Shown here: positions 1 to 64,000 of the stretch, one piece after another | How the letters are laid out: every line of letters starts with the position of its first letter | How positions within the stretch are numbered: the stretch's first letter is position 1 | NCBI RefSeq assembly: GCF_963921235.1 | Contig: NC_086097.1 | Coordinates: forward strand, 84,384,001-84,448,000 | Reading direction: 5' to 3' | Length of the DNA stretch: 64,000 nt | Source of the DNA: Mobula hypostoma | Lineage: Eukaryota | The notes under the pieces: generated by a model | Told to the model about the DNA's origin: nothing | Databases searched by the model: none | The model's input: the letters and a program-made list of their open reading frames with translations, nothing else | Made by a program: the position numbers and the translations under genes

Positions 1-1869
1 TTCTGCAGATGCTGCTTGTTTGGCTGAATTTTTCCAGAATTCCTTTATTTTTGTTTTTATTAACGATTATTTTATTGTTCCTCCAAATCAGTAAGGTTTC
101 TCAAATGAAGAGCAAAAATGTGTTCCTTGCAAGGCACTCTGCAAGTTTAACCCTTTACGCTGCATACCCACAATCCCACCTTTGGTCACCCACTGCCTCC
201 TCCCCAGATGGAAAACAATGGTCTCTGTCAGCCATTTGGCTGATTCTTTGTATCCCCATCTCCGATGATCTTATAACTTTAAAATAAGTCGGAAGAAAGC
301 TTTCTGATGCCTTTGCTGTTCTCCCAGGATTTCCAGCAGTGACCCAATTTCTGAAGGCTGCTGGACTGTTGGCAACGAAAGCCTTTGAGAAATCGAGCAC
401 CCAATGCAAAGAATTGAATTTTGTTTAAACCTGTTCAGTAACTTCAGTGAATAAGCTTTCCTAATGACTAGATATTTTTCCTCAGAGCTAACAAGATTGC
501 CTAATTCCTACTCTGATATCAAATATGTTCTCTCTTGTGCTATTCCATCAAGTTAAACATTTAATTAAAAGAACTTTCTTTGATCATATCATTCAGCACC
601 AAGTGATTTTTGTTTCTACACCCCCCACCCCCCACCATTTGAAACTCAAATTAAAAAATATACTTGCTCAAGTGTTTGGCAAGACTAACTTCTGACCTTG
701 TACTTTTATTGAAGATTACACTGCCTGTAACTCAGCAATTGGTATGTAACAGTAGGATTCAACAAGCTTCTCTTGTTAGGTGAACTGGGGATTTTAGAAC
801 ACTGTTTTCATTGGTCATTAATTTAGAATTGTTACACTGTGAGATATAATTCAATCAATGCATAAAAGCTCACTATTGTTTGACATAATGGGAAATCAGC
901 AGGATAGCATTGGCACATTTCAAGTCTGTCTCGTATAACCTTTCCTCTATGATGTCCTTGTATCTGATCTGAAAATAAATAATTGCTCATGATGCGCGTA
1001 CTGGGGGAATATCTTAATTTTCTGGATTTCTTTATTTACACATCTCCAAGCTCTTTAAAATCTTGCTCTGTTTAAATTCACTATTATCTCATTGTAGAAA
1101 TCTGTCTTGTTATAGGCACTAGACTATTGAACCATGCTTCTGAGATTGTCCTCACTGATGTTGATGGAACCAAATTCGGAAAGAGTTCAATGGGCATATA
1201 TTACTGTATCAAGTATGTATTACAAACCATGGAAGGTGAATTTCTGCACCATGTTTTCTAATGGATTTGGCACAGTTTGAAATGGAGTGCACCATGTGTT
1301 CTGTTCTGTTCTCTAGGATACCTGGTGTTGATGTGAATGGTGTGGAAGCTATAGAACTAAACACTTTGCTGTTCTTGACTTAAGAGATGCCAATGCCATT
1401 TAGTTTTTGGTAGTTCTAGCTTACATAGAGCGAGGCAGGTGGTTTGGTACATATTTTAATTACTGGTCCTTCTTGGGTTACAAACACCCTTTGCATAAGA
1501 ACGATTGTTTAGAAGACCGGCAGGATGGTGAGAACAGATTTGCTCCCTAATGTGCTGCTGGCATCTTCTGCTAGGTGGGAATATGGAGTTTTGTAATAAT
1601 CAGAGGCTAAGTTGAGCTGAGCACAGTCGTGTGCTTATTCAGAGTCACTGAGACTGGCTGGCACCCACTCTTCAAGCACCCACTTGTTCTCCAATCAGAG
1701 TTGTTTCTCTGATGCTGTCCCATGCACTCTTCTTGTTCATTTCTGACTAATGAACAGTTTAGGTGATGGTCAATTCTCAGGAATGGAACCCTGTCCTAAC
1801 CTGGAGACTGCCTGTTGAGAGTTCAATAGGATAAGCATCTATTTATTTCTGGGAAATGAAAATAAAAAA

Positions 1870-2075
1870 AAATGCAGATGCTAGATAATGGAAAATAAAA
1901 GCAAAAACGGCTGGAAATGTTCTGCTGCTCAGTCAGCATCTGTAGAGCTAATATTTCAGAATAGTCATTCATGTTCTGATAACACATGTATGGTCTGAAA
2001 TATAAACGGTTTACATTTCCATTTATGTTTACTGACCTGCTGAGTGTTTCAAGCATATCCAGCTTCTGTCTGTTC
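1870..2075. mobile_element. Old Penelope-like terminal relic in inverted (fold-back) arrangement
   Basis: aatgcagatgct...ctggaaatg...cagcatctg on one side and gacctgctgagtgtttcaagcat on the other; degenerate version of the PLE terminus seen elsewhere in the window. Confidence 0.5.
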
Positions 2076-2239
2076 ACCCACTGGTCAGAGGGTTCCTTTG
2101 GTAATAACTGCTCCAAATGGTTATGAACGAATGCCTACCACTGATCCCTTCCTCTGTGCACATTCGGCTAACAAGTCACTTGGATACCAAGGCAAAGGTC
2201 CCACACTCAGACCTAAGTTCTATAGCGTTGAATTAGTTG

Positions 2240-2392
2240 AACGCATGTTATCCCGTGGTAGTGTGATGATGTATGTGATTAACATATTATACATATAACC
2301 CATAATTAATTATTTAAATGAACTCGAATGCTTAATTAACATATATATTATAACATTATTCAAGTATTATTGAAATAATTAAATACATAACA
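2240..2392. mobile_element. Partial copy of the short LTR-like element at 7639-7873
   Basis: Shares tacatataac, gaatgcttaat, caagtattat and aaataca..aca with 7740-7873. Confidence 0.6.
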
Positions 2393-3719
2393 GAAGTCTT
2401 ATGACTTAAGTGTGAGAATTCCTTGAAAATTTTATGTGCAGTAAAGGTCAGATTATATTGTGGCAAAGTATGATTATCTTTATGCTAATACATTGTGACT
2501 TTTCCAAACTGATAGGGCAGTGAAAGCAATTTAACTTAATGCATGTCCAACACAGTGCCATCGTATCCATCTCCTTTGTTCTAATCTGATTTTCTGCATT
2601 GCATTTCTCCTCTTCCCTGTTCTGAGACCTTGATTGCTTGACTAAGATGGGAGGCTGATGTTACCAAGTAGCTCCTGGTAACACTCCCATTTAGCCTCAC
2701 CTAAAGAATCCATTCAACCCATTGTGTCAGCACTGGTTGGAAAAACAGGTACTCTGTCTGAGGTCCACCTTGCAGCACCAGCTCAATATCACGGCTCTTC
2801 ATGTGCACTTCTAACTTACTTTTTAAATGTGGTGAGGGTTTCTCCCAATATCATTCCTTCAGATTGCGTCCTGTCACCCTTTGGGTCAAAGTAATTTCTC
2901 AACTCCTTTCTAATTACTATTAATATATCCTGCCTGCTTGTTTGAGCCTTAACAATAGGTGCCAGTGGGCAATGTGACTTTATATTCAAGATGATGGGCA
3001 AACACAGGATTGATACGACCAGGAACAAAACAGCAGAACAAAGATTGAGGTTAAGGACTGAACAGTGTCTCATCTCTTATACACAGCGAATCCATGTAGT
3101 GTGGGAATTTGTACCCAATGATTGACCTTTTGTAGAATGATTCTAAAGTAAGCCATTGTTTATCAAATGACAAATAAGATTTTGCATGATAATCTTTATG
3201 AATTTGTAATAGGTGGAGACTTGGGGGAGCTGAGATAAATGGAAAAGATCATCACCCTTGATTAAGAAGGTACAGTTGTGTTTGCTAACACAGTAGTAAT
3301 GGTAAAAATTAGATTTGTCTTTATGGGCTACAGCTGCCTCAGTACTTGAACCTGTTTATCAAGCAATGACACCAGAGTAGAAAGGAGTGGTACAAATGTG
3401 TGTACCTGTTTTGTTTTACACATTGGTCCTGCAGGACCAATTTCCACATGCCAAATAGATGTTACGCTAGTATATTATTGCCAAGCTAAACTCAGAAAAT
3501 AAAACAGCCATGCCTACCTGCAGCATACCCTAAACAATACTAGGGTAAGGGCTGGTCTGTGGTAAGTAACATTCAACCACAGGAATTCCATCTGTGACCA
3601 TTAGCAACATAAGAGTGTGTAGTGATCTATTCTTGGCTGTTCAGATGCATCACCATCACCCAGTCCATCAATGTCCTGGGGACAGTATTGTCAGTGCTAC
3701 AGCCGGAAGACCAAGTAAT

Positions 3720-4340
3720 GTCAAGCACCTTTGTTCCATCTGCAATAAGCAGGATTTTCCAGTGGTGAACTATTTGAATTCAGATCCCCATTCCCATGCC
3801 GACATGTTGGTCCATGTACACTATTGCCACGATGAGGCAACTCTCGGGTTGGAGAAGCCACACCTCATATTCCACCTGGGTAGCCTCCAACCTGACAGTA
3901 TAAACGTTGAATGCTCTAACTTCTGATAATTTCTCCCCACCCTCCCCTTTTCCCCTTCTCTCTTTTTTCCATTCTGACTCCCCTCCTTCTCCTTCTCTTT
4001 TCACCTTGCCTATCACCTCCCTTTGGTCACCCTTCCCCCCGCTTCCTATTTTCCCATGGTCCACTCTCCTCTCCTATCAGATGAAATCTTCTTCAGCCCT
4101 TCACCTCTTCCATCTATCACCCCCCCACCACCCAGCTTCTCACTTCATCCTCCTCACCTGGCTTCACCTAACACCTAACTTGTGCTGCTTCCACTTCCTC
4201 CCACTTTATTCTGGCTTCTTCCCCCTTCCTTTTCAGTCCTGTTGAAGGGTCTCAGCCCGAAATGTCGACCTTATTCCTTTCCATATGCTGCCTGATCTGC
4301 TGAGTTCCTCCAGCATTTTGTATGTGTTACTCTGGATTTC
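3720..4340 (+). mobile_element. Penelope-like element 3' fragment (GIY-YIG C-terminus, pyrimidine-rich region, hammerhead-bearing terminus)
   Basis: ORF 3594..3926 ends HLCSIC..FPVVNYLNS..HSH..EATLGLEKPHLIFHLGSLQPDSINVECSNF. Followed by cagtcctgttgaagggtctcagcccgaaatgtcgac and gctgcctgatctgctgagttcctccagcattttg. Confidence 0.85.
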
Positions 4341-4765
4341 CCGAATCTCTGGTGTTTGTGGAAGACGAAGTACAGTATCCTGTGATTCACTTCCCTATTT
4401 TACCCTTGACTTACCTGATTGAGCTCAGCTCCTTGACTGCCTGAAGCTCAACACCACCCAAAAGAAAGCCAATTTCATTGGTATCCCCTCACAATCCCAA
4501 CCAGTTGCTCTCTCCATTGCTGGCACACCATGGCTGCAGTGTAAGCCATCCACAGTCAAGCACAGCAGCTTGTCAAAGCCTGTCTGTCTGACAGCTCTTC
4601 CCAAATCCCTGACCTCTGCCGTCAGAAAGCAGATGTGGAAATGCCATCTCCAGTAGCTGCCTCCCCTTGACACACACCCTCCTGACAAAAATATTGTTAT
4701 TCCTGTTGAGCATAAATCCTGAACCACCAACCCCACCCCCTCCACTATGCCAATGGGTAACCTTC

Positions 4766-5447
4766 ATTAGATTAGATTATGAGGACACTCAGTCCTCGTT
4801 TATTGTCATTTAGAAGTGCATGCATTAAAAAATTATACAACGTTCCTCCAGAATGATATCACAGTAAAACACAGGACAAACCAAGACTAAAACTGACAAA
4901 ACCACATAATTATAACATATAGTTACATCAGTGCAAAGCAATACCTTACTTTGATAAAGAGCAGACCATGGGCACGGTTAAAAAAAATCTCAAAGTCCCG
5001 ATAGACTCATCATCTCATGCAGGCGGCTGAAGGGAGAAACTCTCCCCGCCATGAACCTCCAAGCTCCAGCAACTTGCCGATGCAGCACCATTGGAAGCAC
5101 CCGACCACAGCGGACTCTGAGTCTGTCTGAAAACTTTGAGCCTCTGACCAGCCCCTCCAACACAGCCTCTCCAAGCACCATCCTCTGCCGAGTGCTTCAA
5201 CCCTGCCCCAGCCACCGAGCAACAAGCAAAGCCGAGGACTCGGGGCCTACTCCTCCGGAGATTCTGGACCACACAGTAGCAGCAGCAGTGAAGCAGGCAT
5301 TTCAGAAATTTCACCAGATGTTCCTCCATACTCTCACATCCGTCTCCATCAAATCAGGATTATGCACAGCACCCTACTTGACAAATAACAGATATCACCA
5401 CCGGAGTGGCCGCTGCGAGCTGTGTTGCGTCGCCATCTTCTCCTCCC
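4766..5447 (-). mobile_element. Non-autonomous LINE-derived (SINE-like) element with (AATCT)n tail
   Basis: The minus strand starts ggaggagaagatggcg (YY1-like CGCCATCTT at 5431) and ends aatgacaataaacgaggactgagtgtcctc(ataatct)(aatct). Relatively CpG-rich, with no credible ORF. Confidence 0.65.
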
Positions 5448-7638
5448 GCCTATACTGCAGAAGTTCAAGGGAAGGCCAAAAAGGTTGGCCACATTTTCTA
5501 GCGTTGCTCATTTCCTATACATCAAGTAAAAGCAGGCTATTTTGGAGAAGTGTGTGGAGAGTGATTACTGCTGAAGGTGACAGAGACCTACATTTCTTAT
5601 GTTTTAGTGCATCCTGTCTTATCTGCTCCTCCAAAGGACATGTTCAACTCTTGTTGCTGCATAAAGTTGGATACCCATCTCCAGTTTGTTCTCAAAATGG
5701 CAGCTGGAGTCACCTCAGCCCCATTTTCAATATAGAAAAAGGGTCTGTCACAAACAGGCAGATAGCTAAGCTGCACATCGGTACAGCTTTTCGGCATGCA
5801 GTTGAAATGTAGGGAGCAAAATGAGCACCCTGCCTTACTTTTGGAGAACTGTCACTGCATCTCATCACATGGAGCAGTGAAAACCCACCCCCTCCCATAT
5901 TTAACAAAACGAATGAGTGGCGTGGTGGGTTTATGTTGGAAAGTAAAAAAAAAAGCAACAAAACATTGTCAATTATGCTACATCATGCGTTTGAAGCCAA
6001 AACTAACCTTGAGGCTATTTCTTAACTATTCCTTCGCAGAAATAAGTTACAGAGGTCAAGCTTCCAGATCCCCCCCATCCGATGAAAATATTCCTTTTGT
6101 TATGAAGAACCGGGAGGGAGAATTCACTCCTCCACAATGCCTCCACCATAAATTTAGGAATTGTGGATTATTTTTGGCACAATTATGCCACGTGGAGAGT
6201 TTATGAAGATGAATTTTGAAACAATTCCATTCAAAGCATTTCTTAAGTATGCACATCTTTTCCCATAAAGCTGATGGTGCTTATACAAAAGAGGGAGCTT
6301 AGCAACAGAGCAGAGTACAGTATCATATTAGGTTGGCTTGTTGTGACTAGGATTGGATGATTCCAGATGCAGTTAGTACTGCTGTGGGTGAGATTATCCA
6401 GGCTGCAGAGACATTTGATTTCACCATGAGCTAAAACCCTGGATGTTAAGAGTCCATTCAAAATATATTTAAATACAAACAAGATGTAGGAAAGGGGAGA
6501 CTGCTGCCTTCAAGCAAAGTTTAAAACGAGATGCTTTTTCTTTCCTTAAAATGGAAGACAGATTTGTAAAGTTAAGAAAAACTCTGTATTTATGAATGAC
6601 TTGCTTCACAAATATTGCTTAGTGGGTTTGTTTCAGCCATCGAGGCCTCAGAGAAAGAAGAAAGACTTGCTTTTGTACAGTGCCTGGTCACCCTTCAGTA
6701 TGTCACAGAGTGCATTGTAATCAATGACAAACTCTGCTGCATGAATCAGGGTTCTGTCCTTTCAGTAGTTAATATTAAAGGAGATTTTGTCATAAATTTC
6801 TGCTAATGTGCAAATTGTATGTATCATCACAAAGACATATTATTTCTGTGCTCTAACAAAACGGAAAATAGTAGAAAAACTCAGGAGGTGGTGGTTGTGG
6901 AGATAGAGATAATTAAAGTTTCAGATTTCGAGTATTTGGATTTTTAAGAAAAGTTCTTCTATGTTTCATGTTCAGGAAGTATTGAGAAGACCTGGGGAAC
7001 TGTGAGCACCACTTTTGGAGGTTAATCTGGCAGTGTTGTCCTGCCTGTGCTAAGTGTTCAAATTTTCTTTGCTCTGGTATTTGGAATGATACACCACAGC
7101 CAAATCTTGCAGGTCTGGTTACTAATTTCACGGATTTTATGGGATGCTTGTGACCATGTGCTCTATGTAGAATTGTTCCATATAGTTCCGTATAGAATTG
7201 GGGAGCTTTTGCCACATGGAAGCTGAGCATTTAGCCAGATTGGTCCTGTTAGAGTTTAATTTTTTTTAAAAAATTAGAGATGCAGGACGGTAACAGGTCC
7301 TTCCAGTCCAATGAGCCTGCACTGCCCAATTGCACCTCTGTGAACTAGATCTCATACAAGGTTCCCACCTTGCCTTGTCTATTCTTGTTTGATCACATGA
7401 CAGTTCCTCTTGCAAGTGTGTACACTCAACTACTTCTTTTATAAATGAGTACCATATCCTCTCCACTTGCTGTAAAACAGCTTCCCTCAAATTATTTATT
7501 ATATTTCTTCGTGCCTAGCTTACATTTTTTTGATTCTTACTTTTGACTGACTACAGGTTGTGTTCCAAAACAAGAGAGAGCAGTTTTAACTCTTTAAAAC
7601 CCAGAAGGTTATAACTAAGTAGGATTTTGAAAAGGATG

Positions 7639-7873
7639 TGCTATGTTTTGTAACTTCAAAACATTTAACTAATTCAAAAGAAAACATGGGAGTTCGAAAT
7701 GTGAGTCTAACTCTGAATTTAATTTAAGCGAGCCATGCACCTATCATATGGTAGCGCAATGATGTATTTATACATATAACTCATAGTGAATAATTTAAAC
7801 AAACAAGAATGCTTAATCAAACAATGTATATACAAGATTACTCAAGTATTATAGAAATATTAAATACACAACA
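7639..7873. mobile_element. Short solo LTR (235 bp)
   Basis: TG...CA termini (tgctatg...cacaaca) with an exact 5-bp target-site duplication ggatg at 7634-7638 and 7874-7878. Confidence 0.75.
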
Positions 7874-10800
7874 GGATGGATTAATTTTTCGTAGACTAAT
7901 TCCGGTTCTTCTTTATAATCAGTGTGCCAGATATCATCGTCTTTGTATGGTAAATCTGGATAAAATTTCACACAGTAGAAAATGATGTGTTAAAGTGATG
8001 GTTTTATAGAAATCAGAGGCAATAGAATATCTATTGTGGTCCTCCATCAGAACTTTACTCAGAATGGAGTTAATAACTGGGCATGTTTTGGTTAACTGAA
8101 AACCTGGCAAAGATTTTAGCTTCAATTTTTCTTATAAAGGGCATTGAATGTCTGACGTTATTCTCAGATTTGAATGAAAATGATTATATTCATGGAAGGT
8201 CAAGGTGCAGAATGCAGCTATTTGGCCCGTTGTACCATGCTGGCTGATGAAGTGCTTTTCGGCTCTGTTCTATGTTTGGGTCTGCAGTCTTGCAGGTTAT
8301 GGAAAATCAAGTGCTTGTTCAAGTAATTCATAAATGTGACTTTTTATGCCTCTACTCTGCTTTTAGGTAGCATTTCAGAGCACACTCAAACCCACTCACA
8401 CACTCTAGGTGAAAACAATTTTCTGAACACCTTTCTAGTCATTCTATCAATAATTTTAAATATACAGTATAGTCCTGCACTTTCCACCCCCACCCTCCTC
8501 CACTATCAATATGTTGGCCCTTCTGCTTGGAGGAAAAACTTTTCCCAATTGTCTTTACCTTGTCCTTTATTCATAAACCAAATAACTCCAGCCTAGCCAA
8601 ATTAACCTGCGGGGCAGACTCAATAGGCCAAATGGCCTAATTCTGCTCCTATATCTTACCTCGCAGTCTTTTCTGACACATCCTTTGCAACATCCTCCAT
8701 GATGTCATTCTGTACTTCCCCAATGCCAATGCACCCATCCTGGTGCAATGACCAGCCTGGTGATGGGTACTTGTGCAATGACCAGCCTGGAGCATTTTGT
8801 AGTTTGTGTAGGACTTCCCTCTCTTTTGGCCAACAAAGGAATGTTTCTCTGATGCCTCCTTTATCAGCTGCTTGAACTGCTCCTTGGGGATCTATGGACA
8901 TGCATCTATGCTCTCCTTGTCACTCTGTACTTGGTATCCAAGCACTTGTCTTCTTCTTAAAAACAAACCACTGTACTGGAGGTCAGAGAGCCAAACAGTA
9001 TCTCTGGGAGCAGGAACTGGGGGAAGGAAGGAAATATCAATATTTCAGGTTGAAACAATGCATTAGAGTGCTCTGTGTCTTGTTTCCACTCTCCAAGTGG
9101 TCCCAGAATAAGGTCTATTTTGCACTTTTTCTCTTGCTTATCGATCCTTCTGCAGTTTTCCTAACTCTGAACAATGTGGCTAGTTTTTATGACATCATTA
9201 AGCTTCTTAATTGCACTCCCTAATTTATGTTGTTGGGACAGAACCAAATCTATAAAGTCAAGTCTCCACAATTTTCTTCAAATCACACGAGGGGTTTGAA
9301 CCACCAGTTGTCCTGCTTCAGTTTCTAGTGTTCCTATGGTAAGGCATGTGTTCCCACAAACCTACTTCCTCATACAGTGAGACCTTTGCTGAACTGTATA
9401 TTAGCTCCTTTTTGCTGTCTTTCATGTCACTTAGTTCCAAAGAATTTATTGGCTCAAGTCTTCAATATATTCAAAGTTCATAGATAAATCTAGAGGGCAT
9501 AAATTTCGGCTAAGGCGCAAGGGATTTAGAGGTGATCTGAGGAGTAACGCATTCACTCAGACACTGGTGAGTGTCTGGAATACACAGCCCAAGACAGTGG
9601 TGGAAGTGGAGTTGCTGGCAGCATTTAAGAAGCCTCTAGATTCAGATGTATTTATCACCTGTAAAATGTACAGTGAAATGTTTATTTTGCATTATTAACC
9701 AACACACCCAAGGATGTGCTGGGGGTGGGTGGGGGGGGGGGAGTTGCCTGCACGAGTCACCACACATTCTGGCGGCAATATAGGCTACCCGCAATGTTTG
9801 TCAGAACAACATTGAACACAATATTTGAATTGCCAAGGCAAAGAGTGATATAGGCCAGGTGCTGGAGAGTGGGATTGGTATGGATGGATGATCACTGGTC
9901 AACGTGGATGTGGAGTGTCAAATGCCTTGTTTCCATGTTGTATCACTTAGTGAACCAATGACTGGGCTAAAGCTGAGGAGAATTCCAAATTTTCACAACC
10001 CTCTTCATCTAAATTCTGACTCTTGTCCCGAGATCAGACTCTCTGGATGGACGAAAGGTTTACCCTCCACTCAACTGTCCACTCAACACTGTTTGACTGT
10101 GATGCCCTTCACTGTGGAGGATAGGAAATTGCTGAAGTTTCTCAAGATAAAATACGTCAAGCAGATCAACTATTTAGAAAAATAAAAACTCTGGCAGGTA
10201 TCCCACAGAGCCCCTTTTTCAGGTTAATTGTCATTCCAAAGATATTCTAAGGTCTAATTGAAATAGCTTGACACCACAGTTTGGTGGTCTAATTCCTTGA
10301 TATTTTTGGTGGCTTTATCATTGGTAACAGGACGGGGAGCGTTTAACTCTGTTTTGTGTGCAGAATACTAATGTCAGTATCTCTTGCCACTCTGTCCATG
10401 TTAAATCCACTCATGAGAAAGCTTTGAAGTTGGAACGGCCCATGTAAATATATAGCAAGTTACGACATTCTAACATGGTAGTGAAGCTGGAGTCACGGGT
10501 ATTACTTTTGAGTTAATCACTTGTATGTTTCCAAGTCTAGAAACAGTATTTTAATAGTGTCCACCTTCAAGTGGGTTTTAACTTTCCAAATGTCACATGG
10601 AGGATCAGCCGTGATTGAATGGCAGAGTAGACTTGATGGGCCAAATGGCCTAATTCTGCTCCTATGTCTTATGTCTTATGTTATAATGTGAAACCATTTG
10701 TGGACATTGGGAATCGATCTAATCACTGAGATGTATCCTGTCCCGGTTAGTCTCTGTGAATCAATTCTGAAGTACTGAACATAGCATGAATACTGTTACG

Positions 10801-12269
10801 GGGATCAGACACTCTGTGATGGTCAATTCTGCATGGATCAGGTCTTCTGCATTCTTTGGTCATTAATTTTTGCATTCCCTCGAACTGATTGTGATATTGA
10901 ACATTTTGAACAAGACTTTGACGTCACAAGCTTTCATATGAATTGTACAGTTAGCATTTAGAAATGATTAGTGACTTTGGGCTGAAAACTGAAGGGGCAT
11001 TAAAGCAGTACTGCGTAGTTGAATGCACTGTTCTGAGACACCATATGTGTATCATGCATAAAACCCAAGCCCCCCATGCAGTCCAACAGAGCGAGCATAC
11101 TTTCTGCAGTTAAATGTCTTTTCTCTGGTAACAGAGTCAGTGAGGTGGTGAGAGTGGGCTATACTCAGGCTTGCTGCAGGTTGGGAGAATCCTGCATCTG
11201 GAGTGGCTGACTGAGAGTCATGGGGTGTTGGTGGTGATGGTGCTGGTCATTGAGAAGGTATTGGCCTGCTGATCTGTTGGGTGGCGGTTGTTTTTTTTCT
11301 GGGTAGAATCAATCAGGACACCCTGAGTTGCAGTGAGGAGTTGCACTGAGGGCTCTGATGGATTTTTAACAAATGTAAGTATCTGAAAGAGAATCTCTGA
11401 AGAGTGAGTGTGGTAAACACTTAGAAGGGTCCATCCTGGGAGATATCAGGACACGCTCTGCCTTGCTGCAATTAGCCCAGGACTTGCTTATACTTCATAA
11501 TCTTATTGGAATTTTGTGTTAACGTAGGCAGAACCTACATTGCAGGTTACTCAATATTAATGACCATGCCTGGGGGACCTCTGTGCATTCAGGGCAGAGG
11601 ATTCAGAGCACATTCCTGGAAGTGCAAAGCACACGCCTGAATTATTCAACATGTTTAGCAGCCAGGTTTCCATAGAGCACAAAATAGTTATGGTAAATGA
11701 TTGAGTTTTTGGAACGTTGGGTTTTTGGAGCAAACTTAAATTCTTAAGCTAATATTTGCAGGCGATTAGATTAAAATGAGTAATTTTGAATCCAGTAATC
11801 AAAAAGCCAAAAAAAATAGTTGGAGATCAGAAAGAAAAAAGCAAAAATATGTTGGAAATACTCAGCCGGCCCATTGATATTTGTGGGGACAGGAACCATT
11901 TTTAAAGTGAGAGCCTTCCTTCGGACATCCTGTAAACCCCAGGTTTCACTCTTTTGATGAGTTTGGAGTAACGGGTCATGCTGTGAACAACATACTATCT
12001 GTGGAGCTTCCTTCTCTGGGTGTAGTGAGCAGCTCAACTGCTGTCAGAGCTAAATCACAGTGGCAGGTGAATTGTAAGAATATTGCTGGAATCATACACC
12101 CTCATCTTCAGTAATGCCTTGCTCTGCTTCCTAGTAATCAGGGAAATACTATAAAATTAAAATGCATTTATTTTTGAATGAAACAACCCATTTTACCTTG
12201 ACAAATACCTTTGGGAATGAGGTTAGTCCAGGATGTTCCTCTTTCAGTCAAAGATAGCTGACCTCTTGT

Positions 12270-12775
12270 AGAACATAGAATAGTACAGAACAGGACCTTT
12301 AGCCCACAATATTGTGCCAACCTTTTAATCTACTGTAAGATCAATCTAACCCATCCTTCTCATATAGTTCCCTCCCCCCCATTTTCCTATCAACCATATT
12401 CCTATCTAAGAGGTTCTTAAATATCCATAGTGGATCGGCTATTACCACACCTAGCACTGTGTTTCACAGACTTGCCCCTCTCTCTGTGTAAAAGAAAAAA
12501 TGTGTGTGTGTATATTGCCTCTGGCATTCCCTCTGTACCAAGGGTTCCCAACCTTTTTTATGCCTTGGACCACTGCTATTAACCCCAAGTTGGGAACCCT
12601 TGCTCTATACTTTCCTCCAATTCCCCTCATATTAGCTATCTCTGTCCTAGGAAAAGGTCTCTACCTATCCACTCAACCTGTGATTCATATCGTCTTGCAC
12701 ACCTCTATCAAGTCATCTCTCATCCCCTTTTGCTCCAAAGAGGAAAGTCCTAGCTTGCTCAACCTATCCTCTTCA
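12270..12775 (-). mobile_element. Degenerate CR1-type LINE 3' fragment
   Basis: tagaacatagaatagtacag tail; acacctctatcaagtcatctctc and gcttgctcaacctatcctc correspond to the RT C-terminal RLSKLGL/RGDLIEVYK region. Confidence 0.7.
12539..12602. mobile_element. 64-bp hAT (Charlie/Buster-type) MITE
   Basis: Perfect 14-bp TIRs caagggttcccaac/gttgggaacccttg; 8-bp TSD ctctgtac/ctctatac. Confidence 0.85.
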
Positions 12776-14338
12776 GACCCCACCCAGACTGACAAATCTG
12801 CCAGTCCACATTTAAGTCTTTCAAACCCGTTCAGGTATTCCTGCAAAGCAGTGGCCATGTAGAGCAGTCACTATGCTATTCTGGTACTTGAGGTCATGAC
12901 AAGAGCCACAGTTCAATGTAAAGGCTGAGACTGTACAATATTTGAAGTGTATCTTTTTGGTTGATTCCTCGTTGGACTTCATTTGCTACCCACCAGTACA
13001 TGAGGGTCTTGATTTGAAGCCCAGCAGAATGAGGATTTGGGGGCAGTACTCCCATGATCTCTCTGCATTTGCAAGACATTAGTGTCTGAAAGATTTCAAG
13101 GATAACAAGACTCTGGTTAATAGTTTGATCAGCAGAGATTTACTGTGACTGGCAGAATCAGCTGGGTCTTTGTTTATAGCAAGTTCTTGTCCGACTAACA
13201 CAGAGTGTGTTTTCGTTTCTTGGCTATTGCACTCCAATTTCTCGTGATCTTTCAGCTTCCATATTCTCTGTTTTAAAGAGTAAAAAGTGATCTTTATTTT
13301 AAGACTGAAATAAAAGCGGAAGCAAAGCAAAGATGAGAGAATTGGAGAAGTTTTAAATAACTTTGTAACCAAAATAAATTGAAGAGCTCTGAGCTTTACT
13401 TGAAGAGATCAGCCTTCTCTTCTTTGTGATCTGAATAACAGAGTGAATTGGTTGCTGTCTTGGCACCTCGTTCAGTCTTTGTGTGGAACTGGAATTGTTA
13501 GTTGATTGAACCCATGGGAGGAGGGATGTACCTACTTTATAGCAGATGCCAGTAAAATTGACAATGATTTGACTAAGAAGCCTATTCTGTTGTCTCTCCT
13601 GATTTATCATGAATAGTTCAGAGACGAGAGTGGCAGGCTGCTTACTTGTCCAGTATTATGGATGCACTTCTTTTTGCAGATGGTCATGAGCCTCTGGAGG
13701 TATTTACCCTGGAGGACTCTAGATGCTAGATTAGAGGAGGCATTTAAAGAAACATCTTTGAAAGCTTGAGGAACTAAGGACTGTGAGGGATTGGTACAGT
13801 AGGAGATTTGAGGCCTGGGACAGATCAACCATGTTAACTTTGGAGCAAGTTTGAGAGGCATGGTAGTCTACACCTGCTCCCATTTCTGTTGGCAAACTTT
13901 CATTAGAATATTCACCAATATAGAAAAGGCCCTAGTCCTGAATGCTAGCACTGTTTCTTTCCCCACAGCTGCTACCTAACCTTCTGAGTAGCCCAGTTGT
14001 TTTAAAGACATTTCAGATGTCCAGAATCTATAAATTTGATACTTTTTATGTGAGTAATACTATTAAGCTGATTGGAGAGTGTGTGCTTCCATTGCTAAAT
14101 ATTGTCATAATTTGGTCATTTAACCATGAATGATTGTGGTGTCATTTAACCAGGTGAATTTTGATCTGACTTAGAATCATTAAGCCCAGAAATGGCTGAA
14201 GCTTCCAGGAAAGTTCAAGAAAGTTTCTGCATGCGCACACAGTTGAGGGGAACAGTGATAGATCCCACTCTACTGGCAGCACACTGCCATCGTCACCAGA
14301 ATTTGTGCACTTTAAGCTAATTGCATTTTCATGGCATA

Positions 14339-14896
14339 CACTCAGTGCCCACTTCATAAGGTACACCTATACACTTGCTAATGCAAATATCTAATCAGCC
14401 AATCACGTGGCAGCTACTCAATGCGTAAAAGTATGCAGACATGGACAAGAGGTTCCATTGTTGTTCAGACTAAACATCAAAGTGGGGAAGAAATGTGATC
14501 TAAGTGACTTTGACTGTGGAATGATTGTTGGTGCCGGACGGCGTGGCTTAATATGAGAAACAGGTGATCTCCTGGAGTTTTCACACACAACAGTCTTTAG
14601 AGCTTATAGAGAATGGTGCGAAAAAAAAAATCAGGTGAGTGGCAGTTCTGTGGGTGCAAAAGCCTTGTTAATGAGAGAGGTCAGAGGAGAAAGGTCAGAC
14701 TGTTCAAGCTGACAAGAAGGTGACAGTAACTCAAATAACCACATGTTACAACAGTGGTGTGCAGAATAGCATCTTCTGAACACCCAACACGTTGAACCTT
14801 GAAGCAGATAGGCTACAGCAGCAGAAGACCATGAACATACTCTCAGCAGTCACTTTATTAGGTACAGCAGATACCTAATAAAGTTATCACTATGTG
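14339..14896 (+). mobile_element. Internally deleted Tc1-like transposon
   Basis: TA-flanked TIR cactcagtgcccacttcataaggtac. Decayed N-terminal HTH GKKCDLSDFDCGMIVGAGRRG...GDLLEFSHTTVFRAYREWCEK. Same family as 45904-46450. Confidence 0.85.
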
Positions 14897-15549
14897 TAAC
14901 TCTTTGCTCCTTTTAGGAGCTCTTCCAAAACTAGGAGGAAATTCCATGTTCTACTGCAGCTTATGTAAAGGGTTCTCACCTGGCATGTCTGCAAAGGAAA
15001 ATTTCTTCTATGCAGTTGGCTGTAGAATTATGAAAGTAATGTGTTCCAGAAAAGTTTTTAGTGTAACTTTGTAAGTTGAGAGAGCTGGACTAAGTATATT
15101 GTGGGAATCTTTAGTATAATGTATTTTAATATATGGAGAATTTTACACGATTCATTATAGTGGAAAATAGCTTTTTAGAGCCACTTATCCTGAAGGGTTA
15201 ATAGCACTCTAGTGAAATCTATTATAGAGCAAAACCTGTGTTGTGACAGATAGTCATTGCACTGATGCATTTACAAATGCAAGGTGCTGGGACTACTTGA
15301 GTCAAAGGCCAAGCCCCCTTGGGGATTCAGGGGGCACCCTTTCTGGAGAAATGTCTCCAGGCTTCAGAGGCAGCAAAAAGGCAGAAATGGGAAGTTAACC
15401 CCTCATGCTCTCAGATCTTCCCCTTTATTTCATTGGAACCTAATTAATTATTGAATAAAAAATCCTGTGACATGGGGAGTGCTTTGATGTGCTTCTCCAT
15501 TTTGTAGTGGATGGAAAGGAAATAGTAGACAACTGGGTGCTATGCTGAA

Positions 15550-15960
15550 AATATCCAGCTCCCATTTGCCCGCATTGGGTCCATGTCATTCTATGCCTTG
15601 CCTACTTAAGTGTCTGTCTAAATGTATCTTAAACAAGGTAATTCTGGCTGATTCCACCATCTGTTCCAACAGAGCTTTCCAGATATCGATCACTCTGTGT
15701 AAAAAAAAAAAGCCTTTAGCTTCAGATTCCCTTTAAAACTCGTGAATGTCACATTAAACCTGTGCTGTCTTGTTTTTGATGACCCTACAATGGGAAAAAG
15801 ATATTGACAATCTATCGAGGCTTCCACCAAGCCACTCCTCCTTGCTTCTATTGCTCCAGGGAAAAACAGCCCAGCCTATCCAATCCCACCCCATAACCGA
15901 AGTCATGCAATCCAGGAAACAACCTTGTGAATGACCCCTGCACTCTCTCCAGTGCAATCA
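15550..15960 (-). mobile_element. Degenerate CR1-type LINE 3' fragment
   Basis: ccaccatctgttccaacagagctttccagatatcgatcactctgtgtaaaaaa is the reverse of FFTQRVxxxWKAL; cactctctccagtgcaatc also fits. Confidence 0.6.
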
Positions 15961-16162
15961 CTTCCTTTACATCTCCTAACTTTCACCTTAAAGCCAAATC
16001 TTTCATATCACTGCAATTTTTGTCCTGATACATTGGACAACAGTCTAGATCTCAGCAAGGGTACAGCATCTGCCCTGGATATGTGACTTCAGTTTCTCCC
16101 AGCAGTGGCTCTGTTTATAAAAGAAGGATCTAGTGTTTTCCCAGCATACTGTTTATGACAAA

Positions 16163-16693
16163 TAAACTCTTCTCGCCTGGCAAGCCGGGTACAGATATCA
16201 ATTATAACTGGTGTTTTGATGACAAACTCTGCTATCTTCATCAGGGATGATGCCTGGGCATGTCTAGTCCGGTGGTATTTATACCCCATTGTCCATCCCT
16301 CCTGATTGGTTCGTCCTCATGTGGGAGAGGTTTCTGCTCCCCCACTGTGTTACAACAGAATTTCAGCTCTTACTTAGAGCGAGACCTTCTCTGTTGTTAA
16401 GATTATTTTCCTGCCGAAGGAAGCCATTGAAATAAAACCGGAGGAAAAGAATTCTAACAAAGATGAAAGTCTCGCTCCAAGTAAGAACTGGAATTCAATT
16501 GTAAACAAGGTGGAAGAGCGGAAGCCTGATTGATTAGTTCTCATCCAATCAGGAGGGACGGAATACAGGGGTTTCCATACTGCCAGCCTGGACGTTCCCA
16601 GGCATGATCCCTGAAGAAGATGGCATTGTCTGTCATTGAAAGGCCTGTTATAATTGATACTTGTACCCGGCTTGAAACCCAAGAAGAGTTTTA
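16163..16693. mobile_element. Penelope-like (Poseidon-type) insertion made of two ~250-bp inverted arms
   Basis: The right arm encodes KEAIEIKPEEKNSNKDESLAPSKNWNSIVNK from 16417, a GIY-YIG C-terminal motif. The left arm is a diverged reverse complement (caagccgggtaca..atcaattataac vs gttataattgatacttgtacccggcttg). Each arm has a hammerhead-like core. Confidence 0.8.
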
Positions 16694-17346
16694 GAGGCTC
16701 CGAAATCCAGCACTGACCAAGCTGATAAGAAGCAAGTAATATTGCCTACACTTGTGCTGGATCAGTGATCACTTCTTTCAAGAGACGGAGAGAACAGCCA
16801 TCGGTACAACTTTCAACAAGATTTCCTGCTGTCAACATCCTGCAGGTCACCATTGATCAGAAACTTGACTAGATCAAGACCATCAACACTCTGGACTGAG
16901 AGTGTGAAACTTCTCCTCCTGAGCCTCTTCACCATCCAAAATACTCACGTTGGCAATGTTTTCAGAGTGAGTGCAGCTATAGCACTTACAGCTGGATCTC
17001 CAGAACAAACATGACATCCACCTTTTTCCCCTTTAGAGCTTTTTTCCCCTCTAGAGGCCGCAGTGCTGTACAAAAGTACAAAAACAATGTTATTGCTCTG
17101 ACAGCATCTTCCATATCCAACACAGGACAGCATATGTTCAAATTTGTTTAATTATCATTCAACCATACATGAATACAGCCTATCAAAACAGCACAAGGCA
17201 CACACAGCCCATTCACGATAGGAAGCAAACATCCAGTCACTCAAAACAAAAAAAGGGATCTGAATAAGAAGTTTTCCACCCGGAAGACGATTGCAATCTG
17301 GGTAGGTTGTGGAGGTAGACATACTTAGAACACTTAGGAAGTATCT

Positions 17347-17980
17347 GGTTGGCATCCATCTGTCTCCAAGGACAATGGGTGATGATGATGATCATCATCA
17401 TCACTAGCTTGGGTGGAAGGTGTGGAGATTGAGATGCCCAGTCAACAAGTTCCCCCTCTCGGTCTCACCAGTGTAGTCCAAAGGAAAGCTTTTGAAGCAA
17501 TACATTTGGCATCAGCTCGGCTGCAGGAGCTGCCAGAAGGATGTTCAATGACGTCCAGCCATCTTAGGGACTTCACCCCGGATTTGCTGTCTGGGTTTAC
17601 TCCTATAAACTTCGACTCTCCCGAGGCTGCCCACAAGGCAGTGGGGCTACTTGCCCATAGCTGGGGATCTGCTTCACGAGCCCAGGGCATGTCCACACAC
17701 CGGTGGGCCTGCGTGCTATGCGTGCAGGGGCCAGACCTCTTCCCTGTCTTCTGTAGTTCAGCCTGTGTCAGAAAGGAGTTCAGTTTCTGTGAGTCGCCAG
17801 CGAGGAGGCACTACATGAGGCTTGCTTTTGGAAAGGCTGTGTTTTGGCAGGGAGAGACGTACACATTCACCTCTCCTTTTCGCAAGACTGCTAGTCAGCG
17901 GCGGAGGCTGAAAGCGAGGGCGACAAGCACTACTCACTACACCACCACACACGACGCATCCCAACAACCATTTTGACACA
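17347..17980 (-). mobile_element. ORF-less RTE-clade-derived non-autonomous retroposon (~630 bp)
   Basis: The minus-strand 3' end ccattgtccttggagacagatggatgcc resembles RTE-type tails, and the body is GC-rich and 5'UTR-like. It interrupts an older CR1 3' fragment, with tatct duplicated at 17342-17346 and 17981-17985. Confidence 0.7.
17752..17937 (-). ncRNA. HDV-like (delta) self-cleaving ribozyme fold with large J1/2 insertion; this copy is probably partly decayed
   Basis: Minus strand: P1 GTGAGTA/GACTCAC, P2 TGTAGT/ACTACA, P3 GCC/GGC, L3 TCCTCGCT, P1.1 position AG (GG expected), short P4, J4/2 CTGA (CNRA). All elements occur in the correct nested order. Confidence 0.75.
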
Positions 17981-18059
17981 TATCTAGTCACATGCATATC
18001 ATCAGGGCATAGAAGGCTATGAACCAAGTGCTGGTAAATGGGATTAGATTAGGGTGCAA

Positions 18060-19150
18060 TGAGAGTTCACAGAGTAAACAGTAAAGAGTCTAAAAGTGAG
18101 TGCAAGAGAAAAACCAGAATGTTGTGAAGATCATGCTGTAACCTGATGTGGTGCTGAGAAAAAGGTACTCAAGTAAGAGTTGTGGAGTAGCAGAGAGGCA
18201 GAGGCAGAGGTAAGAGTACATGGTAGCACCACCGAGAGCAGAGTGTGAAAGAGGCGATTGGTTCAGGAGCCTGACAGCAGCGGGGAAGAAGCTGTTCCAA
18301 TGTCTGGACGTCTGGGCGTTCAAGTTCCTGCAACTTCTCCCAGAAGGTAGAAGAATGCAGAGAGGGAATGGACAGGGCAGCAGGCGTCTGTGACAATTCT
18401 AGTAGCCTTCCTGAAGCAACGCACCATGAAGGTGGCTTGCTGGAAGGCAGTGATGAAGCTGAGAGGGACTGGGCTGTGTCTGGCACCATCTGCCGGTTCA
18501 GTCGGTCAGGGACAACCAGCTACCATACCAAGCTGAAATGCGACCCATCAGGGTGCGTTGTTCAGTGTTTCTGAGAAAGTGCTGACCTTCGCAGGTGCCT
18601 ACTAAAGTGAATATGCGGTGTGCTTTCTTGCTCACCACATCAGTGTGGAGTGACCAGGTTAGGTTGCAGGTGATATGGATACCAAGGATCCTAAAGCTTT
18701 TGACCAATTCTACAGCAGTTGGTGAGGACACAGTGTTTGCCCCTCCCCCACTTCCATGGGTCGACAGCCAACTCTTTTGACTTGCCGATGTTAAGGGCCA
18801 GGTTGTTGTTCTGACACAAAGCTCACAATATCTTTCTTGCAGTCCACCTCCTCATTGTTGTTGACCCAACCAATAATGAGTGCCATTGGCAAACTGAAAG
18901 ACTGAGTTGGTGCTGTAATTGGCCATGCAGTCATAGGTATATGGGCAGTACAGAAGGGAATCAAATACACAATCCTAAAGAGCACCGCATGTGTTGAGGG
19001 CCAGGATGGATGAAATGTTTTGACCAACTCTAACTGACTGAGGTCTGCCAGAGAGGAAATCAAGAAGCCAGTTGCAATCCCAAGGCCAGCATTGAGAAGT
19101 TAGAGATGAGTTCAATTGGTATTATGGTGTTGAAACCTGAGCTGTATTCA
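18060..19150 (-). mobile_element. Degenerate Rex1/Babar-type LINE fragment (RT C-terminal half)
   Basis: Frames give VELVKSFRILGIHITCNLTWSLHTDVVSKKAHR and NAQTSRHWNSFFPAAVRLLN; multiple frameshifts. Confidence 0.8.
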
Positions 19151-19689
19151 ATGAGTAGATGTTCTCACAACCAACAATCTCACTTTAAGGACTTCTTATC
19201 TTGTTTGTTACTTCATGCTCTCGTTATTTATTGCTATTTACTGATATTTGCATTTGCACAGTTTATTGTCTTCTGTGCTCTACTTGCTCGTTAATTGATC
19301 CTGTTTATAGTTAATATTCTATAGATTTGCTGAGTATGCCCACAGGGAAAAAAGAACCTCAGGGCTGTATGTGGTGACATTTATGTACTCTAATAATAAA
19401 ACTTACTTTGAACTTTAAAACATAAGTACTTGATGGTGTGGACATAGTGGACTTTCCCCATGCTGCATGACTGATCTGTAGCCTTTTTTAAGTAAACACT
19501 GAATTTAAGATACTAAATTGGAAGCTCAAGCAAATGATTATTTTGCTACGCTCACCTCTCCATCTCCTTTTAATGCTCTGAAAGGACACAATGCTGTCGG
19601 TGTCTACTTTCCAGAGGTGTTAGCACCTTGCCCCCTTCTCATCGCATCTTTGCATGCAAGTACTTTACCTTTCCCCCTGTCATCTGAGG

Positions 19690-19985
19690 ACCCAAACATC
19701 CCTTCCAAATGAAACATGGATTTACTCCAATTTAGTGTTTGGCAGTCAATGCTCACAACGTAGTTTCCACATCATCGGAAAAGCCAAATACAGGTTTGGC
19801 GACCACTTAGCAGGACACCTCAGTAAACTCTGCAAGCTCAACACGGAGCTTCCTGCCACTTTAACTTGATGTAAGCACCTCAACCTGAAGAGTTGGGGTT
19901 TCTCTCTCTCTGCTTACTCCCTGACCTCCTGAGTGTTTCCAGTATTTTCTGCATTTGAGCTTTCCAGCAATTGCAGTATTTAGAT
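19690..19985 (+). mobile_element. Old Penelope-like GIY-YIG fragment with terminus
   Basis: NLVFGSQCSQRSFHIIGKAKYRFGDHLAGHL, then ctgacctcctgagtgtttccagtattttctg. Confidence 0.6.
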
Positions 19986-21937
19986 TTTGGACTATTGTTC
20001 ATATTGCTAATTTTTATTTTTAGTTGTTGCCTCTTGTTAAGTCAGAATGTCAAGGATCACATAACAGAATATATTAATGAGGACATAATTGTAATTCGAC
20101 ACAAGGCATATAAGACTTTACCTGAGAGATTATGAAAACAAAACACACAGACTCTCTGGATGTAGGAATTCACAGAAATTTAACAAATTTAACATGTCAA
20201 TTACTTTCCAAGTCAGAATCCTGTACACATTTAGAATAGATTAAAAGTCCAGTGGATTCAGGGAAAATGAGAAAACTGATGTGTTGTGCAATTAGTTTGT
20301 GTGGAGAACTCTATAGTGAAACTGCCTGTGTGAAGTTCCTGGAACCTCCTTACAGTTGTTAATGCTGAACGAGAAGACTCGTGATTAGTGCCAGTTGCCC
20401 TGCTTTGCTCCATGTTAAACTGGAATAGCATGAGTGTGAAAGCAAATTCTCTTTAAACCTGGCTAAATTTAAACAAATCCTTTTACAGCTCTGCTCTCTA
20501 TCAGTAACCTAGCAATCAAACTGGAAAAGCTTTGAAATGTTTTGCTCAAAAGTTGTTTGGGGAAATAAAATAAAAGCTCTTGCAGAAATCATATCTTGAG
20601 TGTGAAGAGTTGTCTGGGTCGGGGTTGGATCATGAATTGAACGTTGGGGGTGGAGGTAAGTGCCTCACCTACAGCTTTCCAATATCTGGCAGTCATTGTG
20701 TCTCTTTGTCCCTGTGGTTTGTTCAGCGTGAGTTCAAGACAGTTTGCTGAGCGGAATTGTCATTTGTGCCAGGTCAGTTTGTTCAGGTGCACTTTTCAGA
20801 ATTGTCCTCCCAACACAATGCCCGGCCACATCTGTTTGATGGTGTATTAGTTGATGTTTTCTCCACCAGCTGCGTTCGCTCAAGCTAAACGTGATAAAAA
20901 AGCTCACTCATTGTGGAGTGTTCCTCTTGCGTGGCAAAACACAAGAGAGGATTTAGTACAGATGACATGTTTCAAGGGAAGGTCTTGGCAGCAAGCTCTT
21001 TGTGTAGCACTAGCGTGCTACAACATTCGAGTTTGTTTGTCTTGCAGTAATGAGCTGATTGTACTTTGACAGACAAAAGTCTGAATTCAGTAGAAATTAC
21101 TTGCTGCAGTTTCTCAAACAGGTGCTACTTGATGACCCCAGAGCTGACAGGAAACTAATGCTTGCTTGAACTGAGCATGACTCATTGTATTGAAGCAGCA
21201 CTGATGCTGAGGGTACAGCTCTGGACTTGTTCTAAACTTACTGCTTGAAAACCGTATGAATGTGTGCAATTTAATACAAAGTGTGTGTGAAAATATTTCT
21301 GCTGTCCCATGACGTGCATTGTGATAGATCCTTCCTTATACATACATTCAACTTCTGTGTCCATTATTTAAGTCTTTGTCTTTTGAACTATCCACATTCT
21401 CTGAAGAATTCCATCATTTCCAATTATATATTATAATTTAATATTTTTTGCAGATGTCTTTTTTTCCACCTTGCAGCAGAGACTCATGTATTATATGAAA
21501 ACATGACTGAAGTTTTACTGAATTTGAAATCTCCACCTTGTATTTCATTATCAAATGCTATCAATTTGGGTCTTTGAGCATAACTCGGAAAACAGGGAGC
21601 CTTCAGCCTTCTCTATTAAAGATCAATTCCAGAGGTTTATGGATAATCTATAGGCCAGTGCTGCCAGCCCAGTAGAGATGGGTGCTATATTGTCGGAGAG
21701 GTTAATCTTGCGCTGTAATCCAAGGCAGGTGTAAAGGACAGTAGATGAAAAGATCCCCATGTTGAGGTGTACAAAACGGAGCAAGGGTGCTCTGAAGAAT
21801 ATTTAATCCTGAAGTAGCATTACTAAAATAAGTAATCTGGTTATTGATTTAATTTCTATTTATGGGACTTTGCAGTGCCAAATTTGTACAGGTTAATTCC
21901 CACATTACAGTCATTACTTGCCAATATAAAGAATGGA

Positions 21938-22105
21938 TCCAGCCGGTGGTATAGTGGCATCAGCACCAGACTTTGAGGCAAATGGTCTCGAGTTCCGGCT
22001 GGCTCTTTGCACGCTTTCCATCCTGGCAACTCGGCCTTGATTATATATTTAAAAAACGGCAAATGCTACAAAACAGGCAATGCGCCACAAGGTGTGAAAA
22101 GGAAC
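21938..22105 (+). mobile_element. tRNA-derived SINE (related to 39677-39921)
   Basis: A-box-like ggtggtatagtggc and B-box-like gagttc. Shares gcacgctttccatcc and actcggcc with the 39677 copy. Confidence 0.7.
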
Positions 22106-22119
22106 AGTACCAATAAAGA

Positions 22120-22480
22120 GAGAAAGTTGTATTTTTATGGTACATTTCCTGACCTTGAAATATTTTGGACCCTGCTTAGTCAATGAGGTCCCGTTGAAGA
22201 AGAGCTATTGATCAAGTGCAGTGAACTGGAGCAGATACAGCACACAACAAGCTCCCACAAACAGCAATGTGTTCTATGATCGCATCCAGTTTTGTACTGT
22301 TGATGGGAAGTCAAATATTAGCCAAGTTACACAGGCATGGAGGAAGGAACATTTCCTGCACTTATTCGTAATCATGTATCATTTTCACATGTGTTTGGTT
22401 GGGTGAATTGCGTTGTAATTGAAACCACCAACTGCTGTTCTTGTGATGAACATTCTACTGTTTAATGCACAGGAGATGGA
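22120..22480 (-). mobile_element. Ancient Deu-domain SINE (SacSINE1/AmnSINE1-like)
   Basis: caagctcccacaaacagcaatgtg and aaatattagcca are the reverse complement of the Deu core cacattgctgtttgtgggagcttg. Related degenerate copies lie near 21750-21925, 34215-34360 and 59620-59830. Confidence 0.6.
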
Positions 22481-22829
22481 ACACCATCAATCCAAGCAGT
22501 GATTCTGTTAGATTGAGTATGACTTTCTAATGAGCTGCAGCCTGTCAGCATACAGTTCCCCTGCCCATTGATCTTATGGACATGGTGTTGATTAATTTTG
22601 TTCCTGTTTTGTCAGTTTCTGGAAAACAATACAGTAGTCCCTACCTTGCATCAATGTATCGAGCTGAACCCAAAACATACAGGGAAGAAAGGTTCAGATG
22701 TCTGGCAATGAAAATATTAAGCATTATCAGTAAATATTACTGAGTACCTATAAAAATTAGTGATTGTATTTAGATGATCGATGTCCATTGAAGTTGAGGG
22801 ATGTGGAGAGAAAGCTGGAAAGCAGTGTT

Positions 22830-23990
22830 ATAGAGTCATAGAACGCTACAGCACAGAAACAGACCCTTCAACCCATCTAGTCCATGCTATGTATCTACCC
22901 AGTCCCATCGATCTGCACCCAGACTATAACCTTCCATACCCTTCCCATCCATTTAGCTGTCCAAGTTTCTCTTAAATATTGAAATCAAACCAGAATCCAC
23001 CACCTCTACTGGCAGCTCGTTCCACAGTCTCACCACCCTCTGAGTGAAGAAGTTCCCCCCCTCATGTTCCCCTTAAACATTTCACCCTTAACCCATGATA
23101 TCTAGTTCTAGTCTCACCCAATCTCACTGGAAAAAACCTTCTTGCATTTACCCTATCTATACCCCTCATAATTTTCCCTCAATCTTCTACGTTCTAGGGA
23201 ATAAAGTTCTAAGCTAGTCAACCTTTCCCTATAACTCAGGTCCTCAAGTCCTGGCAACATACTTCTAAATTTTCTTTGCACTCTTTCAACCTTATTGATA
23301 TCTTTTCTGTACATGGATAGCCAAAACTGCACACACTACACCAAATTAGGTCTCACCAATGCATTGATACAACTTCAATATAACATCCCCACTCCTGAAC
23401 TCAGTGCCTTGATCTATGAAGGCCAACATGCCAAGAGCTTTCTTTACGATGCTATCTACCTGTGACACCACTTTCAATGAATTATGGTCCTGTATTTATG
23501 GATCCCTCTTTTCTACTACACTCCTCAGTGCCATACCGCTCACCTCGTAAGTCCTACTCCGGTTGGTTCTCCCAAAGTGCAACACCTCACACTTGTCTGC
23601 ATTATATTCCATCTACCATTTTTCAAGCCATCTTTCCAGCTGGTCCAGATCCGGCTGAAAACTTTGATAATCTTCCTCACTAAACTACATCCCCAATCTT
23701 AGTGTCATCCGCATATTTGCTGATCCAGTTTCTTATATTATCATCCTGATCACTGATGTAGATGGCAAGCAACAGCAGACCCAGCACCAATCCCCGCGGC
23801 ACTTAATCACAGGCCTCCAGTCAGACAGGCAACTATCTACTACCACTCTCTGGCTGCTCCTGTGAAGCCAATGTCTAATCCAATTTACTGCCTCGCCCTG
23901 AATGCCAACCGGACTGAACCTTTTTGATCAACCTCCCATGTAGGACCTTGTCAAAGGCCTTGCTAAAGTCCATGTGGACAATGTCCACTA
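22830..23990 (-). mobile_element. Degenerate CR1 LINE RT fragment
   Basis: The reverse strand reads VDIVHMDFSKAFDKV (ccttgtcaaaggccttgctaaagtccatg) and SKYADDTKIG, through to an agagtcatagaa tail. Confidence 0.85.
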
Positions 23991-24159
23991 AGAGTGAGCC
24001 AGATTTCAGCAGATAGCAACCCATCTGTGAAATGAGGTCTGACCTTCCAGTTAACGTGATCTGGCTGGCTGGTTAACAGCGGTACAGAACATAACACTGT
24101 ACTCACTGGACTTTAGTGAAATGTGTTGGGATCCCATTGAAACCTACTGAATGTTGAAA

Positions 24160-24478
24160 GAACTAGGTAAGGTGGGTGTGGAGGATGTTTCTTCTGGTGG
24201 GGATATCTGAGGGGTAACCTTTTAGAACGGAAGTAATGAGGATTTTTTGTTTAGCTGATGAATGTGGAATGCTCTGCCTCAGACTGTGGTGGAGGCCAAG
24301 TCCGTGGGTATATTCAAAGCAGAAGTTGGTAGATTCCTGATTGATCAGGGCTTCAGGGGATATGGTGAGAGGGCAGGTATATGGGGTTGAATGGGACTTG
24401 GAATCAGCCATGATGAAATGGCGGAGTGGACTTGATGGGCTGAATGGCCTATTTCTGCTCCTATGTCTTATGGTCTTA
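24160..24478 (+). mobile_element. CR1 3' end fragment
   Basis: Ends gatgggctgaatggcctatttctgctcctatgtcttatggtcttat, the CR1 stem-loop plus tail. Confidence 0.75.
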
Positions 24479-25789
24479 TACCACTGTGCTTGCTGCTGCA
24501 GTTCGGGTGAGGGGACGCTGGGGGCAGTGTAGTGTGGCGTCCGTGCCCGGTTGGGGGCTGGCCTGTTGCAACAGTGCTGCCCTCTAGTGTTTGATCTTGG
24601 CCCCAGAGGCATGCTGTCTCATTTGACTATATTCTTGCATGATGAATAAACTTGATTAGATTTGATTTGTTCAATTACAGTGAATTGCCTCATAGAAGGT
24701 GCCCTGATGGGATATAGATTCCTCTTGGGTTCCATTTTGGATTCATCTTTTCCATGGAACAGAGGAAGCTACTCGGCCTGTTGAAAGAGGCCTACTTCAA
24801 AGAGCAATTCCAGCAGTCTGCACCTATTTCCTTATAACCTATTCTGTCTTGTCTTTCCATTAATTTGCCTCCTAATCTTTAATCATCCACCTCTTCCTCT
24901 AATTCAGTAATGATTTAGCCTAGTTGGTGTGTCTTTTGGGAGGCGAGGGGAAATTGAAGCACACAGTGCAGTCATGGAAAAAGCCAGGGGTCCAGATCGA
25001 AATGCTAGAGCTGCGAGACATTAGCTCCATTTGGTGCATCACTGTACCACTCGGAGCTTCATACTACTTTATAAGAAAATTGTCATTTCTAAGATCCAAC
25101 CAAACAAAGAGGGAATGGAACTTTAGAGAAGGTGCTGAAATTATGATGATTCCAATGTTGTAACCAGAGAGTCAGAATTTAAAAAAATAATTTTAAACTG
25201 GTGGAGGAGCTCTGTGATCTCCACAGTATTAGTTATTGTGCTTTATAGACTTTGAAAATTAAGGACACATTAGCAGTATTGCATTACAATATATAATGTG
25301 TAAGATTTGTGGGGTGTGTTTTTCTATGGCTGCTTCTGATCTGTGTCTGTTAACCCCATTCAGGTTGTTAAATTGCTTGTTCTGCATTACTATTTAAAAA
25401 TCCTCTTCCTGAGTCATTTTTCCATTAAACAAAAGGATAAATTGAATAAGAACTCAAAATGGCTTTCTGCCAGATGTCCTGTTGCCAAGTGAATGATGTC
25501 ATTGATGGGCTATTATGCCTTCAAGCCCATGATGTCATTGCCTTTTATTTACTTAGTGTGCTGACCTATAGCACGTATGCAGATTGGAAGAAGTAACTAG
25601 GTTCAATTTACCCGTTTGTTTGTTTATTGTTCTGCTGGCAAATTGAGCATTTCATGGCCAGCCCTAATCGGTCTGGAGCTAGCGTTGGTGGACTGAAGTC
25701 TATGAGGTGTTCGTACTCCTCCTCTGGCATCGCCCAAGAGTTTGAGAATTACAACTCAGTTATCAAGAAGATATGCCTATTACTCCCCC

Positions 25790-26065
25790 CTGGGTCCCCA
25801 CCAGCTTCCCTTTCTCCTACAGTCCACTTTCCTCTCCGATCAGATTCTTTCTTCTCCAGCCCTTGATCTTTCCTACCCATTTGGCTTCACCTATCACCTT
25901 CCAGCCAGCCTCTTTCCCCTCCTCACCCCAACCTTTTTACTCTGGCATCTTTCCCACCCCCCTCAGTCCTGAAGAAGGGCCTTGACCTGAAACATCAACT
26001 GTTTACTCTTTTCCACAGATGCTGCCTGACCTGCTAGGTTCCTCCAGCACTTTATGTGTGTTGCT
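25790..26065 (+). mobile_element. Penelope-like terminal fragment with hammerhead motif (25964-26001)
   Basis: cagtc ctgaaga aggg ccttga cct gaaacatc aactg, then gatgctgcctgacctgct. Confidence 0.8.
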
Positions 26066-26764
26066 GAAGAAGATGGGGTTGGGTTTACAAGCCTGATTGA
26101 TGGGTGGACTTGGAGGGGAACCTGTAGATGGCACTGTTTCTGTGCCTGTGCTGCCCTTGTCTTTCTGGATGGCAGAGGTCGCAGGTTGGCTTGGTAGCAT
26201 TGAGGAACCCTTCATTCATAGCTACTGTGCACCTTGAAGATGATACAATTTGCAGCCATGGTACGCCAGTGTTGGAGGGAATTAACGTTGAAAGGTGGTG
26301 GATGTGACGCCAATTAAGTGAACTGTTTTGATTTGGATGGCTTTGATTTTTTTTATGGTGCTCAGCCAGCTGACTGGAAAGTATTCTGTCACGCTTCAGA
26401 CTTGTAGGTGGTAGGCGAGGCTTTGGGGTCACAGCAAGGGATACCCAGCCTCTAAAGCTGCTCTTCTAGCCATAGTATTCATGTGTCTGGTCCAGGCACA
26501 CCTTTGGTTCTTGAGAACTGGTGCTGGCAACATGGTGATGTTAAGTGAGACAGTAGGACTCTGGTCATTGTTCAGTCTTTGGTGGCTCAAATGTTGTTGA
26601 ATCGTTGCGGAATGTGGGCGTGACCTTCATTATGTGAAAAGTTGGGAGTGGAACTGAATACTGTGATCACCGTGAAATAACCCCAACTTTGACATAGCCA
26701 AGAGGTTTCCTGAGGGTTTCTTATAGGGACTCCCGGGGGTGAGATGATTGACCTTATTTTGTAG

Positions 26765-27100
26765 CTGTAAGGGACACAGTGGTGCAGTAGATGGTGCTGA
26801 CTCATTGCCCCAGTGAACCAGGTTCGATCCTGACTGCTGGTGCTCTCTGTGTGAAGTTTGTATGTTCTTCCTGTGTGCATTTCCTCTGAGTGTTTCAGAT
26901 TTCTCCCACATCCCATTGAAGTATGGGCCAGTAGGATAACTGGCCACAGTAAGTTAGTTCTAGTGCTGATGGGTAGTGGGAGAATGGAGGTGAGTTGGTA
27001 GACATATTGGTGAGAATAGATTGCAGGAAAAATAAGAGAGGGAATGGGACTGATGTGATTTGAGCTAGTATGGGTTTGATGGGCTGAGTGGCCTCATATC
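26765..27100 (+). mobile_element. HE1/V-SINE-type tRNA SINE
   Basis: Head ggtgcagtag...ggttcgatcc; V-domain-like tgtgtgaagtttgtatgttcttcctgtg...ttctcccacatccc; CR1-like tail gatgggctgagtggcctc. Confidence 0.7.
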
Positions 27101-27870
27101 ATGTGAAATATAAAAATCCTTTGAAACTGAATTCTCACCGCCTGTAGCTGTGTTCACTGATGGAAGTGGGTGCTGTTAATTTTGGGTAGTTTTGTGGTGT
27201 GAATCCCTCAGGCCCCGGTGACCTCTGTAGCTGGTTTGTGAGAACAGCACAAAATTCCTTATCTACTTAATTCTGGGATTGATGGTGATTCAGTATGTTG
27301 CCACTCAGTTTCTGACATTCTGCTCAGTTTCACCACTGACTCCCACCAACCCTCCCACTGTCTGACAAGTTGTTGTCTGACTTCCAGTGCTGACTGACCC
27401 AAAATTTCTACCAAATAACTATTGGGATGCCTGCAGCCATTGTCTTTGGCCCCTGTCACAAGTTCCTTTCTAGGCCTGATGTCTTCATCCCTCTCTCTGG
27501 GATCAGGAACAAAGTTAGATTGTTCTCAGCCCCATTGTCTCATTCATCCCCAAGACGAGCAGTAGGTTAAGCCATCCCTCACACTATCCATTTCTGCCTC
27601 CCAGCCTAACCGTCTGCCTCAGCTTATCAGTTGCTGAAACTCATAGCCCCACACACCAACCTTCCCCACCCTACCTTCTGTAAGTTCGCTGTTCGGTACT
27701 ATTACTTGTATCCCACCTTGCACCAAGTCCTGTCCACCCATCACCCATGTCCTTGCAACAGAGATTGCAAATAAAGTAAGGCTTTAAAATTCTACTCCAA
27801 TATTCAATACCTGCCACTGCCTTCTCTCCTCGAATTCTGTCATTCCCTCCAGGCTTATAACCCTCTAAGA

Positions 27871-27952
27871 CAGTGGTTCCCAACTTTTTTTTTATGCCTT
27901 GGACCAATACCATTAAGCAAGGGGTCCATAGACTCCAGGTTGGAAACCCCTG
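27871..27952. mobile_element. 82-bp hAT MITE (same family as 12539-12602)
   Basis: TIRs cagtggttcccaac/gttggaaacccctg; 8-bp TSD ctctaaga/ctgtaaga; shared tttttatgccttggacca core. Confidence 0.85.
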
Positions 27953-28467
27953 CTGTAAGATAGCCTCACTCTCCTAATTCCTTGTTTGTTCTTGAATTTA
28001 ACCATTCCGTAAATCGTAGCTGCCAAGACAAGCTGTGGATCCCTCCCCGAACATCTCCATCTCTGTTCCTCCTCCTTAAGGCACATTCAAAAATTATCTC
28101 TTCTTGACCGACCTTTTAGACGTTTCTCCTATTTGCTCCCATGGGACCTGGTTTGTTTGATGAAATTGCTTCACTGCATTAGAAGTTCCAAGTAACCACA
28201 GCTCCTCTTTCTCAGAGAGGAAGTACATTGGTGCAAGTGTAACAATGCAGAGGGAAAGAAAAACATATTTAAAAAAAATAATTATTGGTCAGGTTTCTGT
28301 TAAGTGAGAATTTCTTGAATGCTTAAGTTGATGACTACAAACAGATATCAGAGAAGTGTGCATGAAAAATGTGTAACTGCCCTTTTGTTGAGATGTCAAC
28401 TGTTCATCCAAGGGAGTAGATTCCAGAAAGAGTATTTGTGATACAAGTCACTTGCGTTTTCTAAAGC

Positions 28468-28468
<1 letters not shown>

Positions 28469-28508
<40 letters not shown>
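28469..28508 (+). repeat. (CA)n microsatellite
   Basis: About 20 uninterrupted CA units, at the position of the acacacaca motif in the PLE terminus. Confidence 0.95.
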
Positions 28509-28511
<3 letters not shown>

Positions 28512-29019
28512 CACACACAATGCTGAAGGAACTCAGCAGGTTAACAGTATCTATAGAAATGAATAAGTAGTCGCCTTCTTGGGCCATGACTCTTCTTCAG
28601 GACTGGAAAGGAATGGGAAAGATACCAGAATAAAAACGGTGGTGGGGTGGGTGGGGGGGAATGGAGGATAGCTAGAAGGTGACAGGTGAAGCCAGGTGGG
28701 TAGGAAAGATAAAGGGCTGGAGAAGAAGGAATCTGATAGGAGAGGAGAGTGGACCATAGGAGAAAGGGAAGGAGGAGAGGATCCAGAGGGAGGTGATAGC
28801 CAGGTGAGAAGAGGTAAGAGGCCAGAGTGGGGAATAGAAGAAGAGGACAGGGGGAGGGTTTTTTTTATTAGAAAGAGAAATCGATATTCATGCCATCAGG
28901 TTGGAGACTGTCTATACGTAATACAAGGTGTTGCTTCTCCACCCTGAGGGTGGCCTCATCATAGCAGAAGAGGAGGCCATGCAGTAACATATCAGAATGG
29001 CATCTTCCCCCTTCCTTTC

Positions 29020-29057
29020 CAGTTCTGATGAAGGGTTTTGGCCCGAAACATCGACCG
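29020..29057 (+). ncRNA. Minimal type-I hammerhead ribozyme motif (Penelope-associated), best-preserved core
   Basis: cagtt CTGATGA aggg ttttgg ccc GAAA catc gaccg: intact CUGAUGA and GAAA and a GGG/CCC stem II. The stem III palindrome ACGT has decayed to ACAT. Confidence 0.7.
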
Positions 29058-29423
29058 TTTATTCATTTCCATTGATGCTGCCTGACCTGCTGAGTTCTTC
29101 CAGCGTTTTGTGTGTGTTGCTTTGGATTTCCAGCATCTGCAGAACCTCTCGCTCTTATGTTTCTGTTTGGGTTCTGTTTCATAGCTGTCTGGCAATTTGT
29201 ACTACCCAGTTGTGTGATTTAATTGGGAATAAGCTGGCTCTTGAGTGGAACGAGTTTGACCTTTCACCCCCTTTCCCTAGGCCATAAACCCACAGAAAAC
29301 ACTCCTGCCTGGAAAGGAAATGATTATAAATAAATCACAGCTCTGCTGGGCAGGCCAAAGGTGAAAAATGTTACTTCTCAGCCACACTTACTGTTATTAC
29401 TGTTGACCTCTCGCCTTCTGCAG

Positions 29424-29529
29424 GTTGCCCGGGAGCGAAGAAGCTGGAGTTCATAACCAGTGTTTTGGACGCCCTGACCACAGATATGGTGCAAGCCATC
29501 AACTCGCCTGCACCTGCCACAGGAGGAAG
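29424..29529 (+). CDS. SMOC1: SMOC1 coding exon (linker/start of second EC domain), 106 nt, phase 1 to phase 2
   Basis: Acceptor ctctcgccttctgcag| and donor AG|gtatgt. Translates (G)CPGAKKLEFITSVLDALTTDMVQAINSPAPATGG(R), matching the recognisable SMOC1 segment GCPxxKKxEFITSxLDALTTDMVQAINS. Too short to appear in the ORF track. Confidence 0.95.
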
Positions 29530-29709
29530 GTATGTGCTCAATTACTGAGCGTGGGGAGTGATGGAGAGCACTGACCCTGGTCACCTCCTGTGTAACAGGC
29601 TTCTGGGCAGACTTTCACATCCCACACAGCGAATGCAAAGGATGACATGTCTTTTACATCCCTTTTTCAGAATCCCTGAGCACTTCTTGTCTAATTCATT
29701 CTTTACACT

Positions 29710-30409
29710 TGTAGCCCCCCTGGCCAGCCTCAGGTTCGCTTGGCTCGCTGTCGTCTAGGGAAATAGCCCTCGGCCCCGCCAAACTGGGTAATAAGTTTGT
29801 GTGGATGCTGTGTGATGTACCCCACTCCACCCAAATAACAGACAATACACCAGATACGATTACATGATTTACAGTTTATAGATATTACTGGAACTATATA
29901 ATTAATAGAGAATAAAATATAAAAGGAAAATAAAAGGCGCCACACTTATCAAAGTTCAATCTCTTCGTGCACAAACAGTTGGAGCTCAGGACCCTTCTTT
30001 TTCACCCTGTGACCCCTCGGACCACCTCGACCGGCCGCCTGGACCAACAACGGTGGTCGACCAGACGCTCAACACGAGTCCATTTCCGTCTCCTCTCCTC
30101 GCCGAACGCCCCGCTCGGGGTGCGACCCCGTTAGCGGACTCACAGCACCTGGCCCATCCTTTGTCTCTCTCTCCCGCCTTCTGCCCCAAAACCCCGCGCA
30201 TACAATATCTTACAGACACACCAAAAGCATACCAACTATCGCAATTGGTTCATTCATCCTCTTATCAACAGATAATCCAAAACAAACTGCTAGTGGGAAG
30301 CACTTTCTCAGCAGTTAACATAACAACGAAGCCCTTTCAATTATAACATAACAAAGAAGCCATTTTAATTAGACTACGCAGTGACATAAAAAAAAAGAAA
30401 CCCCTTACA
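29710..30409 (-). mobile_element. Solo LTR (700 bp), probably Gypsy-type
   Basis: tgta...taca termini; 4-bp flanks cact/tact; CpG-rich relative to its surroundings; no internal coding sequence. Orientation is inferred. Confidence 0.7.
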
Positions 30410-30534
30410 TACTTTTCAAATGTATTTTACAAATTGTGCACCGCAAACAATTGGATGATCTGACCTCTGCTTTAGAGATGTTGCTTGAGGAATAATTTTT
30501 GGGCAGCATATCTGTGATCCATCCCTTGCTTTTC

Positions 30535-30765
30535 ACAAACAAGGGCAAGTCTGCAGGTGCTGGAAATCCAAGTAACACACACAAAATTATGGAGGAACTC
30601 AGCAGACCAGACAACATCTGTGGCAAAGAGTAAAATAGTTGACATTTTGTCTGAGACTCTTCACCAGTCATGATGAAGGGTCTCGGCCCAAAACATCGAT
30701 TGTTTACTTTTTTTTCCATAGATGCTACCTGGCTTGCTGAGTTCCTCTAGCATTTTCTGTCTGTC
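30535..30765. mobile_element. Fold-back Penelope terminus pair
   Basis: A minus terminus (30535-30667) is immediately followed by a plus terminus (30665-30765) with cagtcatgatgaagggtctcggcccaaaacatcgattg. Confidence 0.8.
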
Positions 30766-30914
30766 ACTATCCCTTGCCGTTTCTTACTATGTGATGCAGG
30801 AGAAGGCCATCCAGCCCATCCTGGGCTGATGGACAAGAGTAGTGGGTAGGAATGAGTAGGGGCTTCCTAAGCCCCAACAATGTCCCCTTTGAATCCTTTG
30901 CCTCTCACATGCAG

Positions 30915-31080
30915 TAGCCAGTTAATCTTCCAACATGTCTTTGGGATGTGGGAAGAAACCAGAATGTCAGCAGAAACTCAAGTGGTCATTGGGACAATGT
31001 GTAAATTCCACACTGACAATACTTGAGGTCAGGATCAAACCCAGGTCCATGGAGCTGCAAACTCAATGCCACCATCTTCT
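30915..31080 (-). mobile_element. V-SINE/HE1-like fragment
   Basis: catgtctttgggatgtgggaagaaaccaga...gtaaattccacac...caggatcaaacccaggtc. Confidence 0.65.
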
Positions 31081-31414
31081 AGGAGTTGTTCCATGTCCAT
31101 GCAAGGTCTCATTGAAAAGACATCATTACGATTTACCCAACTGCCTGTTGTGGCAGGGAACCACGAAATAATTCTCAAGTGCACATTGTCCACATCATAA
31201 TTTGAAACAGAAGAATGCCAAGCTAAATCTGGGCTTCCGAAAATTAATCCAAATTGGTTACTTTCCAGCTACTTTTGTTTTGATTTCAGTTTGTCTTGAC
31301 TTCTGAAGTCTATAAGCTGCCCCACTCTCTCCAATTTGCGGATTATATGACCATGTGGATATTAGAGAATAAGGCAAACTCTTTTCCAAAGAATTGTAAA
31401 ACCTTGTGACTCAT

Positions 31415-31942
31415 AAAGACATCCTTGCCATAGAGGGAGTACAAAGAAGGTTCACCAGATTGATTCCTGGGATGGCAGGACTTTCATATGAAGAAAGACT
31501 GGATGAACTGGGCTTGTACTCGTTGGAATTTAGAAGATTGAGGGGGGATCTGATTGAAACGTATAAGATCGTAAAGGGATTGGACAGGCTAGATGCAGGA
31601 AGATTGTTCCTGATGTTGGGGAAGTCCAGAACGAGGGGCCACAGTTTGAGGATAGAGGGGAAGCCTTTTAGGACCGAGATTAGGAAAAACTTCTTCACAC
31701 AGAGAGTGGTGAATCTGTGGAATTCTCTGCCACAGGAAACAGTTGAGGCCAGTTCATTGACTATATTTAAGAGGGAGTTAGATATGGCCCTTGTGGCTAC
31801 GGGGGTCAGGGGGTATGGAGGGAAGGCTGGGGCGGGGTTCTGAGTTGGATGATCAGCCATGATCATAATAAATGGCGGTGCAGGCTCGAAGGGCCGAATG
31901 GCCTACTCCTGCACCTATTTTCTATGTTTCTATGTTTTCTAT
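31415..31942 (+). mobile_element. Young 5'-truncated CR1, same subfamily as 55067-58093
   Basis: Open frame [19 protein letters not shown]...GGKAGAGF*; near-identical to 57565-58093, including the (TTTCTATG)n tail. Confidence 0.95.
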
Positions 31943-34839
31943 AATATATACACAGTTCACTCTCCCAATAGCTGGGCAGTGACAAGGAAGGGAGAAATAT
32001 CCATTTAAAGATCCAAGTCAAATCAAGAAGGGAAATATCATGGGAAATTACTCTTAACCCCCTCCCCCCGCCACTTGGTGATCTAAATGTCCAGGTTATC
32101 ACCTGGGCCTGAACAATTCTAAACAATTTCTACATATTCACAAGTATGATCTCTACCCCATCTTGAAGTATGTCGAACGCTTGCTGGACGCAACTTAGTA
32201 AATCTGTCTCCACTATGGCCCATTCTTGAGGAATGTCATCCTGTGAGGGAGAGATGAGTTCCCCATAACTGCCTCAAAAAAACTGAATCCAGGTCCTTCC
32301 TAACCTACGATTAGAATCAGATGTCAACCAGTCTTCAAAACATCAGCTAGATCACTATTATGTCTGTTGTTTCTTAACAGATAGAATGCTGCTAATTTCG
32401 TGCATTTTAGAGTCATAAGGTAGTACAGAACAAAACCCATCTGATCCATGCTAACCAAGCTTGGTTTTGATCCATAACCTTCTAATCCTTTCCTACCAGT
32501 GCACCTGCACCTCTCCAAATGTCTTTCAAAACTTGTTATTGTACCAACCTCAACCAGTTCATCTGGCAGCTCATTCTATGTATGTACCACCCTTTTTTGT
32601 AAAAAAAAATAATTCCCCCTCAAGTTCCTATTAAATTTTTCCCTCAATGCTTCACATTCTTGACTCTGCAAGGCTGGGAAATGACTGGGTGCATTCACTT
32701 TATCGAGGCTCCTCATGATTTTGTATGCTTCAACAAGATCACCATTTTGTTAACTAAAGCACACCTTCTCTAGGAATTGGTCTAAGGGCCCAATAGCAAA
32801 TCTTCAGTTACCCTGCCATTAGTACGCCAGAAAGAGTCTGCGGCATCACACTGCAAAGTTTTCAGCCACTTATACATTCTTCTCTAATTAGGCAGTGTAA
32901 CAAGCCGAAATCTTGTGGTCTGCTGCCTGAAGCTTGGTGTTTGTTGATTCTGCCTGCGTTTAATTGTGGGCCAAGAGGCAGCCGCATGGGAAATTGTTGC
33001 TTTGAAGCCAGCATCTCACTTTCTCAGACTGTAGAATTTGTGTGAGTTTTGTAGCCTGCAATGAACATAATAATTATTTACAGCTTTCAGGAATATTGAC
33101 CTTGTGCATTAGTATTCAGAGGAGGCAGCCAGTGTTACTTTTAATGGTAGGTGATGCAATTAACTGAGATCAGTGAGCCAGTTGCTTGGACCCCAGGTTC
33201 CTGTCACCTATCAGGAAGCGGGCAAAAGTAGCCTTGTACAGTTGTCCGTCAAATATCCATCTACTTTGGTCAACTTTAGTTTCATTATCAATTGGAAGTT
33301 CCAACAATGCAGATTGCTGGTGAACCTGGATATAGAATATAAAGCGAGGATGACCAGCAATATTCATTAGACCAGCCAGCATCTGTTTTCAGAAAGCAGT
33401 AGCAATATTTTCAGTCTGTGACCTTCTTTGCAGTCTAAGCTGTTAACTGTTACTTTCCTTTCTGCCTAGATGATGAATAATTTCAGCGTTTCCTGTTTTT
33501 ATTTTGTGTTTCTGGTATCTGCAGTGTTGACACTTGGAGAATATTTGTAGCAATAGGGGCCACCTTTTCTGTTGAAGGCTGGTGAAGTGTCGGAGAGTAT
33601 TTGGGCAAGGTAGCTGTTAATTTTCAGTCAATGGAGCCATCTCACACAACTGAATTTCACATCCAAGACAAAAGAATGTGGAAGTCTGATATTAAAATTG
33701 TACACAACTTAGGTGAAAGCAGGCTAGACCGATGTCTATTGTTGATATAAAGTTGCATGGATAGAAATTTCAAATTACTGGAGCAAATGAAGAGTGAGGC
33801 GAGAGGGGGTGAGTGTCTTTCTTCTGGGAAGGGAGGATTATTTGTGGACAACAGCACAAATTTGCTTCAACAGTGACGTTTGACTATGGTAATGAGGTCA
33901 AAGGAGTATTATCAAGCACAATTTAACTGTGGATCATGGGTGGATCATTAGTGCAGTAAGTCAAAGTTTTGGGCAAAGAGGCAGTTCTGCGCCATCTTGG
34001 CTGGAATGTGTGGCTGCACTTGTGGGCTGTCCCCTGCACATCCTTGGGTGTGTTTGTTGTTCAGTGAAATGTACAATTCATCGTATATTTCGATAAACAG
34101 CTGAAAAATAAATCTAAATATTAAGTATTTTAGTGAAATGAGAGTTAAAGGCACAGGGGATTGAAGGAGGGAATGCAAGGTCTTTTGAGCCTAGGTGATA
34201 GAAGGCAGTCAGCTTGCTCATCTTGTTCCTCTCAGTGGGATCTTGTGTGTAGCTTGGCTGCAGTGATGCCTTTAATTAAATGCTTAAGCAATACAACCAT
34301 CCCTGCAGATCTTTTAGGGACTGTGAAAAGCTTTATGTAAGTGCAAGTATTCTTTTCCCTTGCAATTAATCATGCCAGATTTAAGACCAGGATAAACATG
34401 GTTGGGGTTTTGAAGTGCAACTCGGAAAGAGCTTCACTAATGTTTAGCTAAGAGTGTTTTAACTTCTGTGACTTAAAGGAACACCTGCATTGTTTATTTG
34501 AAGATCTAAGTCAGGAGGGTAACTGCCAAAGTAGCCTTGGCAAGCTGATACATCCTTTTGACAGTAAACAGCACAGCCCAAGTTGCAGATATTTAATGCA
34601 GTGAAGAGGCAGACTGCTTTGGCTAGTTGGTGACAAGCTTCTTGAATTTCACATATTTTTAGGCAATTTCAGGCTTTCTTTTTATTCATTGAGTGGGTGT
34701 GGATGTTGGTGGCTAACACTGCCATTGTCAAGCCTTGTGAATTATGGTTGCAGTTAAGGGGCATACATAGTGTTGGGTCGAGAGTCATGTACTTACCAAA
34801 CTGGATAAGGACAGTAGTGAATCAGATGAGTTTTTAAAA

Positions 34840-35420
34840 GTTCAAAGTAAATTTATTGTTGAAGTACATATATGCTATCCAGAGATTCATGTTCTTGAGA
34901 CATTTACAGGAAAATAAATAAATACAATAGATTTTATGAAAAACTCTACATAATCAAAGACCAATGTGAAAAAGAAAACAAATTATGCAAATAAAGAAAA
35001 GAAATTAAATAATACTGGAACATGAGTTGTAGACTCCTTGAAAAAAGTCTATAGGTTGTGGAGTCAGTTCAGTGAGTGAAGTTATCCACACTGGTTCAGG
35101 AGCCTGATGGCTACAGGATAATAACCTTTCCTGAATCTGGTGTACCTCCTGGTGATGGTAGGAGCGAAAAGAGAGCATTGCCTGGATAATACTGTGCTTT
35201 TTGCTACTTTCTTGTGGCAGCACTCCTTGTAAATGTGCTCAGTGATGGGGAGGGCTTTGCCAGTGATGAACTGGGCTGTAACCACCACTTTCTGCAGGCT
35301 TTTCCATTCCTAGGCATTCCACACCAGTCAGGATACTCTTCACAGTGCATCAGTAAAAGTTTGCCAAAGTTTAAGATGACATGCCAAATCTACACAAACT
35401 TCTCAGAAAGTAGAGGCGCT
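34840..35420 (-). mobile_element. Rex1/Babar-type LINE 3' fragment
   Basis: VVTAQFITGKALPITEHIYKECCHKK...TRFRKGYYPVAIRLLNQ; tail aataaatttactttgaactt on the minus strand. Confidence 0.75.
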
Positions 35421-38400
35421 GGCAGCCTCCTAATTCAATCTGCTACCTGACTGTTGTTTTTTAAATCAACAATCTGGCAGTTTTATGCATACAGGTACTA
35501 ATATCTTTTAATGACTTACAATTTAAATCCATGTCTCTGGTGTAATAATTCTGGAACTCTGGCTGCTTCTCATTTAATTTAACCATTGTGATATAACTTG
35601 GAGGTTCAAAAGCTCTGGGAGGATTGAAGGATGAAGTGACGAACAGAGCTTTATTGTTCTAAATGTTTTAGAAAGAAGCTTGCGAAGAATCTTAACTCTT
35701 GCACAGGAAGAATGGAGGGGGGATCATTGAGAATGATGTGATTACATACTTAAAATATAAAAAATATTTACAATAAATGCAGCAACAGTTAAAAAGAGTC
35801 AAAATTGCAACAAATACAAAAGAATGCATATCCAATGTTAAATGTTTACCTCTAATTTCTGAATAAGGTATTACGTTAGTGCTATTCATTAGAGGGGTAT
35901 TATTTTTGGAAAGCTTTTGACTGGTAAGGAATTAAGAGTTGGGCACAAAATAGGCCTTGTCCTTTGTAATAGACCATGGCACTTTGGAACTGCTTCAAAG
36001 TCTTCTGTAGCAGTCTATAGTCCCACTGTAACTGGTCCTGGTCTTGCTGTAACTGATTCAGGCTGAAACTCCATTGGTTGTTCTTGTAAGAGACACTAGT
36101 CACCTCTGACTGATGCCACTTTGCATTTGACCCCACTTCTGTATTTGACTACTGACTCATTGTATCTGAAGTGTGGAAGACGATGAGCATCTTAACCATA
36201 GTGGGGCCAATGGCGGTTCAGTTTGAAGGCAGAGGAATTTAGTGAGGCAAAAGATGCTGGGAGACCGGTGCTGGGTTATGACTGGCAAAATACACCTTTG
36301 AAGATTTAAGAGAAGCAGATTTCTCACTCCTGCAGTGTTTTGAGAAGAATTGAATGATTTACCCAATGAATTACAAATGGAATTTAAACTGTGTACCTTA
36401 CAGATATGAGATCTAAAAGGTGTTTGAATGGGGGGGATAAAACAGGCTGGTAGAGAGGACAGAGATCTGCAGTGTTGAGCGAATGAGAAACCAGCCAGAA
36501 GATCTTTACCAGCATTCATGCCAATCCCTGTCAAAGGCTTTGGAGATGGCAAACACAAGAGGATATGTTTTACCTAAGAGCAGAGCTCAGGCAATTTGCA
36601 ACATACAGTGATGTGCTGAAATCTGTGCAGCGGCTGTAGATTAGGCCCAAGTATAAGCGAAGGAGACTCTGGGCTAACAGCAGCTTGCATAACTTCAGAA
36701 ACACTGTGCCTATGACCAAAATATTGAAGAGTTTTTGTAGGTGAAAAAAAAACTATTACTGTTTCTGTATTTATTTTGGAATTGCCATTCCTGGCTGGAA
36801 TCAGCTCCCTCCACACTTGCCAGTCATGGGATAACATTGTTGAATTATTACAAAAACAAACACATGATTCAGTAAAACAAACGGCTTCAGCGCACATTCC
36901 TGGCCATTTTGGGCTTAGTCCTAATGGAAATGAAATTGGTAACAGATTACAAATTATTTAAAGTGTTCTAAATTGTAATTAGAGGATGGCTTCAGACTTG
37001 GATAGCATGAAAAGGGGGAGAAAAGAGCAGAAAGTTGCTCACTGACCCAAAGTAAAATTACTCCAGCTTGGGCTGAACTCCTGCCCTGGTTTTCCCCTCA
37101 ATTGGTTTTGAGCTGATTTCATTGATGTAAGCTGTATGGCATCAAGTTGGCCTCTCAGTAGGCCGTCAGTTAAGTTTAGTTAGTGAGGGAGCTCTGCGTA
37201 AAATTTACATTGATCCTAAGAGGGCTGGGTCTGTATTTGATAACTGGCTGAACTTGCCCTCCACCTACAATGAACTCATTCTGGATAAGGAGGGCCAACT
37301 AACCTGACCCTCCGAACTGCAAAAGCAAAGCTGGCCTCTATACAGTGGGAAGCCTGTGGACACCCTCCCTTGGCCTGTCAAAGCTCACTGTCATCAGAAG
37401 AGCTTTTGGGACAACTATGAATCACCGCCAATAGTCAGAAATAGTTTAACGCTGTCTGTGTACATTTAAATGATTACCATTCAAGTTATCTTAAAATGTA
37501 TTAAAATACTAGCAAGTTATGATAGATGTTTAATCAAAATAAATAAATCCACCTAGTTACACTTGGCTTTTTCCAAAAGAGTGTGTGACCATATTCAACT
37601 GAACTTTGTTGGAATAAAGCTTAGGGTCAGTCTGTGAAGTGAATCTGGCCCCTCACCTCTGCAACAAACACTCTGCTGCGGGAATTCAATGGGCCGTGCA
37701 ACATATACAGGTCAACACCCTGCAGCATCGAGAATTCATTCCCACCCCCACAGATGTTGCTCGGCCTACTGTGTAACTCCAGCAGATAGTTTGTTGCTCC
37801 AGATGCCAGCATCCCCAGTCTCCTGTGTCTCCATCCCTCTCCTCAGCGCAGTGGGGTTGCATCTTTGGGCTGGATGCCAAGCGCAGTGATAGATCAGGAG
37901 ATGCGATAAACTAGTGTCTGTCCTACAGCCCATCCTGGGCTCTTGTGTTTGACCTGATAGGTACAAAACCTGAGATATTGTAGGGCAACAGGTAAACAAA
38001 GGGCCCTATGGATCCATTACTGCATGTTTGGTATGTATTTTAATTGACAGTAACACCTTTGAGGGTGAAAAACTTTAAAAAGTCATTTTCAAAATGGATT
38101 ATTATACACAAGGATGGGACATTTAGCATGGCCAATCCAAATCCTTCTTAAAAGCAAGAGAAGTCTGAAATACTTTGAAGAATTTAAGGGCATGTTTGGA
38201 AACTTTGAGGTGTTCTGAAGAGAGCTGGAATTTGAAGAGGACAAAATGATACTTCAATTGTGAAGCGGCTTGCTGGAACCCCAGCTGGGGTTGATGTCTT
38301 TGGGCCTTTCAGTGACTACCTTTTAACCTTGCAGAGTTTGTAGAGCAAGTTCACCCCAGAGCACTGAGATTTAACTAGAGGATGCAGTTGGCTTGTGTGC

Positions 38401-38926
38401 CCTTGAAAACAGAGGAATAGTCGTTAAAAATGTTTAAAATATTGAGAAGATAAGCAGGGAAAGCTGGTAGGGAACAAGCAGGCATTTCAGCATGATGTTA
38501 AAATCAGAGCCGGTCTGTTAAGGAGGCAATCGATCAGACATTGGTGCAATAAAAATTTGAACTCTATCCTATGAAGCTTTGTGGATGCTGTGGCATTCAG
38601 TGAGTTTTTGAGCTAGAGGTAGGTGGAATAGTTTCTGGGAAATGTATTGAGTTATTCAGCTGAGATGTTCATCGGTCAAGGTGATGAACAGTGGAGCCGA
38701 CCAGTAGGCGGAATAGTCTTTCCCTATAGCAAATTCATCTAATTTTGTTCATAAATCAGTGAAGTTTTAAATAAATATTTTCATGTTCAGTGCCCTCTGG
38801 TGGAATATTACATTTAAAAACTGCTCTACAGAATAAGCTGAAAACAGTGTTGTCCCTTCATTGTCTCGAGGTGCTTTACTCACATAGTTAAGTAATGTTT
38901 TGCATATGTCCTCCTGCCAGTGTAAA

Positions 38927-39023
38927 GTCATCACTAGCTTAAAGGATGGAAGCAGCATTATTAGCAAACAATGTCATCACTAGCTTAAAGGATGGAAGCA
39001 GCATTATTAGCAAAATATGTCAT
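38927..39023 (+). repeat. Tandem duplication, period 46 bp (about 2.1 copies)
   Basis: gtcatcactagcttaaaggatggaagcagcattattagcaaa is exact at 38927 and 38973; a further gtcat occurs at 39019. Confidence 0.95.
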
Positions 39024-39389
39024 TCCTGGAAGGTCCTTAGTCCAGAATATTTCTGTGGCTGCAGATGGAAGAGGGTAGATAAATACAAGAGTTATGGAGT
39101 GTGACTTGTCTGAACTGTGATGCATTGGATTTTAAAATTCCCTTCTCAAGAATGATATTTATGAGTTTCCACAAAGCAACAAAAGCAATGACTTAAGTGT
39201 TTCCTGATTCAGTCCACTTCACTGTGAAATGATGGTGGGGTAAAGTTTCCTCTGTTGCTGTGGAATGCAGTTACTGGGCTCTCTACACTCTCACTGGGAA
39301 GTCCAATTCATGTTGACTGCGTCAGGGCTACAACCTGCAGTTAGAAATGGGGCAGAAGACAGTAGGTTTCCCGGGACACCCTTCGGTGC

Positions 39390-39992
39390 CTCAACAAGGC
39401 GGCATCCATCATTAAGACCCCACCCCCCATCACCCAGATCATGCCTTGTTCTCGTTGCTACCATCAGGAAGGAGGTACAGAAGTGTGAAGGCACACAGTC
39501 AGTGATTCAAGAACAGCTTCTTCTCCTCTGCCATCTGATTTCTGAATGGACACTGAACCCATGAACACTACCTCACTACTTTATTATTTCTAATTTTGCG
39601 TATCTTATTTAACTATTCAATGTACATATATACTCACTATAATTCAGTTTTTTCTCTATTATTATGTATTGCATTGGCCGGCTGGTGGCGCAGTGAGATC
39701 AGCGCCAGACTCCGGAGCAAAGGTTCCTGAGTTCGAATCCAGGTCAGGCCACCCCTGAGCACGCTTTCCATCCGTGCCGGGTTGAGTGTCGAGCTAGCCA
39801 CTCGGCCTCGTAAAAATTACAAGGGTCGAGTCAGGAACCTTCATAACGTGACCCGGTTAATCCTGACACCACATGCCAGAAAAGAACGGCTGAATGTCTG
39901 GTACGACATGCTTTAAGAAAAATGTATTGCATTGTACTGCTGCCGCAAAGTCGACAAATTTCACGACATGGTCGGTGATATTAAACCTGATT
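39390..39992 (+). mobile_element. Rex1/Babar-type LINE 3' fragment (host of the SINE at 39677)
   Basis: KAASIIKT.HP.HALFSLLPSGRRYRSVKAHS..FKNSFF; tail gatattaaacctgattc. Confidence 0.75.
39677..39921 (+). mobile_element. tRNA-derived SINE with 13-bp TSD
   Basis: A box tggcgcagtg and B box gagttcgaatcc; TSD atgtattgcattg at 39664-39676 and 39922-39934. Confidence 0.85.
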
Positions 39993-40159
39993 CGGATACT
40001 GAGTTGGCAGAGGGGCAGCAGGCCGATAACTGGAACATGGAGAAACCCATTGGAAATGAAGAGCGGATCTTTGGGTGGCCCTTCAGGCTAGTGAGCCTTG
40101 CATTGGTGGTGGAGAAATTACTGGGGAATGTCCCAAAGGATAGAATTTGTGTCCATGAG

Positions 40160-40380
40160 CTCAAGAAATCCAGAGCAACACGCACAAAATGCTGGAGGAA
40201 CTCAGCAGTCCGGTGGCAGCTATGGAGAGGAACAAACAGTCGACGTTTTGGGCTGAGATCCGTCATCAGGACTGGAAAGGAGCAGGGAAGAAGCCAGAAT
40301 GAGAAGGTGGAGGAGGGGAAGGAGTACAAGCTGGAAGGTGAGAGGTGAAGCCAGATTAAGGGGAAGGAGGGTGAAGTGGA
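40160..40380 (-). mobile_element. Penelope-like terminus with hammerhead motif (40237-40274)
   Basis: Minus strand: cagtc ctgatga cgga tctcag ccc aaaa cgtc gactg. Stem I and the ACGT palindrome are intact; GAAA is mutated to AAAA. Confidence 0.85.
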
Positions 40381-40382
40381 AC

Positions 40383-40663
40383 TGCCCGCACAGTAGCACA
40401 GTGGTTAGTGCCATGCTATTACAGCTCAGTGTGCGGGAGTTCTGAGTTTAATCCCAGTGTCTTCCGTATGTCCTCCCCATAGAATGAGTGGGTTTCCTTC
40501 CGGGTGATCTGGTTTTCTCCCACAATCCAAGCACGTACCAGCTAGTAGATTAATTGGTCATTGTCAATTGTCCCGTAATTAGGAGAGGGTTAAATCAGAG
40601 GTTGCTGGCAGTGCGGCTCAAAGAGACAAAAAGGCCTATTCTGCTCTGTATCTCTAAATAAAA
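40383..40663 (+). mobile_element. V-SINE/HE1-like SINE
   Basis: gcacagtggttagtg head; gggtttccttccgggtgatctggttttctcccacaatccaa; ttaattggtcattgt; tail ctgtatctctaaataaaa. Confidence 0.7.
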
Positions 40664-40724
40664 ATTACAAAAAACTAGTGCTGCACTTTGCCAATGTTTA
40701 CCTTTTCACTCACCACCATTCACA

Positions 40725-41482
40725 GCCTCAAACTCTCCTTCCAGGTGTGGCAGCACTTCACCTGAAGTTTGTTGGGGCCATGTACTGTATCTGCTGTTCC
40801 TGGTGCGGCCTGCACTACATTTAATGGAGATTGGGGGACTGCTTTCTCAAGCACCTTCACTCCACCTGCAAAGGGAGGATTTCCCAGTGGCCAAATATTT
40901 TAATTCCTATCCTCATTCCTGTTCTGACATGTCGGTCCAGGGTTTCCTCTTTTGCCACAATGAGGCCACTCTCAGGGTGGAGGAGCAACACCTCATATTC
41001 TGCTGGGTAGCCTCCAAACTAATGGCATGAGCATCAACTTCTTCTGGTAACCTTTTTCCCTCTCCCCTCCCCGCCCCCCCCAATCTTCTGGCTGCCCTCT
41101 TACCTCTACTCAGCTGCCAATCACCACCGCTGGAGCCCATCCCCCTTCCCTTTCTCCCAGGGTCCTCTCTCCTCTCCTAGCAGAATCCTTCTTCAAGCCT
41201 TTGCCTTTTCCTTCTATCACCACCATGTTTTTCACTTCATTCTCCCTCCCACACCCACCTGTATTCCCCCTCACCTGGCTTCACCTATCACCTTCCAGCT
41301 TGTTCTCCTTCCCCTCCCCACCCCCACCATATCTTATTCTGGCTTCTTCCCCCTTCCTTTCCAGTCTTGATGAAGGGTCTCAGCACAAAATGTCAATTCT
41401 TTGTTCCTCTCCATAGATACTGCCTCTTCCTAGAGATGCTGCCTGGCCTGCTGCGTTCCACCAGCAGTTTGTGTGTGTTGCT
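40725..41482 (+). mobile_element. Penelope-like GIY-YIG fragment plus terminus
   Basis: DFPVAKYFNSYPHSCSDMSVQG..HNEATLRVEEQHLIFC; degenerate hammerhead at 41362-41400. Confidence 0.85.
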
Positions 41483-41699
41483 TGGTGGTAGAGATGGTGG
41501 TGATGGAAGAATGCTTTTTTGATTCGAAGTCTGTTTCTCATGACATGCCCCAGGGATCAGAGCTGGGACCCCATTGCTTTTGATATGCGTTCAGTATGTT
41601 AACAAATTGGTTGTGAAAGTCGGTCGATGACACTAAAGTTACTGATATTTTGGATGGTGAAATTTGGATAGTTAATGTTGTAATTTTCAAAACAGAGCG

Positions 41700-42720
41700 T
41701 AGAACAGTACAGCACAGGAAGAGGCCCTTTGTCCCACAGTGTTGTGCTGAACCAATTATATTCGTAATCAAATGGTTAACTAAACTGATTTCTTCTGCTT
41801 ACACAATGTCCATATCCTTCCATTTCCCTCACATTTATGTGGCTATCTAAACATCTCTGAGAAGTCCCTCATGTATCTTCCTCAACCACTACCCTGGACA
41901 ACACATTCAAGGCATCCACCATTCTGTGTTTTTTAAAAAAAGACTTTCCTCTCACAGCTCCTTTGAACTTGCCCCCTCTCATTAATTGGACATTTCAACC
42001 CTGGGAAAAAGATACTGTCTGCCTGGTTTATCTATACCTCTGATATCTTATAAACCTCTATCAAATATCCCAATAGCCTCCACTACTCCAGAGAAAGCAA
42101 CCCAAGTTTGTCCAGCCTCTTGTTATAGTGCACGCCCTCTAGTCCAGGCAGCCTTCTGTACCCCCTCCAAAGCCTTGACCTCTTTCCTAATGGGGTGACC
42201 AGATCTGTATGCAATACTCCAGACGCGACCTAACTAGAGTTTTATAAAACTACAATATAGCTTCCTGACTTTGAACTTAATGCCTCAACTAATAAAGGCA
42301 AGTATTCTATATGCCTTCTGAATCACCTTATCAACCTGTGTAGCCACGTTCAGGGAGCTATGAACTTGGACTCCAGGATCTCTCTGCTCATCAACACTGT
42401 TAAGGGTCTTGCTGCCTCTTTATGTTTGACTTACCAAAGTACAACACCTCTTACTTGGCCAGGCTTAAACTCCATCTGCCATTTCTCTGCCCATATCTAC
42501 AACTGATTTATATCCTGTTGTATTCTTTGTCAGTCTTCTACACCATCCATTACACCACCAATCTTTGGATCATCTGCAAACTTACTAACATGCCCATCTA
42601 CATTTTCATCCAGGTCATTTGCATACATCTCGAACAGCAGAGTTCCCAGTACAGATCCCTGCAGAGCAACACTAATCCCAGACCTCCAGCCAGAATAAGT
42701 CCCATCGAACACTACCCCCT
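41700..42720 (-). mobile_element. CR1 RT fragment nested in a plus-strand CR1 relic (41535-41660 and 42735-43220)
   Basis: SGWRSGISVALQGSVLGTLLFEMYANDLDENVDGHVSKFADDPKIGG; tail agaacagtacagcacagga. The flanking plus-strand pieces continue the same RT region. Confidence 0.8.
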
Positions 42721-45700
42721 GCTAGACCCTTGCCTGGTGGATTGTATGCAGTCCTGCTTGCCACACTACAGGAAGGATGAAGTTGCAGGAAGAGGGTGGA
42801 GAGGAGATTCAATAGACTATTTCCTGGAATAGAGTCTTTTAGGCATGTGATAGCTTGGATGGGCTCTGTTTTGTCTGGGGCGAAGGAGACGAGGGGTGAC
42901 CTGATGGAAGTATATAAGATTATGAGAGTCATAAATAAGTCAGATAGTCATTTCATTTTCCATATTGAAAATAAGAGGCATTGGTTTAAGGTGAGAGGAA
43001 GGAGTTTCGGGAATAGGCTTTTGCACAGAGGAGGTTAATAACTGGAATTCACTGCCAGAAAAAGTAGTGGAGTCAGATTCAATCACTGTGTTTAGGAGAT
43101 CTTCAGAGAGACATTTAAATAAGTAAGGCATAGAAGGATACTGTCCCGAAGTAGTAAGATGGAATTGGTATAGAACGACAGAAAGGTCAGTATTGGTGTG
43201 ATGGGTCAAAGGGCCTGTTTTTCACCCAAAGCTAGTTGATCTATAATCTGGCTCATCTCTGTCCAAAAGTATCACTCAGAACACACTTTAAATGAATCTT
43301 CGGCCTGCCATTTCCTGGCACCTGACATTAGTCTCTGGTGAAGAAGTGCTTGGTTGAGGCCCCAGAGTCCCCAGACCTTGCTGCAGTTTTCTGTCTGGCT
43401 GGAGAGCCGAGGTTTCTGGACACCTAATTTTGCTAGACAATGGAAGGATCTCCCAGCAGTGCCCAGTCACCATTTTAGTACCCCCGCCCACTTCAAAGTT
43501 ATGCTTGCTTCTGAAACGCGCACCTTGATGACATGGCCCGATTTTCAACATGCTGCAGGTATAATTTCCTCTAAGGCATGGAGCAGAAAGTCAAAGCCAC
43601 CAGCATGGGGGTTCACACAGCTAAAAGTTGTCATTTCAGAAAGCAAAACCTGACCATTGCTTTAATTCTCAGGTTTTGCAGAGATTCTGTTTTGTCCATT
43701 CACATCGTTATCAAATTCCACCCCTCCCCCATTCCACCAAAATCAAATGCAATCCAAGAATCTGATGCAGTTGGAGTAGAAATTGACTCATTTATTCACA
43801 GCAAACTTAATAGCAATAAAAATAATGAGAGATATCTTGCTGTTGACTCCCTAATACAAGTATTACACGGACTTGATATCTGTCCCTGTGAATGGAGTTT
43901 GATATTGTACAGATCTGTCTTTGTAGTTTAGGGAAGGGGGAGATGTAGAGCAGAACTGGCATGATTTCCCATGGGAGTGCAGATAATTATCGGGTAAGGC
44001 ACTGCGGGATATTCCGATAACACCACAGAGACTGGTGCCTGATGTAGGAGATCACAAGAGGAGAAAAGAAAAATATTTAAACATGGGCCCAATTTAAAAA
44101 AAATTAAAGGAATGTTTACATGGAACATGCCAGAGACTTAACAGAATGCAAGGCGCTGGATCATTTTCCAGTTCGAGCAATTACTTTGAAAGGCAAAATA
44201 GGTTTTGGAAGATAACTCAATTGTTTATTAACAATGCAGCGATCCATTGCAGTGTAAACTGAGCAGTATATGTCAAACACTTCCGTAAAAGGAAGTCTCT
44301 GTACCAGACAGCAGAACAAAACGAGAGACAGAAATCCAAATCTTAAACAATGATGCCACTCTGTAAGAATTGGGCTCTGGCTGCTGAACGAGTTGACGTT
44401 CAGAAGAGGAAGGGCTTTCTGAGGTCTCTGAGCCGCTAAACAAGACTGAATCTGATAAATAGCATCCTGCCTGTTCTGAGAAGCTCCACTTTCTGGGAGC
44501 ATTGATTGAGGAATTATTGAGCTTGATTATCCAACCACCTAATTAATAAGGGACATATATCACATCCCCTTTTTCTCTTGCAATGGTTATTTCTTGCTGA
44601 AAATGCCCAAGCAGGTCATAGGTCCATATAAATGATTACTTTCAGACCAATCTCCCCCATGGATCTTTCTATTGTACTCTGAAGATGCCCTCGGTCCTGA
44701 AATGTATGAACCTCCTCCAACCATTGGGGAGTAAACTAATCCCCTCGCTACCCTCATGACTAATGAGGCAAATATCTTGCCTCCCTACCAACTAAGCAAG
44801 GGCTCTTCCTGAGATAACCTGATGATATCTCAGACCTGGCTCCACCATTTAGAATTAAAGTGTAAATGGAAAACAGCCAAGAACCATCAGGAGAATTGAC
44901 CCTTAGAAGGTTGATTAATATTCATCAAAATTCATTTACCCAAGTATTTCCATGCAGAGTTAATCTCTCTTGATTTTGCTCATTAAAGTGTATTTTATTT
45001 TTTAATTTCAGTTTTATTTGTTACTTTAAATCTATAATTCAATAGTGGGATTTGCTCTGAGATCTCTAAGGAGTAGCTGCTCTTAGAAACAGAAGTGTCC
45101 TCCTGAGGTTGTGGCTAAGATAGATTTGTGAGACACCTTTGCCCTCTGACTAGTGTTTGCTGTGCTTGGAAGGCAAATGTAGGAAACATATTCTGTTCCC
45201 TAATAGAAACTTCAGCAAAACCTCAAATTCCCCACAGAATTCCTTGTACATTCTAATCCCCTCTCAATCACTTCAAGTAGAAAACTTGCCAGATAAAGCA
45301 AAGGGGAATATCTGTAATTTATAACAATTACTGAAGGCATGTTTTGCATTGTTCAGTGAATCAAAAGTAAAAACTTAAACAGCAGCTTTACCGTTCCATT
45401 TTCTGCCAACAAATTGTAAATTTTAAGCATTTCCAGGCATCAAGAAATGTAAAATATTGGCAGTTGTTCCTCGTTTAAGTAGTCTACATTCCATTAGTGC
45501 ATGTAGCCACATTTTATCTGGCAGAATACTAGATTCTGAGATATATTTATTGCACATGTTTCTTATACTTTTTAGTAAATTTTTCAGCAAACATCCCATA
45601 CCCAGCAACCTAGAAAACCTGAAGAGCTTCAAACAAGGAACCTAGTCATAGCTCTCGACTCAGGCAACAATTAATCACTCAAACAGTCTGCTGCTAAAAG

Positions 45701-45903
45701 ATGAATGAAATCTCCAGCGTGTGAATAAAATGTCAGCTTGAATTTTTTTTCCTCAAACCCGCATAACTAGTTAGTATCTGATAGTGCAGATTGTGTTTAC
45801 ATGTGAAATAGAATACTGTAGAATTCATAACTTAAAAAGTAGTCAAGATGTGAATATACTTGGAAATCAAGGCATGCATATATTAAAATGGGTGTTAATT
45901 TTA

Positions 45904-46450
45904 ACTCAGTGGCCACTTTATTTGGTACCTAATAAAGTGGTCACTGAGTGTATGTTTGTGGTCTTCTGCTGCTGTAGCCCATCCACTTCAAGGTTCGACT
46001 TCTTGCGTGTTCAGAGATGCTCTTCCACACACCACTGTTGTAATGTGGTTACTTGAGTTACTGTCGCCTTCCTGTCAGCTTGAAGCACTCTACCCATTCT
46101 CGTCATTACAAGAAATTTTCACACACACAATTGCCACTCATTGGATGCTTTTTTTTTGTTTTTCGCGCCATTCTCTAAACTCTAGAGACCGTTGTGCACA
46201 AAAATTCATAGAGATCAGTAGCTTCTGAGATGCTCAAATCACCCTGTGTGGTACCAACAATCATTCTATGATCAAAGTCACTGAGATCACATTTCTTCCC
46301 CATTCTAGTGTTTGGTCTGAACAACAACTGAGCATCTTGACCATGTCTGCATGCTTTTATGCATTGAGTTGCTGCCGTATGATTGGCTGATCAGATACTT
46401 GCATTAACGAGCAGGTGGACTTAAGTACCCAATAAAGTAGCCACTGAGTG
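45904..46450 (-). mobile_element. Internally deleted Tc1-like transposon, second copy
   Basis: TIR aataaagtagccactgagtg|ta; reverse-complement similarity to 14339-14896 along its length. Confidence 0.85.
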
Positions 46451-46909
46451 TATGCTTTGCTTAGTAAAGATAATGCTGCAGAGCGTGGCAGTATGAACTT
46501 ATTGAAGGCTTTCATGAAGGTTTTTCAGAGGTGGTTTGTGACAAAAATTCAAATATGGTATTAAAAGTTGAGAGTTTTTGATAGAGTAACGCAGAATATA
46601 TGCAGATGGGTTAAACGAAAACTAGCAGCCAACATCTCTAAATACTTTCTAGTGAAATTTGTTCAGATTTTTTAAAAGTGGGTTAGGATGGAAGGAGCAG
46701 CAGCTGTGAAAGCTGAATCCTTTGCAGAAAGATGGTGTCTGTTCAGAAAGAGAAAATGTTGGAAACCCTCAGCAGGGCCTGGTGACGTTGATGGATGGAG
46801 AAATAGTTAATGTTCTGGTCCAGGACCCTGAATCTGACCTGCATCTGTTCAGTCCTGCTCTCATCCAACTGTCTGTTGGATTGACTCTGATCAACCTCCC
46901 AGCAGTGTA

Positions 46910-49339
46910 CACATTATCCTCATTATATGCAGGGGATACGTTCCTCGAAGTTGACGCAAAATGTGAATAATTATTTAAATGGAGAACATGGGGATGCGTT
47001 CTGGAGGCTTCCTAAATATGTTTTATCTGTAATTTATTCACATTTTCATACCAATACAACACAAAAGCAGTACCACAAGGCAACATTTGTATTATATTTC
47101 ATCAATTTAAGGTAATATTCAAAGTAATAAATCATAGAAAGTTAATATACTAGGGTGTACCGTACAGTACTCACCAACAGTGGCAGGTGTGTTCGCTGCG
47201 GGAGATGAGCGGTTGTGCAGTGGTGTTGGGCAGCTTTACATGGATGAGGTGGATGGTTGTGTGTCATCAGGATCATCAAGGACAGCAAGGGGTGAAGGAA
47301 GACTCACAGAACTCTCAGGACTGCCGGCAGCAGGAGATGACACCGGTTTGAAGAAAATGGTGAGGGTTGTTTGCTTGGCAGCATTTTGTTTTTTCAGCAT
47401 AAATTTGCTTGTAGGGAAGAAGGATTGACTGCAGGGAACGACTGAAATGCTGACTCCGTTCTAAACTTGGGTCCGTGTCCATCACCATTTGTGCCAAGTG
47501 TTCTGCAGCCTTAAAAAAATTCTGCTAGTTGCTTCACAGTAAAATCCTTCACCTGCAACTCAACACTTTCTTCTTCATCGTTGTTAACTTTAAAGGCAAG
47601 ATTCTGTTCCCGGCAGTAGCGTTCAGCCTCAACAGCAAAATGATTAGCAAACCAATCTTCAAAGATTTGAACAGTGACCCATGCTTTCTTGTCAGCTGCC
47701 CAGTGGACAGGAAGCAAATTCTTACTCAAACCCTTCAGAGCACGGGGGTTTCGTGAATGTTAAACTAAGACAGGCTTCATCTTACAGTCTCCTTCGGCAG
47801 TGGAACACATAAGCAAAGTCAATCTATCCTTTGCTGCCTTGAAACCCGGTACAGTTTTTTCATCCTTACTTACGTAAATGCGTTTCGCCATACACTTCCA
47901 AAAAAACCTAGTCTCGTCTGCATTAAACACCCGCTTTGGTGTGATGCCTAACTCCTCTATCATATCCCGCGACTGCAAAGGGTAGCGTTCAGCAGCTTCG
48001 TGGTCAGCACTAGCTCGCTCACCACGCACAGCTAAGTTGTGAAGCCTGTGACGATTAACAAACTTAGAAAACCATCCCCTACTTGCACTAAAGCTAACTA
48101 TATCACTTGACACTTCCTCACTAGCCTCTGAACAAAGGTGACCATAAATTTCCAAAAGGTTTCACAGGAAGATGATCGGAACTAAGTGTTGTTGTTTTGT
48201 TTGTTTCATGCTTAATGTACAAACTCAACATTTTCTCCATTTTTGTCATAATCAGGTTACGCACTTGGTAACAATCTTTGAAGACACTTGTGATGAATCA
48301 ATCACTGCTCTTTTTATTTTCTCAGCATTTTTCTTTGTGTTTCTGATCATGGACTCACCCAGGCCGAAGTAGCGTCCCAGAGCTGTGTTACCTTCACCTG
48401 ACGCGGCCCTGTTTATAATTTCCAACTTTTTTTCAAGTGTTAAAGCGATTCTCTGCCGCTTGGCTGATGGCCCAGGACTTGACATAGGACACTTAGGAGG
48501 CATATTTAAATATCTCCACAAAATCACTGCACCGTAGGTAAAAAGAACAACAGTTTAAGAGTGCAAGATCACACATCTGCACGTTGCCAAAACCGATGCG
48601 AGACTAGCGGGAGTGAGACCGTGAGGCGTGCACATGTGACTTGTATTGGTGGGAAAGTGAGTCTGTGGTGGCCAGTGCTATCATGTTTGCTGTTGTGTTC
48701 TGGGGCAGCAGGCTGAGGGTAGCAGACACCAACAGAATCAACAAACTCATCCATAAGGCCAGTGATGTTGTGGGGATGGAACTGGACTCTCTGACGGTGG
48801 TGTCTGAAAAGAGGATGCTATCTAAGTTGCATGCCATCTTGGTCAATGTCTCCCATGCACTACATAATGTACTGGGTGGGCACAGGAGTACATTCAGCCA
48901 GAGACTCATTCCACCAAGATGCAACACAGAGCGTCATAGGAAGTCATTTCTACCTGTGGCCATCAAACTTTACAACTCCTTCCTTGGAGGGTCAGACACC
49001 CTGAGCCAATAGGCTGGTCCTGGACTAATTTCATAATTTACTGGCATAATTTACATACTACTATTTAACTATTTATGGTTCTATTACTATTTATTATTTA
49101 TGGTGCAACTGTAACAAAAACCAATTTTCCCCGGGATCAATAAAGTATGACTATGACTATGACTTCTTGTCACAACAGTAAGACTGTGAGGCGTGCGCAC
49201 GTGACTTGTATTGGCGGGAAAGCAGTGTTCCTCACATAACTGAGTTTTGGACGCATATAACGAGAAGTTGGTAGAAATAGGTTCCTCACATAACTCTGAA
49301 TCCGCATTGTCTGAAGACGCACATAACAAGGATAGGGTG
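46910..49339 (-). mobile_element. Tigger/pogo DNA transposon with decayed transposase
   Basis: TA-flanked TIRs cacattatcctcattatatgc / gcacataacaaggatagggtg. ORF pieces give the CENP-B HTH KRQRIALTLEKKLEII, FSASRGWFSKF, DDE_1 VFNADETRFFWK..GFKAAKDRLTLL and KAWVT. Frameshifted and internally deleted. Confidence 0.9.
48658..49163 (+). mobile_element. Rex1/Babar LINE 3' fragment inserted in the Tigger
   Basis: ESVVASAIMFAVVFWGS..RINKLIHKASDVVG..HALH..CNTERHRKSFLPVAIKLYNS; tail gggatcaataaagt(atgact)3. Confidence 0.85.
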
Positions 49340-49699
49340 TATAACTGTTCAGATCTCTGGTACTGCTGCAGATTTTGGGAGGTCATTATCAGTGGGTAAT
49401 TGAAGAGTCTAAGGAGAAATATGGCACAGATTATCAAAGCAGGTCAAGCACATTTCTTGTCTGAAGTTTGCAACTGGAAATGTCTTTTAGGACTAGCTTT
49501 GGAAGTAAAAAGGAACAATTAATTTATCGCTTCAAAGACGTTTCTCATTTCTTCATGTTGGATTTTTATACAGAAGTAGTGCATTATTCTGAGAGTGTCT
49601 TGAGTGTATGTACAGTAGATTAGATGCACACGTTTAGTAACAAGCAGTTTGGATGGTATGGCCATAAAATTATACATCCTGATGTCGGGATGACCCAGC

Positions 49700-51616
49700 T
49701 GTGTTCATACATCTACTGATGCTTCTGGACACATCTTCAGTGATGTTCTTGGAATCATCGGGTGTTTCGGGTTTTTCAACATCATACAACCTCCTCCAGG
49801 TGACCCAGGCGGGGCTGATCAGACCCCAACTTGTGTCCAGATGGCTAGCTACTTAAGACTCCATGGCTCCCCTCTTTTGAGCCACAGCCATCTTGAGGCC
49901 CTCTCTGCCGCATCGGTGGTACTGTGGATGGCTCTCCTCTTCCTCTCTCCCTCGATGCCCAGAATGCTGAAGGCTCTAACTAAAGAATGGGCTATGAATC
50001 CCCTACAACCAACCTCCACTGGGAGACACCTCGCTCTCCATCCAGCCTGCTGGCAGTATGGCAGTTACATACTTGGAGATCTTTCTTTCAAAGGCCTCTT
50101 CCAAGCTGTCTTCCCATGGGACTGTCAGCTCCAGCAGCACCACTTGCTTGGTAGACTCAGACACAAGGACAATGTCTGGTCTCAGGGTGGTGGCTGCGAT
50201 ATGGTTGGGGAACTTCAGCTGCCGTTCGAGGTCCACCAACAGCTGCCAGTCCCTTACAGAGGTCAGAATGCCTGCAGATGTTCTTTTGGCAGGTATTGGC
50301 TGCTTCCCAGCTCTGACAAAGGCAACGGTCTGCTTGGAGGGTCGGGACTGCTTCGCCCACTCAACTCCTGCGCTGATAGCTTCAGCGATGGTCTTCAGGA
50401 CCTGATCATGCCTCCACCTGTACCGTCCCTCACCAAGTGCCCTTGAGGATGTGCTCCAGGGTTCCTCGCTTGGAGCACAGTGGGCACGCAGATAACTCTG
50501 CCTTGCCCCATGTGTGCAGGTTTGACGGGCTTGGAAGCACATCGTACACTGCCTGGATGAGAAATTGGATGCGGTGCGGTTCGGCTTTCCAAAGATCAGC
50601 CCAGGTCACTTTCCTCTCAACCGCATTCTCCCGTCTTGTCCAAGCTCCCTGTTGTTTCATTCCCACCGCCTTGCAGGTTCTCGTCTTCTCCACTACTGCT
50701 CTCACCTCCTCCTCAACTAGGCAATGCCTTTTGTCCCCTGTGATGGTGTCCGTTTAGGGAGTTGGAAAGGATCCTAGCCCAACTCGGCCTCATGTGACCT
50801 CTCCCACCAGCCTCCTGTGACGCAGCCTTGCCTCTGCTTCCTGAACACCTTCCTCTGCCCTCCACTTCCTGCCAGTCCTCACTTGGATCCCTGCTCTAGC
50901 CACCTTCGGATCACTTGAGTCCCTATACTGTAGCCCTTCTCTGGCTCTTGTTACCTTGAATTCTTCCTCCAAGGATTTGAAGGGCAGTTGCCGTTTGTTG
51001 TGGTGTCCATAGAGTGCGATGCTGCTCAGGCTCTTTGGCAGCCCCAGCCATCTCCTGAGGTGGTTGCTAACCCTCCTCTCTAAGGTTTCGACTGTCGTGA
51101 TCGGAACTGCATAGACAAGGAGGGGCCACAGGATTCTGGGAAGAATGCCATGCTGATACACCCAGGCTTTAAACTTCCCAGGTAGGCCAGACTTGTCCAC
51201 AGATTTCAGCCAGCCATCCAACTTGGTGCAGGTCGCCTGGATGGATGTCATGTCCCTTAAAGAGCTGTCAAAAACCTTGCCTAAGCTCTTGACTGGCTTT
51301 TCTGTGATGGTTGGGATGGCTATGCCTGTGATTCTGAACCGGAACTTGTTTACCACCTTCCCCTTCCTCAGCACCATCGATCTTGATCTGGCTGGTTTGA
51401 AATGCATCCGGGCCCACTCCACCAGCTTTTCGAGCCCTTGCAGAAGCCACCGGCAGCCTGGGACTAATTCTGTGTTGACTGCGAGGTCATCCATGAATGC
51501 CCTGACAGGTGGTTGCCATTGAGCGGAATTCATTCTGGGCCCTCTGCACTCTGGTTCAGCAGACTTAGTCAGCATATTTATGGCTAGGGAGAACAGTGTC
51601 ACTGAGATAGTGACAG
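49700..51616 (-). mobile_element. 5'-truncated HERO-clade non-LTR retrotransposon (RT, CCHC knuckle, restriction-like endonuclease)
   Basis: RT AFMDD and FKPARSRS; KSGLPGKFKAWVYQHGILPRILWPL; CPLC..GTLEHIL; YRWRHDQVL; RPDIVL..LLELTVPWE..ERKISKY. Frameshifted. Confidence 0.85.
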
Positions 51617-51689
51617 TATCGTATCATAAAAGCATGTCAGCTCTGAAGTGTATAACTGCCCCAGAACTGTGGCACCTGGTACTTACCTC

Positions 51690-52460
51690 TGCAAACAGAA
51701 CAAGTGCTACATCTACCCCGACACCTCCTCCCTCACTAATATTCAGGGCCCAAACAGTCCTTTCAGGTGAGGCAACACTTCACCTGTGAGTCTGTTGGGG
51801 TCATCTACTGTATCCAGTGCTCCTGGTGTGGCCTCTTGTATATCGGTGAGACCTGTTGGCTGAGCATCTACGCTCCGTCCGCCAGAAAAAGCAGGATCTC
51901 CCTGTCACAAACAAAAGAAAATCTGCAGATGCTGGAAATCCAAACAACACACACAAAATGCTGGAGGAACTCAGCAGGCCCGCAGCATCAATGGAAAAGA
52001 GTAATCAGTCAACATTTCAGGCTGAGACCTTTTATCAGGTCTCAGCCTGAAACATTGACTGTTTACTCTTTTCCATTGATGCTATAGCCACCACTTCAAT
52101 TCTTCTTCCCATTCCCATTCCGACATGTCAGTGCATGGCCTCCTCTACTGCTGCAATGAGGCCACACTCACACTGAAGGAGAAACACCTTATATTCTGTC
52201 TGGATAGCCTCCAACCTGATGGCATTAACATCGATTTCTTGAACTTCTGGTAATTGCCAACTGCACCCCATCCCTGCCTTCACCATTCCCATTCCCTCTC
52301 TCATCTCATCTCCTCACCTGCTCATCACTTCCCTCTGGTGCTCCTCCCCTTCCCTTTCTCCTATGGTCTTTTACCCTCTCCGATCAGATTCCCCTTTCTC
52401 CAGCCCTTTATCTCTTTCACCTATCAGCTTCCCAGCTCTTTACTTCACCCCTCTCCCAGT
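51690..52460 (+). mobile_element. Penelope-like GIY-YIG fragment interrupted by a fold-back PLE terminus (51907-52083)
   Basis: GVIYCIQCSWCGLLYIGET (GIY-YIG core). Continues after the insert with HFNSSSHSHSDMSVHGLLYCCNEATLTLKEKHLIFCLDSLQPDGINIDF. Confidence 0.85.
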
Positions 52461-52835
52461 TGCTGCCTAGTTCTTTGGATGCTGGAAAGAGAGTAGGAAC
52501 AGGTGCTACATCTTTTGCAGTTGTTGGAGAAGTTAAGGGGATGTGGAGGGATGAGCGGATCAGGGAGTTCAAAGCCCAAAGTTCAAACTCAATTTATTGT
52601 CAAATCTCATATATATCACCATATACTACTACCCTGAGATTCATTTTCTTGCAGGCATACAGTAAAATACAATAAAATCAATGGAAAACCACACACAAGC
52701 AAAGACTGACAAGCAACCAATGTGCAAAAGATGAACTGTACAAATACAAAAAAGTGTAATATTAAATAAATAAAGCATACCGAGAACCTGAGTTGCCGAG
52801 TCTGTGAAAGTGAGTCCAGAGGTTGTGTTCAGTGA

Positions 52836-53170
52836 TCATTTCAATGACAAGGTGCTGCATATGAGGCTGTGAAACAAGATAAGAGTCCATGATATTACAG
52901 GAAAGGTACTAGCACGGACAGAAGATTGACTGATTGGCAGGAGACAAAGAGCAGGAATAAAGGTAGCCTTTTCCAGTTGGCTGCCAGTGACTAGAGTTGT
53001 GCTGCAGGTGTCTGTGTTGGAGTCATTTCTATTCATGTTATATGTCAATAATTTGGATGATAGAATTGATCGCTTTGTGGTCAGGTTTGCGGACAGTATG
53101 AAGGCAGGTAGTGCTGAGGAAGCAGGAAGTTTGAAGAAGACTTAAACAAACTTGGAGAGTGGGCGTGGAA
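52836..53170 (+). mobile_element. Degenerate CR1 RT fragment
   Basis: DKVLHMRL*NKIRVHDITGK...LYVNNLDDRIDRFVVRFADS. Confidence 0.75.
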
Positions 53171-55045
53171 GTGCTCAATCCTTAAAATTTGAAGGCTGCA
53201 GGTAGGGCTCATGGGGAGATTAGAGCTGTTGGGGAAGGTTTAAACTAATTTTGGCAGGGGGTTGGGAACCAAAGTGAAGGGACTCAGGATAGGACAGATG
53301 GTAAAAAAGCAAAAATAGTGTGCAGTCAGACTGCCAAGAAGGGCAATCAGATGATAGGACAAAATTGCAGCCAGCAGGGCGAGTATCAGTGCATTAGGGA
53401 GCAGAATCAAAAAGGGTAGCAAATACAGTACTCAAAGTGTTATATCTCAATGCGCAGAGTATAAGAAATAAGGTGGATAATCTTGTTGTACTTTTACAGA
53501 TTGTCAGGTATGATGTTGTGGCCATTACTGAATCATGGTTGAAGGATGGATGCAGATGAATGTCCAATACACCTTGTATTGGAGGGATAGGAAGGTAGGC
53601 AAAGGGATGGCATGGCTCTGCTGGTAAACAATGGCAATAAATCATTAGAAAGATGTGACATAGGATCGGAAGATGTTGAATCCTTGTGAGTTGAGTTAAG
53701 AAACTGCAAGGGTAAAAGGACTGTGATGGCAGTTATATACAGGCATCCAAACAGTAGCTGGAAGGTGGTCCACAGATTACAACAGGAAATAGAAAAGGTG
53801 TGTCAAAAGGGAAATGTTATGATAGTCATGGGAGATTTCAACATGAGATTGGGAAAATAAGGTTGGTAATGGATCTCAAGAGAGTGAATTTGTTGAATGC
53901 CTATGAGATGGCTTTTTAGAGTAGCTTGTCATTGAGCCTATTAGGGGAGCAGCTATACTGTATTGGGTGTTATGTAATGAAGCGGAGGTGATTAGGGAGC
54001 TTAAGGTAAAGGAACCCTTAGGAGACAGTGATCACAATATGACTGAGTTCAGCTTGAAATTTGACAGGGAGAAAGTAAAGTCTAACGTAGCAGTGTTTCA
54101 GTGGAATAAAGGAAATTAGCCTGACCTCAGTGGTTGGGAAGATGTTGGAGTCAATTGTTAAGGATGAGGTTATTGAGTACTTGGTGACATAGGACAAAGT
54201 CAGCATGGTTTCTGTAAGGGAAAATCTTGCCTGACGATCCTGTTGGAATTCTTTGAGGAGATTACAAGTAGGATAGATAAAGGGGATGCAGTGGATGTTG
54301 TATATTTGGATTTTCAGAAGGCCTTTGATAAAGTACCACACAAGAGTCTACTGACCAAGTTGAGAGCCCATGGTATTACAGGAAAGTTACTGGTATGGTT
54401 AGAGCATTGGTTGATTGGAAGAAGGCAATGAGTGGGAATAAAAGGATTCTTTTCTGATTGGCTGACAGTGACTGGTGGTGTTCCGCAGGGATCGGTGTTG
54501 GGACCGTTTTTTTTATGCTGTCTATCAATGATTTTGATGATGGAATAGATGGCTTTGTTGCAGATGTGTTGAGGAAACAGGAAGGCTGCAAAAGGACTTA
54601 GGTTAGGAGAGTGGGCAAGAAGGTGGCAAATAAAATATAATGTTGGAAAATGCATGGTCATGCACTTTGGTAGTAGAAATAAATGTGCAGACTATTTTCT
54701 AAGTGGGGAGAAAATCCAAAAAATCTGAGATACAAAGGGACTTGGGAGTCCTTTTGCAGAACATCCTAAAGACTAACTTGCAGTTTGAGCTGGTGATGAG
54801 GAAGGCAAAGGCCATGTTAGCATTCATTTCAAGAGGTCTAGAATGCAAGAACAGGAATGTGATACTGAGGCTTTATTAGACACTTGTGAGGCCTCACCTT
54901 GAGTATTGTGAACAGTTTTGCACTCCTTATCTAAGAAAAGATGTGCTGGAATTGGAGAGGGTTCAGAGGAGATTCACAAGGATGATTCCGGAAATGAAAG
55001 GATTATCATACAAGGAACTTAAGGTAAAGGAACCCTTAGGAGACA

Positions 55046-57988
55046 GTGATCACAATAGTGATCACAGAGACAGAGGGGTGTAAAGTGAGCGTAGAAGCAA
55101 AAAGTACAAAGGGGAAAAGTAAAAGTGGCAGGACGACAAACCCAGGGCAAGCATTAAAAAGGGCTAAGAGAGTTGTAAAAGAGCGCCTGAAGGCTTTATG
55201 TGTCAATGCAAGGAGCATTCGTAATAAGGTGGATGAATTGAAAGTGCAGATTGTTATTAATGATTATGATATAGTTGGGATCACAGAGACATGGCTCCAG
55301 GGTGACCAGGGATGGGAGCTCAACGTTCAGGGATATTCAATATTCAGGAGGGATAGACATGAAGGAAGGGGAGGTGGAGTGGTGTTGCTGGTTAAAAAAG
55401 AGATTAACGCAATAGAAAGGAAGGACATAAGCCGGGAAGATGTGGAATCGATATGGGTAGAGCTGCGTAACACTAAGGGGCAGAAGACGCTGGTGGGAGT
55501 TGTGTACAGGCCACCTTACAGTAGTAGTGAGGTCGGAGATGGTATTAAACAGGAAATTAGAAATGTGTGCAATAAAGGAACAGCAGTTATAATGGGTGAC
55601 TTCAATCTACATGTAGACTGGGTGAACCAAATTGGTAAAGGTGCTGAGGAAGAGGATTTCTTGGAATGTATGCGGGATGGTTTTTTGAACCAACATGTCG
55701 AGGAACCGACTAGAGAGCAGGCTATTCTGGACTGGGTTTTGAGCAATGAGGAAGGGTTAATTAGCGATCTTGTCGTGAGAGGCCCCTTGGGTAAGAGTGA
55801 CCATAATATGGTGGAATTCTTCATTAACATGGAGAGTGACGTAGTTAATTCAGAAACAAAGGTTCTGAACTTAAAGAGGGGTAACTTTGAAGGTATGAGA
55901 CGTGAATTAGCTAAGATAGACTGGCAAATGACACTTCAAGGATTGACGGTGGATATGCAATGGCAGGCATTTAAAGGTTGCATGGATGAACTACAACAAT
56001 TGTTCATCCCAGTTTGGCAAAAGAATAAATCAAGGAAGGTAGTGCACCCGTGGCTGACAAGAGAAATTAGGGATAGTATCAATTCCAAAGAAGTAGCATA
56101 CAAATTAGCCAGAGAAAGTGGCTCACCTGAGGACTGGGAGAAATTCAGAGTTCAGCAGAGGAGGACAAAGGGCTTAATTAGGAAGGGGAAAAAAGATTAT
56201 GAGAGAAAACTGGCAGAGAACATAAAAATGGACTGTAAAAGCTTTTATAGATATGTAAAAAGGAAAAGACTGATAAAGACAAATGTAGGTCCCCTGCAAA
56301 CAGAAACAGGTGAATTGATTATGGGGAGCAAGGACATGGCAGACCAATTGAATAATTACTTTGGTTCTGTCTTTACTAAGGAGGACATAAATAATCTTCC
56401 AGAAATAGTAAGGGACAGAGGGTCCAGTGAGATGGAGGAACTGAGCGAAATACATGTTAGTAGGGAAGTGGTGTTAGGTAAATTGAAGGGATTGAAGGCA
56501 GATAAATCCCCAGGGCCAGATGGTCTGCATCCCAGAGTGCTTAAGGAAGTGGCCCAAGAAATAGTGGATGCATTAGTGATAATTTTTCAAAACTCGTTAG
56601 ATTCTGGACTAGTTCCTGAGGATTGGAGGGTGGCTAATGTAACCCCACTTTTTAAAAAAGGAGGGAGAGAGAAACCGGGGAATTATAGGCCGGTTAGCCT
56701 AACGTCGGTGGTGGGGAAACTGCTGGAGTCAGTTATCAAGGATGTGATAACAGCACATTTGGAAAGCAGTGAAATGATCGGACAAAGTCAGCATGGATTT
56801 GTGAAAGGAAAATCATGTCTGACGAATCTCATAGAATTTTTTGAGGATGTAACTAGTAGAGTGGATAGGGGAGAACCAGTGGATGTGGTATATTTGGATT
56901 TTCAAAAGGCTTTTGACAAGGTCCCACACAGGAGATTAGTGTGCAAACTTAAAGCACACGGTATTGGGGGTAAGGTATTGGTGTGGGTGGAGAATTGGTT
57001 AGCAGACAGGAAGCAAAGAGTGGGAATAAACGGGACCTTTTCAGAATGGCAGGCGGTGACTAGTGGGGTACCGCAAGGCTCAGTGCTGGGACCCCAGTTG
57101 TTTACAATATTTATTAATGACTTGGATGAGGGAATTAAATGCAGCATCTCCAAGTTTGCGGATGACACGAAGCTGGGTGGCAGTGTTAGCAGTGAGGAGG
57201 ATGCTAAGAGGATGCAGGGTGACTTGGATAGGTTGGGTGAGTGGGCAAACTCATGGCAGATGCAATTTAATGTGGATAAATGTGAAGTTATCCACTTTGG
57301 TGGCAAAAATAGGAAAACAGATTATTATCTGAATGGTGGCCGATTAGGAAAAGGGGAGGTGCAACGAGACCTGGGTGTCATTATACACCAGTCATTGAAA
57401 GTGGGCATGCAGGTACAGCAGGCGGTGAAAAAGGCGAACGGTATGCTGGCATTTATAGCGAGAGGATTCGAGTACAGGAGCAGGGAGGTACTACTGCAGT
57501 TGTACAAGGCCTTGGTGAGACCACACCTGGAGTATTGTGTGCAGTTTTGGTCCCCTAATCTGAGGAAAGACATCTTTGCCATAGAGGGAGTACAAAGAAG
57601 GTTCACCAGATTGATTCCTGGGATGGCAGGTCTTTCATATGAAGAAAGACTGGATGAACTGGGCTTGTACTCGTTGGAATTTAGAAGATTGAGGGGGGAT
57701 CTGATTGAAACGTATAAGATCCTAAAGGGATTGGACAGGCTAGATGCGGGAAGATTGTTCCCGATGTTGGGGAGGTCTAGAACGAGGGGTCACAGTTTGA
57801 GGATAGAGGGGAAGCCTTTTAGGACCGAGGTTAGGAAAAACTTCTTCACACAGAGAGTGGTGAATCTGTGGAATTCTCTGCCACAGCAAACTGTTGAGGC
57901 CAGTTCATTAGCTATGTTTAAAAGGAAGTTAGATATGGCCCTTGTGGCTACAGGGGTCAGGGGGTATGGAGGGAAGGCTGGGTTCTGA
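55046..57988 (+). CDS. CR1 LINE ORF2 (APE endonuclease + reverse transcriptase), uninterrupted 980-codon frame
   Basis: EN motifs NARS, ITETWL, VYRPP, GDFN and SDH. RT motifs [31 protein letters not shown] and FADD. No stops. The first ~7 codons derive from the junction insert, so the native start is uncertain. Confidence 0.95.
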
Positions 57989-58093
57989 GTTGGATGATCA
58001 GCCATGATCATAATAAATGGCGGTGCAGGCTCGAAGGGCCGAATGGCCTACTCCTGCACCTATTTTCTATGTTTCTATGTCTATGTTTCTATG
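55067..58093 (+). mobile_element. Young CR1 LINE, 5'-truncated just upstream of ORF2 (no ORF1)
   Basis: Intact ORF2, 3' stem-loop gggccgaatggcct, and a (TTTCTATG)n tail. Short (g)aac duplication at 55015-55018 and 58093-58096. Confidence 0.93.
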
Positions 58094-59159
58094 AACGTTT
58101 GATGGCTCTGGGTCTGTACTTACTGGAATTAAAAGGATGATGAGGGATCTCATTGAAACCTTTTGAATGTTGAAAGGGCTAGATAGAGTAGATGTGGAAA
58201 GGATGTTTCCCATTGTCGTGGAGTCCAGGACAGGAAGGCACAGCCTCAGGATAGAGGGGCATCCATTTAAAACAGAGATGCAGAGAAATGTCTTTAACCA
58301 GAGAGTGGTGTATTTGTGGAATTTCTTACCATAGCAGCTATGGAGGCCAAGTCATTGGGTGTACTTAAGGTCCAGATTGATAAGTTCTTGATTGGCCACG
58401 GCATCAAAGGTTACGGGAAGAAGGCTGGGGAGTGGGACTGAGGAGGGGAATAAAATGATCAGCCATGATTGAATAGCAGAACAGACTTCATGGGCCAAAT
58501 GGCCTAATTCTGCTCCTATATTTCATGGTCTTGTGGAGATGAGGGGAAGGAGATCTGAACACTGCTAAGAAAACTTAATGAGCCAAGGGCCAGTGATCAT
58601 GAGTGAGAAGGATTTGACATGAATTGTGGTAGATATGATGAAATTATATTTCATTCGGGGGAGGGAGGGGTGCACAGATAAGTAAGAGTGGCTGGCCAGA
58701 AATAGTTGAATTCACCAATAGAGTGGATGAGGAGGTGAAATATTTTTCCGTAGAGCCTTCTATGTTCCCGGTGTGACTTCATGCCAGTAACATGGAAACG
58801 TGTGCTGTCTCTGGGCTCGCTGGTGTGAGACAGCTTTCCACCCGACAGCACCCTACTCTCAGGAAAGGCGCAGTCAACGAGGTTGGCAGATTACCATGGA
58901 ACAATGATGGAGAAGATAAATAAGCTCAAGGTTCAGGCAAGCTTGAGTTCTGCTTCCCTGAGGTACTCGTTTTGAGGAACTGCCAATTCACTCAAAGATA
59001 TGCAAACATTTGTTTATCTGGCATCAGATCAGCTAAAATCATGCTTTAGTTAATATGCATTTCTGAGTACCTGTCTACAGAATCTGCAGCCCTTAGAATC
59101 TAATGATTCCCTCGAGTGATGCATTCATACATCGGCCGTATCATTGTGGACCACGAGCA

Positions 59160-59335
59160 GCACACAGAAAATGCGCGGAGGAACTTAGCAGGTCAGGCAA
59201 CCTCTCTGGAGGGAAATGAACAGTTGACGTTTCAGGCCAAGACCCCTCATTAGGATTGGACTAAAACTGGAGTTGAGTCAACACTGAGTTTGTCCAGTGT
59301 TTTGTGTGTGTTGCTCCAGGTGTCCAACATCTACC
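59160..59335. mobile_element. Penelope-like terminus relic, inverted arrangement
   Basis: A minus terminus with cagttgacgtttcaggccaagacccctcattagga, followed by plus-orientation ctgagtttgtccagtgttttgtgtgtgttgct. Confidence 0.7.
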
Positions 59336-60009
59336 GTGTCCTGTATCTCCATTGTGGACCATTGTCTTTGTCTGCCCCCCAAGCCCTTCAGAAATATGAA
59401 GTTGAATTTCCAGGATTATCTCCTTGTCTGATCTGTGTGCATGCTCTCTTCCCAATATCAGGATTGCTGACTTTCCACAACTATGTACAAACGATGTAAA
59501 AAGGACAGGTTTGTAGTACCATGAGCTTAGACAAATTTCATGCTTGTCGCTCATCTGATATCTATTGTCCATCTCAGTTTAAGTAGGTTGAGTGCAAGGG
59601 TGCATTTGCCTGCTCCAGTAGGTAGTAAAAGTCCAACTGCACTGCCCATGTGCTTAGGCTAGTGTTTATCCCTGAGCCAACACCAGCTAAAAACGATCAG
59701 TTTGACATTTAATGGACTGCTACTCATGAGATCTGAATGTGAACAAATGGGCTGTTTATTCTCCCTCCCATAAACAATTAGTGACTAAACTTCACTTTAT
59801 TGGCAGTTAAATGCATTGGATTACCTCATATCCTTAAATTCATTAGAGATTTGTGATTCCTCCTGCAGGAGGGTGTCCTTCATCCATTCATGACTTCTGG
59901 GTGTCTGAAAGCTTTAATATAAGCCAGGTCTTTTCACAGATCATTGTATCTGGTTAATGGAAAATAAACCACCCGGGTCTTCCTCCAGACAACTATCCCT
60001 TGAAGTCCT

Positions 60010-60605
60010 CTTGCAGGTTGATAGGGTGGTTAAGTCATTGGATTGAGTTCAACAGCCACAAGGTAATGTAACTCCGTAAAGCTCTGGTTAGACCACATGT
60101 GGAGTGTTCTGTTCAGTCCTGGTCCTCTCATAAAAGAAAGGATGTGGAAGCATTAGAGAGCTGGTAGAGGAGATTTACCAGGATTAAAGAATATGTCTTA
60201 TGATGAAAGGTTGAGTGAATTGGGGCTTTTCTCTTTGAAAGGGAATTCCCTTTCATTCTCTTCCACTTGACAGAGATGTATAAAATTATAAGAGGCATAG
60301 ATAGACTAATTCCAGCCGACATCCTGATAAGGCGGGTGGGGGAAGGTTTAGGGGAGACGTCAGAGGTAGGTGGTTTTGTACAGAGAGTGGTCATTGTCTG
60401 CAGCACACTGCTGGGTTGGTGTTTGAGGCTGATACATTACGGGCATTTAGGAGACTCTTGGATAAGTGTGTGGATGAAAGAAGAATAGTGGATACGGGCT
60501 ACGTGAGAGGGAAGGGTTAGATTGATCATGGAGTAGATTAAAAGGTCATCACAACATCATGGGCTGAAGGTCCTGTACTGTTCTGCACTGCTCTATGTTC
60601 TATGC
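60010..60605 (+). mobile_element. Degenerate CR1 3' fragment
   Basis: ALVRPHVECSVQSWS..RKDVEALE; EMYKIIRGIDR; FVQRVV; tail ctctatgttctatg. Confidence 0.8.
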
Positions 60606-60796
60606 TCTAGGCAGCTTTATTTCTTGAGCATTGATTACCAAATGCATTCAGTACCAATGTACCACTAAATTTCTGCTGTTCTGTCTGTGTTACTGAAGAT
60701 GAAACCATATAAATCCAACCGTTTTCTCCAGCCGCATCTATTCATTGTGCTGGCCCCCACCTACAACTGACAGGGCCTTTGTGTTTGTTGATGCAG

Positions 60797-61041
60797 GTTT
60801 CCTGAGCCCGATCCAAGCCACACGCTGGAGGAGCGGGTTGTGCACTGGTACTTTGGTCAGCTGGATAAGAATGGCAGCAACAATATCCACAAGAAGGAAA
60901 TGAAGCCGTTTAAGCGCTTCTTGAGGAAGAAGGCCAAGCCAAAGAAATGTGGAAGGAAATTCACCGATTACTGTGACTTGAATGAGGACAAAACCATTTC
61001 GCTGCACGAGTTGAAAGGATGCTTAGGAGTGAAGGAAGGAG
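60797..61041 (+). CDS. SMOC1: SMOC1 coding exon, EF-hand SPARC-type extracellular Ca-binding domain, 245 nt
   Basis: Acceptor tttgtgtttgttgatgcag|. Joins the previous exon in frame (AG|G = Arg). Translates RFPEPDPSHTLEERVVHWYFGQLDKNGSNNIHKKEMKPFKRFLRKKAKPKKCGRKFTDYCDLNEDKTISLHELKGCLGVKEG. The motifs FTDYCDLN, EMKPFKR and ELKGCLGV fit SMOC1 better than SMOC2. The donor G|gtgggt at 61042 is inferred. Confidence 0.93.
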
Positions 61042-62179
61042 GTGGGTAACTATGTAATGGTCAATCATTACACCTGAAGCCAGTACAGTAACAGTGACCA
61101 ACCACCAACTTGTGCACTTCAACATTAGCATGGTGTATAATGTAATCCAGCTAGATATTAATTGAATGGGAACAGGCATTCCAACTAATAAAATCTCTTG
61201 TTTTTTTTTGCTGGGTGTGGAGGATGTGTCCAGCCTGACCTTCAAGCCCTGTCTCTCCTCTCTGCATTTTGCAAATCATACATTCTTATTTCTACGTTTT
61301 CACTTTCTAAATGCACCCATTCACTCTTTGACCAAATAGCCTTGTTTACTGTTTATTCTCATGGTCACCAAGGTTTAAGTCCACCAGAGCCATCTCTCCT
61401 TCCTTGCAGCTGAAGGGGCTTCTTTGTCTCCTTTCCAGGTCTTGTGAAGGGCCTTTGACCTAAGAAGTTAGCTCTGCTTCTCCTACCAGAGGCTCTGAAT
61501 ATTTCCAACATTTTCTGTTTTATAATAAGCATATCATTCCATCAGCCTCAAAATCCTCAAAAGCAAACAAAAAAAAAATACAGATGTTGGAAATCTAAAG
61601 TTAAAAGTAGAAGGGTACTCAACAGGAGAAAAATAAAGTTAGTACTCTAATTTTATGAGCATTCTGATGATAGGTCACCAATCTGTAGCATTGATTCTGT
61701 TTCTCAACTGTTGCTGCTTCACTTGCTGAATGTCCTTGATTCTGTAGATATCCTCTCTCCTTTACTCAGTACCTGATTCATTGCTTGCCATTTTTGTAAT
61801 TTGTTCATTGACACCACAGACATCACTGAAAATACTTACAATATTAGTTTTGTTGCCTCTTTTCATACTTGAATCAATTTATCATCCATGAATTACTGCT
61901 GATGTGGATGGGGATTAGGAGAACTCGAGTGGAGTTGATGGACGTGGGAGAGAGAACATGTTGCAGTGTGGCTGTTCCAATGTTTAGATGTTTCAGATGA
62001 AATAGAAGAGGATGTAGAAGAGGTGGAGTTGCACTAACAACCAGAGATTATTTCCCATTTGCATTTAGAGAAAACATCCAGGAGGATTCGTCCACTGAAG
62101 CGATGTGGGTAGAAGTCAGGGATAAGAAAGGTGCCATTGCTGTATTAGGGTTTTGTTGTAGACTTTTCAATTGCTAGAG

Positions 62180-63533
62180 CAGTGGTCCCCAACCACCGGG
62201 CCTCAAAGCATGTGCTACCGGGCCACAAGGAAACGATATGATTTGGTGATATGAGTCAGCTGCATCTTTCCTCATTCCCTGTCACGCCCACTGTTGAGCT
62301 TGAACGCACGCGAGGTCATTACCCACGCGTCATCCATGTCAGTGCGGGAAGAAGATCAACTCCTTGAGCTTGCAAATGACGGTAGGCTGAAAAGTATGCT
62401 TGATATAACATCTCTGCCGGCATTCTGGATCAAAGTCAAGGCTAAATATCCTGAGATAACAACGAAAGCACTGAAAACATTGCTTCCATTTCCAACATAT
62501 CTCTGCGAAGCGGGGTTTTCTGCAATGAATGCAATGAAAACAAAATTACGGAAGAGACTGGACATAAGGAACCCCCTTCGAGTATCGTTGGCTCCCATCA
62601 CCCCTCAATGGCACCGTCTTGTTGCAGGAAAACAAGCCCAGGGCTCCCACTGACTCAGCGATATTGGTGTGTTGCAATGATTCTATATGTTCATACAAGG
62701 AAAATATACGCTGTGTGTTTAATATCCAAATGTTACTTAAAATGTTATGATGCTATTGACTTATAAGTGACTTATAATTGACTTATCACTATATTCATAC
62801 GAGGAAAATATGCGCTGTGTGTTTAATATTAAATTCATTAGATAAACCCTTTTAAAAATGAAATTGAGTGCATTAGCCACTTATAAGTGACTTATAGTTG
62901 ACCTATCACCTATATTCCAGTCGTGATCAACACCACCCCTCTCCCAGGGTTGCCAACTGTCCTGTATTAGCCGGGACATCCCATATATTGGGCTAAATTG
63001 GTTTGTTCCATATGGGACCGCCCTTGTCCCGTATTTCCCCCGCTAAGGTAGAGCGTTCCTATGAAACCTTTTGTGCCAAAATGGCGTAAAGCGCAGAAGC
63101 AATTACCATTAATTTAAATAGGAAAATTTTTTGAGCGTTCCCAGACCTAAAAAATAACCTAACAAATCATACCAAATAACTCATAAAACCTAAAATAACA
63201 CTAACATATAGTAAAAGCAGGAATGATATGATAAATACACAGCCTATATAAAGTAGAAATAATATATGTACAGTGTAGTTTCACCGAACAGAATCGCCAA
63301 AAACTATTTGTAGAAAAAAAATCGGCACGTACTCACGCGTACGCACACAGGTGCTCGCACAAGGCTTCATGGTCATGGTAGTTTTTCTCGGGGTAAACAC
63401 AAGTATTTGACTGCTACTGTTGTCCGTTGGCAACCCTACCACCCCCCCCTCCTCCGCCCCCAGGTCGGCCGGTCCGCAAGAATATTGTCAGTAATAAACC
63501 GGTCCGCGGTGCAAAAAAGGTTGGGGACCCCTG
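62180..63533 (+). mobile_element. Internally deleted hAT (Charlie/Buster-type) transposon
   Basis: TIRs cagtggtccccaacc / ggttggggacccctg; exact 8-bp TSD tgctagag (62172-62179, 63534-63541) with central TA. ORF 62294..62653 is the hATC dimerisation domain (FWIKVKAKYPEI..ALKTLLPFPTYLCEAGFSAM..KTKLRKRLD). Confidence 0.92.
62945..63438. mobile_element. Second hAT-type MITE nested within the Charlie element
   Basis: TIRs cagggttgccaac / gttggcaacccta; subterminal gtcc(c/t)gtatt and gggac motifs; degenerate C-rich 8-bp flanks. Confidence 0.75.
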
Positions 63534-63849
63534 TGCTAGAGGGAGATATAGCAACAGATAACGCAACAGGGTTATTATAGAGGGATATTCACTAGATTAG
63601 ACAATCAGTGGTTTAGTTGAGGCAGAATTTGTAGGATACGTTCAGGAGGACTTCTTGAAACAGCATATCGATTCTCCAACCAAGAAAGGGGCCATTCTAG
63701 ACCGTGTATTTGGAAATGAGCCTGGCCAGGTGACTGGAGATTCAGTGGGGAAATGTTTTGGCAACAATGCTCATAACTCTTAAGTTGTAAGATAGTTATG
63801 AATAAATATATAGCAGACATTGTTAAATTGGGAGGACTAATTATAACAT

Positions 63850-64000
63850 TTGGGCTGGCTGGTGGTGCAGTGGCATTAGCACTGGACTTTGATGTGGATG
63901 GTCTTGAGTTTGAATCCAGCCAGGTCCCAACCTGGACAGCAGAAGCATTTGTGCAGAAGAAGGGCCTGGCAATCTACTTCCATACTTTGCCACGAAAACC
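63850..64000 (+). mobile_element. tRNA-derived SINE, truncated by the window edge
   Basis: ggtggtgcagtggc A box and gagtttgaatcc B box, followed by RTE-like ggcaatctacttccatactttgccacgaaaacc. Confidence 0.65.

What the first reader, a model, noticed from the sequence alone, without database searches (positions are those of the whole stretch)
17752..17937. HDV-like ribozyme at the head of an ORF-less RTE-derived retroposon in a SMOC1 intron
Seen (minus strand, 5' to 3'): P1 GTGAGTA (17937-17931); a ~115-nt J1/2 closed by GCTTGT/GCAAGC and containing hairpins TCAGC/GCTGA and GGAGAG/CTCTCC; P2 TGTAGT (17815-17810); P3-L3-P3 GCC-TCCTCGCT-GGC; P1' GACTCAC; AG; a short P4 region; J4/2 CTGA with the catalytic-C equivalent at 17761; P2' ACTACA (17757-17752). 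Established: this is the nested double-pseudoknot order of HDV/CPEB3 ribozymes; GCCUCCUCGCUGGCG is the P3/L3 string of the genomic HDV ribozyme; and HDV-like ribozymes with long J1/2 inserts are known in 5'UTRs of R2 and RTE elements. Inference: a non-coding ray retroposon family defines its 5' end by self-cleavage. This copy has AG instead of GG at P1.1 (consistent with CpG decay of CACGG) and one P1 mismatch, so it may be impaired.
Basis: partly seen in the sequence, partly recalled or inferred. Interest (0 to 1): 0.82.

Follow-up and report, generated by a model that had tools for sequence, protein, structure and literature searches.

The report
HDV-ribozyme-headed mini-RTE retroposon, decayed copy

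Summary
The HDV-like core is real. The element (window 17980-17347, minus strand, 5-8 bp target duplication) is one of at least ~2,000 ORF-less copies made of an RTE 5'UTR plus RTE 3' end, lying antisense in a SMOC1 intron. The family's 5' ends pile up at 17980-17978 (115 of 188 copies), where the terminal GGTGTC pairs with the family P1' GACACAC. In six metagenomic RTE relatives P1, P2, P3, P4 and a J1/2-closing stem covary at this register. This copy has lost G1, a P1 pair and a P1.1 G, and copies show no selection after insertion, so it is probably dead. Cleavage is untested. The kind is known (RTE/R2/L1Tc ribozymes; bipartite RTEs; SIDE, NARTc), and the scan has noted similar elements in other genomes. 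Sister RTE families here carry other HDV-like heads, one with a hairpin inside L3.

The parts
17347..17980 (-). Whole bipartite non-autonomous RTE retroposon copy (about 634 bp)
   Evidence: Homology to other copies starts at 17980-17979 and stops at about 17346; contig loose ends at 17346 and 17979; median full-length size 618, median longest ATG ORF 44 aa in 115 copies
17981..17988 (-). Upstream target-site duplication (ACTAGATA; exact part AGATA 17985-17981)
   Evidence: 7 of 8 match; low score on its own, but at the family's modal TSD end
17342..17349 (-). Downstream target-site duplication (ACCAGATA), overlapping the short (AACC) tail
17975..17980 (-). P1 5' strand of the family ribozyme = 5' terminus (family GGTGTC; this copy TGTGTC). 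Predicted cut just 5' of 17980, plus or minus 1-2 nt
   Evidence: 5'-end mode 17980, TSD ends, cross-family covariation
17962..17968 (-). P1.2 5' strand, opening the J1/2 domain after an A-rich linker
   Evidence: 42 of 42 cells paired over 7 lineages, permutation fraction 0.0004
17944..17950 (-). Alternative P1 5' strand GTGTGGT (6 of 7 pairs with family P1'); second cluster of 5' ends
17931..17937 (-).
17824..17830 (-). P1.2 3' strand (family CAACAGC; one change in this copy)
17810..17820 (-). P2 5' strand TGTAGT with predicted extension CCTC and a bulged A
17796..17809 (-). P3 (GCC/GGC) and 8-nt L3 TCCTCGCT with U20, C21, C22, G25 equivalents
17789..17795 (-). P1 3' strand (family GACACAC; this copy GACTCAC)
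17787..17788 (-). P1.1 3' strand (family GG; this copy AG, losing the pair that is C-G in 7 of 7 lineages)
17763..17783 (-). P4 hairpin (two pairs broken in this copy)
17758..17762 (-). J4/2 G-C-T-G-A; predicted catalytic C at 17761 and A78 equivalent at 17758
   Evidence: C in 152 and A in 159 of 163 copies; C-N-R-A in all 10 sequences
17748..17757 (-). P2 3' strand ACTACA plus extension (family GAGG; this copy GAAG)
17647..17666 (-). Conserved RTE 5'UTR motif (CCCCAGCTATGGG...)
   Evidence: Resembles the 23-bp RTE-like motif printed in PMC5786205; used to fetch RTE relatives
17400..17747 (-). Rest of the RTE 5'UTR-derived part
   Evidence: A family copy is 76% identical over 573 nt to L322, where an EN+RT ORF follows
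17347..17397 (-). RTE 3'-terminal segment (CCATTGTC...AGACAGA.GGATGCCA) with microsatellite spacer
   Evidence: Same motif ends autonomous RTEs L495, L476, L493 (seen by eye, only 10-11-nt BLAST words)
29420..29533 (+). SMOC1 exon downstream of the host intron (aa 313-350)

Best explanation
This is a decayed, probably inactive copy of an ORF-less RTE-derived retroposon whose first ~230 nt are predicted to fold as an HDV-like ribozyme that likely cut the element's RNA out of host read-through transcripts just 5' of window 17980. Steps: (1) inferred: a source copy is transcribed as part of a longer host RNA; (2) predicted: the terminal GGUGUC pairs with GACACAC (five Watson-Crick pairs, then G1-C with a bulged A, or a mismatched base; register open by 1-2 nt), a covarying P1.2 stem closes the 159-nt J1/2 and an extended P2 holds P1 and P2 together as in drz-Agam-2-1; C17761 acts as general acid with Mg2+; (3) inferred: the released RNA, ending in the RTE 3' motif, is copied in trans by an RTE EN/RT protein by target-primed reverse transcription; (4) shown: copies carry 8-14 bp target duplications, start at the P1 strand, often with a few extra bases, and have since decayed about 9% (7% outside CpG) without selection on the core. 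A minority of RNAs was likely cut at the second-best P1 register (17950). This copy lies antisense in a SMOC1 intron, so SMOC1 pre-mRNA does not contain the ribozyme.
For: 5' ends: 164 of 188 core-spanning copies reach the terminal region, with starts at 17980 (64), 17979 (29), 17978 (22); among 69 copies picked by the middle or 3' part only, 44 reach 17964 or beyond. TSDs with score 8 or more end at -1 (8) or 0 (5) of 23 relative to GTGTC. L274, L353 and L372 have 7 of 7 P1 pairs at the homologous 5' position, two with G.U at position 1. Second cluster: 7 of 19 truncated starts fall in 17946-17952 after dropping three internally deleted copies, p 1.8e-5 (4e-4 after x21 windows), at the best internal in-register 7-mer. 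RTE origin. No in-register RT ORF after any of 159 family loci tested.
Against: No cleavage assay. In the main form the terminal strand is not a clean 7-bp P1: 85 of 102 classifiable 5' ends are N-N-GTGTC-AAAA with G before it in 55 and TG in 43, and GT in only 2; the clean GTGTGTC-AAA form is 6 of the other 17. PMC3774820 says P1 mismatches are uncommon and can abolish activity. The seven lineages are related (three form one subgroup), which inflates shuffle controls; single decayed copies stand for six of them. The inside of J1/2 is not more stable than shuffles (z -1.7 to +0.5). An internal promoter could also fix a 5' end. The second cluster could come from TA microhomology or an RT stop. 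No Rfam HDV model matches. The direct autonomous parent with this same head was not found in G000.
Confidence: 0.8

Rival explanations
1. The ribozyme fold was inherited from the RTE ancestor but was weak or dead in this family's source copy; the 5' end came from an internal promoter, and the leading G is a copied cap or a non-templated base.
For: Imperfect P1 at the cut end and frequent TG before GTGTC; TG also precedes the P1 strand in sister families; L1Tc's head is both promoter and ribozyme (PMC3383444, search listing).
Against: All core positions are intact in the column majority; a promoter does not predict a second start cluster at the best alternative P1 register; extra bases at ribozyme-made 5' junctions are described for R2 (PMC3774820); no tRNA-like head.
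Confidence: 0.13
2. One reading: the family, or at least this copy, cuts between 17938 and 17937 using GTGAGTA/GACTCAC.
For: In this copy that duplex has 6 Watson-Crick pairs and outranks the damaged terminal one.
Against: Family has G x A at the central pair; 1 of 188 copies starts there; no covariation; this copy lacks the invariant P1.1 G and two P4 pairs.
Confidence: 0.04
3. This copy has been co-opted to act on SMOC1 or on an antisense RNA in its intron.
For: Two rare changes (17934, 17792) happen to pair; the 5' junction is shared with a second organism's contig (record 32).
Against: Antisense to SMOC1; divergence 8.9%, the family median; core damaged; core and flanking columns decay alike across copies, 5.8% vs 6.4%, p 0.31; 16 of 163 copies reach 6 of 7 pairs at that register.
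Confidence: 0.03

Closest known systems
HDV-like ribozymes at the 5' ends of non-LTR retrotransposons (R2, RTE, Baggins, L1Tc; Ruminski 2011 as cited in PMC5786205, PMC6765202, PMC3774820)
   Same: Nested double pseudoknot at the exact 5' terminus of an RTE-clade element; variable extra bases at the junction.
   Different: Host is a cartilaginous fish; main form has a 6-nt P1 strand against a 7-nt P1'; a second 5'-end class at an alternative register. Ruminski 2011 itself could not be read, so a listing of this lineage there is not excluded.
drz-Agam-2-1 (PMC4908430, part 1 of 4 read)
   Same: Large J1/2 closed by a P1.2 helix with short linkers, and an extended P2 (here 10 bp with a bulge; there 12 bp).
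   Different: No Rfam match to the drz-Agam models at E up to 10; activity here untested.
Bipartite ORF-absent non-autonomous RTE LINEs (RTE-N2_Lch, RTESINE2, MAR4_MD; PMC5786205, PMC7245038)
   Same: RTE 5'UTR joined to the last ~50 nt of an RTE, microsatellite tail, target duplications, no RNA-gene head.
   Different: Longer 5' part (~580 nt); the ribozyme is mapped and tested for covariation here, whereas those papers only suggest it. Repbase could not be searched, so the family may already have a name.
R2 SIDE (Drosophila) and NARTc / SIDER (trypanosomatids; PMC4035085 passages)
   Same: Short internally deleted elements that keep an HDV-like ribozyme at the 5' end.
   Different: Different LINE clade; those ribozymes were assayed; R2 SIDE is site-specific.

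Membership tests
HDV-like ribozyme | Helix order P1-P2-P3-P1'-P1.1-P4-J4/2-P2' | tested here: met
HDV-like ribozyme | Covariation of P1, P2, P3, P4 among homologues | tested here: met
   (7 related lineages)
HDV-like ribozyme | 6-7 bp P1 beginning at the cut site with G1 paired | tested here: inconclusive
   7 of 7 in L274, L353, L372 and in a minority of family copies; 5 pairs plus G1-C with bulged A in the main form; not met in the window copy
HDV-like ribozyme | P1.1 (1-2 bp) between L3 and the bases after P1' | tested here: met
   Family CC/GG; window copy has AG and fails
HDV-like ribozyme | Catalytic C and A78 in J4/2; U20 and G25 in L3 | tested here: met
HDV-like ribozyme | Match to an Rfam HDV-family model | tested here: not met
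   a library match, not a structural criterion
HDV-like ribozyme | Mg2+- and C-dependent self-cleavage 5' of position 1 | not testable with these tools
   Needs in vitro assay
Bipartite non-autonomous RTE | 5' part homologous to an RTE 5'UTR from its 5' end | tested here: met
   L322, 76% over 573 nt, then EN+RT ORF
Bipartite non-autonomous RTE | 3' part homologous to an RTE 3' end with microsatellite tail | tested here: met
   Motif shared with ends of L495, L476, L493; short, judged by eye
Bipartite non-autonomous RTE | No ORF; many dispersed copies with target duplications | tested here: met
Bipartite non-autonomous RTE | Cognate autonomous parent in the same genome | tested here: inconclusive
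   Nearest family shares 75-79% over ~230 nt of 5'UTR and the 3' motif but has another head; searches score only the top candidates
tRNA-headed SINE | tRNA-derived head | tested here: not met
   ARAGORN finds none; the head is homologous to L322's RTE 5' end

The most novel reading that the evidence does not exclude
RTE elements in one ray genome swap ribozyme heads on a shared 5'UTR: a long-P1.2 HDV form (this family), a minimal HDV form, and an HDV form with a 7-bp hairpin inside L3 that I found in no paper searched; and this family's ribozyme cuts at two P1 registers, so thousands of old insertions record ribozyme cut-site choice in vivo.
Probability: 0.35. Interest if true: 0.6.

Novelty: new member of a known kind. 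Interest (0 to 1): 0.36.

Why it matters
It extends RTE 5' HDV-like ribozymes to a cartilaginous fish and shows them on an abundant non-autonomous family, supporting Kojima's suggestion that ribozyme-headed LINEs are the ones that spawn bipartite short elements. Insertion ends give a natural map of cut sites, including a second register. RTE UTRs are used in RNA-based gene insertion (PMC13708176), so knowing what makes their 5' end is of practical use. For SMOC1 itself the copy most likely does nothing.

Tried and rejected
Rfam scans: no HDV-family hit. RNAalifold on 92 decayed copies gave almost no structure, as expected for neutral decay; within-family covariation is uninformative. First search for a parent through PF20049 found Expander-like RTEs with no DNA similarity to the element. 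Protein and DNA searches with L322 found three other RTE groups but none with this head. The viral-contig scan gave 74 motif matches, none homologous. Test for a distinct GTGTGTC-AAA subfamily: only 3 full-length copies, no linked differences, inconclusive. Sequencing runs: no RNA holder listed; two RNA-guess runs hold family contigs but contigs show no start, strand or level. Ruminski 2011 and Webb 2009 are not held; their supplements may list such elements. Sequence look-up in earlier findings was blank.

Full report
Observation. A fixed descriptor of the HDV core, written after seeing the candidate, hits the 64-kb window once, at 17809, and none of 60 dinucleotide shuffles. Rfam has no HDV-family match here at E up to 10, nor in a better-kept copy or six related loci.

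The element. Searching the genome with three parts of the region gave 2,210, 1,927 and 2,813 first-look candidates, of which 40 were scored each time, so these are rough lower bounds. The P3-L3-P3'-N6-8-GG pattern has 153 exact matches and 0 in the reversed control; the 100 listed nearly all read like this family, and the 30 examined first were all family copies. I held 204 distinct copies. Homology runs from window 17980 to about 17347. Full-length copies have a median size of 618 nt and a median longest ATG frame of 44 codons (115 copies), differ from the column majority by 9% (7% outside CpG; 136 copies), and carry 8-14 bp target duplications where one scores well (23 of 58 copies). No RT frame continues any of 159 family loci tested. 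The window copy has a short duplication, ACTAGATA/ACCAGATA, lies between SMOC1 exons at C1:84,365,203 and window 29420, and points against the gene. The downstream exon is 100% identical to ray SMOC1 proteins.

RTE origin. The motif at 17666-17647 resembles the RTE 5'UTR motif printed by Kojima 2018 (PMC5786205, parts 1-3 of 5 read). Scanning metagenome contigs with it fetched animal-type RTE relatives; L322 is 76% identical to a family copy over 573 nt and goes on into an endonuclease plus reverse transcriptase frame. The last ~50 nt carry the motif that ends autonomous RTEs in this genome (by eye). The element is therefore a bipartite non-autonomous RTE, a kind called common for RTE in PMC5786205 and PMC7245038 (passages). 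Its direct parent was not found: the nearest autonomous family shares 75-79% over about 230 nt and the 3' motif but has a different head.

Where P1 really is. The family P1' is GACACAC followed by GG. Copies picked without the 5' part behave alike (44 of 69 reach 17964 or beyond; the two that stop at 17933 carry the 5' part beyond a deletion). The terminal bases GGTGTC are complementary to GACAC. In relatives the seven bases before the same A-rich linker pair with their own P1': GTCTACC/GGTAGAT, GTGTGTC/GACACAT, GTGTGTC/GACACAC (7 of 7 each), GTTTGCA/GGCAAAC and TTTTGCC/GGCAGAT (6 of 7); L322 needs a bulge. Over one family copy and six relatives 93.4% of 167 cells pair and 8 of 24 pairs change on both sides, against 0 of 500 shuffles and 32-45% pairing when slid. 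The lineages are related, so these fractions overstate independence. The inside of J1/2 is not unusually stable.

A second 5' end. Of 24 truncated copies nine start at 17946-17952; after dropping three with internal deletions, 7 of 19 (p 1.8e-5; 4e-4 corrected for 21 windows). This is the start of GTGTGGT, the best in-register internal partner for the family P1' (6 of 7). Cleavage at an alternative P1 explains it; PMC3774820 describes such register shifts in R2 (section 17 part 1 read). Microhomology at the TA before it is not excluded.

The weak point. In 85 of 102 classifiable 5' ends the form is GTGTC-AAAA, preceded by G in 55 and TG in 43; the clean 7-bp GTGTGTC-AAA form is 6 of the other 17. 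So the main source copy had five Watson-Crick pairs plus G1-C with a bulged A, or a shorter P1, and the first base is uncertain by 1-2 nt. Non-templated bases at ribozyme-made junctions are known for R2, while P1 mismatches can abolish activity.

This copy. It keeps P2, P3, U20, C21-C22, G25, the catalytic C and A78, but lacks G1, has a U-U clash in the true P1, has A for the P1.1 G that is paired in 7 of 7 lineages, and has two broken P4 pairs. Only 1 of 83 copies not picked by the core keeps all features (8 of 80 picked by it; the P1 count is sensitive to edge alignment), and core columns decay like their neighbours (5.8% vs 6.4%, p 0.31). It is most likely a neutral fossil.

Mechanism. Shown: boundaries, duplications, RTE homology, conserved and covarying fold, 5' ends at P1. 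Inferred: read-through transcription, self-cleavage with C17761 as general acid and Mg2+ (mechanism from PMC13635239, passages), activation by P1.2 plus an extended P2 as in drz-Agam-2-1 (PMC4908430, part 1 of 4), and mobilisation in trans by an RTE protein.

What is known. HDV-like ribozymes at RTE, R2 and L1Tc 5' ends, and on short partners SIDE and NARTc, are described (PMC6765202, PMC3774820, PMC4035085, passages). Ruminski 2011 and Webb 2009 were not available and are known to me only through citing passages and recall; Repbase was not searchable. Seven full-text searches listed no paper on such a ribozyme in a shark or ray or on an L3 hairpin insertion; that is weak evidence of absence. 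Earlier notes of this scan report HDV-headed retroposons in other genomes and a twister-headed short RTE in this genome (not checked).

Sister heads. Two autonomous RTE groups in this genome start with GGTTCC/GGA(A/G)CT (G.U at position 1 in 13 of 21 with a 5' end), a P1.2 stem, P2 CTCCTG/CAGGAG, no P4, and a 7-bp hairpin between L3 and P3' with a T-A to A-T change (16 vs 10 of 28 copies). A third group and its own short derivatives start with a minimal HDV-like head with almost no J1/2. These share the downstream 5'UTR, which suggests head swapping like the 5' switching described for plant RTEs (10.1101/2022.11.04.512097, passages).

Verdict. Real HDV-like ribozyme head on a bipartite RTE retroposon, with a corrected P1 and cut site; new member of a known kind; this copy probably dead. 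Interest 0.36.

Noticed in passing
L391-L415, L476-L483, L490, L493, L496-L520 (G000 autonomous RTEs, 5' heads): HDV-like head with 6-bp P1, P1.2 stem, single-pair P1.1, no P4 and a 7-bp covarying hairpin inserted in L3 before P3' (28 copies tabulated). Not found in the papers searched.
   Followed up: partly
L521-L545 (G000): Another RTE family with a minimal HDV-like head (J1/2 of 0-1 nt, long P4) and its own bipartite derivatives of 400-700 bp with different deletion points; P1 register ambiguous.
   Followed up: partly
L274, L325, L327 (metagenome contigs): Relatives of this ribozyme carry an 11-12 nt hairpin-like insert between P2 and P3.
   Followed up: no
L322 (metagenome contig Ga0302173_10009466): RTE with an open EN+RT frame and a head 76% identical to this ray family; host unknown; such closeness could reflect horizontal transfer.
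   Followed up: no
5' junctions of three RTE families in G000: TG is the commonest pair of bases just before the Watson-Crick part of P1 in all three, hinting at a shared non-templated addition or target preference.
   Followed up: partly
L150 (G000:C36:131,599,259-131,602,312): Expander-like RTE with a 1018-codon open frame and a (GAA)n tail, unrelated in DNA to the element.
   Followed up: no
window 16368-16486: Long near-perfect inverted repeat (weak Rfam miRNA-type hits below gathering score); probably a small DNA-transposon remnant.
   Followed up: no
window 18006-18047: A 42-bp piece of another high-copy repeat just upstream of the element.
   Followed up: no
L181: Family copy with four tandem repeats of the ~90-nt segment matching window 17731-17638.
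   Followed up: no
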